A DNA stretch of 42,325 nucleotides. It comes from a virus (Duplodnaviria; Caudoviricetes). The stretch lies in IMG/VR virus record IMGVR_UViG_3300045911_000095, positions 1 through 42,325 of that record; one strand, given 5' to 3'. Under the pieces are notes generated by a model. That model was given only the letters and a program-made list of their open reading frames with translations. It was not told the DNA's origin and did not search any database. Shown here piece after piece: positions 1 through 42,325 of this stretch; the first letter of the stretch is position 1, and every line of letters begins with the position of its first letter. The position numbers were made by a program, and so were the translations under genes.

Positions 1-1792
1 TCAACTCGACGAAAAAGCTCTCATTGCCCTCAGCACTCCTGAAGCGCGTCGTGTCCTCAATGAGATCGGACGCTACATGACGCCGAGCGAGCGCGGGCAG
101 GTTACTGAACTGGTGAGCGCTCTTAAGCGCGCTGAGCGTCTGGGTAGTCCGGAAGATCAGGCAAGTCGCTTGGTCAAAGGATTCGATAAAATGTCTTCGT
201 CTGCCAAGCAGAAAATAATGCAGGAGCTTGAAAAGCAGGGTTTGATAGAAAACCCGCTCGACAATTTGACGATGACCGTCGACGTTGCGGACAAGTTTGC
301 TCGCATCATTAGGGAGAACGCCAAGAATTCTGCTCTTCTTCGCGCGGCAGAAAACTACGCCGATACTTTGCGCGGCGCGGCGCGGAGACAGTACCCGCAG
401 TATGACGAAGCTCTTAAGAAGAGCGCCGCGCTTGCTCGCGTCGGCGAAGCAGCCACCGGCACCGGAAGGTTTGATAGAACAGACTTTCTGCGTGATTTTC
501 CTGACGAGTTCGTTCAGGCGTTGCGACGCGCGGCCACTGAAGGGCCAACCCGCCCTCCCCGTTTCACGCCAGAAGAGCGAAAGGCTTACATTGAAGCCTA
601 TCAGAGCGGCTATGCGGAACTTCCCGATGGAACAGAAATTGGGTTTGATAGTCTTAACTTGCCTGACGGAGAGCTTCCTCCCGACGCCCTGCCGTTTGGA
701 GGGCTTCAAGAAGACTATAATCTTGGTTTAGCCGAACGCCTCAACTACGCTTTGCGAGAAGGAAAGCCTCTTTCGCCTGAAGCGCAGAGAATGTACGATG
801 CTATAATCGAAGAGTTTCAACTTGCCTCGCCGACGGAGCAACAGCAAATGCTGGCGCGTTACGTCGGCGGCAAAGATCTGCGACTAGACAATCCTGGATT
901 TTCATCCACAACTATATTTGACAACATCGATGAAACATCGGGTGTAGAGTATCTGACTCCTGATGAAGCTGCGGTTATAATGAACATCGAAGTTCCAAAG
1001 GGTTCGAAAGCTCTACGCTTGGATCCTTCAGAAGAGTTCGGCGATGAAGGTGAAGTTCTTCTTCCTCCTGGAACTTTCTCTCCTTCCGGCGATCGCACTC
1101 TATACGAAGGGCCGACGGAAGGAGAGGTTTATCGTCAGGACTTCAGGTTTCAAGACAATGTACCGCCGCGTCCGACAAATCCCAGTGAAGCGGAAGCTAT
1201 TCGCATCCGTGCCCGTGACGCAGTGGTCGACCGTGCCACTGGCGGCAGCGGGGCGCAAGCCATGTCGACGGCACGTCAGCTCAGCCGTGGAACCGCGCAG
1301 CAGCAACGCAACCGCGCGCTCTTGGGCGAAGAAGGCGCGGCGCAGCTTGAACGTGGTATGGAGAACGAAGTTCGGCGAGTTACCAATACGCTATACATCG
1401 ATCCACGTACTGGAAGTCCAACCGCTGGTCGTTTAGAGGACAATAGCGCGGTAAGTGAGTTCTTGGCAATGGGTGCCGACGTAGCGTCTTCGGGTAAAAC
1501 GGGTCTCATTCGTGCGACTCGCTCCTGGCTGCGCGACACAGGCATCAAGAATGTGGATGCCGAACGCCTTGTTCGTGACGCCATAAGCGAAGACCCTGCT
1601 CGTATTCGGCAAGCAATCGACTATCTCGCTCGGCGCGGCGTGAGTCGCGAACGTGCTGGCAGTATGATGCGCTGGATCAGTTCTACAGCAGCCGGACGCG
1701 CTATGGGAGGCACCTTTGGCAGCGAGCGCCCGCGTCCCATTCCAAACTCTGTTCGAGCTACGGTCAATCGGGCAAAGGTTGTCGAAGAATGA
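1..1792 (+). CDS. C-terminal part of large DNA ejection (internal virion) protein with embedded ADP-ribosyltransferase domain (5' partial)
   Basis: Frame is open from position 2 (QLDEKALIALSTPEARR...) into the 77..1792 ORF. Helical Ala/Arg-rich sequence. ART motifs LARYVG, GFSSTT, DEGEVLLPPG. Probably continues the ORF starting at 41141. Confidence 0.7.
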   Translation, partial: QLDEKALIALSTPEARRVLNEIGRYMTPSERGQVTELVSALKRAERLGSPEDQASRLVKGFDKMSSSAKQKIMQELEKQGLIENPLDNLTMTVDVADKFARIIRENAKNSALLRAAENYADTLRGAARRQYPQYDEALKKSAALARVGEAATGTGRFDRTDFLRDFPDEFVQALRRAATEGPTRPPRFTPEERKAYIEAYQSGYAELPDGTEIGFDSLNLPDGELPPDALPFGGLQEDYNLGLAERLNYALREGKPLSPEAQRMYDAIIEEFQLASPTEQQQMLARYVGGKDLRLDNPGFSSTTIFDNIDETSGVEYLTPDEAAVIMNIEVPKGSKALRLDPSEEFGDEGEVLLPPGTFSPSGDRTLYEGPTEGEVYRQDFRFQDNVPPRPTNPSEAEAIRIRARDAVVDRATGGSGAQAMSTARQLSRGTAQQQRNRALLGEEGAAQLERGMENEVRRVTNTLYIDPRTGSPTAGRLEDNSAVSEFLAMGADVASSGKTGLIRATRSWLRDTGIKNVDAERLVRDAISEDPARIRQAIDYLARRGVSRERAGSMMRWISSTAAGRAMGGTFGSERPRPIPNSVRATVNRAKVVEE

Positions 1793-2256
1793 CTCGCATC
1801 ACTGAAAACTTCACACTCGAAGAATTCTTGGTTTCTGACGTTGCTCGGGCACGGGGTATCGCCAATACTCCGACCAGCGCGCACGAGCGAAATATTCGTC
1901 AGGTGCTTGCACCGATTCTGCAGACTATTCGTACGGAGTTGGGAGTTCCCGTCGTCATCACCAGCGCGTATCGCAATCCTGAGGTCAATCGAATTGTAGG
2001 AGGCGTTCCCAACAGTGACCACGCGCGCGGGCTTGCCGCTGACATTCGCACACGGGACAGATCAGCGTTTGAACTTGCACGGTTCATTGAGAATCTGATG
2101 CGCAAGGGAGGCCCACTTGACGGAAAAATTGATCAGCTCATTCTTGAGACTAGTCGGGGCATCGTTCATATCGGAGTAGGGAGGCGTCTACGCGGCCAGC
2201 GTCTAACCCAACGCGGGCCAGCCGGAACGCCGTTTGAACTGGGCATCAGAGCGTGA
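1789..2256 (+). CDS. Endolysin, peptidase M15A (Zn D-Ala-D-Ala peptidase) family
   Basis: NFTLEEF, SAYRNPEVNRIVGG..SDHARGLAADI and VHIG motifs; first gene of the lysis cassette. Confidence 0.9.
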   Translation: MTRITENFTLEEFLVSDVARARGIANTPTSAHERNIRQVLAPILQTIRTELGVPVVITSAYRNPEVNRIVGGVPNSDHARGLAADIRTRDRSAFELARFIENLMRKGGPLDGKIDQLILETSRGIVHIGVGRRLRGQRLTQRGPAGTPFELGIRA

Positions 2257-2555
2257 AGCAGTTCGTCAACAGACTCTGGAGTTCACTCCTGCGGCCCGAA
2301 GGGCGGCGGGCTTGGGCATTCCTTGCTTTGCTCGGAGCAAGTAGCGTGATGACTGCCATGATCACGCTGATTCTATACATGGTCCGGATAAATACGAAGT
2401 ATGTGTTCTATCTGGGTTTGGCTGCTCACGTTCAGCTTGCCATATGCATTACAGGATTCATGGCCATGTTCGTGAAGCGACAGGTTGAATTCGGGCGTGA
2501 CGGGTTCAAAGCCAAAGATCTACATCATGATGATAAGGAGACTCCCGATGTTTAG
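2253..2555 (+). CDS. Putative holin
   Basis: 100 aa, two hydrophobic segments, charged C-terminus, overlaps the endolysin stop (GTGA). Confidence 0.65.
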   Translation: MKQFVNRLWSSLLRPEGRRAWAFLALLGASSVMTAMITLILYMVRINTKYVFYLGLAAHVQLAICITGFMAMFVKRQVEFGRDGFKAKDLHHDDKETPDV

Positions 2556-2697
2556 CGTTCTCACCTCCAAGATCTTTGGCGGAGAGCGGGCCACTGCCCG
2601 CGCAATTAGTCGCTTGCAAGATATGCCGCGAGACGCTATTGATCCCGCCGACCTGTGTGCGCAGGCTGATGCAATTTTGCAACAAGGAGGCCGCTAA
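2548..2697 (+). CDS. Short ORF at the i-spanin (Rz) position, lacking a TM anchor
   Basis: AAGGAG RBS at 2535-2540, ATG at 2548, 49 aa MFSVLTSKIFGGERATARA..., coupled to the lipoprotein gene by TAATG. Confidence 0.45.
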   Translation: MFSVLTSKIFGGERATARAISRLQDMPRDAIDPADLCAQADAILQQGGR

Positions 2698-3005
2698 TGC
2701 CCCCCGTAAAAACGCTCTCGACGGCCCTGTTTTTGCTTTTGGCTACCCCACTAGCCCAAGGGTGCAAAACAGCGTCGGAGACGCCTCTGAGCCGCCTCGA
2801 CGTGCAGGTGGTGGGGGTAAGTATGCCCGTACCCTGCCCAGCCCTTAGCAGCCTTGGCCCTGAGCCGGTTTATCCCGACACGGATGAAGCCATTCGCTCT
2901 GCGCGCAATGTTGCGGAGCGGGTGCTGCTCTACGCTGCTGGTCGCGTGTTGCGCATACAGCGCCTGAACGAATACCAGACTGCGGCAAAAGCCTGTGATT
3001 TTTAG
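2697..3005 (+). CDS. Putative o-spanin (Rz1-like) lipoprotein
   Basis: Signal peptide with lipobox LAQG-C, Pro-rich PVPCP..GPEP, C-terminal Cys; lies in the lysis cassette. Confidence 0.7.
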   Translation: MPPVKTLSTALFLLLATPLAQGCKTASETPLSRLDVQVVGVSMPVPCPALSSLGPEPVYPDTDEAIRSARNVAERVLLYAAGRVLRIQRLNEYQTAAKACDF

Positions 3006-3013
3006 GACTAAGC

Positions 3014-3391
3014 ATGACCGTCGATCAAATGGCTCATCCTGAGACTACGTCCGCGCCCATAACAACCGCTGCGCAGATAAGGCAGGCTGAACTGATAGCT
3101 TTGCAGCAGATTGTCAATACTCTGAACACGATGACGAGCGACATGGCTACGCATCGTGAGAAAATGAACACGATGGTCATTGACATCGCTCTTATCAAGG
3201 AGCGCCAGACCAATCAAGCCGGTCAGTCTTTGGTGATTGAAGAGTTGCGTTCTCGCATCGAAATACTGGAGTCGCGACGGCACCAACAGGACGGAGCCGC
3301 GTCATTCGCCCGATGGCTGAAAGACTTTGGCCCGTGGGTCATTGCCGGTGCCGCCGCGCTCTGGACTTACGTGAAATCCCTAACGCCCTAA
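3014..3391 (+). CDS. Coiled-coil protein with C-terminal TM helix (holin/lysis accessory-like)
   Basis: AGGA RBS; heptad-like pattern followed by hydrophobic FGPWVIAGAAALWTYV. Confidence 0.55.
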   Translation: MTVDQMAHPETTSAPITTAAQIRQAELIALQQIVNTLNTMTSDMATHREKMNTMVIDIALIKERQTNQAGQSLVIEELRSRIEILESRRHQQDGAASFARWLKDFGPWVIAGAAALWTYVKSLTP

Positions 3392-3741
3392 GCGTCTTCC
3401 TGCTCAGCGATGAGCTGCTCCAGTTCGATGCGCGCTTGGCGGTAGCGACCCATCACAATTAGACTGATGATGAACCCGTCGCGAGTATTAAGCTGAGACG
3501 TGTATTTCCAAAGATGCTGAGAAGCATCAGGATTGACAGGAACTTCAAGCTCAATGATCTTTTCCACGTAGTGGAGTGCCTTCTTCAAGTCCTCCACGCC
3601 ATTCTTCTTGCGCCATCGCGAAATGTATTTGGTGGCGTTGCCCACGTGGTAGCCGAGACCGGAGTCATGAACCCAGTCCCAATGTTCGTACTGCATTTTC
3701 TTGTAGTGAGTTCCGCCGTGCTGTTTGCTGTTCGCACTCAT
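3388..3741 (-). CDS. DUF3310 protein (T7 gp1.7 nucleotide kinase-like)
   Basis: QHGGTHY...GNATKYISRWRKKNGVEDLKKALHY signature. Confidence 0.85.
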   Translation of the reverse strand: MSANSKQHGGTHYKKMQYEHWDWVHDSGLGYHVGNATKYISRWRKKNGVEDLKKALHYVEKIIELEVPVNPDASQHLWKYTSQLNTRDGFIISLIVMGRYRQARIELEQLIAEQEDA

Positions 3742-4310
3742 ATGAGCCTCCTTGTTGCTTCGTAAAGAACCTGCTGAAACCGACCCTTTACGGGGCAGTA
3801 GTCGGGATCGTCCATGTCATCCGAGGCTTCGATAGTTTCAAGAATATCTCGCACATATCCAAGAAAAACTTGACCGATTTGACGCATCGGCAAATTTCCG
3901 CGCTGATACTCATCTCCACAGTAGAGCGCCCCTTCCAAGCTGTCAGCTAGGTTTAGCCAAGTGCGCTCTTCTTCTGACAGTCGCCTTTCGTAGAAGGTAA
4001 GCCCAGCATTCTCTATGATGTTCTGCTCCGCCCTTTGCACCTGCTCGCGCAGACCCGGAATCTTGCGCTTGAATGGGGCCGGTATGTCGCCAGTCTCTTG
4101 CTCCGGAAGATCGTGCTGCAACGCGGCCAGGATTAGTTCCTTGGTGATCGTGTCTTCGCCAACACAGGTGACAAGCAACGCCAAGACGTTGAAGGTGTGA
4201 TGCCCCACCGTGTTTTCTTTGAGAACATCGAAGAGGTGAAACCGCTTGACGACACCCCCTCGCCGATAAAACGTGAGGGCTCTCAGAATTTCAGAGCGAC
4301 TTTTCATCAT
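3738..4310 (-). CDS. HD-domain 5'-deoxynucleotidase / dNTP phosphohydrolase (YfbR-like)
   Basis: VKRFH..ENTVGHH, ALQHDLPE..TGDIPAP, LADSLE motifs. Confidence 0.85.
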   Translation of the reverse strand: MMKSRSEILRALTFYRRGGVVKRFHLFDVLKENTVGHHTFNVLALLVTCVGEDTITKELILAALQHDLPEQETGDIPAPFKRKIPGLREQVQRAEQNIIENAGLTFYERRLSEEERTWLNLADSLEGALYCGDEYQRGNLPMRQIGQVFLGYVRDILETIEASDDMDDPDYCPVKGRFQQVLYEATRRLI

Positions 4311-5319
4311 GTGTCTTCTTCCTTCTCATAATCCAGTTTCGTGCATCCTGCCGCCAGTCCCAGCCGAGGTCCGTCTCGGGTTCTTTCAGCGCGGCCAACG
4401 CGGCGGGGTAATCCTTGGCCTTGTGGTGAGCCCATGCCCGTAACATAGGCTCAACTGTGCTGATGAAAAAGGGGTGAAAAAATTCTTTTGTCTCTCCATT
4501 CTTGACCAGATCGATACAGTCACTTTCGAACATATTCGGTTTTCCATCAATCATGCCGCGCGGTTTGTGAGAGTGTCCAAGATAGAAGTTTGAACTATCT
4601 ACATCGATGCGAACTTTCCGAGACGGGTACTTCAAGACATTATCGTAGAGGTGATAGTTGTTGCTGAACTGGATCATTTCTCCAACCAGCAACCTCAGTC
4701 GTTCTGCCATGTACTCTTGCAGAACGCTGAAGTGAACAGCGTTTGCTCCATGCGCGCCCCACAGAATATCGTTGCTCCGACACAGTACGGTCATGTGCAG
4801 CCGATCTTTGACGATACGGAAGTAGACGTGGGTATTGCATGGTACGTCAGTAGTTCCACGCGCAACCGCGCCCAAGTCCCCGAAGCCTGACGGCCCGCCG
4901 TCCCACATTGTCAGAACAGCGCGTCGCGAATTGGGGTCTTTGGTAAGCTGATCCACAATCGTCTCCAACTGATCGTATTCAAAGTAGTGTCTCCATCTGT
5001 AGCCGTAGGCTCCCGGCTGAGTAGTGCCCCCATCATCGGAGAAGTTGGCCATGCGCTTGTTGAATTGGCTGAGCCACTCTAGGTCATTGGAACCGGCCAG
5101 CATCCATAGGCTCTCGAATAGATGAAAGAATGGATTGGCGTCTCGCAAGGGGCTGAACAGCACCCGCTCCATCGGCCGTTCGGTAACAGTCACTACGGGG
5201 CCGGGAGCAACTGTGACCGGCCCGTTGCGGCTCGTCTCTTTGACCCCGTATTTCTCCAGATAGTACAGCCCGCTTGCCAGCGCGTCGTTGACATTGCGAA
5301 CTTGCATTACATGAATCAT
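4291..5319 (-). CDS. Thymidylate synthase-family enzyme, probable dUMP hydroxymethylase
   Basis: RDANPFF..ESLWML, AYGYRW, SRRAV, catalytic PCN, RSNDILWGAHGAN (Asn at the dUMP-specificity position), NNYHLY; start placed at MIHVMQ after GGAG. Confidence 0.85.
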   Translation of the reverse strand: MIHVMQVRNVNDALASGLYYLEKYGVKETSRNGPVTVAPGPVVTVTERPMERVLFSPLRDANPFFHLFESLWMLAGSNDLEWLSQFNKRMANFSDDGGTTQPGAYGYRWRHYFEYDQLETIVDQLTKDPNSRRAVLTMWDGGPSGFGDLGAVARGTTDVPCNTHVYFRIVKDRLHMTVLCRSNDILWGAHGANAVHFSVLQEYMAERLRLLVGEMIQFSNNYHLYDNVLKYPSRKVRIDVDSSNFYLGHSHKPRGMIDGKPNMFESDCIDLVKNGETKEFFHPFFISTVEPMLRAWAHHKAKDYPAALAALKEPETDLGWDWRQDARNWIMRRKKTHDEKSL

Positions 5320-5320
5320 G

Positions 5321-6304
5321 TTACTTCTCCCATTCACGTTTTACAGGCGGAGTCAAAGGTTTCTTGGACGCCTGCTCATCCAAGAATTTCTTACCAGCAG
5401 GTGTCGGCTTGGGCAGCTTGTCGCGCCCGAACTTGTCTGGCAGCAGGCCGACACGGTAGCTCGTTGCATCGCAGCCCGCGCATGGGCCGAAGTCACGCAA
5501 TCCGAGGATCAAACGCTTGCGCGCTTCGTCCATCACTCTGCCGTGCCATATGTCCATCAGTCCGACTTTGTGAATGTTACCGGTGGCCAGCTCTCCCCGC
5601 CAGTCGTTGCAGCAGATGGCCGTGGAACCGTCCCACCTAAAACTCAGCTCGCGGAAGGGCTTGGCGCAGGGCTTCCCCTGCCCCGCGTCGCTTTTGGGGG
5701 CACCCGCCCCCGCGTGATTGTTCAGCGTGGCGTGAGTGCCCTCCGTATTGGCGTCGATGGGGCGTATATGCACTAGCCGCCGCGCGCTAGGCTTTTGCCT
5801 TGCGTGAGGGTTGCCCAGCGGGTCGTCGGGATACACGTAGAACTCGAAGCCGCGCTCACTTTTGGGTACAGAAGAAAGTTCGGCGTTGATGGCTGCAAGG
5901 ATCTTGGGAACGAGGTTGACGTTCTGGTATTCATCCAGCCCAAGCGTGTTCAGACCCGCGTTGAATAGCGCGCGTATTCTTTCCAAGCCCTTTGGCCCTT
6001 GCAATCCTCCGCCATTGGAGAGCATCAGCATACTGGCACGGGGCAGATGCTTGCGAAAGATAGCGATGATCTTTGCTGCGTCGGGATGCAGGGATGGCTC
6101 GCCGTGCATTGCGAACTCAATGCGGCTGTTCCACCTGTGGCGCGCCAGTTCACTAGCGATGCGTTCGGCGGTCTTGGCCGTCATGAACTTGTATGTCCGC
6201 TCTTTGCCGCGAATTCCGTTGATGCCGCAGAAAGAGCAGCGAAGGTTGCACCCCTCCACCAGTTCTATCTGAACTGCGAACGGTGGCTCTTGTCTGTAGA
6301 CCAT
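5321..6304 (-). CDS. Radical SAM enzyme with C-terminal SPASM/Twitch domain
   Basis: CNLRCSFC (CxxxCxxC), HGEPSLHP, SNG; C-terminal CAKPF..ICCNDW..GN..CAGCD. Confidence 0.9.
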   Translation of the reverse strand: MVYRQEPPFAVQIELVEGCNLRCSFCGINGIRGKERTYKFMTAKTAERIASELARHRWNSRIEFAMHGEPSLHPDAAKIIAIFRKHLPRASMLMLSNGGGLQGPKGLERIRALFNAGLNTLGLDEYQNVNLVPKILAAINAELSSVPKSERGFEFYVYPDDPLGNPHARQKPSARRLVHIRPIDANTEGTHATLNNHAGAGAPKSDAGQGKPCAKPFRELSFRWDGSTAICCNDWRGELATGNIHKVGLMDIWHGRVMDEARKRLILGLRDFGPCAGCDATSYRVGLLPDKFGRDKLPKPTPAGKKFLDEQASKKPLTPPVKREWEK

Positions 6305-6306
6305 AG

Positions 6307-7149
6307 TCAGCTCCTTGGAGTGTAGCGTTGCTTGGGTCGCCCTTCTCTCAGACGAATTCGCTCATACTTGTCGAATTCACAGAGGCAATTCTGCAAGTCT
6401 TGCGCTGTCAGCGGCTCCATGCTCAGCCGCGCATTGACTTTGTCTCGCAACTCACGCAGCGTGTTGCGGAATACTTGTTCACGCCATGGAGCGTTGACAT
6501 CGCGCTCCATGACCCTGTTCAAGCCGCGCCGACTTCCCGGCCCGCTTGCGGCGAAGGTATGAAAATCGATCCAATTGTTTTGCGTGGAGTACTTGATGTC
6601 CGCCAGAACTTGCGCCGCCATGAAGCTCCCTAATCCATGCCAGTTTGTCAGCAGTGCATGAATGTCTTCCATCGAGTTCATCTGCATCATGCGATTCATT
6701 AAATCTGCGCGCTTATTCCACATGGGAATGAGAACGACGTCCAGGACATAGTCGATCTTATTCATCGACCTTCCATTGGTGCTGACGATGTAGGCCGCAT
6801 TGAAATTTCGTAGTCCTGTGTTCGCACGTTGCTTGAGAAAGCTGCGCATTCGTTTGGGAACAAATGGAACTACTGAGTCTTGAATGGCGGTCAGCGTTTC
6901 TTCGTTGTTGAAGAATCGCGCAACTGTGGCCGCGAACCAATGATACTCTTCCGGATACTGCTTCAACCAGTTAAGAACGAACTTGGTGACGCGGTCGTCG
7001 TTGCGTCGCACGTTGCAGAATCGCCATTCGCTGATTATAGGATCGACGTTTGTGTAGCTACGAAACGTCAGCGGGTTCTTACCATCCTCCTTCCAAATGC
7101 GGTGCCGTTCACGAGCCTTGATGAACTTGACAAGATCAGTAACTCGCAT
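6307..7149 (-). CDS. Amino acid:DNA transferase family (alpha-glutamyl/putrescinyl thymine pyrophosphorylase clade 1, HhH-glycosylase fold)
   Basis: RFCNVRRNDDRVT, GLGSFMAAQVLAD, GPGSRRGLNR, QNCLCEFDKYER; GGAGG RBS before MRVTDL. Confidence 0.85.
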   Translation of the reverse strand: MRVTDLVKFIKARERHRIWKEDGKNPLTFRSYTNVDPIISEWRFCNVRRNDDRVTKFVLNWLKQYPEEYHWFAATVARFFNNEETLTAIQDSVVPFVPKRMRSFLKQRANTGLRNFNAAYIVSTNGRSMNKIDYVLDVVLIPMWNKRADLMNRMMQMNSMEDIHALLTNWHGLGSFMAAQVLADIKYSTQNNWIDFHTFAASGPGSRRGLNRVMERDVNAPWREQVFRNTLRELRDKVNARLSMEPLTAQDLQNCLCEFDKYERIRLREGRPKQRYTPRS

Positions 7150-7150
7150 T

Positions 7151-7921
7151 TTAGAGCCTCCCCGATTGATAGGCTTTCTTCCAGCTGATTCGCACGTCTT
7201 CACGCTCGGCCCACGCATCGCCGCTCTTGGCTTGCTTCTTGACCACAGTCACGAATTTCGGGTGCAACTTGGCCAGCCCCCGCGCGCCTTTGGACTGCAC
7301 TTCCATGGAGCGATAGGTGGAGCAGCCCCCTGGAGCGTTGCTACGCCCTTGATCTTGACACCAACGGTTCAGAGTGACGCTTTCATAGCCGAGTCGCAGA
7401 AGCTGAAGCGCGACGTCAAAATCTTCCATGACTGGTAGACGATCGAACCGAACGCCCTCTCTCTTCAGAATATCGGCGTTGTATCCCAACGCGCGCAGAC
7501 ACCGCGTATTACGAATGAAGTAATCGTCGGGGTTACGGTTAGCGCCTTCTCTTACTGCGATGGACGCATGAGCATAAGTCTTGAGTATGCTCTCCATAGC
7601 TTTCAGCATCAGCGTTACATCGGTCGCGTCGGCCCTCTGCAGAAGTTGGGGGTTGTCCTTTCGCCGCACGAAGAAGCTCAGGTCGTCGTCCAGCATCAGC
7701 ACCGGCCCTTCACTTATGTCGATTATGTGCTGGCGAACTTTGCCGATGCCTTTGACGTCGACGACGTAAAGTGCTTCTTTCCCGAAGCGAGCGGCATAAG
7801 GTTTGAAGTCTTTCGCTCCGATGACCATTTTCGTGCGCGCCCGCGCAGCGGGAGGAAGATGGTCGATTGTGTGATGTGCTTGATCTGCCCTGCCAAGGCT
7901 TGGAATGAATATCTGCATCAT
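7151..7921 (-). CDS. TET/JBP-associated (GREB1/base-J GT-like) GT-A fold glycosyltransferase
   Basis: IFIPSLGRA, GIGKVRQHI, LMLDDD (DxD), MEDFDVALQLLRLGY, SNAPGGCS; GGAG RBS before MMQIF. Confidence 0.75.
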   Translation of the reverse strand: MMQIFIPSLGRADQAHHTIDHLPPAARARTKMVIGAKDFKPYAARFGKEALYVVDVKGIGKVRQHIIDISEGPVLMLDDDLSFFVRRKDNPQLLQRADATDVTLMLKAMESILKTYAHASIAVREGANRNPDDYFIRNTRCLRALGYNADILKREGVRFDRLPVMEDFDVALQLLRLGYESVTLNRWCQDQGRSNAPGGCSTYRSMEVQSKGARGLAKLHPKFVTVVKKQAKSGDAWAEREDVRISWKKAYQSGRL

Positions 7922-7940
7922 TTCTTCTCCACAGATCAGA

Positions 7941-7974
7941 AACCCCGCCACTCTCGAACGAAAGCGGCGGGGTC
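7941..7974 (-). terminator. GC-rich hairpin, probable terminator/attenuator
   Basis: Minus strand GACCCCGCCGCTTTC-GTTC-GAGAGTGGCGGGGTT followed by TCTG, just downstream of 7995..8687. Confidence 0.55.
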
Positions 7975-7994
7975 TGAGGCGGGTAGCGCCAGCG

Positions 7995-8687
7995 TTACCC
8001 GATGGCGATGAAGCCCTTGTCAGCGGCCCACTTGAAGTCCAGCCGACGGTCGCCGTACTCGGCGTCATTGGCGAGGGCTTCGCGCGCAGCCGCCGAGGTC
8101 TTGTACGACATGATGATCTCGACCATCCGGCCCGTCCACGAGCCGGCCCGCACCTTTTCAGCCGCCTCCTTCGGCGTCATCAGATGCTTGTACGTGAAGT
8201 CCGCGGCGACGCGGCCACGACCCGAGCCGGTCTTCTCCTTGGCTGGCGCGTTGCCCTTCGTCGCAGCGGCGGGCTTCTTGGCGGGGGTGCCGGTCTTGGT
8301 CTTGAGCTTCTCTGCCATGATATTGTACTCCTCTTCTGTTATGGTGATATGTTCACCGACTAAACGTACTGCTTCGGGGGTTGCTCCCTCGGTCAGCATT
8401 TGTACCTTTAGCTCCTCTAATGCTGACTGTAAAGAACAATTTTCGTCCAAAGTGTAGTTTTTCATCTGCCAGTTGGGAATGATGCGATCACGCACTCCCA
8501 ATTGGCTAGGAATGTTGACCACCCGCTGAACCGCCAAGGTGCCCTCAAACGTAGGGGCTAGCATAAATACCCTGCCAAACTGCCCTCCGATGGCCGTAGC
8601 AGGGTCTCTGGCCACACAGGGAACAAAGCCGGTAGGCCACCAGCTAGGCAAGGGCGGCGGCGTCTCAGGAGCTTTACGCTTGGGCAT
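7995..8687 (-). CDS. Hypothetical protein; C-terminal paralogous 'RxGxWT/DFxWxxxK' domain; likely internal start at 8318
   Basis: Coupled to the helicase stop (TAATG); internal GAGGAG-9nt-ATG at 8318 followed by a K/A/P-rich linker and the conserved domain. Confidence 0.65.
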   Translation of the reverse strand: MPKRKAPETPPPLPSWWPTGFVPCVARDPATAIGGQFGRVFMLAPTFEGTLAVQRVVNIPSQLGVRDRIIPNWQMKNYTLDENCSLQSALEELKVQMLTEGATPEAVRLVGEHITITEEEYNIMAEKLKTKTGTPAKKPAAATKGNAPAKEKTGSGRGRVAADFTYKHLMTPKEAAEKVRAGSWTGRMVEIIMSYKTSAAAREALANDAEYGDRRLDFKWAADKGFIAIG

Positions 8688-10159
8688 TAGCGCCCCCTAC
8701 GGTTGGCCAGCGCCTCCAGCAGCGCGGCTTGTGTGCGGGTCTTGCCCCGCTGAACGTGGAACACTGTTTCATCTACGGTATCCTCTGCAAGAATATGGTG
8801 GACGAACGCCCGCTTGCTCTTGTTCCCTTGGCGTATCACACGCTTGATGAACTGGTCATAGAGTTCCAAGTCCCAGAACATGGAGAACCAGATCACGTGT
8901 TGAGCGCTGCCCTTCTGAAAGTTCAGACCGTGCCCCATGCTGGCGGGGTGCCCGAATAGAATAGGAATTTCGTTATTATTCCACCTCTCTTCCAGAGCTT
9001 TCGTGGCTTTGAGTGTCTTAGCGTCACACATGAACTCGGCTTCAGGAAACGCTTTTCGCAGACGGTCGCGGTCGTGATTGAACTCGTAAGCCACCAGAAC
9101 CGGCGCGCCGTTGAGTTCATCGACGAGATCACGTAGGGCTTGCAGCTTCAGATCGTGAAGCTCCAGCACGTCGCGCTCTTTTCCCAGAACTTTACTCGCC
9201 AAGTCATCGTCGACATAGACGGCCCCGTTGCATATCTGCCGATGCTTCGTTGTCTTGGCGGCGGCGTTGCTGGCAATGACTTCTTTGTTTTCGATAGAAG
9301 CGATCAGCTCGGCTTCCAGCTTGTCGTATAGCCCGCGCACCTTGGGTGGAAGTGCGACGTAGTGCTTGAGATACACTGTCTCGGGCAGTTCTAGATGATC
9401 TTCCGCGCTGGCGCGCATGGCGAGCGGCTTTATCGCTTCGTAGATACGTTCCGCAGCTCCAGGCTGAAGAACCCACTTCCAGCCATTAGGATCGACAGCT
9501 CGAAAGTATTTTGTGCGATAGTGGGTGATGTAGCGCCCGAGCGCATTGCCCAGATCCAGAACATACATTTGTCCGAACAAGTCCAGCAACCCATTCGGAA
9601 CAGGAGTGCCCGTCAGCCCCCAACGGCGCATGAAAGTCGGCAACACCTGCTTGAGTAGCTTGAACCGGACGCCTTTTGGATGCTTGAACTTGGTAAGTTC
9701 GTCGATGACAAGAGTGTCAAAGCCAAACGCCTTCCAGCGTCGCAGGTCAACAGACTGACCGCCGTCCGTCAACAGCCACGACAACCCTTCGGGGTTAATC
9801 ACCAGAATATCGTAGTCTTCGTAGTTCTCAAGAACCTTCTTCTTTTGTGGCCCATGAAGCAAGCCGACGCGCAGATGCTCCAAGTCGCTCCACTCTGTCG
9901 GCTCCGCAGGCCAGACAAGTTGCGCCACGCGCAGGGGCGCGATTACGAGGGTGCGACGATTCGTCTTGGCGCGCTTGAGGGCGTCCAGAGCCTTTAGCAC
10001 TGTGGCGGTCTTGCCCATGCCTGGATCAAACAACAGCGCCGCCGCCCCGTGCGACAGAAGAAACTTAACTCCGCGCCTTTGATAGTCGTGAGCGTTTTCG
10101 CTGAACGCGGGTTTCGATGGCTTCAAGAGCGGCTTCTTCGCTATCTGTCCACGCGACAT
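8687..10159 (-). CDS. SNF2-family DNA helicase
   Basis: DPGMGKT (motif I), IAPLRVA, VIDELT, LTGTP, GHGLNFQ, QFIKRVIRQG. Confidence 0.92.
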   Translation of the reverse strand: MSRGQIAKKPLLKPSKPAFSENAHDYQRRGVKFLLSHGAAALLFDPGMGKTATVLKALDALKRAKTNRRTLVIAPLRVAQLVWPAEPTEWSDLEHLRVGLLHGPQKKKVLENYEDYDILVINPEGLSWLLTDGGQSVDLRRWKAFGFDTLVIDELTKFKHPKGVRFKLLKQVLPTFMRRWGLTGTPVPNGLLDLFGQMYVLDLGNALGRYITHYRTKYFRAVDPNGWKWVLQPGAAERIYEAIKPLAMRASAEDHLELPETVYLKHYVALPPKVRGLYDKLEAELIASIENKEVIASNAAAKTTKHRQICNGAVYVDDDLASKVLGKERDVLELHDLKLQALRDLVDELNGAPVLVAYEFNHDRDRLRKAFPEAEFMCDAKTLKATKALEERWNNNEIPILFGHPASMGHGLNFQKGSAQHVIWFSMFWDLELYDQFIKRVIRQGNKSKRAFVHHILAEDTVDETVFHVQRGKTRTQAALLEALANRRGR

Positions 10160-10388
10160 CGTAACCTAGTCCTTCCAGCATATCGTGAATGTGAACCTGC
10201 TTTGGCTCTGGTGAATAGCCAACTTCCTTGAATTCTATGAGAAACGGGCGACCACCTGGAATGAGAAACATTCGGTCTGGCCAGCCCGTTTCGCTGCCAC
10301 GGGGCGGCTCCAGCTTGATGCTTGCCACCCCGTAACGCTTCAGAGCTTTGTCGCGTACGGAGCGCTCCAGGAAGCTTTCTCTACGCAA
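10065..10388 (-). CDS. VRR-NUC domain nuclease
   Basis: ESFLE..., GWPDRMFL, FLIEFK, Q..IHDML..LG; probable TTG start at 10388. Confidence 0.8.
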   Translation of the reverse strand: MRRESFLERSVRDKALKRYGVASIKLEPPRGSETGWPDRMFLIPGGRPFLIEFKEVGYSPEPKQVHIHDMLEGLGYDVAWTDSEEAALEAIETRVQRKRSRLSKARS

Positions 10389-10683
10389 CGATGCTTGCCT
10401 TCTTGAGGGCGTCCTGTGCCACTTCAAGCTCTGTGAGGGCGTCGTGCAGACGAGTCACTGCGGCTTCCAGACACACCATTGATCCGGGATGCGAAGTAAT
10501 GTCGTTGTCGCTGGTCGGGACGAGTTCTCCTCGCGACTCGTAGTTGCCGATGATCTGCGTGTTGACGGTTTCCACGCGCGCTCTGATCGTGTTGATGCGG
10601 TCGATAGCACCGAGGAGGGCGGACTCCATGGCGTTCAATCGAGTTTCGACGTGCACCTGTTGAAAATCTTTTTCGTTAATCAT
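10381..10683 (-). CDS. Hypothetical coiled-coil protein
   Basis: AGGAG RBS before MINEKDFQ; tightly packed in the operon. Confidence 0.6.
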   Translation of the reverse strand: MINEKDFQQVHVETRLNAMESALLGAIDRINTIRARVETVNTQIIGNYESRGELVPTSDNDITSHPGSMVCLEAAVTRLHDALTELEVAQDALKKASIVA

Positions 10684-10693
10684 TTTTCTTCTC

Positions 10694-10858
10694 CTAGTTT
10701 TCGAGGAAGACACGCATCCGCGCGGCTTGCTCTGGGGTTAAAGTTATGGTCAGAACATGGCGCTTGCCAGGAAACATTCTACCTGCCGAGCGTTCCATGT
10801 AGAGAGCAGGGCTATCACTTTTTCCCACAATCTCAAGTTCAACTTTGACGCTTTTCAT
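10694..10858 (-). CDS. Small hypothetical protein (54 aa), not in the ORF track
   Basis: AAGGAG RBS; MKSVKVELEIVGKSDSPALYMERSAGRMFPGKRHVLTITLTPEQAARMRVFLEN; fills the gap. Confidence 0.6.
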   Translation of the reverse strand: MKSVKVELEIVGKSDSPALYMERSAGRMFPGKRHVLTITLTPEQAARMRVFLEN

Positions 10859-10903
10859 AGCTGGCTCCTTTGCTTGCAGTATAGCCCAAGTTGTAAGGAC
10901 TAC

Positions 10904-11578
10904 CTAGCCCGAATTGTATGGGCATGGCCCGCCCTTATCCTTCGCGTAAGAACACCAGCGGCACTTCGTGTTCGGAGTGGGAGCGAACCGTCGATCATTG
11001 AACATCGGAACAACCTTCTTTTCCCAGTCTTTACGAATGAGCTCGCCATCTTTAGCGGTGTACGTCCGCAGAACTTCGTTGTCTGTCGGTTGGTCGAGAT
11101 ACCACAGCCGCACCTGAATTTCTTTCAGATTTGAAAACTTCTTGAGTGTAGCTGCGCCGAAGAGTTCAACCTGTTCTTCGTTGATGTCGTATTTGCGCCC
11201 TGTCTTGAAGTCGATGACTTCAGCGGTATCATCGTCATAGAGAACAGCAACGTCCGCAATGATGCGTACCCATGTCTTCTTACCGAACCAATCGGTCGGC
11301 TCCCAGCTCTTGGTGAAGCCCCACTGCTGCTCCACCATAGGTGACAGAGATTTGAGCTGCTTCATCTCTTCGGCGAAGTGCTGATAACTCGCGGGCACCG
11401 TGTCAATCGTTGAATCTTTCAAGTATAGCTCGCCTTCCTTGTGAATAGTGGAACCGCGCTCCATGGCGGGGCTAACCTCACCCTCAGGAACTTTGTCCAG
11501 ATACTTCAGCTTGAACCGAAGCGGACATTGCTTGTAATCGGCGTATCTGCTATACGACCATGCTGTCAGGAGAGCCAT
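10904..11578 (-). CDS. PD-(D/E)XK / Cas4-like exonuclease
   Basis: WSYSR..QCP, GSTIH, IADV..IDFKTG, C-terminal CRWC..C. Confidence 0.85.
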   Translation of the reverse strand: MALLTAWSYSRYADYKQCPLRFKLKYLDKVPEGEVSPAMERGSTIHKEGELYLKDSTIDTVPASYQHFAEEMKQLKSLSPMVEQQWGFTKSWEPTDWFGKKTWVRIIADVAVLYDDDTAEVIDFKTGRKYDINEEQVELFGAATLKKFSNLKEIQVRLWYLDQPTDNEVLRTYTAKDGELIRKDWEKKVVPMFNDRRFAPTPNTKCRWCSYAKDKGGPCPYNSG

Positions 11579-11697
11579 TCGTAATAGAACCTTTCGCCAG
11601 TAGGGAGAGTAATTCTTCCTACATACTTCAGCCAAATGCGCTTGTTGTTCACTGTGGTGACTGGATACCATGCGAACCATCTTTTCGCTTTTGCCAT
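11566..11697 (-). CDS. Small hypothetical protein (43 aa)
   Basis: MAKAKRWFAWYPVTTVNNKRIWLKYV...; TGATG coupling; WFAWYPV motif is common in small phage proteins. Confidence 0.55.
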   Translation of the reverse strand: MAKAKRWFAWYPVTTVNNKRIWLKYVGRITLPTGERFYYEWLS

Positions 11698-11945
11698 CAG
11701 TGTTTCACCTTCCGTGTATCGACTTCGTAGTGCCCAAAGAGTCGTTCTCTGAGTACGAATTTGATGAGGCCAAGTTCGTTACAACTTTCTAGATTACTAG
11801 TTGTAGAGACATCACCAGTAGTACAGTCGCCGAGAATAATGACGACGGCAGGGCGTTCAATGCCGAGTTTTATCGCGACCTCGAAAACCATGTCACAATA
11901 GTCTTCTAGAGGAACTTCGCGGGTGCTGCCATTTTTCCTACTCAT
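11697..11945 (-). CDS. Hypothetical protein
   Basis: Start MSRKNG overlaps the polymerase stop; fills the operon. Confidence 0.55.
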   Translation of the reverse strand: MSRKNGSTREVPLEDYCDMVFEVAIKLGIERPAVVIILGDCTTGDVSTTSNLESCNELGLIKFVLRERLFGHYEVDTRKVKH

Positions 11946-13845
11946 ATCTGCTTTTCCCTTCTGTGAATTTCTTCTGCTGACCCCAAGAAGATCCACTCTT
12001 ACCCTCGCTCAGCATGGGGACATCCATCTGTTCGCTTATACACTCCATACTCTCACGGAGCACCTGCATTTCGGCCTTGGGGTCGGGGCCGCTGGACGCG
12101 TTCATTTCGTCATAGACCTGAACAAGAAAGCGCCCGCGCCGCTTGGGATGCTCGTTGTAGTTGATCATCGCTTGCTTGGTGACGTCGGCCGCACTGCCCT
12201 GACACAGATAGTTGAGCAGCTTGTATTCATAGGTCATGTCTCGACCGTGTTTCTTATTGAATCCAGGCGGTTCCACATAGTAGGCGCGCCCGCCCCATGT
12301 GAACAGGCAATCACCAGCCTTGCCTAGCGCCTTGCAACGGTCCGCAAGCCCGCCGCGCCCCGTAAGGCTAGGCAATGCCCGCTTGTGCGCGTTGAGAAGG
12401 CTCTTAGCCTCCTCGATGCTGCATCCTATGCCGCCAGCGGTGGCAGGCGCGCCGCCCCCATAAATGATGCGAAAGTTCGCAATCTTTACGTTCTTGCGAG
12501 TAAAGGTAAGACCCGTTGTCGATGTAATCAAGTCCGCGGCAAATTGGTGAACGTCCAGCCACGGGTTGTCTTGATACGCCCGCATCAGCGGCCCATCTTC
12601 GAAATGGGCAGCTAGTCGTAGTTCCTGTCCATTGTAATCTCGATGAAGCCATTGTTCTCCTGGATCAGGAAGAAGGTAATTCCGAACCAAGGGGAGCGGA
12701 GGCACGTCGAGGAAAGAAGGATGCTCGTAACCGTCATCATTATTGTCCCACGTCTTGCTGATATTCAGAAAGTTCGGGTTCGTCGTACTCGGCCTGCCGG
12801 TGCGAGTGCCGCCACCTTCGTTGCGAATCTGGTTCCAGTTCGTGCTGATGTACCCGTCGCCCCGCCGATCTGCCTGCTCCAACCACGGCGACATGAACAT
12901 CTTCAAGCAAGTCGTCAAACGATTGCGGTAGCCGAACGTGCTGGCAACGCGCGGGTCGGTGTAGAGGTCGGGGGTCAGCGTCTTCTTGCTGATGCTGTAG
13001 CGTCCCGTCGCTGTGAGTGCCAAGTCTTCTTTGCGCACTACGCCACAGCGCAGAAGAGCTTCCAGAACTTCACCGTCGTTGTCCAGACTTATGTTGTCTG
13101 CCTTCAGACGCTTGCGCAGCCAGTCATCGGCTTTGACGAGAGCGGCGCTGTAAATCTTGACATCTCGCCTTAGCCGACGAACATCTACACGAATGCCGAC
13201 TCGCTCATTGTCTAAGAATATCGGCATGACTTTTTGCTCGCGCTGATACGCGGCAAGCATCCCATGCTGATTGATGACGTAGTCCCAGCTACTCTTGAAC
13301 AGCTCCCACGTTCTGTCCGTGTCGCCCTTGGCATATTTGCCGACGAGGTCTCCGGGCGCTTGAGCGATGTGCTTTCCCCATTCGCTCGGCTTGAACGGCC
13401 CATGCTCTGCTTCGATAGAACGTTTGTTGGCCATGACCCATTCGCGAACAGCATCCTGTTCCTCCGGCGGGGTGTCAAGGAACCGCTCGGCCAACGGCTT
13501 CAGACCTAGCTTAGGGCTATGCGGGTCACGTAGAAACATGATGAACATCGCGTCGTGCATATCGAGCGCGGGAAGGCGCAGCATTCCAAGATGCGTCTCA
13601 GCCACGTCGACGTCGAACTTGCCGTTGAAGAACAATATCCCTTTGCTCGGACGCCAGATAGAGGAAAGGGCGTTGATAGCATCTTGCTTAGTGCAATTGT
13701 TGCCGGTTGGATGCCCCCAAGCGAAATAGCGCGAAGCCTTGCCGGGAAGGCGGATGCTGACGCCAACAGGCTCGGGGGGATAGTTAGGTCGCGCTTCGAT
13801 ACCTTTGGTTTCAAAGTCAACGCATGGTAGAGATGGGCAGCGCAT
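11938..13845 (-). CDS. DNA polymerase family A with 3'-5' exonuclease domain
   Basis: ExoI VDFET, FNGKFD, YAKGD; TGRPS.TNPNFLN, motif A DYNGQELR, motif B RKNVKIANFRIIYG, NYLCQGSAAD, motif C VYDE; GGAG RBS before MRCPS. Confidence 0.95.
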   Translation of the reverse strand: MRCPSLPCVDFETKGIEARPNYPPEPVGVSIRLPGKASRYFAWGHPTGNNCTKQDAINALSSIWRPSKGILFFNGKFDVDVAETHLGMLRLPALDMHDAMFIMFLRDPHSPKLGLKPLAERFLDTPPEEQDAVREWVMANKRSIEAEHGPFKPSEWGKHIAQAPGDLVGKYAKGDTDRTWELFKSSWDYVINQHGMLAAYQREQKVMPIFLDNERVGIRVDVRRLRRDVKIYSAALVKADDWLRKRLKADNISLDNDGEVLEALLRCGVVRKEDLALTATGRYSISKKTLTPDLYTDPRVASTFGYRNRLTTCLKMFMSPWLEQADRRGDGYISTNWNQIRNEGGGTRTGRPSTTNPNFLNISKTWDNNDDGYEHPSFLDVPPLPLVRNYLLPDPGEQWLHRDYNGQELRLAAHFEDGPLMRAYQDNPWLDVHQFAADLITSTTGLTFTRKNVKIANFRIIYGGGAPATAGGIGCSIEEAKSLLNAHKRALPSLTGRGGLADRCKALGKAGDCLFTWGGRAYYVEPPGFNKKHGRDMTYEYKLLNYLCQGSAADVTKQAMINYNEHPKRRGRFLVQVYDEMNASSGPDPKAEMQVLRESMECISEQMDVPMLSEGKSGSSWGQQKKFTEGKSRYE

Positions 13846-13856
13846 AATTTCTCCAT

Positions 13857-13908
13857 GAAAGAAGGGGCAGAGCAACAGTCTCGGGTCGCTTTTGACTGGC
13901 TCTGCCCC
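13857..13908 (-). terminator. Rho-independent terminator-like extended hairpin
   Basis: Minus strand GGGGCAGAGC-CAGTC...GACTG-TT-GCTCTGCCCC followed by TTCTTTC. Confidence 0.7.
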
Positions 13909-13964
13909 CGACACAAGACTAGCTATCAGAGGTGAAGAGGGATGTTTCTGATCGCAGCCTGTGT

Positions 13965-14804
13965 CTAACGCTTGCCCCTGCCGCCCGTCAGCTTCTTGTT
14001 CGCGGCCGCGCGCGCCCTCGGCTGCTCGTCTTCGTCTTCGGTGAAGGGCACGTACGGGAAGTCGATGCTGTCGTACGCCTTGCGATAGCGCGCCATCAGG
14101 GTCGGTATCAGTTCGCTGTCCACTTCGTCCATCAGCTCGAAGTTGATCTTGAACTGGCTCTTCGGGTCGGGGGTCAGATAGATGCGCGTGTAGACCGCGA
14201 ACAGCGGCTTGCGCAACTGATCAGCGACTTCACGCACGTATGCGTCGAAGCCCTTGCCACTCATGACCGGAACCTTCAGATAGACAGCTTCGCAGGTAGC
14301 GAAATGGTCAGGGTCGTTGAAGAGCTCGACCTCGAACCCGCCGCCACGTCCCTGCGGGGTATAGGTGCCAGCGGGCAGACAGGCGAGCCGTCGCCGATTG
14401 CCGCAAGCCTTGCCCCGACCCTTGGCGGCGCTGCCCCATTGGTTCTGCGGACAGTCGTGACAGGTCGGCGACTGCGGCGAAAACGCGGGGTCAGCCATGT
14501 GCTCCGGGTTCGGCCCCATTTCATTCTTGAGCTCGGGGTCTTTGCAGAACGCGAAGCAGGTCGGCGGAGTGCGGTTGTCAGGATCGAAAGCCTCCTCGTA
14601 GTAGACATTCTCCAGACACCATGCGGCGACGATCACGATCATCTGGTTTCCGGGAAGAGGAACATCGTCGTATTGCAGCACTCCCGCTCGGGTGCTGAAG
14701 AACTTGCCCCCGCCGCCGCTGTCGGTCAGGACGGCGGAAGTTCCTGCCAGTTTGGCAAGTTCTTCGTCGTAGTTGACGATGTCTTGTGTGGGTTTCTTGG
14801 CCAT
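13965..14804 (-). CDS. Conserved phage replication-module protein, putative ssDNA-binding/annealing protein
   Basis: PTCFA..CHDCPQNQWGS..GKAC.NRRRLA pattern, acidic C-terminal patch, strongly biased codons, adjacent to PolA. Confidence 0.5.
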   Translation of the reverse strand: MAKKPTQDIVNYDEELAKLAGTSAVLTDSGGGGKFFSTRAGVLQYDDVPLPGNQMIVIVAAWCLENVYYEEAFDPDNRTPPTCFAFCKDPELKNEMGPNPEHMADPAFSPQSPTCHDCPQNQWGSAAKGRGKACGNRRRLACLPAGTYTPQGRGGGFEVELFNDPDHFATCEAVYLKVPVMSGKGFDAYVREVADQLRKPLFAVYTRIYLTPDPKSQFKINFELMDEVDSELIPTLMARYRKAYDSIDFPYVPFTEDEDEQPRARAAANKKLTGGRGKR

Positions 14805-14816
14805 GTAATAAGTCTC

Positions 14817-15032
14817 CTAGAACCACGCCATGAATGGGGCGAGGATGGCTTTCAAATCTCCAACCGTCATTGGACGGTCGGGTTCTTCGTCATCCCCGGC
14901 GAGAATGGGCACTATTACACGCCCATCATCACCGAGACCTGCGAACAGGGGAGCGTCGTCAGACAACTGTGCGTCTTCGAGGCTTTGAACGGCGTTCGCC
15001 AACGCCTTCACTGCTTCTCCGGAAATATACAT
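14817..15032 (-). CDS. Hypothetical protein
   Basis: 71 aa ORF packed between neighbours, AAGGTG RBS. Confidence 0.55.
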   Translation of the reverse strand: MYISGEAVKALANAVQSLEDAQLSDDAPLFAGLGDDGRVIVPILAGDDEEPDRPMTVGDLKAILAPFMAWF

Positions 15033-15033
15033 A

Positions 15034-15495
15034 TCACTTCACCTTCGTCAGCGAAATTTTCTTGGACTGGTACGTGCTGACGCCAGGAACTTGAACGTTG
15101 TCAGTCCACCGCGCTCGTACAGCATTGGCGTTGAGGGCGCGGTTGAGCAGATCGAACGCGTCGTGCTCACGAATGTGTCGATACAGCTTGTCCCAGTCTT
15201 CGACGACCGGCTTCTCTTCGCGCACGACGATCGCCTTGTAGTGCTTGCCGATCACTCCGCTTTCGGTGTCGGCGTCGATGCACTCGATGATGTGGTCGAT
15301 GATGCGCTGCTCTTCCCGCTTCACAGCGTCGACTATGCCTTGCAGGGCAAGCCGCGCCTCACGAATTTCGTGAAGTTTGTCGGCGAGTCCGCCCATCTTG
15401 GTCTTGGGAAGTTTGTCTTTTGCAGTGGGAAGCCCACTGACTTCGATGCCGCACTTTTCTGCCCGTGCGCGGGCTTCTTTGTATGATCCTGCCAT
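15034..15495 (-). CDS. Hypothetical replication-module protein (coiled coil + VEDWD..Y motif)
   Basis: GAGGAG RBS before MAGSYKE; VEDWDKLYRHI..FDLL and VPGV motifs. Confidence 0.65.
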   Translation of the reverse strand: MAGSYKEARARAEKCGIEVSGLPTAKDKLPKTKMGGLADKLHEIREARLALQGIVDAVKREEQRIIDHIIECIDADTESGVIGKHYKAIVVREEKPVVEDWDKLYRHIREHDAFDLLNRALNANAVRARWTDNVQVPGVSTYQSKKISLTKVK

Positions 15496-15538
15496 TTTCA
15501 CTTGCTCCTCAGTTAACTTGCACACTAGCGGGACGGCT

Positions 15539-15567
15539 TTTATAGCCCCAAAGCGGCAGACGTGCAA
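15539..15567 (-). promoter_or_regulatory. sigma70-type promoter
   Basis: TTGCAC-17nt-TATAAA, preceded by GGGGC, upstream of 15495. Confidence 0.7.
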
Positions 15568-15571
15568 GCGT

Positions 15572-15883
15572 TCAGGTATAGCCGCTTCCGTTACACACCT
15601 TGCACACTGTGTACAAGACTTTCCACCCGCGCATCTTTGAAATCGTGCCGGTGCCGCCACACGCTTCGCAAACGTTGCCGATGAAATATCGTTTCTCCAG
15701 CCATGCCAGCAAATCGTCTTTGGCTTTGGTCACTTGCGCAAAGGCTTCCGGCGCGCCGCCCTTGTCGGGGTGAGCAGCTTTAGCCGCATTCCAGAAAGCG
15801 GCTCGCACTTCTTCTGGAGTAGTATTGAACGGATCAACGCCAAGAAGTCGCGCCGCTTCCGTTGCTCTGCTATTGCTTATCAT
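15572..15883 (-). CDS. Mini DnaJ-like protein (J domain + CxxCxGxG zinc finger)
   Basis: LLGV...AAHPDKGG..F..V..A; CEACGGTG and CKVCNGSG. Confidence 0.85.
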   Translation of the reverse strand: MISNSRATEAARLLGVDPFNTTPEEVRAAFWNAAKAAHPDKGGAPEAFAQVTKAKDDLLAWLEKRYFIGNVCEACGGTGTISKMRGWKVLYTVCKVCNGSGYT

Positions 15884-17928
15884 ACCCGCACCATTGGACT
15901 TTTCAGGTGAGCCTCAACTTTCTTGCGATCTCTACAAGCGCGCCAGTAGTCGATGTTCCTAACCGCGAAGAACCGTTCCATGCGTCCACTCGGGCCTTGC
16001 AAGGGCTGACCCCCGTACGCCTGCGGCAGACCCGCGTTGCCAAGCTGTCGCCCAAGACCGACAGCGGTGAGCCGCGTATCCGGATGATCACGCCGGAACA
16101 ACTCTAAAAGTTCTCGGCTGCTGAACAGATCTCGCGTATGGCGCATTTCACCTACGCGCAGAATCTGGTCGGGGAACATGATCAATTCCTGTACCCATGC
16201 GCTCGCTTCGCCCTTCGTGGCGGTGATCATTCGGTCCTTGGCCAAAGTGCGCGGAGCGGGCGCGCTCGGGTTGAAGTCTTCTGATATTTTGCGCCGCAGC
16301 AGCCAGTCCATCAAGTGAGAGGCCCCTTGACCTTTGTACCATTGGTCATAATCACGATAGAAGCTCTGAGGCAGCGGGTCGCCAGTCACTTCATTCACTA
16401 AAAATCGACGATCACGATCTTCCAGAAAGAAACTATCGCCGTGCTGCGAGGTGAACATGAAGTTCATCGCGTTCGGCAGTGAATATTGCGGAATATACTT
16501 GATGTTGATATCAACGACAGACTTGGTAATCAGGCGCTTGAGAACGTTCATGTAGGCGCGATTGTCTTTGCCGGTTATTTCATCGCCAAGAATGAACTGC
16601 TTGTTCTCTGCCCAGTACGACTCTTCAAGGTCGTCGTCAGCAATTTCCTTGAAATTCTCACCATATATCCTGCCGAGCGTGTAGCCGATCAGAGTCTTGC
16701 CGGTACCTTGCGCCAAGCCATGAATGACGACGGCCACGAACATCTTCGCTCCAGGATTCTGGATCGGATAAGCGCACCAGTCGTAGAAGTAATCCAGAAT
16801 TCCAGGCTCTGCGTCAGCGAAGATGAACTTGGTCAAATCCAGCCACGGCTTCACCGAACCTTTCTTCGGCGTTACGCCCCATCCCGGCCACTGATTGAAT
16901 TTCCGATCTTCTGTGAACCTTGGTTGTCCGGGCGCATAGGTCAGGCTCGCCACGCTTCGCCGTAGCGGCCAGCGCAGCCAGACGGGCGCGGCTGGAACTT
17001 TCTCACGAATGATCTCACCTTTGGCCGACACCCGAGTCTGCGTCGCGCTCGCAGTAGCCCATTTGCTGTGACCCTTGAATTGCTCAGCGCCGAGCTTCTG
17101 AAGCGTTTTCTCGACGATTATTAGTCCGGGATCTTCGGCATAGACCACTTCTTCATTTATCTTCCATAGGCTGCGCGTCAATCCAACCGGCTCAGCCCGC
17201 GCAAGAAGATCTTTCAATTCGTCGGGGCCAAACTCCAGCAGAAAGTCATCCAGCCCCATCTTGGTTTCGCTTTCAGGAAGCGTAACAATCTTGACCAGCG
17301 CGCCTCGCTCTTGAAGTTCTTCCGTCAGCGCGTTTATGGCAAGGCAGATATTAGGCTTGTCAAGATAGTCATTGTCGTAACAGATGAAGACATTACGGCG
17401 CGGCCACTTGATTTTCTCAAGTTCAGGAAGAAACCAAATGCCTTCTTTGCCAGAGCGAAAGTTCCAGACCCCTCCAAGCCCAATAGTGGGAAAGCCTGCT
17501 CGACAAGCGGCGGCAGCTTTGAGCTCTCCTTCTGTTATTATCACATCATATTCATCGTCTTTGGCAATCTTTTTCCAGTCAGTAGTCTTCGGAAAGTACG
17601 CACAAACTCCGGTCTTGGGCGGCTGCGCATATCTCTGCTCTTTCTCACCTGCAACTATCTTGAAGTCAATGGGTGTCTTGTCAAGATAGCGAATGCGAAA
17701 GAACTCAGGCCAGTTAGGATGACTGCGCAGCGGCTTCTTGTCGATGTCGTAGTACGGAATGACCAGAGCAGGGCGCGCATCGAATGATTTATCCAAGATA
17801 GCTGCACTTGGAACTTCATACATTCCCAGCTCTGATCCTTCCGCACTTGTTATGCCGCTTGATAGAAGTTTTTCTTTCCCAAGGCTTGTCCAAGTGTGCG
17901 TCATTATTTTGCTTCCATCCACAGACAT
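15880..17928 (-). CDS. Primase-helicase (DUF3854-type TOPRIM + SF3-like P-loop)
   Basis: RYAQP, IITEGELKA, GLGGVW, ICYDND, GLDD; GLAQGTGKT, LGDE, DRRF; start at 17928 or 17904. Confidence 0.88.
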   Translation of the reverse strand: MSVDGSKIMTHTWTSLGKEKLLSSGITSAEGSELGMYEVPSAAILDKSFDARPALVIPYYDIDKKPLRSHPNWPEFFRIRYLDKTPIDFKIVAGEKEQRYAQPPKTGVCAYFPKTTDWKKIAKDDEYDVIITEGELKAAAACRAGFPTIGLGGVWNFRSGKEGIWFLPELEKIKWPRRNVFICYDNDYLDKPNICLAINALTEELQERGALVKIVTLPESETKMGLDDFLLEFGPDELKDLLARAEPVGLTRSLWKINEEVVYAEDPGLIIVEKTLQKLGAEQFKGHSKWATASATQTRVSAKGEIIREKVPAAPVWLRWPLRRSVASLTYAPGQPRFTEDRKFNQWPGWGVTPKKGSVKPWLDLTKFIFADAEPGILDYFYDWCAYPIQNPGAKMFVAVVIHGLAQGTGKTLIGYTLGRIYGENFKEIADDDLEESYWAENKQFILGDEITGKDNRAYMNVLKRLITKSVVDINIKYIPQYSLPNAMNFMFTSQHGDSFFLEDRDRRFLVNEVTGDPLPQSFYRDYDQWYKGQGASHLMDWLLRRKISEDFNPSAPAPRTLAKDRMITATKGEASAWVQELIMFPDQILRVGEMRHTRDLFSSRELLELFRRDHPDTRLTAVGLGRQLGNAGLPQAYGGQPLQGPSGRMERFFAVRNIDYWRACRDRKKVEAHLKSPMVRV

Positions 17929-17961
17929 AACGCGCCCCATGTAAGGAGCGCGCAGGGAGCC

Positions 17962-17992
17962 TAGCATAGCAGCGGGCAAGGGCGGGGCGCAA
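17962..17992 (-). promoter_or_regulatory. sigma70-type promoter for the primase operon
   Basis: TTGCGC-18nt-TATGCT with a GC prefix on the -10. Confidence 0.5.
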
Positions 17993-18064
17993 GCCTAGCG
18001 GCCCTAACGCCCCATAGGGGCCGCTCAGGAGGCCTCTCAGACGCGTAGGCGCGGCGCTGGCACC

Positions 18065-18367
18065 CTATGGGGCCGCAAAGGGCACCCCAAGCTCGTCGAC
18101 GGCTATATAGGCGGGGTTAGCTACGAGATGCGTACCGTAGTCACCTTCGGGCGCGGCGCTCTGTATGTATTCAAAGCAATTGTGCTCTTCACACCATTCG
18201 ACACGCATCAGAATCCAGATACCGCTGTGCGGGTTGAAAGTTGCTCCGATGTAGGGTTGGCCTAGATGAACAACGTATTTTCCTTCAGAAACTTTCTGCC
18301 ACTTCAAGCGACGCGCATCTTCAAGACTGCGATAGTACACTTCCGCGGGTTGAGGAATTTCAGCCAT
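18065..18367 (-). CDS. Hypothetical protein
   Basis: 100 aa ORF overlapping the stop of the upstream small gene. Confidence 0.55.
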   Translation of the reverse strand: MAEIPQPAEVYYRSLEDARRLKWQKVSEGKYVVHLGQPYIGATFNPHSGIWILMRVEWCEEHNCFEYIQSAAPEGDYGTHLVANPAYIAVDELGVPFAAP

Positions 18368-18476
18368 AGCAGGTTCTCAGAAGAAATACAGTCACTACCA
18401 CTATCGCGATCCAAGACAGAATGTCTAAAATGATCACTAACGCGCATCCCTTGCGGTTGAAAGGTTCGTCGTCCAT
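18360..18476 (-). CDS. Small single-TM protein (38 aa)
   Basis: AGGAG RBS; MDDEPFNRKGCALVIILDILSWIAIVVVTVFLLRTCYG. Confidence 0.55.
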   Translation of the reverse strand: MDDEPFNRKGCALVIILDILSWIAIVVVTVFLLRTCYG

Positions 18477-18486
18477 TGGTTATCTC

Positions 18487-18963
18487 CTACGCTTTGGCCC
18501 AGTGAGGGACAGGTCTGTTTGTCCAGACTTTGGGAAGTTTGTCGGTAGCCCATCGATACAGAAGATACTGACGATAGGCTTGCACTATCGGCAAATGGGA
18601 AAAGTCCACTTCTCCATTGCGAGCGCTGTTCTGCCAGTCAGATGGAAATTCCGCACTTTTGAAGTGCGGCGCTATGTCGCGCAGCACAGCTTCGGTTGCG
18701 TGGACGCGCCCCCGCGCCGCCGTATAAACGTCGCAGAGCGCTATTCCGTGACGGTGTGCCCAAGCCCCGTTAGCGGGCGCGCGCGCTATCCAGAGAGTAA
18801 CAGGGTGGCGCTGGTGGGTCGGCTTATATGGGGCGGCTATGCCGCGCCCATGTAGGGCGCAGCACAGCATCTGAGCAGTTTCAAGAATCATCTTGTTCAC
18901 GCGCTTGTCGTCCAGGTTACGCGCAGCTTCGCAGGGATCCAAGTCGGTCACAAACAGATTCAC
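18487..18963 (-). CDS. Pyrimidine dimer DNA glycosylase / endonuclease V (DenV-like) family protein
   Basis: MNLF..D.DP..AA..LDDKRVNKMILETAQML, YKPTH..HP..LW, AYRQY..KWT.R..P.W. Confidence 0.8.
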   Translation of the reverse strand: MNLFVTDLDPCEAARNLDDKRVNKMILETAQMLCCALHGRGIAAPYKPTHQRHPVTLWIARAPANGAWAHRHGIALCDVYTAARGRVHATEAVLRDIAPHFKSAEFPSDWQNSARNGEVDFSHLPIVQAYRQYLLYRWATDKLPKVWTNRPVPHWAKA

Positions 18964-19084
18964 GACGCTGCTCCTTTCTACGCTCCATGAACCATTCCAG
19001 ACACTCTTGCGCTTCAGCGCGCCGCTTTTCGGCGGCGCACTTAATTGCCAGTTTCCGGGTTCTTTCCAAGTGCCCGTCGGTCAC
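18917..19084 (-). CDS. Possible small hypothetical protein (55 aa)
   Basis: GTG overlaps the upstream stop (GTGA); charged helical sequence MTDGHLERTRKLAIKCAAEKRR... Confidence 0.35.
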   Translation of the reverse strand: MTDGHLERTRKLAIKCAAEKRRAEAQECLEWFMERRKEQRRESVCDRLGSLRSCA

Positions 19085-19419
19085 TTGTCCATCTCCAGCG
19101 CGATCATGGTGATAATCACCTGCTCAAGGCTTTTGATCTCTGCCCGAAGGTTGGCCATCACCATGACCAGCAGCAAGCGGCCTATGTCTGGATCATTCAG
19201 GATAGCCGCCTTCTCGTTGACTTCTTCGAGCATTTTCTCGACCGTGCTGGTGCCCATGGACACCACGATCTCTGCGATGGCTTCGGCGTCGTGCGACTTG
19301 ATGGGGTGTTCAAGAAACGGATACGTCTGCGCCATTTCCTTATAGCGCTTGAAGTTCTCTTCGCGATTGAAGTGCGAATTTTCGACAGCCAGCAGACCGA
19401 TGTTCTTCATTTCTTTCAT
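19081..19419 (-). CDS. Hypothetical protein
   Basis: AGGA RBS before MKEMKNIG; phage-like codon usage. Confidence 0.6.
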   Translation of the reverse strand: MKEMKNIGLLAVENSHFNREENFKRYKEMAQTYPFLEHPIKSHDAEAIAEIVVSMGTSTVEKMLEEVNEKAAILNDPDIGRLLLVMVMANLRAEIKSLEQVIITMIALEMDK

Positions 19420-19536
19420 ACTACTTTCCTTTCTCACACGCCCGAATCTTTAAGATTTCCTGCGTAGGTTCGGGCAACGTCTCGCGCAAGATGTTTGGTC
19501 GGTTGGAAGGGGAGCTTTATCGCCTCTTCCCCCAAT

Positions 19537-19566
19537 AGTATAAGCGGCAACCAACCAGACGCGCAA
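19537..19566 (-). promoter_or_regulatory. sigma70-type promoter
   Basis: TTGCGC-18nt-TATACT in an intergenic gap. Confidence 0.5.
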
Positions 19567-19606
19567 CGCCTCACGCGCCAGCGCACCCGCTTATGTCTCT
19601 TTTGCA

Positions 19607-20458
19607 CTACAGCACCTCCTCGAGCTCTACGATTGCATTGCCTGCCGCGCGGTTAATTTGCCCCTTGGCGTATTCCAACGCATCGGAGACGGTGTAGCAG
19701 GCGTCTCCACTACTACCGATGCCGCCAATGTAAAGCGCCCCCGCAGTAGGGTTCACCATGTCGGTCTCGTAGACAAGCGACAACGAACGTCCGTAACCGC
19801 TGTCATACGGCTGGCGGGTACGTTCCAAAGCCGCGAACATCAAGCGGCGCAGCATCGCCGGATGCGACAAGCTGAACGCAAGAGTGCTAATGTCCAGAGC
19901 ATCTTCAGCGCGCTTGAGGCCGACGCTGAGACAAGTTCTCGCCGTATAAGTCTGAGTGGCCCACATAGCTTGAACTTCAACCCGAATCCCTTTGCTCTCG
20001 AGTCTGTCGATCAGGCTGACCATCGCCGCCCCGTAGTTCCACATGGAACGCGCCTTTACGTTACAGTTCGCGCCGATGCTGACGACAATGGACATCGTAG
20101 GTTTGGGTTTGCGCGCCGCGCCCCTGCGAATCATACTGCGCATATCGCCCGCAAGATATCGCTGAATGTCAGGGCGCTCACCCGCAAAGTCCGGCTTCTC
20201 CACGAAGCGGTTCGCGTTAGGAACGGGTTGCGCAAGGGCCGCAATCTTCTGAACCCCTTCTTCCCAACCGTCGTGGAGCATCCTGACCGCTTCGTCATAG
20301 TGAACGTTCAATGTCCAAGAGTGGTCGGGGTTAGCCGTTCGGCTTGCGAGTTTTTGACTCGGCCAGACAGCAGGCGTCGTTTCCAAATGGTGAAGAAGAT
20401 CATGCGTGTCGGCATACTGCACCTTGATAAGTTCCTTGGCGTAGCTCTCAATAGGCAT
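19607..20458 (-). CDS. VWA-like partner of the MoxR-type AAA ATPase
   Basis: G..PDI.RYLAG...M, degenerate MIDAS strand, LE..GIRVEV, HPAMLRR, GYG; directly downstream of the AAA gene; GGGGAG RBS. Confidence 0.65.
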   Translation of the reverse strand: MPIESYAKELIKVQYADTHDLLHHLETTPAVWPSQKLASRTANPDHSWTLNVHYDEAVRMLHDGWEEGVQKIAALAQPVPNANRFVEKPDFAGERPDIQRYLAGDMRSMIRRGAARKPKPTMSIVVSIGANCNVKARSMWNYGAAMVSLIDRLESKGIRVEVQAMWATQTYTARTCLSVGLKRAEDALDISTLAFSLSHPAMLRRLMFAALERTRQPYDSGYGRSLSLVYETDMVNPTAGALYIGGIGSSGDACYTVSDALEYAKGQINRAAGNAIVELEEVL

Positions 20459-21521
20459 TGTAAGTCTCCCCAAGTCGCGCCGCCACGCGCGCTCTGTTGG
20501 CAGCATCCAGACCCTTCCAGATGCAGGCTTCTTCTACGGTCACACGATCCATGCCAGCGGCCAACATTCGTGCTCCCATGATGCTGGCGCGCGGACTGAC
20601 TATGTGGCGCACCTTTTCCACAGCAATCGCGTTGCGCACCTTCTGAACACGACGACACCATTCGGGGTCGCCACTGATCTCCAGTTCCAACTGTTCGTCG
20701 TAGTCCACTTCCAGAACCACGAACCGATCGAGTGTTGCGGCGTCCAGCTGATTGCGGCCGACATACTGACGGTCAGCGCCGCGCCCGAACGTATTGCAAG
20801 CGGCGATGGCATAGAAGTCCTTGTGTCGCTTGACCAGCTTGTCCGGAAACGCGCAGCTTCCGTTGGACAGCGCCGCATTAAATGCCGTCAGGGCGTCGGC
20901 GTCGCTGGCGTCCATCTCGTCGAACAGGAACACGCCCCCGTTCTCATAGGCTTCACGGAATTGCGTACGAACGACCCTACTCGTCGCGTCCAGGAATCCG
21001 AGCAGCTTGTATTCGCTCGTGACGCGGGCTTCCATGTAGAAGTTCAGCTTCAGCAACTCAGCCACTTGTTCAGCCAGCGTCGTCTTGCCCGAACCCGCAG
21101 GGCCGACCAGCATGGGCGAAGCTCCTGCCACGACCGTCGTGAGAACAGGTTCCAGCATTCGATGCGCCCTGTCCACCTTCACGTTCGGTGCATTGCCGAT
21201 CTTGATCTCAGCCACGCGACTCAACTGCGCCACGCGCTCGTCCACCAGTTCAGGAATCAGTGTACTCATGCGCTTGGCAATGGCTTCCACGGCGGTTTCC
21301 ACCGTTTCCTCGGAAACTTCGCGCTTGACATCTCCGTCAAAGCCTCCGGGGTTTGTGAACTGCTTGATCAGGCGATCTTTGTCCTTGGCACAGTCGCGGT
21401 GAACCGGCTTCGGAAGGTCATTGACGATCACGAGAATGCCTTTTTTCGCAGCGACTCTATGCCCACAGACGCGGCAAGTGCCCGCGTACATATTCACTGT
21501 ATCGGTGACGATAATTTCCAT
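20448..21521 (-). CDS. MoxR/CbbQ/CobS-like AAA+ ATPase
   Basis: LVGPAGSGKTT, FLFDEMD, AACNTFG.GA..YVGRNQLDAATLDRF, SPRAS. Confidence 0.9.
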   Translation of the reverse strand: MEIIVTDTVNMYAGTCRVCGHRVAAKKGILVIVNDLPKPVHRDCAKDKDRLIKQFTNPGGFDGDVKREVSEETVETAVEAIAKRMSTLIPELVDERVAQLSRVAEIKIGNAPNVKVDRAHRMLEPVLTTVVAGASPMLVGPAGSGKTTLAEQVAELLKLNFYMEARVTSEYKLLGFLDATSRVVRTQFREAYENGGVFLFDEMDASDADALTAFNAALSNGSCAFPDKLVKRHKDFYAIAACNTFGRGADRQYVGRNQLDAATLDRFVVLEVDYDEQLELEISGDPEWCRRVQKVRNAIAVEKVRHIVSPRASIMGARMLAAGMDRVTVEEACIWKGLDAANRARVAARLGETYNAY

Positions 21522-21533
21522 TTACTTTCTCCT

Positions 21534-21929
21534 TCAGATGAAACGAATGTAGTTCTGTTTGTCGGCCAGCCACTTCCAGTCGATAGACCGTTCGCGGTAT
21601 TGCGGATAGTTGTCGAGAAGCCACCGTTCAGCTTCGAGAGTATTGGTGTTCGTAATGGCAGCAGTGACCATCACGGCTGTCCAAGTTCCCGAACGATGAC
21701 GGCGATCGGCCGAATAATCGACGATCTCGTAGGTTGCGCCGCGCCGCTTGGTTCTGCGCCTAGGCGCGGGCGCGGGCGCGGGCGTAGGGGTCGGAGTGAG
21801 ATACTGAAAGCGCGGCGAATCGTTAGGTAAGCGCTCCTTCGGCGCGCGAGTTTCGACCTTGTCGGTCGACTGGAGTAGTTCAAGTAGAACCTTCACTTCT
21901 CCAGGATCAATGAATTTGGTTACTTCCAC
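21534..21929 (-). CDS. Hypothetical protein; paralogous C-terminal domain
   Basis: AAGGAG RBS, GTG start; PTPAPAPAP linker then RSGTWT..MV...IDWKWLADKQNYI. Confidence 0.7.
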   Translation of the reverse strand: MEVTKFIDPGEVKVLLELLQSTDKVETRAPKERLPNDSPRFQYLTPTPTPAPAPAPRRRTKRRGATYEIVDYSADRRHRSGTWTAVMVTAAITNTNTLEAERWLLDNYPQYRERSIDWKWLADKQNYIRFI

Positions 21930-21967
21930 ACAGTTTCTCCTTGTATTACGCTACTTCAATGATTGAC

Positions 21968-22585
21968 TCAATTTTTATTGATGAAATCTCCCCACTGCCT
22001 GGCCATCGCATCGGCGATTCCTTGGTATGTTTTGGAGCGCAGCTTCCAGCGATCAGCGGACGGACCCAAGTAATGAAGACGCTGGCGTTGATTGTCGGGG
22101 AGCGATTTCGTTTCCGCCTTCAGGTCGCTCGTCGGCTTCAGCGGGGGTAAACCCCGCAGCCACAAGCACGTCGCTTTTTGCTCCAAATGCCCGAACTGAT
22201 AGGGCTGGATTGTCTGCGCTTGCTGTAGACCACCGATGCGTTCCTTGGCGTATTTGTGCATGATTGGATTCTCGATGGCGACCGCCTTGATGGGCGCATC
22301 CCAAAGCGCGCGGAAAAACGCGGCGGCTTCGTCCAACTTTGCCCATCTGGTCGGGTCTTTATGCAAATGGCACACGCCGCTGTTTGTCATGTATGTGCAT
22401 GGCGGGTGGGCGATCATAATATCCCAATCGCCACGATAGGCGATTTCCAGCGCGTCGCCTTGTATATGCCAGCGCGGGTCACCATCAGTCGGCAACAGGT
22501 CGCACGACCACGCATCAAACCCACGGGCACGGAACGCATCTCTGACAGTGGCGCTGTATTCACAGGCAACCAGAATGCGTTTCAT
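21968..22585 (-). CDS. Phage C5-cytosine DNA methyltransferase-like protein
   Basis: LVACEYS, WSCD, AHPPCT (catalytic PC), IENP, QP.QFGH, K.TCLW, RSKTY.GIA.AMA.QWG. Confidence 0.75.
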   Translation of the reverse strand: MKRILVACEYSATVRDAFRARGFDAWSCDLLPTDGDPRWHIQGDALEIAYRGDWDIMIAHPPCTYMTNSGVCHLHKDPTRWAKLDEAAAFFRALWDAPIKAVAIENPIMHKYAKERIGGLQQAQTIQPYQFGHLEQKATCLWLRGLPPLKPTSDLKAETKSLPDNQRQRLHYLGPSADRWKLRSKTYQGIADAMARQWGDFINKN

Positions 22586-22604
22586 CGCTTGTATCCTTTC
22601 AAAT

Positions 22605-22661
22605 TATAACGGGGGTGAGGCAACCCGCCCCCGTTATAGTGCCAATTTTGCCGAGCCGCTA
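22605..22661 (-). promoter_or_regulatory. Putative promoter whose -10 lies in an 11-bp inverted repeat
   Basis: TATAACGGGGG...CCCCCGTTATA (22605-22638); minus strand TAGCGG-17nt-TATAAC. Confidence 0.4.
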
Positions 22662-22883
22662 GGGCAGCGGGCGCGGGTTATCGACGATATCCAGAATGAC
22701 GTCGGTGTAGCCCAGAATTCCGTTCCATGTGAGATACACGTCCAGAATTTCGCGGCGCGTCATGAGCAGAGCCATCTTGTGGCCGATGCCGTTCTCGCTC
22801 AGTGCCTCAGCCACTGGCGGAATGTATCCTGCCGCGATGAGTTCGTTGTAGAGATCTTGTGCTACTTCACCTTGTTCGATCAT
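22659..22883 (-). CDS. Hypothetical early protein
   Basis: TAAGGAG RBS before MIEQGE. Confidence 0.6.
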   Translation of the reverse strand: MIEQGEVAQDLYNELIAAGYIPPVAEALSENGIGHKMALLMTRREILDVYLTWNGILGYTDVILDIVDNPRPLP

Positions 22884-22896
22884 GTTATGTTGCTCC

Positions 22897-23193
22897 TTAG
22901 CTAATGGCTTGACTGATGAACTCGACAGTCTCTTCGTAGTCGCTGCGAATGGCAGGCGGAACCGGCCAACGTTCAATCAGCCGAGCCATCGGGTTCGTCC
23001 AGCCGAGCTTCGCGGCAATGGCTTGCTGCATCTCGCCACTGGCGGCTTCCCAGTGAACAGCGGAACGACGCAGAGCATCGGCGTTAGCCGTTCGTGCCGC
23101 AATGTTGTCAGCCACCAGTTGATTCACCCATGCCAGCGTGGCAGGGCAGTCCATGCCGATAGTGGCAACGATGATTTCACGATAAAGTTCCAT
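22897..23193 (-). CDS. Hypothetical early protein
   Basis: AAGGAG RBS within the repeated leader. Confidence 0.65.
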   Translation of the reverse strand: MELYREIIVATIGMDCPATLAWVNQLVADNIAARTANADALRRSAVHWEAASGEMQQAIAAKLGWTNPMARLIERWPVPPAIRSDYEETVEFISQAIS

Positions 23194-23197
23194 ATTT

Positions 23198-23624
23198 GTG
23201 TTACTCCTTGTGATAGGGCATGAGCGCCCATCGTTGTCCCCTGCCGGTTAGGGCAGGGGACTCGGGGGAACTCTAGTCCATGCGGCTCACTTCAAACGAA
23301 CCGTCCGGCTGAACTACGCAGACGATCGCGTAGGCGTGAACAGTGACGAGTTCATCGCCGATGCGAACGCTTGCCAGCGTCGGCAGAGCGGGGTCGCCCG
23401 GATACTTCAGCGCTCCGGTCGAAGGGTTGCGTTTCCACTTGCCCTTGCCATAGGGCGACCAGCCGCCTCCATGCGCGTAACGCTCTTGAACTTGTTCCGC
23501 CACGGGGCGGTCGTCCAGTGAGCGAGGCAGAATGATGAACGGTATCGCACCGAGATGGTCGAGAGTGCCCCCGCTGTACATATTCCATACGCCTTCCATT
23601 TCGTGTTACTCCTTGTGATAGGGC
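23198..23624 (-). repeat. 22-bp direct repeat (GCCCTATCACAAGGAGTAACAC) in two structured leaders
   Basis: Identical copies at 23198-23219 and 23603-23624, each containing the RBS and preceded by similar hairpins. Confidence 0.9.
23273..23599 (-). CDS. Hypothetical early protein
   Basis: AAGGAG RBS; YAHGGGW, YPGDP, SFEVSRMD. Confidence 0.7.
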   Translation of the reverse strand: MEGVWNMYSGGTLDHLGAIPFIILPRSLDDRPVAEQVQERYAHGGGWSPYGKGKWKRNPSTGALKYPGDPALPTLASVRIGDELVTVHAYAIVCVVQPDGSFEVSRMD

Positions 23625-23720
23625 GACATTGCCCATCCTCGCCCCCGCCAGCCAGGCTGGCAGGGGTCCGGGGGGAAATGTTGCCCCTGCCAGCGGGCTA
23701 GGCTGGCAGGGGCGCATTGG

Positions 23721-24206
23721 TTAGTTCAGGAACTGGATGAAGCCCTTCTTGGCGGCCCAGTTGAAATCCAGCGGCTTGGGGTTGCCGTTGGGGAACCTGT
23801 AGCTACGTTCACGTTCGGCGCGCGTAGCTTCGGTTGCCTTGGCCGTGGAAGTGTGCCGCAGGATCTGCTCCACCATGTAGGTCGTCCAGGTGCCCGGCCG
23901 AACCTTCGTTTCGGCGAAGGTCATGAGAGCCTTGTACTTGCGGTCCCCGTTGGGGGCAGGCTTGGCCGGTTTGGCCGGTTGCGCCTTGCCCTTGGCCGGT
24001 TGCGCCTTGCCCTTGGCCGGTTGCGCCTTGCCCTTGGCGTCGGCGACAGCCTTGGCCGAATTGGGCGCGTTCTTGGCGGTCACGCCGGTTGCCAGCTTGG
24101 GGCGCGGCTTGGGAGCGACACCCGTAAGGGTGATCTTCCTGACCGTACGCTTGCCGTTGGCGTCCGTGGTGACTTCCAGGGCGGTGGACGTGGTAGCATT
24201 TTCCAT
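23721..24206 (-). CDS. Basic early protein; K/A/P repeat linker + paralogous C-terminal domain
   Basis: AAGGAG RBS before MENATT; (AKGKAQP)x3; RPGTWT.YMV...LDFNWAAKKGFI. Confidence 0.75.
   Translation of the reverse strand: MENATTSTALEVTTDANGKRTVRKITLTGVAPKPRPKLATGVTAKNAPNSAKAVADAKGKAQPAKGKAQPAKGKAQPAKPAKPAPNGDRKYKALMTFAETKVRPGTWTTYMVEQILRHTSTAKATEATRAERERSYRFPNGNPKPLDFNWAAKKGFIQFLN
23971..24033. repeat. 21-bp tandem repeat x3 (coding AKGKAQP)
   Basis: TTGGCCGGTTGCGCCTTGCCC repeated three times. Confidence 0.9.
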
Positions 24207-24242
24207 GTTAGTTCTCCTTGCATATGCAAAGCACACCATGCG

Positions 24243-24283
24243 CCTTGCCCTATGCCCCCGTGGCGCAGGGGCATAGGGCAAGG
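24243..24283. repeat. Perfect 16-bp inverted repeat
   Basis: CCTTGCCCTATGCCCC-9nt-GGGGCATAGGGCAAGG. Confidence 0.9.
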
Positions 24284-24923
24284 GGGCGCAGGCAAGCCCG
24301 CGCCCCGCTGTGCTGTGCAAGGGTAGTAACACTAACGGCTAGCCTGCCACCTGCATTTATACACTATGCGCCGCTGGCAAAGCCTGACGCACGTGGGCTA
24401 AACCGCCGCTTGGCCTATTGGCCAAGGTTGCCCCCGCTAACACGGGTTGGGGGCCGTTAGCCTTGGCACCATTGCAGGGGTACCGCGCCCTAGGTGCCAA
24501 GGTACTTGCCGCAGGCCAGCCGTACTGCCTTAAGCCTGCCGCCGCGCCGCGCGCGGGCTTTGTGTAACCCCTTACCTATGCGGGGTACCGGCCCCGCGCC
24601 GTGCCGCCCCCTGGCGGCAACCCATACATAGCAGGCAATTCGTAAATAAAAAGTTAAAAATGCGAAAAAATTTCGCGCCGTAAAGCCCGTGCCGTTTTGG
24701 CACAGCGCCAATTTTGTTGCCAAACGTCCTTGCCGCGCCGCGTAGTTTGGCACGGGACTTGCAACGCGCAGGCGCATCGGGCAGGGGCAAACCGGCATTT
24801 CCCCGTCAGGCTCGTTTTAAGCGAAACTGAAGCGAAAGTTCGGGGCTTGGCACCCCTAATACCCTGAACCCCCTTACACGCATTATTTGACTTTTGGCAC
24901 AGTTCTTGCATAGAAAAACGCGG

Positions 24924-25313
24924 TTAACATTTCGTAACCGAAATTTCCACTGCCCCGTTGTCAGTGTCTACGGTTGCGGCCCACTGCCCCGCGCGGCTTA
25001 GCGTCACTTGCAGGCTGGCAAGGCTAGGCGCGCGGCGGGGCGCGCCCAGGGCGGCTAGCACCCGCTGTAGTTGTGCATGGGCCGCGCGCGCCCCCAGCAC
25101 AGTAACCGCGCCTTGCCCCGTTGCCGCGACTTTGTACGTGGTGGACGGGGCGCGGCCGGGTTTCCCATAGCGTTTATTGTTAAGAATTGCTTGGGAATGG
25201 GCGGTTAACGCATCGTTTATTTGCTTGGCGGCGGCGTTGCGCGCGGCTTGGTCGCCATGCAGCAAGGCGTCGCGGGCTTGGGTTAAAAGCGCGTTTAGAA
25301 ATACAGTTAGCAT
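24924..25313 (-). CDS. Hypothetical basic protein, first leftward gene
   Basis: GAGG RBS before MLTVFLN; lies in the GA/TC-poor region. Confidence 0.55.
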   Translation of the reverse strand: MLTVFLNALLTQARDALLHGDQAARNAAAKQINDALTAHSQAILNNKRYGKPGRAPSTTYKVAATGQGAVTVLGARAAHAQLQRVLAALGAPRRAPSLASLQVTLSRAGQWAATVDTDNGAVEISVTKC

Positions 25314-25413
25314 AGTTGTAACCTCTAAGCGGTTGAAAAAAGCCACATTTACACTTTACAAAAACTGCGCCCTAACCTTTATATACCCCCAGTATACTTG
25401 TAAACCCTATTCA

Positions 25414-25428
25414 TTAACTATCTATTAA
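25414..25428. promoter_or_regulatory. CtrA-type box TTAA-N7-TTAA
   Basis: TTAA CTATCTA TTAA upstream of the leftward gene 24924..25313. Confidence 0.5.
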
Positions 25429-25629
25429 TATTCATTAAGTTTCTACCAACTGGTAAAGGGGTAGGGTTAATGTGTAAAGTGTAAATCTTTGCCGCTTAAC
25501 CGCTTGTTATTGTTGCGTTCCTCCCCCGCTGAGACGCACAGATGCGCAGGGGTTTGGGGCCTGAACCTGCCTAACCCCTTGGTAACTATGGCAAAAGAAG
25601 TGTAAAGGAATTTGGTTAATTTGTCCCCC

Positions 25630-25659
25630 TTGTCACGTTAATCACTTCGCTGCTATACC
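25630..25659 (+). promoter_or_regulatory. Putative rightward (late/packaging) sigma70-type promoter
   Basis: TTGTCA-18nt-TATACC with a GC prefix on the -10. Confidence 0.45.
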
Positions 25660-25713
25660 TGCGCCGTCCCCTTGCCCGAAGCCAGCTTTGCGAAAGAGAG
25701 GTAAACGTTCGTA

Positions 25714-25809
25714 GTTACGAAGTCCCTAAGAGACTTGGTTAACGAGAAGTTACGAAGTTCGGTTACGAAGTCCCTAAGAGACATAGTTAACGGGAAGTTA
25801 AGAGATATG
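25714..25809. repeat. Imperfect 48-bp tandem repeat containing CtrA-type boxes
   Basis: GTTACGAAGTCCCTAAGAGAC at 25714 and 25762; TTAA-N7-TTAC at 25739 and TTAA-N7-TTAA at 25787. Confidence 0.8.
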
Positions 25810-25847
25810 GTTAACGTCGAGCCGGAATTCGTTAACTATGATCGGAT

Positions 25848-25893
25848 CGACGGGGCGACCGGGCGACGGGGCGACGGGGCGGCGGGGCGACGG
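25848..25893. repeat. G-rich octamer tandem repeat (CGACGGGG)n
   Basis: cgacggggcgaccgggcgacggggcgacggggcggcggggcgacgg. Confidence 0.8.
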
Positions 25894-26031
25894 ATCGTCG
25901 GATCGACGCGGCGACGGGGGCGGGTGACGGGGGTACCTGCGGGGCGAGGGCGGTGTCGCCTAGCTAATAGCGACCCCCAGAACCGCAGCACGAAATTCTG
26001 AAAGTCATTATACCGAATAAGGAGAACCGAA

Positions 26032-26571
26032 GTGGCACGGCCCAAGAAGAAATACACAGATGCAGTTCTTCGAGAGCGCCACGAACGCGCATTGGCCAAG
26101 CGTCGTGAAAACGCCGCGCGCAAGAAAACTCTGGCGATGGCGGCAAAGGCCGCAGAAGGACAAGCAGACTTCGACGCCCTCATAGCCGCCGAAAAGGCGC
26201 GGCAGAGCGAAGCGCAGGCGCTCAGTGACAAGCGGAGGAATGGTGGTCTTGCCTCTCCAAAAGTCACAGCCAAAGCTCGCGACGATCTGGCCCTTGCTTT
26301 CGAACTCATGGGCGGAGTTCCGGCGCTGGTTGTGTGGGGCCGCGCCAACCCTACGGAATTCTACCGCATCTGGTCGCGCCTTATTCCCAAGCCGGTGGAG
26401 GATGCCAGCCACGCCCTTCCCCTCGAAACCCTGCTGGAGAAGCTGGCCTCCCGCGAAGCGTTGTCGGTGCGTGAGGCCGCTATTCAAGTCGGCGAAGAAC
26501 TTCTGGAAGAAGGTCGCTTGGCCGCAGAAGCCGAAGATGTTGCTGCTGCTACGAAGTTCACAATCAACTAG
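26032..26571 (+). CDS. Putative terminase small subunit
   Basis: TAAGGAG RBS; AFELMGGVPALVVWGRANPTEFYRIWSRLIP motif; first late gene, upstream of TerL. Confidence 0.55.
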   Translation: MARPKKKYTDAVLRERHERALAKRRENAARKKTLAMAAKAAEGQADFDALIAAEKARQSEAQALSDKRRNGGLASPKVTAKARDDLALAFELMGGVPALVVWGRANPTEFYRIWSRLIPKPVEDASHALPLETLLEKLASREALSVREAAIQVGEELLEEGRLAAEAEDVAAATKFTIN

Positions 26572-26581
26572 GAGAAGCCCA

Positions 26582-26905
26582 ATGCCCGCCCCCAAAGGAG
26601 CAAGTCAAGCCGAGCTGGATGCCGCCGCGCGGCGCTATGGGTATGCCAACTATGCGCAGATGAAGGCGCGGCACGACCTGGAAGAACGGCTGCGACAAGA
26701 ACAACGGCCCCGCCAGATGACTATCGGGGATCGGCTGTCGCAGAATCTTCAACGAGCGAAGAAGAATGTGCTGAGTCTGCACCCCGCCACGTTGCTGGAA
26801 CACGTGCGCAGCCGCATGGAACAGACTACGGGGCGGCGAGACTCAAGTATACCGACGAACATTCACGAGCAAGAAATCGAGAACCGCAGGCGTAAGGGGC
26901 ATTAA
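26582..26905 (+). CDS. Hypothetical protein
   Basis: AGGAG RBS before MPAPKGAS. Confidence 0.6.
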   Translation: MPAPKGASQAELDAAARRYGYANYAQMKARHDLEERLRQEQRPRQMTIGDRLSQNLQRAKKNVLSLHPATLLEHVRSRMEQTTGRRDSSIPTNIHEQEIENRRRKGH

Positions 26906-26906
26906 C

Positions 26907-28490
26907 GTGACTGAGCAAGAGCAGCTACTGATGCTTGCGAAGCTGCGAAGTTCGTTCCCGGACTACGCAGAAACGTGCCTGAAGATCAAGACGAAGTCAG
27001 GAGCGCTGATTCCATTCAAGCTGAACTATGCGCAGCAGCGAGTTCATCAGATCATCGAGGAGCAGCGCAGGCGCACAGGCAAGGTTCGCGTTCTGATTCT
27101 CAAGGCGCGGCAGCAGGGCTTCTCCACTTACGTCGCCGCGCGGTTCTATCATCGCGCCAGTTTGAATCACGGGGTCAGCGTTTTCATTCTTACCCATGAG
27201 CAGGCTGCGACCGACAACCTGTTCACGATGGTGGCGCGGTTTCATGAACACAATCCGCTGAAACCTCGCACCGGCGCGGCCAATGCCAAGGAGCTCATCT
27301 TCAGCAAGTTGGACAGCGGTTACTCTGTCGCCACGGCGGGCCAGAAGGCAGTCGGCCGCTCCAAGACGGTGCAACTCTTCCACGGCTCGGAAGTTGCCTT
27401 CTGGCCCAACGCATCGGAGCACTTTGCGGGAGTGATGCAGGCTATTCCAGACCTCGAAGGATCTGAAGTGATCTTGGAGAGCACTGCCAACGGCATTTCC
27501 GGCGAGTTCTACGAGCGTTGGCAGCAGGCCGAGGCAGGAATTGGTGACTATATTCCCATCTTCAGCCCGTGGTTCTGGGAACAGGGCTATCGACGCAAGG
27601 TTCCGCCCGGATTTAAGCTGCGTCGCGACAAGATGCCGGGAGAAGTGGTCAGTGAAGCTGAGTATGCGGAGATCTACGGACTTTCTCTGGAGCAGATGTG
27701 CTGGCGGCGCGCCAAGATTGTGGAGTTGAAAGACCCCATTCTCTTCATGCAGGAATACCCTGCGTCGGCTGAAGAGGCATTTCAGGCTGCTGGGCATGAC
27801 AGCTATATTCGCGGAGAGCTTGTTCTCAAGGCTCGTAAGAACAACATCGTCGATCCGGCAGGGCCGCTGATCATCGGAGTAGATCCGAGCCGTTTTGGTG
27901 ACGACCAATTTGCGATTGTCTGGCGAAAAGGGCGTAAAATCCTCAAACATCGGCTTATCGACAAGGTCGACGCGGTGACTGCCGCCAACATTCTCAAGCA
28001 AATCTTCGATGAAGACGATCCTGACCGTATGTTCATCGATGCGGGCGGTATTGGCGGGCCTGTCGTGGACATGGTCAAGTCATTTGGCCGAAAATACGAC
28101 GTCCGCACGGTCGGTGTCAACTTCGGCGGTGAGCCACAGGAGCCGGAAATCAAGCTCGACGACGGAACTTTGCGTCCTGGCCCCAAGAACAGGCGCGCTG
28201 AGATGTGGATGCGCTCCAAAGAGTGGCTCCAAGATCCGTTGGGCGTGGATATTCCGGATTTTGGAATGTATCAGTCGGACGCCATTGGCCCGAAATACAA
28301 GTATGACATGAACCAGAGGCTCGTTCTGGAGTCCAAGGCCGATATGCGCAAGCGCGGCGTTCGCAGCCCTGATCTGTGGGACGCCGTAGCCCTCACTTTC
28401 GCGGAGCCGGTGTATGTCAAGCGTGAAGATGAGCGTCGAATACGCCAAACTTCGTTGGTTTCGCAGCTGAGTGATGGGTGGATGGTATGA
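26907..28490 (+). CDS. terL: Terminase large subunit
   Basis: LKARQQGFST (Walker A), FHGSEVAFW, ESTANG, nuclease GVDPSRFGDD, IDAGGIG, SPDLWDA. Confidence 0.93.
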   Translation: MTEQEQLLMLAKLRSSFPDYAETCLKIKTKSGALIPFKLNYAQQRVHQIIEEQRRRTGKVRVLILKARQQGFSTYVAARFYHRASLNHGVSVFILTHEQAATDNLFTMVARFHEHNPLKPRTGAANAKELIFSKLDSGYSVATAGQKAVGRSKTVQLFHGSEVAFWPNASEHFAGVMQAIPDLEGSEVILESTANGISGEFYERWQQAEAGIGDYIPIFSPWFWEQGYRRKVPPGFKLRRDKMPGEVVSEAEYAEIYGLSLEQMCWRRAKIVELKDPILFMQEYPASAEEAFQAAGHDSYIRGELVLKARKNNIVDPAGPLIIGVDPSRFGDDQFAIVWRKGRKILKHRLIDKVDAVTAANILKQIFDEDDPDRMFIDAGGIGGPVVDMVKSFGRKYDVRTVGVNFGGEPQEPEIKLDDGTLRPGPKNRRAEMWMRSKEWLQDPLGVDIPDFGMYQSDAIGPKYKYDMNQRLVLESKADMRKRGVRSPDLWDAVALTFAEPVYVKREDERRIRQTSLVSQLSDGWMV

Positions 28491-28657
28491 CTTCGCCTTT
28501 TCACATGAAGATGGAATTGGTTCAGAAGAAGTTGAAGGCGCGCACTCGCCCGGACGGCACGGCGCGGCCTGGATATGAGCAGAACGTGGCCATGTTGCGC
28601 GCAGAACTTGCCATTCTGAACGACCTAATCGACGCGACAAAGGAGAATGAAGCGTGA
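28487..28657 (+). CDS. Small hypothetical protein (56 aa) between terL and portal
   Basis: ATGA/GTGA overlaps on both sides; MTSPFHMKMELVQKKLKARTRPDGTARPGYEQNVAMLRAEL... Confidence 0.6.
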   Translation: MTSPFHMKMELVQKKLKARTRPDGTARPGYEQNVAMLRAELAILNDLIDATKENEA

Positions 28658-30810
28658 ACCCTGACGACGAAAACGATTCTGGCACTCCTGAAGCGCGGGA
28701 ACCGATTATTCCTGATGGCTACAAGAACGAAGAAGACTTTCTCGAGTACGTGCGCAAAGAATATGCGGCCGACGTAGCCTACGACCGCGACAATCGCGAG
28801 GCTGCGCTGAGTGATCTTCGGTTTCTGGCTGGAGATCAGTGGGATCCGCGGGTTCTGGCAATTCGTCAAAAGCAGGGTCGGCCATGTCTGACCATCAATG
28901 TTCTTCCGCAGTTCGTCGGACAGGTCATCGGTGATCGACGCATGAACAAGACAGCTATTCGGGTCGCTCCAAAGCGCGATGGCAACCGCGCCGAGGCGGA
29001 GATTCGCAGCGGCCTGATACGCGGTATCGAAGCAAACTGCCGTGCCGACCGCGCTTACGACGCGGCCTGCGAAGATCAGGTTTCGTGCGGTATCGGCAAT
29101 ATGCGGGTCGATCTTGAGTATGCCGCAAACGATGTCTTCGATCAAGACATCATCATTCGTCACATTCCCAACCCTCTTGCTGTCGTGTGGGATCGTATGA
29201 GCGTCGACCCCACTGGGCGCGACGCGCAGCATTGTTTCGTGGAAGACAGTATTCCAATTTCTGTCTTCGAGAAGATGTATCCGAATGTTCCGCCGCCTAG
29301 CTCACTGGGTGACGACGTCACGGCTACTCTGTCAGCCTCCGGGTGGTTCGAAAAAGATTTCGTGAGACTTACCGAGTTCTGGCGGCTTGTGGACAAGCCT
29401 GCGACATTCGCTTTGATGCAAGATGGTGATGTCAAAGACGTCACTGGTCAGTCGCCTGAAGAATACATGGATATGGTCGCGCTCGACGCCAACGGACAGC
29501 CGCGAATTCGTCAGAGTTACCGCACGTATGCTCGCATGAATATTGTCTGTGGCCATGCAGTGCTGACTGAAGACTACGAAATTCCTCTGACTCGGCTTCC
29601 GATCATCAAGGTCGAGGGGCGTGTGGTACGCGTCGGCGAAGATCGTGTTCGCTTCGGCCTTGTGCGCCTCGCGAAAGACAGCCAACGAATGAAGAACCTG
29701 TGGCGCAGCAACGCCGCAGAACTTCTGGCCCTCGCTCCCAAGGCGCAGTGGATCGCAAGTGAAGATTCGGTCGAAGGGCGCGAGAACGAATGGCGCATGG
29801 CCCATCTGAACGGCGAGCTAATTCTAATTCACAACAAGAACACCGAGCCGCCGCAGCGGCTTGATCCGCCGATTATTCCGGCCGCTTTGCTGCAAGAGGC
29901 GCAACTCAATCAACAGGATATCAAGGACGTCACCGGCATTCACGAGGCTAGTCTCGGAATGCGCTCGAATGAAATCAGCGGGCGCGCGATCAACGCGCGT
30001 AAGATGCAGGGTGACATTGCGGTCGTCACTTACCACGACAACATGAACGCGTCCATTTTGGAAGTCGGCGACGTGGTCAATCAGCTTCTGCCGTTGGCTT
30101 TCGACAATACGCGCACCGCACTCATTATCGGCGAAGATGACAAACGTCTGCTTGTGACGTTGAATGACCCGACTGATGAGAACAGCCCCAACATCACTTC
30201 TGGGCGCTACGAAGTGTCGCTTGAAACCGGTCCGAGCTTCGCCACTCAGCGCGAAGAAGCGCGAGAAGCCATGACCACCCTCGTTCAGACAGCGCCTCAG
30301 CTGTTCGACATTGCGGGTGACCTGCTGGTCAAGAGTATGGACTGGCCGCAGGCGCACGAGATCAGCGAGCGGCTGCGCTCGGCCATGGAGAAGGCGGGGG
30401 TCATCGAGCCGAGTACGGACGAAGCTGATCCACTCGCACAGCAGCAGCAGGCTGGAGACGCTGAGCAGCAGGCGATGATGATGCAGCAGATGCAGGAACA
30501 AGAACTTGCTGCTCAGGCACAACACGCGCAGATGATGCGTGAAATCGAAATGCAGAAAGCCGCAGCTGAGCTTGAACAAGCTCAACTTGCGGCGCGTGAA
30601 GCGCAGGCTCGTGCGGCCAAGGCGGAGGCAGAAGCCCTTCGCGCGCGGGCAGATGCAGCCAAGGCGCAGGCAGAGGCGGCAGCAGCGCCCCTGATGGCGC
30701 AACAAAAAATTGACTTGGCAGAAAGGAGCGCAAGTGCTAAAGAGCTTTCGCTCTCGGCTCGTGCGCAGCAACCCCCGCGACCTAACCGCACACCGAAGAA
30801 AGGCAAATGA
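28654..30810 (+). CDS. Portal protein (P22-like)
   Basis: D.RFLAGDQW, RPCLTIN, G.VRLAKDSQRMKN, SGRAINARK, G.YEV..ETGPSFATQREE, Q/A-rich barrel tail. Confidence 0.92.
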   Translation: MNPDDENDSGTPEAREPIIPDGYKNEEDFLEYVRKEYAADVAYDRDNREAALSDLRFLAGDQWDPRVLAIRQKQGRPCLTINVLPQFVGQVIGDRRMNKTAIRVAPKRDGNRAEAEIRSGLIRGIEANCRADRAYDAACEDQVSCGIGNMRVDLEYAANDVFDQDIIIRHIPNPLAVVWDRMSVDPTGRDAQHCFVEDSIPISVFEKMYPNVPPPSSLGDDVTATLSASGWFEKDFVRLTEFWRLVDKPATFALMQDGDVKDVTGQSPEEYMDMVALDANGQPRIRQSYRTYARMNIVCGHAVLTEDYEIPLTRLPIIKVEGRVVRVGEDRVRFGLVRLAKDSQRMKNLWRSNAAELLALAPKAQWIASEDSVEGRENEWRMAHLNGELILIHNKNTEPPQRLDPPIIPAALLQEAQLNQQDIKDVTGIHEASLGMRSNEISGRAINARKMQGDIAVVTYHDNMNASILEVGDVVNQLLPLAFDNTRTALIIGEDDKRLLVTLNDPTDENSPNITSGRYEVSLETGPSFATQREEAREAMTTLVQTAPQLFDIAGDLLVKSMDWPQAHEISERLRSAMEKAGVIEPSTDEADPLAQQQQAGDAEQQAMMMQQMQEQELAAQAQHAQMMREIEMQKAAAELEQAQLAAREAQARAAKAEAEALRARADAAKAQAEAAAAPLMAQQKIDLAERSASAKELSLSARAQQPPRPNRTPKKGK

Positions 30811-31802
30811 CTATGAGTATCAACAGGGTTCACCAGTTCTATCCCGCTCTTCCGAGCGAACCTGCTACCTCGGAAGGCAACGCGGGCGGCGGGGGCAGCA
30901 GCGCCTCCACACCTGCCAGTGGATCGAGCGCTCCCCCCGCCGATACCCCCGCTCCCGCTCCTGAGTTCGGGGCGGAGGAGAACTTTCAAGATTTTCTGCA
31001 GAGCGTGGCTGAGCATGAAAAGCAGCAGGGGGCTCCTCCGGCAGAGCAGCCGCCTGCGCCTGAACAGCAGGATGAAGCGGCTGATAAAACCGAAGATTCC
31101 AAGCCCGCAACTCCATCTCTCAAAGAACAACTTGCCGAAGCGGTTCGTGCTCGCGAAGCCGCAGAAGCAAGGCTGGCCGCTCTTGAAAAGCCTGCCCCTC
31201 GAGAGGCTCCGCCAGCATCCGCGCAGGACAATGATCCTGAACCCGACCCCGCGAATTACGAATTCGGCCTTGCCGATGCAAAGTATATCGCGGACACGGC
31301 GCGGTGGAACGCTCGGCAGGAATTCGTCGCTCAAGAACAGCAACGAGCCGTCAAGGCTGAACTTGCAGCGATCGAAACCTCGTGGAATCAGCGCATCACT
31401 GACCAGCGGATAGCTGAGCAGTATCCTGATTTCGTCGAGAAGGTGGTGAAGGGTGCTGATCGCGATGATTGGGCACTCAGTGCGGTCGGAGCGCTGCTCA
31501 TCAAGAACAGCGAATTCGGTCCGGACGTGGCTTATCATCTCGCCTCCAATCCGGAGGAGAGCCGCCGCATCGCCGCTATGGATCCTTACGAACAAATGCG
31601 CGCCATTGCCCGTCTGGAGGGACGGTACGAAGCTCTGGCGAGCGCACCCAAGGCTCCTGCAACTCCTCCGAAAGTCGCTCCCAGTGCTCCCAACCCGCCG
31701 AACCGCGTTCGCGGAGCAGGTGGCAAGTTCGCTGTGGATGGCGACACCGAAGATTTCGCTGCTTTTTCGAAATACGCCGATACTGTTCTCAGCAGTCGGT
31801 AA
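30807..31802 (+). CDS. Scaffolding protein
   Basis: Acidic/Pro-rich N-terminus, P.P..YE, YPDF..VV, GPDVAYHLA.NP; lies between portal and coat. Confidence 0.8.
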   Translation: MTMSINRVHQFYPALPSEPATSEGNAGGGGSSASTPASGSSAPPADTPAPAPEFGAEENFQDFLQSVAEHEKQQGAPPAEQPPAPEQQDEAADKTEDSKPATPSLKEQLAEAVRAREAAEARLAALEKPAPREAPPASAQDNDPEPDPANYEFGLADAKYIADTARWNARQEFVAQEQQRAVKAELAAIETSWNQRITDQRIAEQYPDFVEKVVKGADRDDWALSAVGALLIKNSEFGPDVAYHLASNPEESRRIAAMDPYEQMRAIARLEGRYEALASAPKAPATPPKVAPSAPNPPNRVRGAGGKFAVDGDTEDFAAFSKYADTVLSSR

Positions 31803-31817
31803 CAGGAGACTTTCACC

Positions 31818-33050
31818 ATGTCCAATACCCTTCTCAATCCGAAGGTTTACGCCAACGTCATGCTCAAGCTGCTCGTGAACAATCTCGTCATGGGTCGGCT
31901 CGTCACCACGCAGTTCAACAACGAATTCAAGAAGATCGGCTCGACGCTGTACATCAAGCGCCCGCCGGAATTCGTGGTTCGTGAAGGACAGGTCGCGCAG
32001 GTGCAGGATGTGATCGAGGGCGAAGCCCCCATCCGCATCGACCGCCAGCGCGGTGTCGACATCGAGTTCTCTTCGCTGGAAGATACGCTGACCGTCGATG
32101 GTCTGCTCAAGAGCTCGATCATGAACGCGCAGGCTGCGGCGATCGCTCAAGAGATCGACTCCGACCTGATGGAGTGCGTTCTCGAGTTTCCGAACTGGGT
32201 CGGTACTCCCGGCCAGACCATCAACAGTGCGCAGGACTTCTTCGAAGCTCCCAAGCGTCTGGACATGATGGCGGTTCCGGGTTCCGATCGCTGCGGTGTT
32301 CTGGGGCCGAACGACTGGTGGGCGCTAGCGAGCAGCTTCGTCGATCTTCAGACGCAGGAAAACGTCGCGCAAGATGCTCTGCGCCGCGCTCGCCTGCCGA
32401 TGGTCGGCAACGTGCAGCCCTACATGACGCAGTCGGTCGTCAACCTGACCACTGGCTCTCGCGCTCAGTCCGGCGCGGCGCAGGTCAACGGGTCTAACCA
32501 GAACGTTACTTATCTGTCCATCTCGGCCAACGACTACAAACAGACGTTCAACATCAAGAACCTCACGGCTGGTCATACGATCAAGCGCGGCGAGGTCTTC
32601 ACGGCGGCGGGCTGCTATGCGGTCAACCCGCGTACGAAAGCCGACACTGGCTTTCTGTACGAGATGGTCGTTCTGGAAGATGCGGTGGCGGACGGTAGCG
32701 GCAACGCGACCCTCACGATCGCCAATCCGATCATCATCGACGGCCCGTACAAGACCGTCACGGCGGCTCCTGCGAACAACGCGGCCATCACCTGGAAGGG
32801 CGCTGGGAATACGACCTATACTCAGAACGCTGTTTTCCACAAGAGCTCGATCGCTCTGGTCTTCGCCAAGCTGACCGACCCGTTCACGGGAACTGCCAGC
32901 TACGCGACTGATCCGGCAACGGGCGTCACTGTTCGCTACTGGCGGACGAGTGATGGGACGAACGATACCCATATGCACCGTTGGGACGTTCTCTACGGTG
33001 TTCGCAACATCGATCGTCGCCTCGGTACCCGCATCAGCGGCACCGCCTAA
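31818..33050 (+). CDS. Major capsid protein (P22 coat gp5-like)
   Basis: MSNTLLNP, KIGSTLYIKRP, GEVFT.AG..AVNP.TK, RWDVLYG; strongly biased codons; AGGAG RBS. Confidence 0.92.
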   Translation: MSNTLLNPKVYANVMLKLLVNNLVMGRLVTTQFNNEFKKIGSTLYIKRPPEFVVREGQVAQVQDVIEGEAPIRIDRQRGVDIEFSSLEDTLTVDGLLKSSIMNAQAAAIAQEIDSDLMECVLEFPNWVGTPGQTINSAQDFFEAPKRLDMMAVPGSDRCGVLGPNDWWALASSFVDLQTQENVAQDALRRARLPMVGNVQPYMTQSVVNLTTGSRAQSGAAQVNGSNQNVTYLSISANDYKQTFNIKNLTAGHTIKRGEVFTAAGCYAVNPRTKADTGFLYEMVVLEDAVADGSGNATLTIANPIIIDGPYKTVTAAPANNAAITWKGAGNTTYTQNAVFHKSSIALVFAKLTDPFTGTASYATDPATGVTVRYWRTSDGTNDTHMHRWDVLYGVRNIDRRLGTRISGTA

Positions 33051-33064
33051 CGTTCACAATCTAC

Positions 33065-33090
33065 GCGACGCAGCATGGTTGCTGCGTCGC
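33065..33090 (+). other. 11-bp stem hairpin after the coat gene (no U-tract)
   Basis: GCGACGCAGCA-TGGT-TGCTGCGTCGC. Confidence 0.7.
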
Positions 33091-33109
33091 ACTTCAGGAG
33101 AATACCCTC

Positions 33110-33364
33110 ATGTCTCTCAATCCCACCAACAAGCCCGCGCTGGATGCCAAGACCTTCGACAATGGTACTCCCGTCGCCGGCATTCTTCAGCCGAACAATC
33201 GCATCGAGCTGACGGTCGACACTCCGGCCAATACCGCTGCCACGAACACGACTCCGTTCGGGTTCTCCACGGCGGCGCAGGCGAATGCGCTTGTGGCCAA
33301 TGTTCGCGAAATTCGCGCGGCCCTCATCGCGGTCGGCATTCTCAAGGACAACGTGCCGAACTAA
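33110..33364 (+). CDS. Putative head decoration/fibre protein
   Basis: AGGAG RBS; PFGFSTAAQANALVA..IRAALIAVGI; follows the coat gene. Confidence 0.6.
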   Translation: MSLNPTNKPALDAKTFDNGTPVAGILQPNNRIELTVDTPANTAATNTTPFGFSTAAQANALVANVREIRAALIAVGILKDNVPN

Positions 33365-33372
33365 TTGCAACT

Positions 33373-33405
33373 AAGACTCCGCGCTTTATCGGCGCGGAGT
33401 CTTCT
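33373..33405 (+). terminator. Terminator-like hairpin
   Basis: AAGACTCCGCGC-TTTATCG-GCGCGGAGTCTT-CT. Confidence 0.6.
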
Positions 33406-33422
33406 AACCGGAGGAATTCATC

Positions 33423-33824
33423 ATGGCAGAACGATTTTTGTCGGCCGGTGTTCGTGAGCGTCTTGCCCGAGAAAGCGCCCCCTACTCTCATCAAGAGTGG
33501 CCTGCGTGGTTCTATGGCCCGGACGGGGCGGCGCACGTCTTCAATTCGCCAGAAGAAGTGCCGAATGGCTGGGCCAGCCACCCCGACCTTGTGGGCAAGA
33601 AGGCTGAACTCAAGGACGTCGCTCTCAACATCAGCGACGACGACGACTCCGTCGCGGAACTGATGAAGAAGACCGCTGCGGAACTGATCCACATTCTGAC
33701 TGTGGCGCAGTCGATCGACGAAACTATCGAGTTCCTGCCTTCGTGGCCGAAGATGCGGCTGGCGAAGACTATCGTCGTTCATGGTATCGACTGGAATGAT
33801 ACTGTCGAAGAAGAAGCGGAGTAG
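33423..33824 (+). CDS. Hypothetical virion-module protein
   Basis: GGAGG RBS; EWPAWFYGPDG..F..EEVP.GW motif. Confidence 0.7.
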   Translation: MAERFLSAGVRERLARESAPYSHQEWPAWFYGPDGAAHVFNSPEEVPNGWASHPDLVGKKAELKDVALNISDDDDSVAELMKKTAAELIHILTVAQSIDETIEFLPSWPKMRLAKTIVVHGIDWNDTVEEEAE

Positions 33825-33830
33825 CCGCAC

Positions 33831-34577
33831 ATGACTCTGACTTCAGCAGTAATCAACGACGCATTTCGCGAGAACAACATCATACCTATCGGAGCAGAGC
33901 CAACCGACTTGCAGTATGACGAAGCGCTCCGAGAGCTTCGTAGGATTATTGCTGGAGTTCTTGGGCTGTCGATTGGCGATCGTTACTTCGATTGGCCTGT
34001 TGGCAACCTCAACGTGACTGCTGACACCGATTGGAACCAGACGCTGTGGTCAAAGGTGCTTGCCAATGCACGGCTCATCGTCAACTCCGACACAGCGCAG
34101 ACCGTATCCCTGCCGCCTGATCCGCAAGATGGCGCTAGGATTGCTGTCATTGATCCTGAGAATCGACTTTCTTCCGCTCCTCTAACCTTGAAGGGCAACG
34201 GTCGAGAGGTTGTCAGCGGCCCTGAGCTGCTGCTGAACGTGAATGGCACGAGTCTGCAATTGTTCTACCGCGCCGACCTTGGGCGTTGGGTAGAGATACT
34301 GCCGCTGACTGGAGTCGATCCCGAAGAATTTCCATTTCCTGAAGAGTTTGATCACTACTTTATCAATCGGCTGAATATGCGCCTGAGTTCGCGCTATGGT
34401 CGTGCGCCAACTGAAGAGAGCACCGCCACTATGCTGATTGCTGAGAGGAACTTGCGGTCGCGGTATTATCAAACACAGATTATTCCTCCGGATATCGGTG
34501 TTCTACTACTCAGTCGGCAGGCATACACTGCGCGGATTACTCCGCACATTGTTCGTGGGAGAGTGGGATGGGAGTAG
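33831..34577 (+). CDS. Head-tail adaptor (P22 gp4-like)
   Basis: MT...VINDAFRE.NII..G.EPT, FP..F...L..RL..RYG; position in the module. Confidence 0.7.
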   Translation: MTLTSAVINDAFRENNIIPIGAEPTDLQYDEALRELRRIIAGVLGLSIGDRYFDWPVGNLNVTADTDWNQTLWSKVLANARLIVNSDTAQTVSLPPDPQDGARIAVIDPENRLSSAPLTLKGNGREVVSGPELLLNVNGTSLQLFYRADLGRWVEILPLTGVDPEEFPFPEEFDHYFINRLNMRLSSRYGRAPTEESTATMLIAERNLRSRYYQTQIIPPDIGVLLLSRQAYTARITPHIVRGRVGWE

Positions 34578-35821
34578 ATGTTCCTCTTGCCCGTAGCGAC
34601 TACTTCCGAGGCGTAGCCAAAGAGGCGCGCATTCGGACACGCAATCGGTATTTCGAAGAAAATCCTGTCCTGACCACGACGCAGGCGGCGTTGATCTCGC
34701 GTCCTGGCATGAGGCGCTGGCTGGAAGTGGGTTCTGGCCCCATTCGCGGCGTCTATAGCCAGCCGGGAAGCTTTGACGGCGATTTGTTCGTGGCGTCAGG
34801 GGAAGAAATCTGGCGCGTGAAGCCTGACAAGACAGTAACCTTCATCGGCAATCTTCCCGGTCCTGCCCGTTCGCCCGTTGAAATGGTCGCCACAGGTAAC
34901 ATCGGGGAGACGCCAGCTTATCTGTTCGTGACGGGCGGCGGTACGCTCATGTGCTATGCCGAAGAAGGCTTTGCAAGTGGACAGTTGACCGGCACTCCGG
35001 CGAACAATGACCAAGTGCAGATCGGCAGCATCTACTACAAGTTCACCAGCGGCAGCGTGGATGCGGGCGCGCCCGCAGGTACACTCGCAAATCCGTGGTT
35101 GGTTGCTCTGGGCAGTTCTCCCGGTGAGGCTTTCGATAATCTGCGTAAAGCTATCAATGACATCGGAATTCCAGGCACAGACTATAGCACGGCCCTCGTT
35201 TCTCATAATGAAGTTCAATCAGTCGAGAGCACTTCCAGCAATGTGACGGTCCGCGCGCTTGTTGCGGGCATATCCGGAAATGCTATCATCACGACAGAGA
35301 CAGGTGCGGCGCTGGCGTGGGGTGCAGGGACGTTGACGAATGGCGGGAATCCGACCTGGTTTCCGATTGTCACACCTGACGATGTAGGTATCATCAGTCT
35401 CGGCTACATCGCGTCTTACGTTGTGGTCGTTCCTGCGCAAGATGAAAAGATCAATGGACGTTTCTTCTGGATTGAGCCGGGAGAAAGCACGATTGATCCT
35501 CTCAATTTTGCGACGGCGGAACGTGCGCCTGATCCGATCTATCAGGTAAGGGTGTTCGGCGACCAATTCTGGCTTCCTGGCGCTAATACAACAGAAGTGT
35601 GGTACTTTACTGGAGACCTCGACGCGCCTGTGGCTCGTCTGCAAGGTGTGACTTTTGATCGAGGCACTTGGCCGGGAACGGCTGTGCAGATCAAGGAAAG
35701 CATGGTGATCGTTGACAGTGATGGCGGCGTGTTCCAGATCGCGGGCGGATTGAAAAGGATCAGCCGTCCGGATATCGAGGAACGTATTCGCAAGGCCATC
35801 CAGTTTCAGTCAAATTCTTAG
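34568..35821 (+). CDS. Tail nozzle / packaged-DNA stabilisation protein (P22 gp10-like), N-terminal part
   Basis: RN.YFE..P, RPG, GPIRG, FATAERAPD, TTEVW, RISRPDIE; beta-propeller-like; insert at about aa 135-265. Confidence 0.75.
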   Translation: MGVDVPLARSDYFRGVAKEARIRTRNRYFEENPVLTTTQAALISRPGMRRWLEVGSGPIRGVYSQPGSFDGDLFVASGEEIWRVKPDKTVTFIGNLPGPARSPVEMVATGNIGETPAYLFVTGGGTLMCYAEEGFASGQLTGTPANNDQVQIGSIYYKFTSGSVDAGAPAGTLANPWLVALGSSPGEAFDNLRKAINDIGIPGTDYSTALVSHNEVQSVESTSSNVTVRALVAGISGNAIITTETGAALAWGAGTLTNGGNPTWFPIVTPDDVGIISLGYIASYVVVVPAQDEKINGRFFWIEPGESTIDPLNFATAERAPDPIYQVRVFGDQFWLPGANTTEVWYFTGDLDAPVARLQGVTFDRGTWPGTAVQIKESMVIVDSDGGVFQIAGGLKRISRPDIEERIRKAIQFQSNS

Positions 35822-35832
35822 GAGTAGTTGCG

Positions 35833-36897
35833 ATGACGCTTCAATGGGCAGACTTTCCTTCCGGGGAACAAGGGCTTTACGGCACACAAGGCGACCGGAT
35901 GCTCGATGGTACTCCGTGGGTTTTTGTGGCAAGTTTTCCAATTTCGACCGCTATTGCCGCTGATCCCGATCCTCTGATCGGCGCGAATGGTCGTGTTCTC
36001 AGACACAGAGCATTGAGCGGTTCGACAGTTGCCACGCGACTTGCATTGACGTCTCCCGATGATGTTGTGGGAGTTGCCCATAATTTCTACGCTTCATCGC
36101 TTCCTCTGACAGCTACCCCTTTTCTCGCATTTCTGACGACAGGAAATGTTCTGCGTTACCAAGTCAGGGTTCGACCCAACGGAGGACTGGAAATCACGAG
36201 GAATACGACAGTTGTAGCGACTGCCGATTTTCCGATTATTCTGGCGAATAGTTGGAACCTGATCGAAACTCTCGTCGATATTACCGCAGGAACAGTTGAG
36301 GTTCGCAAGAATGACCTGACTGTTTTGTCTTACACAGACCCCACCCCTTTCACAGGAACGATTGGCCTTGTAAGTTTTCCTGACGCTAACCTTGGCGAGT
36401 CAAATTCTTTTTTCAGCAAGAATATCGTGGTCTACAATGGTCAGGGGTCTTCCTTCAACACATTCCAGGGCAATGTGATTGTCACCGATCTTCGACCTGA
36501 CGAAGACGTAACCCTTGGTGGCTGGACACCTTCGACCGGCACCGAAGCGTGGCCCTTGCTGGATGAATCGCCTCCTGATGATGCGGATTATATTGAGGCA
36601 GGGCATTCGCCTTTGCCTTCTCCTGCCGAAGTGGAATTCACTTCGCTGCCGCCTGATGTGACCTCAATTCGTGGACTGATTTCGATTACTCGGTCTCGCA
36701 AGACAGACGGTGGCGACGGGAATTTGCAGACCAGTCTTTCGCCGGACGGCACAAACTATGATGTGGGAACGGACAATCCCGTCACCACTACGCCGACCTA
36801 TCGCTATGACGTGAGCCAAGTCAGCCCTGCGACGACTGCGGCTTGGTCTCCCACGGAGGTGAATTCGATCCGGCAGCGTTACGACAGGACTGTGTAG
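35833..36897 (+). CDS. Putative tail/receptor-binding beta-rich protein
   Basis: AGGAG RBS; S/T/P/V-rich lectin-like sequence; LRP..D, LDE.PPDD.DY motif. Confidence 0.6.
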   Translation: MTLQWADFPSGEQGLYGTQGDRMLDGTPWVFVASFPISTAIAADPDPLIGANGRVLRHRALSGSTVATRLALTSPDDVVGVAHNFYASSLPLTATPFLAFLTTGNVLRYQVRVRPNGGLEITRNTTVVATADFPIILANSWNLIETLVDITAGTVEVRKNDLTVLSYTDPTPFTGTIGLVSFPDANLGESNSFFSKNIVVYNGQGSSFNTFQGNVIVTDLRPDEDVTLGGWTPSTGTEAWPLLDESPPDDADYIEAGHSPLPSPAEVEFTSLPPDVTSIRGLISITRSRKTDGGDGNLQTSLSPDGTNYDVGTDNPVTTTPTYRYDVSQVSPATTAAWSPTEVNSIRQRYDRTV

Positions 36898-36898
36898 C

Positions 36899-37750
36899 AT
36901 GGCGCTCACGCCGCAAGTCAGGCTCACACAGACAGCAGTCCGATCTGTCGCGGTCGGAGATAGCGACCTGCGCCTGTCTCAATCTTCCGTGCGTGTCGTT
37001 TTCAACATTCCGACGCAGAGCGTGGAAGTTTCACAATCTTTGGTTCGGCCTGTCGTAGGCAAGAATGCCACCGGATTGAGAGTTTCTCAATCGGTCGTGC
37101 GTGTTGTTTATCGTGGACGCATCGAAGATACCATTGTTCGTGCGTGGACCTTCACGCTCGACGGGCACGACTTCTATGTGCTGCGGCTCAATGAAACAGA
37201 AACGCTGATCTATGACACAAGCACTGAGCAATGGGTCAATTGGGATAGCCATGGTCTCCCTGTCTGGCGCGTGAATTGCGGCACCAACTGGATCGAAGGC
37301 CAGTCTATCGGATTTGAGTCCGGTTCCGCAATTCTTGCAGGCGATGATCAGGCAGGGATTTTGTGGGCGCTGGACCCTGAAAGAGCCTTTGATGAAGCAG
37401 TGCTGTCAGATGCTCCTGAGCAGACAGTGCCCTTCCAGCGCATCGTCATGGGTCAGGTACCTATGACGGGCCGTGAAGTGCTGCCATGCTACGCCTTGTT
37501 CCTGATCGGGGATAATTTCGGACCGCTGACAGATGTTTTCACTCCGCAGATCACTCTTGAATATTCGGACGACGCAGGCAAGACATACCATGACGCAGGC
37601 ACGATTGAGGTGACGCCGAGCACCGTCAATCAGCCTTACGAATGGTATTCTCTCGGACAGATTGAAGCGCCTGGACGTCTATTTCGCCTCAGGGATACTG
37701 GCGTATTCACGCGCATCGACAGTCTGACCATGAACGACGGGCAAGACTGA
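36899..37750 (+). CDS. Tail protein carrying the C-terminal part of P22 gp10-like nozzle
   Basis: FTLDGHDFYVL, YD..T.QW, LEYSDDAGKTY, W.SLG..GRLF; N-terminal repeated LRxSQSxVRVV. Confidence 0.65.
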   Translation: MALTPQVRLTQTAVRSVAVGDSDLRLSQSSVRVVFNIPTQSVEVSQSLVRPVVGKNATGLRVSQSVVRVVYRGRIEDTIVRAWTFTLDGHDFYVLRLNETETLIYDTSTEQWVNWDSHGLPVWRVNCGTNWIEGQSIGFESGSAILAGDDQAGILWALDPERAFDEAVLSDAPEQTVPFQRIVMGQVPMTGREVLPCYALFLIGDNFGPLTDVFTPQITLEYSDDAGKTYHDAGTIEVTPSTVNQPYEWYSLGQIEAPGRLFRLRDTGVFTRIDSLTMNDGQD

Positions 37751-38679
37751 TGGTCGGCAAGCTACAGCCTCTCGTCAATAATCAGATGATCGTCGGGCCT
37801 GACGGCAAGCCGACCGAGTATTTCATTCGGTGGGCGCAGCAACGCCAGATCGACATAGGCCAAGCCATTGATGAAGATCGCGCTCTTGAGATAATCCAGG
37901 CGTTCATAGATGATTATGCGCTGCAAGCGGGCAGTGGCATTTCCATTACGCCGGATGGTAAGCTGACCAGCAACCCGACGATCAGTGCCGAAGTGCAGGC
38001 CATTCTCAACCAGATTTCGAGCACGCACGGTGCAGTGCTGTTTCGCGGCGCGACGAATTGGCAGGCTCTTGCTCCGGGCACGGCAGGTCAAGTGCTTGCA
38101 ACAAATGGCGCAGGGGCAGACCCAAGTTGGGTCAATCAATCCGGTGGTGGCGGGCTTATCATCGACATGGGTGCCTCGGATGCTTCTTACGTAACATCGG
38201 GTGGTGCTCAAGCATCTAAAGCTAATATCATAAAACCTAGACGTGACATGAGCGTGATATCTTTATATGCTCGAATGTTCTCAAAAGTTAATGGAGCAAC
38301 CTATACTGGCATTATCGCCACTCTTTCAACGCCTACAGGCTATACTATTGGCACTGTTTTGGGCACAACTACGACTTTCACTGCCACAGACACGTCGCAA
38401 GAATGGATTGAACTCACTTTTAGCAGCCCGATTTCTCTCACCGCAGGGACTCGATATGCTTTAATTATTACTAGAAGCGGTGTAAGCGGAACTACAGTCC
38501 TTACTATTTCAACGTTCGCAAGCAATGGCGATGTCAGTTACACTACTTTAGTCAGCGATACGGGTCTTTCGGATTGCGGCTATGCAGCCTACACTGCCGC
38601 TAATCCTCCAGTAGCGGGCACAGCAGCAGCGATTTCAGGCTCTCCCGGAGCATATGGAATAGGAGTCAAATATACTTGA
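37750..38679 (+). CDS. Tail needle/fibre, receptor-binding protein
   Basis: LAPGTAGQVLATNGAGADPSW fibre motif, GGGG hinge, AT-richer S/T-rich C-terminal domain. Confidence 0.7.
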   Translation: MVGKLQPLVNNQMIVGPDGKPTEYFIRWAQQRQIDIGQAIDEDRALEIIQAFIDDYALQAGSGISITPDGKLTSNPTISAEVQAILNQISSTHGAVLFRGATNWQALAPGTAGQVLATNGAGADPSWVNQSGGGGLIIDMGASDASYVTSGGAQASKANIIKPRRDMSVISLYARMFSKVNGATYTGIIATLSTPTGYTIGTVLGTTTTFTATDTSQEWIELTFSSPISLTAGTRYALIITRSGVSGTTVLTISTFASNGDVSYTTLVSDTGLSDCGYAAYTAANPPVAGTAAAISGSPGAYGIGVKYT

Positions 38680-38704
38680 CCTTTCGCCGCTCCTAGGCTA
38701 TGAC
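38676..38704 (+). promoter_or_regulatory. sigma70-type promoter upstream of the ejection genes
   Basis: TTGACC-17nt-TATGAC with a GGC prefix on the -10. Confidence 0.55.
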
Positions 38705-38840
38705 TGCCCTGTTCCCTCGCCGCAGCGCGTTTCGTTCGTATAGTCTAGTGCAGAACTATATTGGGAATAGATGTACTAGAGCGCAGGGCTTGCAATTTTG
38801 AGCAACTTGATTTATAGGTCGTGACGTCAGGAGATTTTCT

Positions 38841-39272
38841 ATGGGTATTCTCAGATCGCTTTTCGGGGGTAGCAAACAAAGAAGCGACAACCAGGCGTAT
38901 TCGACCGTCGCTCCGATGCTTACCCCTGCCCTTGGCACTGGCGTCAACGCTCTCAATCGGCTTGACAGCGAGTTGGCTGGCGGGTTCGACGCCTTCAAGA
39001 AGAAGGCGGGCTTCGATTTTCAACTGGGGCAGGGCTTGCGTGGCATCACTGGCGCTAACGCGGCGGCGGGGCTGTTGCGCAGCGGAAAAACGGGTCGAGA
39101 CGTCGCCCGTTTCGGCAACGATCTGAGCAGCGCCATGTATGGAAACTATCTCAACCAGCTTGCAAACGTCAGCGGTCTTGGGACTGGGTTCGGGCAGCTC
39201 TTGGTCGGTGCAGGCGAGCGCAGCAGAGGCAAATCTAGCAACGGTATTCTGTCGACGCTGTTTGGCAGATAA
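38841..39272 (+). CDS. DNA ejection/pilot protein (P22 gp7-like)
   Basis: Gly-rich; GFDFQLGQG..AAAGLLRSG..YLNQL motif; AGGAG RBS. Confidence 0.7.
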   Translation: MGILRSLFGGSKQRSDNQAYSTVAPMLTPALGTGVNALNRLDSELAGGFDAFKKKAGFDFQLGQGLRGITGANAAAGLLRSGKTGRDVARFGNDLSSAMYGNYLNQLANVSGLGTGFGQLLVGAGERSRGKSSNGILSTLFGR

Positions 39273-39284
39273 GGAGACGGGGCT

Positions 39285-41144
39285 ATGGGCGTCGTTCAGA
39301 ATATTATTGGGATTGTTCGCGATATCAACGAACGCAAAGAAGATGCGCGCATCAAGAATGCTCTGCGCAACAATCTCAATAATCTTGATCTGGGTATTGA
39401 AGAGATCATGCAGATCAACCCGTATAAGGGGATGGCACTTGAGGATGACCTCTTCAAGCGCCGCAAGCAAGAGGTTGAGCTGCAAGATTCTCGCGATCAG
39501 GCGATCATTGATCGTCTTGGTGTTGCAACGAAGTATCTGCGCGGAGTTCCGTTGGAAAAGCGCGCGGAAGTGATGGAGAGTTACGCGCCTTTGTTTCACG
39601 AATTGATCGGCCCAGACAACTACGACGCATTCAAGAAGGCTGCGCTGTCTGATCCGAACTATCTGGCGGCAGTGGATGACAACACGTTCCGCGAGATGTT
39701 CAAGAACGCGAATGAGATGCGGACGGTTACGCCAGGATCGGTCGTTCTGCGTGGCGGGCAGCCGATTTTCCGCAACCCACACAAGGCTATTGTGGCGAAT
39801 ACTCCACAGGGTGCAATCCAACGCGTCTTCGATCCGAATACTGGCGAGTATATGGACGAAGATGCCGCTGAGTATAGATCGTCGGTAGATGGAACGGCCC
39901 CTGTCGCAGGGCAGGGGTTCAGGTTGACTGTGGACGCTGTTCGCCCGCACATCGTTCAGCAAGAAAGCGGTGGTGATTATACGGCAGTCAATCCTACGAG
40001 TGGCGCGCTTGGCGCGTATCAGGTGATGCCTGCCACTGGCAAGGCTCTTGCTGAGCGCCTTGGCTTGCCTTGGCGTCCGGACATGATGCGCAGCGACGAC
40101 CCCGCCAGCGTCCGATATCAAGATGCTATCGGGAGCGCAGCCATTGCAGAAGCCATCGACGCCAGCGGTGGAGATCCGCGCATGATGGCGATGTACTACT
40201 ACGGTGGAGCTGATCGCAACAAGTGGGGACCGCGGACTAATCAGTACGCTGATGAAGTAGTGACGCGGCTCGGCGGCGGGCAAGCCCAGAGCGCGACACA
40301 GCCGATTCTTGGCAGTCGCACGACAATCAATCCGAAGACCAGCGTGCCGACTACTCCGGGCCGTATTCTGTCTCCCGAAGAAGCGGAGGCTCTCGGCTTT
40401 AGTCCGGGAACCGTCGTTCAGCAGGATGGTAAGGGTTACAAGGTTCTTCAGGCTCCTCCCAAGTCGGCGGCTGCCAGCGCAACAGCCCAAAAAGCTGAAG
40501 AGATGCGACGGAATGCGCAGCGCGTGTTGAATTCGACGCTTGGCTCTCTCGCTAATAACTACGTCGAACTTTTCAGCATGGGAGCCGCGACCAGCAGTTC
40601 GCGCTCTCCCGCTCAGAATGCTTTGGCGCGGCTGGGATCCAGCAGCGTGGGACAATTTGTTGGAGAAACTATCGGTACAGAGGCTCAAACCATTCGTCAA
40701 ACAATCCGCAACGCTTCTCCGATATTGTTGAATACGATACGGCAAGCTGCGGAAATGGGCGTCCGCGGTATGGACTCCAACAAAGAACTGGAGTTCTACG
40801 CTCAGGCAGTTGGTGACGTTTCCAAGCCGATTGAGGCGAACCTTGCTGCACTTGTTGTCCTGGACATGGCTTACGGGTCTCAGACCGGTGACGCTATTCT
40901 GCGTCAGCTTCCTCCGTCTCTGCGCCCGCGTGTGGAGAAGCAGATCGACATCATCATGCAGCGCGACGGCATCAGGTTCGGTAAGCCAGGAGAAGGTCTG
41001 TATAAAGACAGAACTGGCGGTCTCCAAAGACTTGGCACTGGTCAAGCGGAAGAGCAAGACATTCCGATTGGAACTATCATTCGCAACCCAAGAACCGGAC
41101 AGCGCAAGCGCAAGACCGCTTCTGGATGGGAGGACGTCAAGTGA
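39285..41144 (+). CDS. Ejection protein with lytic transglycosylase (SLT-like) domain
   Basis: IVQQESGG, GALGAYQVMPATG, YYGG, T.QY..V; TAAGGAG RBS. Confidence 0.8.
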   Translation: MGVVQNIIGIVRDINERKEDARIKNALRNNLNNLDLGIEEIMQINPYKGMALEDDLFKRRKQEVELQDSRDQAIIDRLGVATKYLRGVPLEKRAEVMESYAPLFHELIGPDNYDAFKKAALSDPNYLAAVDDNTFREMFKNANEMRTVTPGSVVLRGGQPIFRNPHKAIVANTPQGAIQRVFDPNTGEYMDEDAAEYRSSVDGTAPVAGQGFRLTVDAVRPHIVQQESGGDYTAVNPTSGALGAYQVMPATGKALAERLGLPWRPDMMRSDDPASVRYQDAIGSAAIAEAIDASGGDPRMMAMYYYGGADRNKWGPRTNQYADEVVTRLGGGQAQSATQPILGSRTTINPKTSVPTTPGRILSPEEAEALGFSPGTVVQQDGKGYKVLQAPPKSAAASATAQKAEEMRRNAQRVLNSTLGSLANNYVELFSMGAATSSSRSPAQNALARLGSSSVGQFVGETIGTEAQTIRQTIRNASPILLNTIRQAAEMGVRGMDSNKELEFYAQAVGDVSKPIEANLAALVVLDMAYGSQTGDAILRQLPPSLRPRVEKQIDIIMQRDGIRFGKPGEGLYKDRTGGLQRLGTGQAEEQDIPIGTIIRNPRTGQRKRKTASGWEDVK

Positions 41145-42325
41145 GCACCAGAACCCGCATCCCTGATGGCTTCGAGATTGAGCGGCTTCCCGAGCCTAAG
41201 CCTACGAATGCTCCTCTCGGTGCCAGTGACCTTCCAGAAGGTTACGAAATCGAAGATTATACGAGCGACATTCTGAAGTCTAGCGTCACTGACTACGGCG
41301 ATCCGTCGAAGATGACGGCTGAGCAGATCAAAGCTCAGATCGCAAAGCAGCGTGAAGATGGCCTGACTGATCTCGATATAGAACAGTGGCTCCAGCAGTG
41401 GGGTCGTTATCCCGACATCAGTCTGCGAGATTACTTGGCAGACCCTACCGGCAAAGATCTCGAGATTACTCCGGACTACGACATCGGCCCGCTCGACGCT
41501 GCATGGTCTGGACTGAAGAGCGCCGCACTTCGTGGATGGGATGACGAATGGCAGGCCGGATGGGGTGCTGTGGGCAACAAGCTCGGCACTGTCCTCGGTC
41601 TGAATGAGAGCACCGCAGACTTTGCAGATATCTACGAAGCTCTGCTGGCCCAGAACCGCGATTACAAAGATCAAGCGTGGGACAAGCAACCGCTAGCCTA
41701 CGGCTTGGGCTTTGTGCCCGGAGCGTTTCTGGGGCCGTCGTATGCGGCTCTCTCACGCGCGCAAGGGCCTTTGGGCAGGGTTGGCGGGGCCGCAGCCATC
41801 GGAGGCATCGAAGGGGCTGTAAGCGGCGCAGGTAATGCTGAAGGGGGCCTTAGCAACCGCCTACTCGACGCCGCCGTTGGTGGTGGAACGGGGGCTGTTC
41901 TTTCCCCGTTGATGCTTCCCGCTGCCAACTTAGCGGGCGGGTTGATTGACAGCGGCATCAATTCTGCTCGTCGTTTGCTTGGCCGTGAGAATGCGCTCAA
42001 CACTGGCCTTGAGGCGTTGGTGCGACGCGCCCCGCAGAATGCCGACGCTATGAATGCTCGTCTGGCTGAGATGGATGCTGCCAACGTGCCCGCTCGTCTT
42101 GTCGACCTAGTGGATGAGAGTGGTCGCGGCGTCATACGTTCGGTCGGGAGCAAAATGACCCCCGCTCGTGAAGAACTTGCTCGCGCGGCTGATGACGTCT
42201 ACATCAATGCTCAGAACCGCATTGCGCAGCAGGCTCGGGACAATATCAGCGATTCGCCACTTACCTCCAGAGAAATTGCGCGCGATATCGAGCAGCAGCG
42301 CAGCAATCTCGGACCTGAATTTCGC
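41141..42325 (+). CDS. N-terminal part of large ejection protein (3' partial; absent from the ORF track)
   Basis: GTG overlaps the previous stop; frame read by hand and open for 395 codons to the window end (MSTRTRIPDGFEIERLP...GWDDEWQAG...NLGPEFR); Gly/Ala-rich membrane-like segment. Confidence 0.8.
   Translation, partial: MSTRTRIPDGFEIERLPEPKPTNAPLGASDLPEGYEIEDYTSDILKSSVTDYGDPSKMTAEQIKAQIAKQREDGLTDLDIEQWLQQWGRYPDISLRDYLADPTGKDLEITPDYDIGPLDAAWSGLKSAALRGWDDEWQAGWGAVGNKLGTVLGLNESTADFADIYEALLAQNRDYKDQAWDKQPLAYGLGFVPGAFLGPSYAALSRAQGPLGRVGGAAAIGGIEGAVSGAGNAEGGLSNRLLDAAVGGGTGAVLSPLMLPAANLAGGLIDSGINSARRLLGRENALNTGLEALVRRAPQNADAMNARLAEMDAANVPARLVDLVDESGRGVIRSVGSKMTPAREELARAADDVYINAQNRIAQQARDNISDSPLTSREIARDIEQQRSNLGPEFR

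Follow-up and report, generated by a model that had tools for sequence, protein, structure and literature searches.

A kinase-less, probable 5hmU cassette with a predicted DNA glycosyltransferase and a BtrN-like radical SAM enzyme in an uncultured phage: a candidate new DNA base

The window analysed here is the whole 42,325-nt sequence of IMGVR_UViG_3300045911_000095, an uncultured Caudoviricetes phage. The genome is essentially complete (98% according to CheckV), and both contig ends fall within one ejection-protein ORF, where they lie ~25 nt apart when mapped on three related phages (G001, G047 and G048). We found six contiguous genes on the minus strand that abut or overlap each other, so that the operon proposed in a preliminary description of this DNA is present with all six members. 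The features of the locus are, from its first gene onwards:

7939..7975 (approximate), minus strand: GC-rich hairpin just upstream of the glycosyltransferase gene, the first gene of the cassette; putative terminator-like or processing site
7151..7921, minus strand: glycosyltransferase (GT), TAGT/JGT family GT-A DNA glycosyltransferase by sequence (PF20691, E 7e-19)
6307..7149, minus strand: clade-1 aGPT-Pplase (PF18723, E 2e-38)
5321..6304, minus strand: radical SAM/SPASM protein (rSAM), BtrN-like Twitch type (BtrN profile match, E 2e-26)
4291..5319, minus strand: TS homologue of the dUMP hydroxymethylase type (motifs and ~41–44% identity to phage enzymes)
3738..4310, minus strand: HD/YfbR-like 5'-deoxynucleotidase (PF12917, E 3e-11)
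3388..3741, minus strand: DUF3310 protein, M6 gp61-like, associated with nucleotide modification (PF11753, E 1e-10)

The hairpin has a z of -4.45, none of 200 shuffles folds as well, and a comparable long hairpin lies ahead of the GT or kinase gene in five of the six relatives examined. A scan for sigma-70 promoters gave matches at chance level only.

The TS homologue is ~41–44% identical to the M6-like, PaMx11, Pam3 and phiJL001 enzymes, and its D-x-P-C-N (DVPCN) and RSND..GANAVHF motifs match those of M6 gp58. The catalytic Cys, an Asp at the L143 position, D169 and N177 (E. coli numbering) are all kept. In E. coli TS numbering, Asp at position 143 characterizes the hydroxymethylating type, and D169N is the mark of 5hodCMP synthases (PMC13326640). 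The retained N177 points to dUMP as the substrate, and we rejected an identity as 5hodCMP synthase because Asp169 is retained. Judged by its sequence, the TS homologue is very probably a dUMP hydroxymethylase. Such an enzyme would make 5-hydroxymethyl-dUMP, and the phage polymerase would then put 5hmU where T belongs. The neighbouring HD gene has a position equivalent to that of the M6 gp59 HD gene and likely encodes a dTMP/dTTP-depleting enzyme, and a DUF3310 gene follows TS/HD in 63 of 80 clade-1 loci. A dCMP deaminase was not found in the window and neither a dUTPase/MazG nor a dNMP kinase was recognised, which suggests that the replacement of T may be partial or host-dependent.

In the literature that we covered, the 5hmU-based T hypermodifications of phages start with phosphorylation by a kinase. 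The preliminary description had seen no 5hmU-DNA kinase, PLP decarboxylase or TET/JBP dioxygenase in the window, and our searches agree. The sole phrog_800 (5-hmU kinase) match in the window is the Walker A motif of an AAA ATPase (E 8e-5), compared to E 9e-42 to 3e-26 for the kinases of M6, PaMx11 and Pam3. We rejected the phrog_800 matches in the window and its kin as kinases, as they are Walker A motifs or, in G015, the clade-1 gene, which aligns to the C-terminal part of the profile (coordinates checked). PF18748 (kinase) has zero matches in the window; it was not used as the sole kinase test because it missed the kinase of G051, which was recovered by a local kinase profile. A profile built on 24 kinases of related phages reached E 0.02 in the window versus 1e-51 to 1e-61 in three relatives. 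The possibility that a kinase lies in the stretch that the contig lacks was rejected as well, since a gap of ~25 nt inside one ejection-protein ORF leaves no room for it. The window has zero PALP matches that would indicate a PLP enzyme, and Tet_JBP (PF12851) is absent from it and present in G041. The clade-2 AADT (PF18724) was not found in the window either; among 54 records, only three control phages were over the cut-off. From the M6/ViI-type 5-PmdU pathway, the window has the dUMP hydroxymethylase and the clade-1 gene, and it lacks the kinase and the clade-2 AADT.

The GT matches the TAGT/JGT motif R..DDD..EDY/F (Pyle et al., 10.1101/2023.12.21.572611), with R11, D78–D80 and D167 invariant and E166 nearly invariant among 27 homologues. 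It would attach a sugar to the hydroxymethyl group of 5hmU in DNA, giving a base-J-like product, and thereby replace the absent kinase. Glycosylation of 5hmU in DNA is quite probably its activity; the GT family also includes sugar-on-sugar enzymes (phrog_842), which counts against this prediction. The GT has a pI of 9.7; basicity says little about action on DNA, given that the proven AADTs are acidic.

The preliminary description had suggested a neighbourhood survey for kinase-less loci with GT, AADT and rSAM; our survey around clade-1 genes revealed that kinase and GT are mutually exclusive and swap in one slot. Among 80 clade-1 loci, 25 contain the kinase, 29 the GT and none both, and with the set reduced at 70% identity to 53 representatives, the exclusion holds (Fisher p 1.7e-5). 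Similarly, 77 helicase-anchored loci include 14 with the kinase, 12 with the GT and none with both. A third family that fills the slot (L089, L097, L104 and L127) has no Pfam match, nor did a profile comparison link it to the GT-B family. Only a wider figure of 42/80 includes its members as GTs, and we thus use the conservative 29/80. The GT-B family had no match in a search of PDB sequences. The cassette slot varies among the closest relatives, which have 59–82% polymerase identity: it holds GT and rSAM in G001, only the GT in G047 and G048, only the kinase in G049 and G050, and kinase and AADT in G051.

A signature in restriction sites also bears on the modified base. For 6-bp palindromes, the observed/expected ratios in the window are 0.55 (T-free) and 0.85 (TC-containing), and those of 12 GT-cassette loci are 0.54 and 0.91, whereas 21 cassette-less helicase relatives have 0.79 and 0.53. 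The contrast of TC minus T-free differs between GT-cassette loci and cassette-less kin with p 2e-6, uncorrected for kinship and host; for the window alone the signal is weak (p 0.04, uncorrected). Thus, GT-cassette phages avoid T-free palindromes and spare TC-containing ones, which points to a modified T, and we predict that the modification is enriched at 5'-TC. The signal is common to the kinase-type kin too, and 4-bp palindromes gave no clear signal. For M6, used as positive control, the published contexts are TG and TC (PMC6449724), of which TG was recovered and TC was missed. Taken with the TS motifs and the exclusion and slot swap of kinase and GT, this T-directed signature supports the earlier suggestion of a base-J-like, kinase-less glycosylation of 5hmU.

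The gene next to the GT had been labelled an amino acid:DNA transferase, and this label does not hold. The protein is a homologue of M6 gp55 (~31% identity) without a PF18724 match, and BLASTP gave no significant match to M6 gp51. The proven AADTs belong to clade 2 (M6 gp51), and in the M6 reconstitution the first transfer step proceeded without gp55 (PMC8989533). Clade-2 AADTs need a metal-binding Glu-Thr (PMC11472151, PMC13458397); the sequence around Cys257 is Q-N-C-L-C in the clade-1 protein versus E-T-V-L-C in M6 gp51, so that Gln-Asn takes the place of Glu-Thr at i-4/i-3 of the catalytic Cys. C257, E258 and K261 are invariant. The residue at i-4 of the Cys (Glu or Gln) was rejected as a marker of kinase presence, because the kinase-bearing Pam3 has Gln there. 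The AF2 model of the clade-1 protein (helix-hairpin-helix fold, pLDDT 93) matches PUGT (Z 11.1, rmsd 3.8, 218 aligned), tied with 8-oxoG glycosylases, and the clade-1 profile found no match among PDB sequences. The clade-1 tree is a quick version; the gene is found equally beside kinase or GT.

Instead of remaining on the base, the sugar might play the part of the phosphate and serve for activation or as a leaving group; the clade-1 aGPT-Pplase would displace or rebuild it with a nucleophile or hydride, and the final base then need not be a glycoside. This would fit the GT in the kinase's slot immediately ahead of the clade-1 gene, the retained Cys equivalent and PUGT-like fold, the 19 of 25 kinase and clade-1 loci without a clade-2 AADT within the flank examined, and SP10, which makes glutamyl-T with only a kinase-fused PPlase1 (PMC5889632, Table 3). 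However, the circular W07 has GT, TS, HD and DUF3310 without a clade-1 gene (in a search without a responding control), 10 of 38 rSAM representatives have no clade-1 gene in the flank, M6 gp55 is dispensable and the clade-2 metal site is replaced. Furthermore, O-glycosides are displaced only with difficulty, and it would be uneconomical to tailor a sugar and then discard it. We regard this explanation as improbable. The preliminary description had assigned the tailoring or displacement of the sugar to the transferase and the rSAM together; little remains of the transferase's share, as the gene is of clade 1, sits with kinase or GT alike and is missing from W07, where GT and TS occur. Its product would rather act on uncapped 5hmU, where its Cys would serve to generate an exocyclic methylene on the way from 5hmU to T. 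We put this role forward tentatively, and we identified no reductant for it.

The share of the rSAM is supported by its co-occurrence with GTs, its fusions and its BtrN-like fold. Among PDB sequences, BtrN is far ahead of the second match (E 1e-6), and the AF2 model (pLDDT 93.8) matches 4m7t in Foldseek (TM 0.83 by target, 16% identity). With CxxxCxxC and one four-Cys Twitch cluster (cysteines 213/231/275/278), the protein is a BtrN-like Twitch radical SAM enzyme; an additional C232 is invariant. His197 and Cys232 align in the HMM alignment to Arg152 and Phe188 of BtrN, which we take to be pocket residues that are replaced here. At only 16% identity, the match to BtrN does not fix the type of reaction; by analogy, we predict a sugar-tailoring oxidase or epimerase. 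A local search gave no match to M6 gp53. Out of 56 rSAM loci, 55 have a GT and none a kinase; after dereplication, the GT is found in 37/38 (36 within 1.2 kb) versus 31/38 for TS (17 within 1.2 kb). Among eight longer homologues, six have the rSAM fused to a GT, which is a GT-A on either side of it or a GT-B. It is likely that the rSAM acts on the sugar. The complete phage G038 has an rSAM and GT pair, and neither TS nor TET was found in it; the acceptor is thus not necessarily 5hmU everywhere.

The DNA might also hold plain glucosyl-hmU (base J) or hmU/T, with the rSAM as an optional accessory whose target would be the base, a virion glycan or, as for viperin, a nucleotide. G048, the nearest polymerase relative, has the GT without the rSAM, and 'viperin' annotations occur in GT and ThyS clusters (Pyle et al., 10.1101/2023.12.21.572611). 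A weak viperin match is present here too (NF038283, E 1e-4, 21 bits versus a cut-off of 180), but the Twitch cluster and the BtrN match are far stronger, and we rejected an identity as prokaryotic viperin. Given also the near-obligate adjacency and the fusions to GTs, an accessory role is quite unlikely.

Alternatively, the rSAM would act before the transfer on a host NDP-sugar and produce a phage-specific donor; the base would still be a new glycosyl-hmU, with the radical step off DNA. In keeping with this, the substrate of BtrN is a small free aminocyclitol, the rSAM partners with the unrelated GT-A and GT-B folds, and phage DNA GTs are found together with epimerases (Pyle et al., 10.1101/2023.12.21.572611). 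Weak points against it are that an altered donor must fit both GT folds and that the rSAM is basic like the GT (pI 9.6; family median 8.7 versus 6.3 for TS and 5.8 for HD) and, compared to BtrN, has additional extensions in which Arg residues are invariant. We consider this order of events unlikely and lean towards the DNA-bound sugar as the substrate.

Compared to known systems, the cassette combines elements of several. The M6/YuA, PaMx11, ViI, phiW-14 and SP10 clusters (PMC8989533, PMC5889632) share the 5hmU platform and, close to a family A polymerase, a matching order of dUMP hydroxymethylase, clade-1, HD and DUF3310 genes; in contrast to this group, the window has no 5-HMUDK, clade-2 AADT, PLP or FAD enzyme, and has the GT in the kinase slot and the BtrN/Twitch-like rSAM. 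Trypanosome base J (JBP and JGT) and the TET-associated phage GT clusters (Pyle et al.) share the GT-A family and motifs, by which a sugar is placed onto a 5-hydroxymethylpyrimidine in DNA. Here, the hydroxyl would come from the TS homologue before replication and not from TET/JBP, the predicted acceptor is U and not C as in TET clusters, and rSAM tailoring is added. The combination is not wholly unseen: a cassette of TS, aG/PT-PPlase1, 5'-deoxynucleotidase and GT is known, as gene content only, from HTVC023P-type pelagiphages (PMC9599517), and the cultured phages phiJL001, LuckyBarnes and RSL1 have the same kinase-less core of GT, aGPT1 and TS. We found no base chemistry for the TS, aGPT1, HD and GT cassette in the literature. 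An rSAM of the window's family is not mentioned in the text of the pelagiphage paper (PMC9599517) and is absent from these three phages and from all cultured phages of our collection. BtrN (butirosin DOIA dehydrogenase), SpeY, HygY and NeoN share the radical SAM core and the four-Cys Twitch cluster, and BtrN is the best match in sequence and fold; in contrast to BtrN, the window rSAM is viral and GT-linked. The glycosylated thymidines of SP-15, Carin-5 and YerA41 (PMC12686479) share a sugar-bearing T analogue, which is predicted here; those phages use a (di)hydroxypentyl-phosphate linker and supply NDP-sugar genes of their own, none of which were recognised in the window. A cassette of GT, Twitch-rSAM and hmU genes was not described in the literature searched, whose scope did not extend to Iyer et al. 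2013, the HygY paper and the supplements of Pyle et al. (Fig. S10 and Table S4, which may list this rSAM).

On balance, we slightly favour the whole model, in which the DNA would contain a glycosyl-hmU with a radical-reworked sugar: the BtrN-like rSAM would oxidise or epimerise one sugar hydroxyl and thus give an undescribed base. A wider version is more speculative and rather doubtful. In it, a widespread rSAM family of phages would remodel the DNA-bound sugar to a base-J derivative not yet known (a keto sugar, or an inverted stereocentre with Cys232 as H donor), phosphate and sugar would be interchangeable 5hmU caps swapped by kin, and clade-1 proteins would be the long-missing kinase-free enzyme that converts residual 5hmU to T.

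Our results suggest a second branch of T hypermodification in which a sugar replaces the phosphate, and which occurs in clade-1 loci roughly as often as the branch with a kinase. The rSAM step, if true, would represent a new type of reaction on a DNA-bound glycan, and it could plausibly let phages escape type IV restriction directed at glycosylated DNA. One phage group provides four natural variants (GT, GT and rSAM, kinase, kinase and AADT), which together with the cultured phiJL001 and LuckyBarnes offer a test bed for base J in phages and for the role of the clade-1 aGPT-Pplase, including a conversion of 5hmU to T before packaging.

The cassette consists of six minus-strand genes that run from 7921 to 3388 and abut or overlap, where the preliminary description had placed them, and ahead of the first one there is a conserved hairpin. 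The features of the window are as follows.

7921-3388, minus strand: cassette of TAGT-family GT-A glycosyltransferase (GT), PF18723 aGPT-Pplase, radical SAM/SPASM protein (rSAM), thymidylate synthase (TS) homologue, HD nucleotidase and DUF3310
7995-8687, 21534-21929 and 23721-24332, minus strand: three ORFs sharing a small C-terminal domain; the first of them is the immediate upstream neighbour of the cassette and is kept in relatives
18487-18963 and 21968-22585, minus strand: pyrimidine-dimer glycosylase-like gene and short DNA methyltransferase-like gene (phrog_757), neither of them in the cassette
41102-42325 and 1-1792, plus strand: large ejection protein, interrupted by the ends of the contig

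The claimed absence of a 5hmU-DNA kinase (three profiles, positive controls working), a PLP enzyme and TET/JBP was borne out by profile searches of the window, where no clade-2 amino acid:DNA transferase (AADT) or dCMP deaminase was found either. None of 15 rSAM-bearing virus records that are at least 90% complete had a kinase-domain match above Walker-A level. A kinase in a missing part of the genome had also been considered. The window, a whole contig, represents a P22-like podovirus and encodes portal and coat proteins as well as a family A polymerase, an SNF2 helicase and a primase; CheckV estimates its completeness at 98%. Both ends open inside the single ejection-protein ORF and map ~25 nt apart in three relatives (G001, G047 and G048), so that the gene inventory is effectively complete. 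Public runs containing the stretch are labelled as hot-spring or microbial-mat metagenomes, and it may originate from the two that match best. Residues 271-333 of the 77-1792 ORF, part of the ejection protein, weakly match an ADP-ribosyltransferase domain (PF03496, E 4e-5) in a region with no tblastn match in close relatives, which we take to be reminiscent of the injected T4 protein Alt. The 5hmU-DNA kinases of M6, PaMx11 and Pam3 match phrog_800, whose annotation 'terminase small subunit' looks like a misannotation.

In the neighbourhood survey that had been proposed, GT and kinase never occurred together. Of 219 loci anchored on the clade-1 aGPT-Pplase, the best 80 included 68 with TS, 25 with the kinase and 29 with a GT, and no locus had both of the latter; the 53 representatives at 70% identity comprised 20 with the kinase only, 18 with GT only, 15 with neither and none with both (p 1.7e-5). 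The kinase label needed 17 changes on a quick 90-row tree, and well-supported branches forced at least 10 of them. An independent set anchored on the helicase (77 of 78 loci analysed) yielded 14 loci with kinase, 12 with GT, none with both, 9 with TS only and 42 with none of these. A gene-by-gene comparison of six near relatives showed that the slot ahead of the clade-1 gene holds a GT in G001 (with rSAM), G047 and G048 (without rSAM), a kinase in G049 and G050, and a kinase with AADT in G051. The cultured phages phiJL001, LuckyBarnes and RSL1 encode GT, clade 1 and TS and no kinase, with sulfotransferase and APS kinase additionally in RSL1, and W07 encodes GT and TS without clade 1. This exclusion, the slot swapping and these gene contents suggest that the GT offers another way of capping the 5-hydroxymethyl group, and the clade-1 protein would thus do a job common to both caps. 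At four loci, the slot is filled by an unassigned protein family with no Pfam match (L089:6832-7971, L097:104-1057, L104:6094-7017, L127:4281-5429).

The window TS is ~41-44% identical to the M6-like, PaMx11, Pam3 and phiJL001 enzymes and has D-V-P-C-N and RSND..GANAVHF like M6 gp58. By the criteria available from PMC13326640, its sequence classes it as a hydroxymethylating, dUMP-specific enzyme and not a 5hodCMP synthase. The genome also avoids some 6-bp palindromes strongly, and GGCGCC occurs 0 times against 52 expected on both strands.

Observed/expected ratios of 6-bp palindromes, T-free vs TC-containing
Window: 0.55 vs 0.85
12 GT-cassette loci: 0.54 vs 0.91
6 kinase loci (2 others omitted as duplicates): 0.37 vs 0.85
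21 cassette-less helicase relatives (of 25; the flank of the other 4 was too short): 0.79 vs 0.53

The difference (TC minus T-free) separates GT loci from those with none at p 2e-6, with hosts and kinship uncontrolled; the signature therefore speaks for a functioning T modification and leads us to predict a TC context, although it proves neither. M6 and PaMx11 showed a TG preference, in line with the data available from PMC6449724; the TC context reported for M6 was not recovered by the palindrome test. A rival outcome, in which the DNA holds base J without tailoring or no novel base, is very unlikely.

The window rSAM had no match among 50,697 phage records. Homologues numbered 1,595 among 3,196 candidates, the three Atlas clusters listed were 97-100% viral, and the loci comprised 56 viral ones and 2 in prokaryote genome contigs. 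Its profile matched BtrN at E 2e-26 (next match 1e-6), and its model (pLDDT 93.8) aligned to BtrN with TM 0.83 by target. Besides the four Twitch cysteines, it has an invariant extra Cys232. A single Cys reportedly separates epimerase from dehydrogenase, according to the title of the HygY study. In NeoN, a Cys is described as the H donor for epimerisation (PMC10991966). Because of these two precedents and Cys232, epimerisation by the window rSAM is a lead, not a result.

Of the 56 viral loci, 55 include a GT, 40 a TS and 36 a clade-1 gene, and none has a kinase; after dereplication, GT is present in 37 of 38, within 1.2 kb in 36, and the exception is cut at a contig end. The partner is either GT-A or GT-B (the latter with weak Pfam GT1 support), of eight longer homologues six are fused to a GT of either type and two have intein-like insertions, and the pair also occurs alongside TET/JBP (G041, L043). 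Since the rSAM follows the GT and not a base-making enzyme, we infer from gene content that its substrate is a sugar; the complete genome G038 counts against this, as it carries the pair and neither TS nor TET was found there. The rSAM might instead act on the sugar donor, which we consider unlikely, and we lean towards a sugar already on the DNA.

Besides two TAGTs and a PolIII-alpha-UDG fusion, the 95-kb phage G038 (L046, 3730-14771) encodes a pair of Twitch rSAMs and two more rSAMs, one of which is B12-dependent; no clade-1 gene was found. At L022-L025, L035 and L048 (~9200-11600 in L022), GT and rSAM are flanked by APS kinase and a protein judged sulfotransferase-like by eye (no Pfam match); annotated equivalents adjoin the GTs of RSL1 (L062). 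This arrangement suggests sulfated DNA sugars. A second, more distant rSAM/SPASM subfamily, with no match in cultured phages, lies in the same cassette in L110, L113, L114 (~6990-7960) and L093, adjoining a GT-B-like gene in L110.

We infer every chemical step of the following mechanism. The TS would make 5hmdUMP, HD and DUF3310 would probably bias the nucleotide pool, and the polymerase would insert 5hmU. Using a host NDP-sugar, the GT would cap some of the sites, the rSAM would abstract H from the DNA-borne sugar, oxidising or inverting one centre, and clade 1 would most likely convert uncapped 5hmU to T. The candidate base is plausible. The pathway had been claimed to be kinase-less and undescribed: the kinase-less cassette is real, whereas its core is already partly published as gene content, TS, aG/PT-PPlase1, nucleotidase and GT having been noted in pelagiphages without chemistry in the text available (PMC9599517). 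Many GT-A contigs associated with ThyS are described by Pyle et al., as are 'viperin' annotations that may be rSAMs of the window type; the word 'radical' is absent from their main text. Other T pathways are covered in PMC13229309, PMC12686479 and PMC11955845. The rSAM version had no description in the literature searched (Iyer 2013 and the Pyle supplements lie outside it).

The label 'amino acid:DNA transferase' belongs to another gene: AADT is clade 2 (M6 gp51), and gp55 can be omitted from the transfer reaction according to the sections available of Lee et al. (PMC8989533), whereas the window protein is the clade-1 homologue of gp55. The M6 clade labels are swapped in a 2018 table (PMC5889632), and Pfam concurs with the 2022 assignment. 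In its model, the window protein shares the helix-hairpin-helix fold of PUGT (Z 11.1, a score tied by 8-oxoG glycosylases). The catalytic Cys is kept, with Gln-Asn at the position of the Glu-Thr pair described as metal-binding in clade 2 (PMC11472151, PMC13458397). No clade-1 activity assignment was found in the literature searched. Conversion of 5hmU to T fits M6, ViI, phiW-14 and SP10, as their mature DNA is reported to be without 5hmU (PMC8989533) and all four are listed with a clade-1 paralogue (PMC5889632). That the clade-1 protein instead displaces the sugar is highly improbable; it accompanies the kinase as well as the GT.

Clade-1 genes also occur without TS, kinase or GT in the fetched flank (L116, L131, L133, L135, L137-L140, L145-L147), several in large phage contigs. 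Four podovirus loci (L077, L078, L081 and L090; genomes G049, G050) combine kinase, clade 1 and TS, with no clade-2 AADT detected in their flanks, and these represent the cleanest test of clade-1 function.

Follow-up and report, generated by a model that had tools for sequence, protein, structure and literature searches.

The genome analysed here (the window, a whole record of 42,325 nucleotides that is 98% complete and whose ends do not overlap) contains a 1303-nt segment (24216-25518), with a tail to ~25620, in which the dinucleotide GA and its complement TC occur only 40 times. We favor the explanation, at a probability of about 0.57, that the T of 5'-TC is glycosylated genome-wide and that the first promoter and gene unit has been selected to lack this target on account of the host RNA polymerase. 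The initial annotation of this sequence had proposed TC modification together with an early region selected to stay unmodified, and the proposal gains support from a survey in which genomes lacking the modification genes have no comparable desert, and from the sparing of restriction sites containing TC. Among the uses that might need clean DNA (transcription, origin or genome end), we infer that it is the start of transcription.

The depletion is local, with a genome-wide GA/TC odds ratio of 1.11 (a slight enrichment) set against it in a sliding-window and dinucleotide analysis. The hand counts of the initial annotation are exact: 24217-24639 contains one GA and no TC against 47.8 expected from local composition, 24217-25620 contains 22 GA and 26 TC (48 against 172.6), and a typical line, 27001-27060, contains 12. 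The complementary steps are equally lost, so that both strands are depleted, and TG and CA are not avoided (odds 1.04 and 0.95), also as noted there. The two longest GA/TC-free gaps span 254 nt (24386-24640) and 171 nt (24215-24386); the expected number of gaps that long is ~4e-13 for GA/TC and at least 7e-4 for each other dinucleotide class (nine). The left edge coincides with the Shine-Dalgarno sequence of the gene starting at 24206 (sites 24213 and 24215), and the depletion is graded, with an observed/expected ratio of 0.09 in 24208-24670, then 0.48, 0.33 and 0.40 rightward, and a return to 1.13 in 25621-26031. The remaining sites are mostly TTC/GAA (0.69, versus 0.08-0.27 for CTC, ATC and GTC). 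An assembly artefact is unlikely because separately assembled contigs from public runs match the pieces 24009-24836, 24892-25250 and 25221-25540 with 5, 0 and 0 differences; these runs are from hot springs and microbial mats, one may be the source sample, and no contig spans the whole desert.

The window has the layout of a P22-like podovirus. Its + strand carries the portal, coat and ejection genes, beginning at 26032, and its - strand those for replication and modification together with small early genes, from 25313 down to 3388; the desert is the zone where these arms diverge (Table 1). There is no RNA polymerase gene among the 51 window proteins scanned. The leader of ~450 nt downstream of the desert gene folds better than its shuffles (z -4.0), ends at the next gene's Shine-Dalgarno sequence, and matches no Rfam family at gathering score, with only chance-level microRNA matches. 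A sigma-70 promoter scan of 22500-26200 returned 0 sites. The inverted repeats at 25347-25486 are candidates for a promoter/operator, origin or terminus element, and similar boxes align in clade members both with and without the glycosyltransferase TAGT. The desert-gene proteins match no Pfam, PHROG or NCBIfam family above cut-off and have no usable Atlas match. A model of the window protein (pLDDT 80, pTM 0.51) has only generic helical-hairpin structural matches (Z at most 6.2), and a winged-helix comparison of the desert protein of the relative G028 (model pLDDT 66) gives a best Z of 3.8 with an rmsd of 3.1 over 75 aligned residues.

Table 1. Features of the modification cluster and of the desert region in the window.
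Feature	Coordinates	Strand	Remarks
HD/YfbR-like nucleotidase (3738-4310) and DUF3310 (3388-3741)	3388..4310	-	Gene order as in PaMx11 and M6
Thymidylate-synthase homologue, predicted dUMP hydroxymethylase	4291..5319	-	Uracil-type Asn205
Radical SAM/SPASM protein	5321..6304	-	No match in 50,697 deposited phage records; 1595 metagenomic relatives
PF18723 helical domain alone, without P-loop kinase PF18748	6307..7149	-	Profile search
TAGT, GT-A glycosyltransferase (PF20691, E 1.2e-18)	7151..7921	-	R..DDD..EDF motif
Second leftward gene, 161 aa, Lys/Ala-rich repeats	23721..24206	-	GA/TC 41 vs 50, z -2.2 (mild deficit)
Desert core	24216..24639	-	Non-coding leader between desert gene and gene starting at 24206; one site, 24386
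Perfect 16-bp hairpin	24243..24283		Directly upstream of ribosome-binding site of 23721-24206 gene
Desert gene, 129 aa, basic, 6 Asp/Glu	24924..25313	-	First leftward-arm gene; clade-conserved
14-bp inverted repeat pair (25347-25360 / 25473-25486)	25347..25486		Flanks AT-rich spacer upstream of desert gene
GA/TC-rich repeats (48-nt pair, 8-nt tandem array)	25714..25935		Between desert and rightward packaging genes
Probable small terminase (terS)	26032..26571	+	Position before terL, no family match; GA/TC normal
Large terminase (terL)	26907..28490	+	P22-like head module starts here

Elsewhere in the genome, 47-nt leaders with a hairpin and ribosome-binding site are repeated before consecutive early genes (23195-23241 and 23600-23646) and are possible processing or operator sites. 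Three leftward genes (7995-8687, 21534-21929 and 23721-24206) appear to share a C-terminal domain ending LDF/IDW-x-W-x-A-x-K-x-x-I; tblastn links the 23721 and 7995 genes, and relatives have the same three-gene set. The ends of the record divide the large ejection protein into two parts (41126-42325 and 2-1792, +), and its residues ~296-358 weakly match an ADP-ribosyltransferase (PF03496, E 4e-5, at cut-off), which recalls the injected Alt protein of T4. This domain was rejected as a general read-through device, not having been found in six clade relatives, with one match in G017. A C5-methyltransferase-like gene (21968-22585, -, PHROG 757) is present in the window alone among the fetched contigs and was on that ground discarded as the cause of the desert; public-run contigs there show much raised depth and joints, which suggests a mobile piece. 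The lipoprotein-like lysis gene on the holin side (2697-3005, +), which is not early, has 24 GA/TC sites against 37.

Non-coding DNA and synonymous positions are both affected, and the depletion is thus a constraint on DNA. With amino acids fixed and codons resampled, the desert gene has 15 GA/TC sites against 37.2+-4.0, and its z of -5.2 is the lowest of 43 window genes, followed by 2697-3005 (-3.6) and 23721-24206 (-2.2); the other early genes are normal. The same resampling gives 0 against 34.7 and 30.4 sites in the desert genes of the relatives G021 and G028, 2 against 24.9 and 34.7 in those of G010 and G011, and 17 against 29.6 in that of G027, with z from -5 to -8 overall. The relatives' desert genes carry 0-1 Asp or Glu (codons GAN), versus 12-13% genome-wide, serine is nearly always encoded by AGY, and the stop codons are TAA or TAG. 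The G021-type desert protein is a paralogue of the product of the upstream gene, which has an ordinary acidic content. In L001, whose terminase is 96% identical to that of the window, wholly different tandem repeats occupy the locus and avoid GA/TC in the same way.

The predicted modification genes lie together at the far end of the leftward arm. The TAGT residues R64, D79-81, E167 and D168 are invariant in 14 sequences, and its profile has 0 matches in the PDB. The nearest matches of the synthase are those of Pam3, Bordetella phage CN1, PaMx11 and M6; it is 40-44% identical to the M6, PaMx11 and Pam3 genes, shares with them the motif RSND..G...AN, and carries Asn at the position that is Asp in MilA, a CMP hydroxymethylase, which points to hmU replacing T. 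The initial annotation had cited M6/ViI-type phages for context dependence; the cluster does not follow their route, with neither its kinase nor its amino-acid transferase found by profile or tblastn. The P-loop 5-hmdU DNA kinase (PF18748) has 0 profile matches in the window genome in a search that was positive in G072 and G085, and tblastn with M6, PaMx11 and Pam3 queries found none there. The amino acid:DNA transferase PF18724 likewise has no profile match in the window in a search in which the controls were silent, and no tblastn match with three known-type queries; the M6 gene does match PF18724. A sugar on hmU is therefore the likelier chemistry, judging from gene content. No DpdA/preQ0, TET/JBP or Que gene has a Pfam or PHROG match in the 51 window proteins, and tblastn with the DpdA, FolE, QueC, QueD and QueE proteins of iggy and CAjan matches only these two phages, in a search that a very remote DpdA could escape. 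T is thus favored as the modified base, given a uracil-type synthase and no DpdA/preQ0 gene found. For T6-like phages, TAGT has been proposed to attach a further sugar to one already present (PMC13390438), so the chemistry here may differ in detail.

The initial annotation's choice of TC as target receives independent support from restriction palindromes. A phage with modified TC would have no need to purge the restriction sites in which this step occurs, and the palindromes strongly avoided in the window include 0 of 16 with TC, 7 of 14 with TG and 8 of 34 others (p 0.009). Eleven control phages avoid 3-15 of the 16 TC palindromes; neither iggy nor CAjan gives a significant result (p 0.53 and 0.64). 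Of the 24 TAGT contigs, 23 spare TC palindromes on average, as do G044, G014, G072, G073 and G085, which have no TAGT; the TC context therefore appears not to come from TAGT. These five contigs have no desert, so that the signature does not by itself imply a desert, which, unlike the context, appears to need TAGT. The pattern is reversed in M6, Pam3, G009 and G012 (TG palindromes spared, TC avoided), and PaMx11 spares both. This suggests that the former four modify TG only, G009 and G012 although they belong to the TAGT/radical SAM set. The M6 kinase is reported to modify TG, with TG/TC resistance also described (PMC6449724); the M6 palindrome pattern fits the former and only partly the latter. 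M6 groups with Pam3 and G009 with G012 in a quick tree, and the PF18723 domain, common to these clusters, is a candidate context reader. Against the TC context, GAWTC and GGWCC, with the step inside, are under-represented across the window genome, and the palindrome test fails to reach significance in iggy and CAjan. TCGA is strongly avoided in G015, G020, G032, G010 and G046 (log2 O/E -1.5 to -3.2) despite their general sparing of TC palindromes.

For a comparative survey, the radical SAM and AAA genes led to 67 records, of which 39 were fetched whole or nearly whole (eight lack 0.4-6.5 kb at one end), leaving out short, duplicate and some long records; four clade relatives, M6, PaMx11, Pam3 (50 of 54.5 kb), CAjan and iggy were added. 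The score is the log10p of the best 400-nt GA/TC window, and a desert is called at -5 or below. The desert tracks TAGT+hmU clusters across about five unrelated backbones: it is present in 15 of 24 TAGT+hmU contigs (window included) versus 0 of 19 without TAGT (0/9 with hmU genes and 0/10 without the cluster), and at -7 or below in 10/24 versus 0/19. The Fisher values (1e-5 and 1e-3 respectively) are not corrected for kinship and overstate independence, because about five backbones account for the strong deserts. The count excludes four contigs that carry radical SAM and/or TAGT without PF18723; two of these have moderate deserts, G041 with the radical SAM gene alone (-6.4) and G038, in which no hmU synthase was found (-5.8). 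L038, a 13-kb fragment without cluster information, reaches -7.0.

That the desert should occur only in relatives with the cluster, a check proposed by the initial annotation, is borne out in one direction: all ten contigs without the cluster lack a comparable desert (best -4.6), as do all 60 terminase-upstream regions from outside the window's clade. The cluster is no guarantee of a desert, with none in 9 of the 24 TAGT+hmU contigs, including G009, G015, G029 and G032 at 95-100% completeness and four others at 38-80%. The terminase-upstream values come from 160 loci, 76 of which have at least 3 kb upstream and were scored: 11 clade loci (some duplicates, and most of them fragments without cluster information) range from -7.8 to -15.3, five of the kinase-type group from -3.9 to -4.8, and none of the 60 others falls below -3.6. 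TAGT was found in 1 of 45 terminase-locus records.

The contrasts hold within clades. In the window's clade, the window itself (-19.9) and G002 (-12.7) have TAGT and the radical SAM gene, G071 (-6.7) and G005 (-6.1) have TAGT only, and G072, G073 and G085 (-3.0 to -3.5) have a P-loop kinase in the TAGT slot. In a second clade, G021, G027, G028 and G046 have TAGT and a desert between terS and terL (-7.5 to -18.9); G044 and G014 carry another gene, of a weak glycosyltransferase-like family, instead of TAGT, and GA/TC at that locus is normal or raised (66 sites in the 504-nt G044 gene). Genomes with and without a desert do not form separate groups in a TAGT phylogeny. M6, PaMx11 and Pam3 have no desert, and the first two have published bulky T modifications; a combined TG+TC desert was rejected for all three, being at background level (-4.1 to -4.3 in M6 and PaMx11, and outside the top five windows of Pam3). 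In G021, G028, G010, G011 and G027 the desert takes in an upstream region, a gene and a short tail, and the ribosome-binding sites lack GA; G044 has such a site too, so this is not desert-specific. Further deserts, several per genome, occur in G010, G011 and G016, for the most part between genes or where genes begin. The main desert of G010 adjoins the modification cluster, and G010 also shows a whole gene covered down to its stop codon. Several G010 genes (L113:6644-6892, L114:5022-5262) have similar MPK(V/I)T leaders, with the first 60-80 codons in small GA/TC deserts. CC/GG deserts also occur, at contig coordinates 69761 in G038 (-9.4), 33841 in G010 (-10.7) and 24401 in G031 (-5.5); no link of these to cytosine modification is claimed. 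G072 (L383:10031-10663) and G085 (L387:15511-16191) have kinase, PF18723 and synthase with no TAGT or further cluster gene; their palindrome signature is of the TC type, and modification of their DNA may possibly stop at phosphomethyl-uracil.

In the mechanism we propose, homology suggests that hmU would replace thymine before replication, and TAGT would glycosylate it afterwards, with the radical SAM enzyme perhaps altering the product; palindrome sparing points to TC and not TG as the context. The infecting genome would arrive decorated and without its own RNA polymerase, and the target would be purged from promoter, leader and first gene, with later genes tolerating modification during elongation or with the help of an early product. 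We place the need for clean DNA at transcription start because the deserts are units of upstream region, gene and tail that end at ribosome-binding sites or stop codons, and because in G010, G011 and G016 they recur between genes and at gene starts. Against this stand the desert-free TAGT+hmU contigs, the absence of a desert from M6, PaMx11 and Pam3, and the sigma-70 scan, which identified no promoter. The other early genes, normal in GA/TC, are a weak point, since they too must be read from decorated parental DNA; proximity to the terminase genes is another, leaving room for a terminus or origin role. A bolder version, possible if distinctly doubtful, is that a widespread, uncultured glycosyl-hmU pathway (synthase, PF18723, TAGT and radical SAM) decorates the T of TC so obstructively that the first gene is rewritten to avoid the step, at the cost of a product lacking Asp and Glu, that this product is a pioneer factor which lets host RNA polymerase read the decorated remainder, and that PF18723 sets the context (TC, TG or both).

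It is unlikely that, under the same TC modification, the desert instead marks a genome end, packaging start or origin kept clean for terminase or origin proteins. Its position is suggestive, 0.5-1.8 kb upstream of the probable terS in the window, between terS and terL in the second clade and upstream of terS in G011, as are the inverted boxes flanking an AT-rich spacer; the iggy desert closes its record, and this phage carries terminal repeats of 1091 bp, which may lie there. However, deserts cover whole genes to the stop codon, as in G010, where the main one adjoins the modification genes; one genome end cannot account for the several in G010, G011 and G016; and the repeats nearest terS are GA/TC-rich. 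The multiple internal deserts likewise speak against a first-injected segment lacking modified bases that evades a modification-dependent (type IV) nuclease long enough for the product of the desert gene to inhibit this enzyme, in the manner of the site-free leaders of T7 and T5. That proposal draws on the podovirus layout, with a leftward early arm beginning at the desert, and on the existence of the sugar-dependent nucleases GmrSD and BrxU (PMC13390438, PMC6449724), and it is made very improbable by desert proteins of different backbones that have no detectable homology, one of which, that of the G021 type, has a normal neighbor as its paralogue and a TC-rich counterpart in G044.

We also give little credence to modification of another base of the step, the C of TC or the G or A of GA. 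The step contains all four bases, iggy gives the same desert from G modification, the TAGT/GT-A enzymes that have been characterised take hmC or its sugar as substrate (10.1101/2023.12.21.572611, PMC13390438), and the window has its C5-methyltransferase-like gene; against these are the Asn of the synthase in the place of MilA's Asp, the lack of TET/JBP, DpdA and Que matches in the 51 proteins or by tblastn (of limited sensitivity), and the occurrence of the methyltransferase-like gene in the window only. Hardly credible is a by-product of low complexity, Ala/Lys-rich proteins, non-coding composition, local mutational bias or RNA-level constraint. The core does have GC-rich repeats and hairpins, non-coding regions of control phages reach -3.5 to -4.6, and the L001 desert consists partly of tandem repeats; yet the deficit persists under amino-acid-preserving resampling, the L001 repeats are different ones with the same avoidance, GA and TC are lost equally, and the tie to cluster genes extends across backbones. 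The compositional version of this explanation is largely refuted by resampling and survey.

Returning to the preferred reading of a TC-modified genome with a clean first unit, no published modification-free zone was found in the mostly open-access literature searched. What appears new here is a TC-only, T-based, glycosyltransferase-linked desert with within-clade contrasts and palindromes as a second line of evidence. Sequence alone thereby gives a handle on the target context of hypermodification in uncultured phages, with iggy as a published positive control; were the pioneer-factor version true, desert and palindrome sparing together would reveal modification specificity. The old question of how transcription by a host polymerase can begin on chemically armoured DNA becomes testable. 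The findings indicate a probable phage modification akin to base J, with a radical SAM partner unmatched in deposited phage records, and a DNA-chemistry constraint strong enough to strip two amino acids from a protein.

The first-entering segments of T7 and T5 are free of restriction sites. As in the window, a sequence word is purged locally from a first-acting region; their word is a host nuclease target, whereas that of the window is likely the phage's own modification target, in a segment that may or may not enter first. The DpdA-dependent dPreQ0 modifications of iggy (PMC10484667) and CAjan (PMC7544227) are described as dinucleotide-specific and post-replicative, like that proposed here, but G is modified, and no DpdA or preQ0 gene was found in the window. 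Iggy modifies about 97% of its GA sites (PMC10484667), and its last 619 nt, 60010-60628, a largely non-coding zone between divergent small-gene arms, have 14 GA/TC sites versus ~61; the CAjan desert is weaker (-5.0). Iggy thus shows that a known dinucleotide modification accompanies such a desert and, since the base is G, that a GA/TC desert alone cannot name the modified base. In the window, likewise, desert and palindromes agree with GA/TC as the target step without naming the base. The passages searched in these two papers mention neither depletion nor promoters.

M6, ViI, phiW-14 and PaMx11 have the hmU synthase, HD nucleotidase, DUF3310 and PF18723 in the order of the window, and their modifications are reported to be dinucleotide-context dependent too, with TG/TC (PMC8989533, PMC6449724). 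Their route needs the P-loop kinase and amino-acid transferase (PMC8989533); the window, lacking PF18748 and PF18724, has a GT-A glycosyltransferase and an unrelated radical SAM/SPASM protein, and its signature is TC only, with TG normal in the desert and TG palindromes avoided (a proxy). A chemical parallel is base J, a glycosyl-hmU like the product predicted for the window, and the JGT-like enzymes share the GT-A motif R..DDD..EDF with phage TAGT, the phage enzymes tested in the same work acting on hmC (10.1101/2023.12.21.572611). Base J has been linked to RNA polymerase II termination (PMC4150806), which bears on the window by analogy only. The hmU of base J comes from a JBP/TET oxidase, and that of the window would come from the nucleotide pool. 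Base J sits at few sites, and the window would be its inverse, modified everywhere save one cleared zone.
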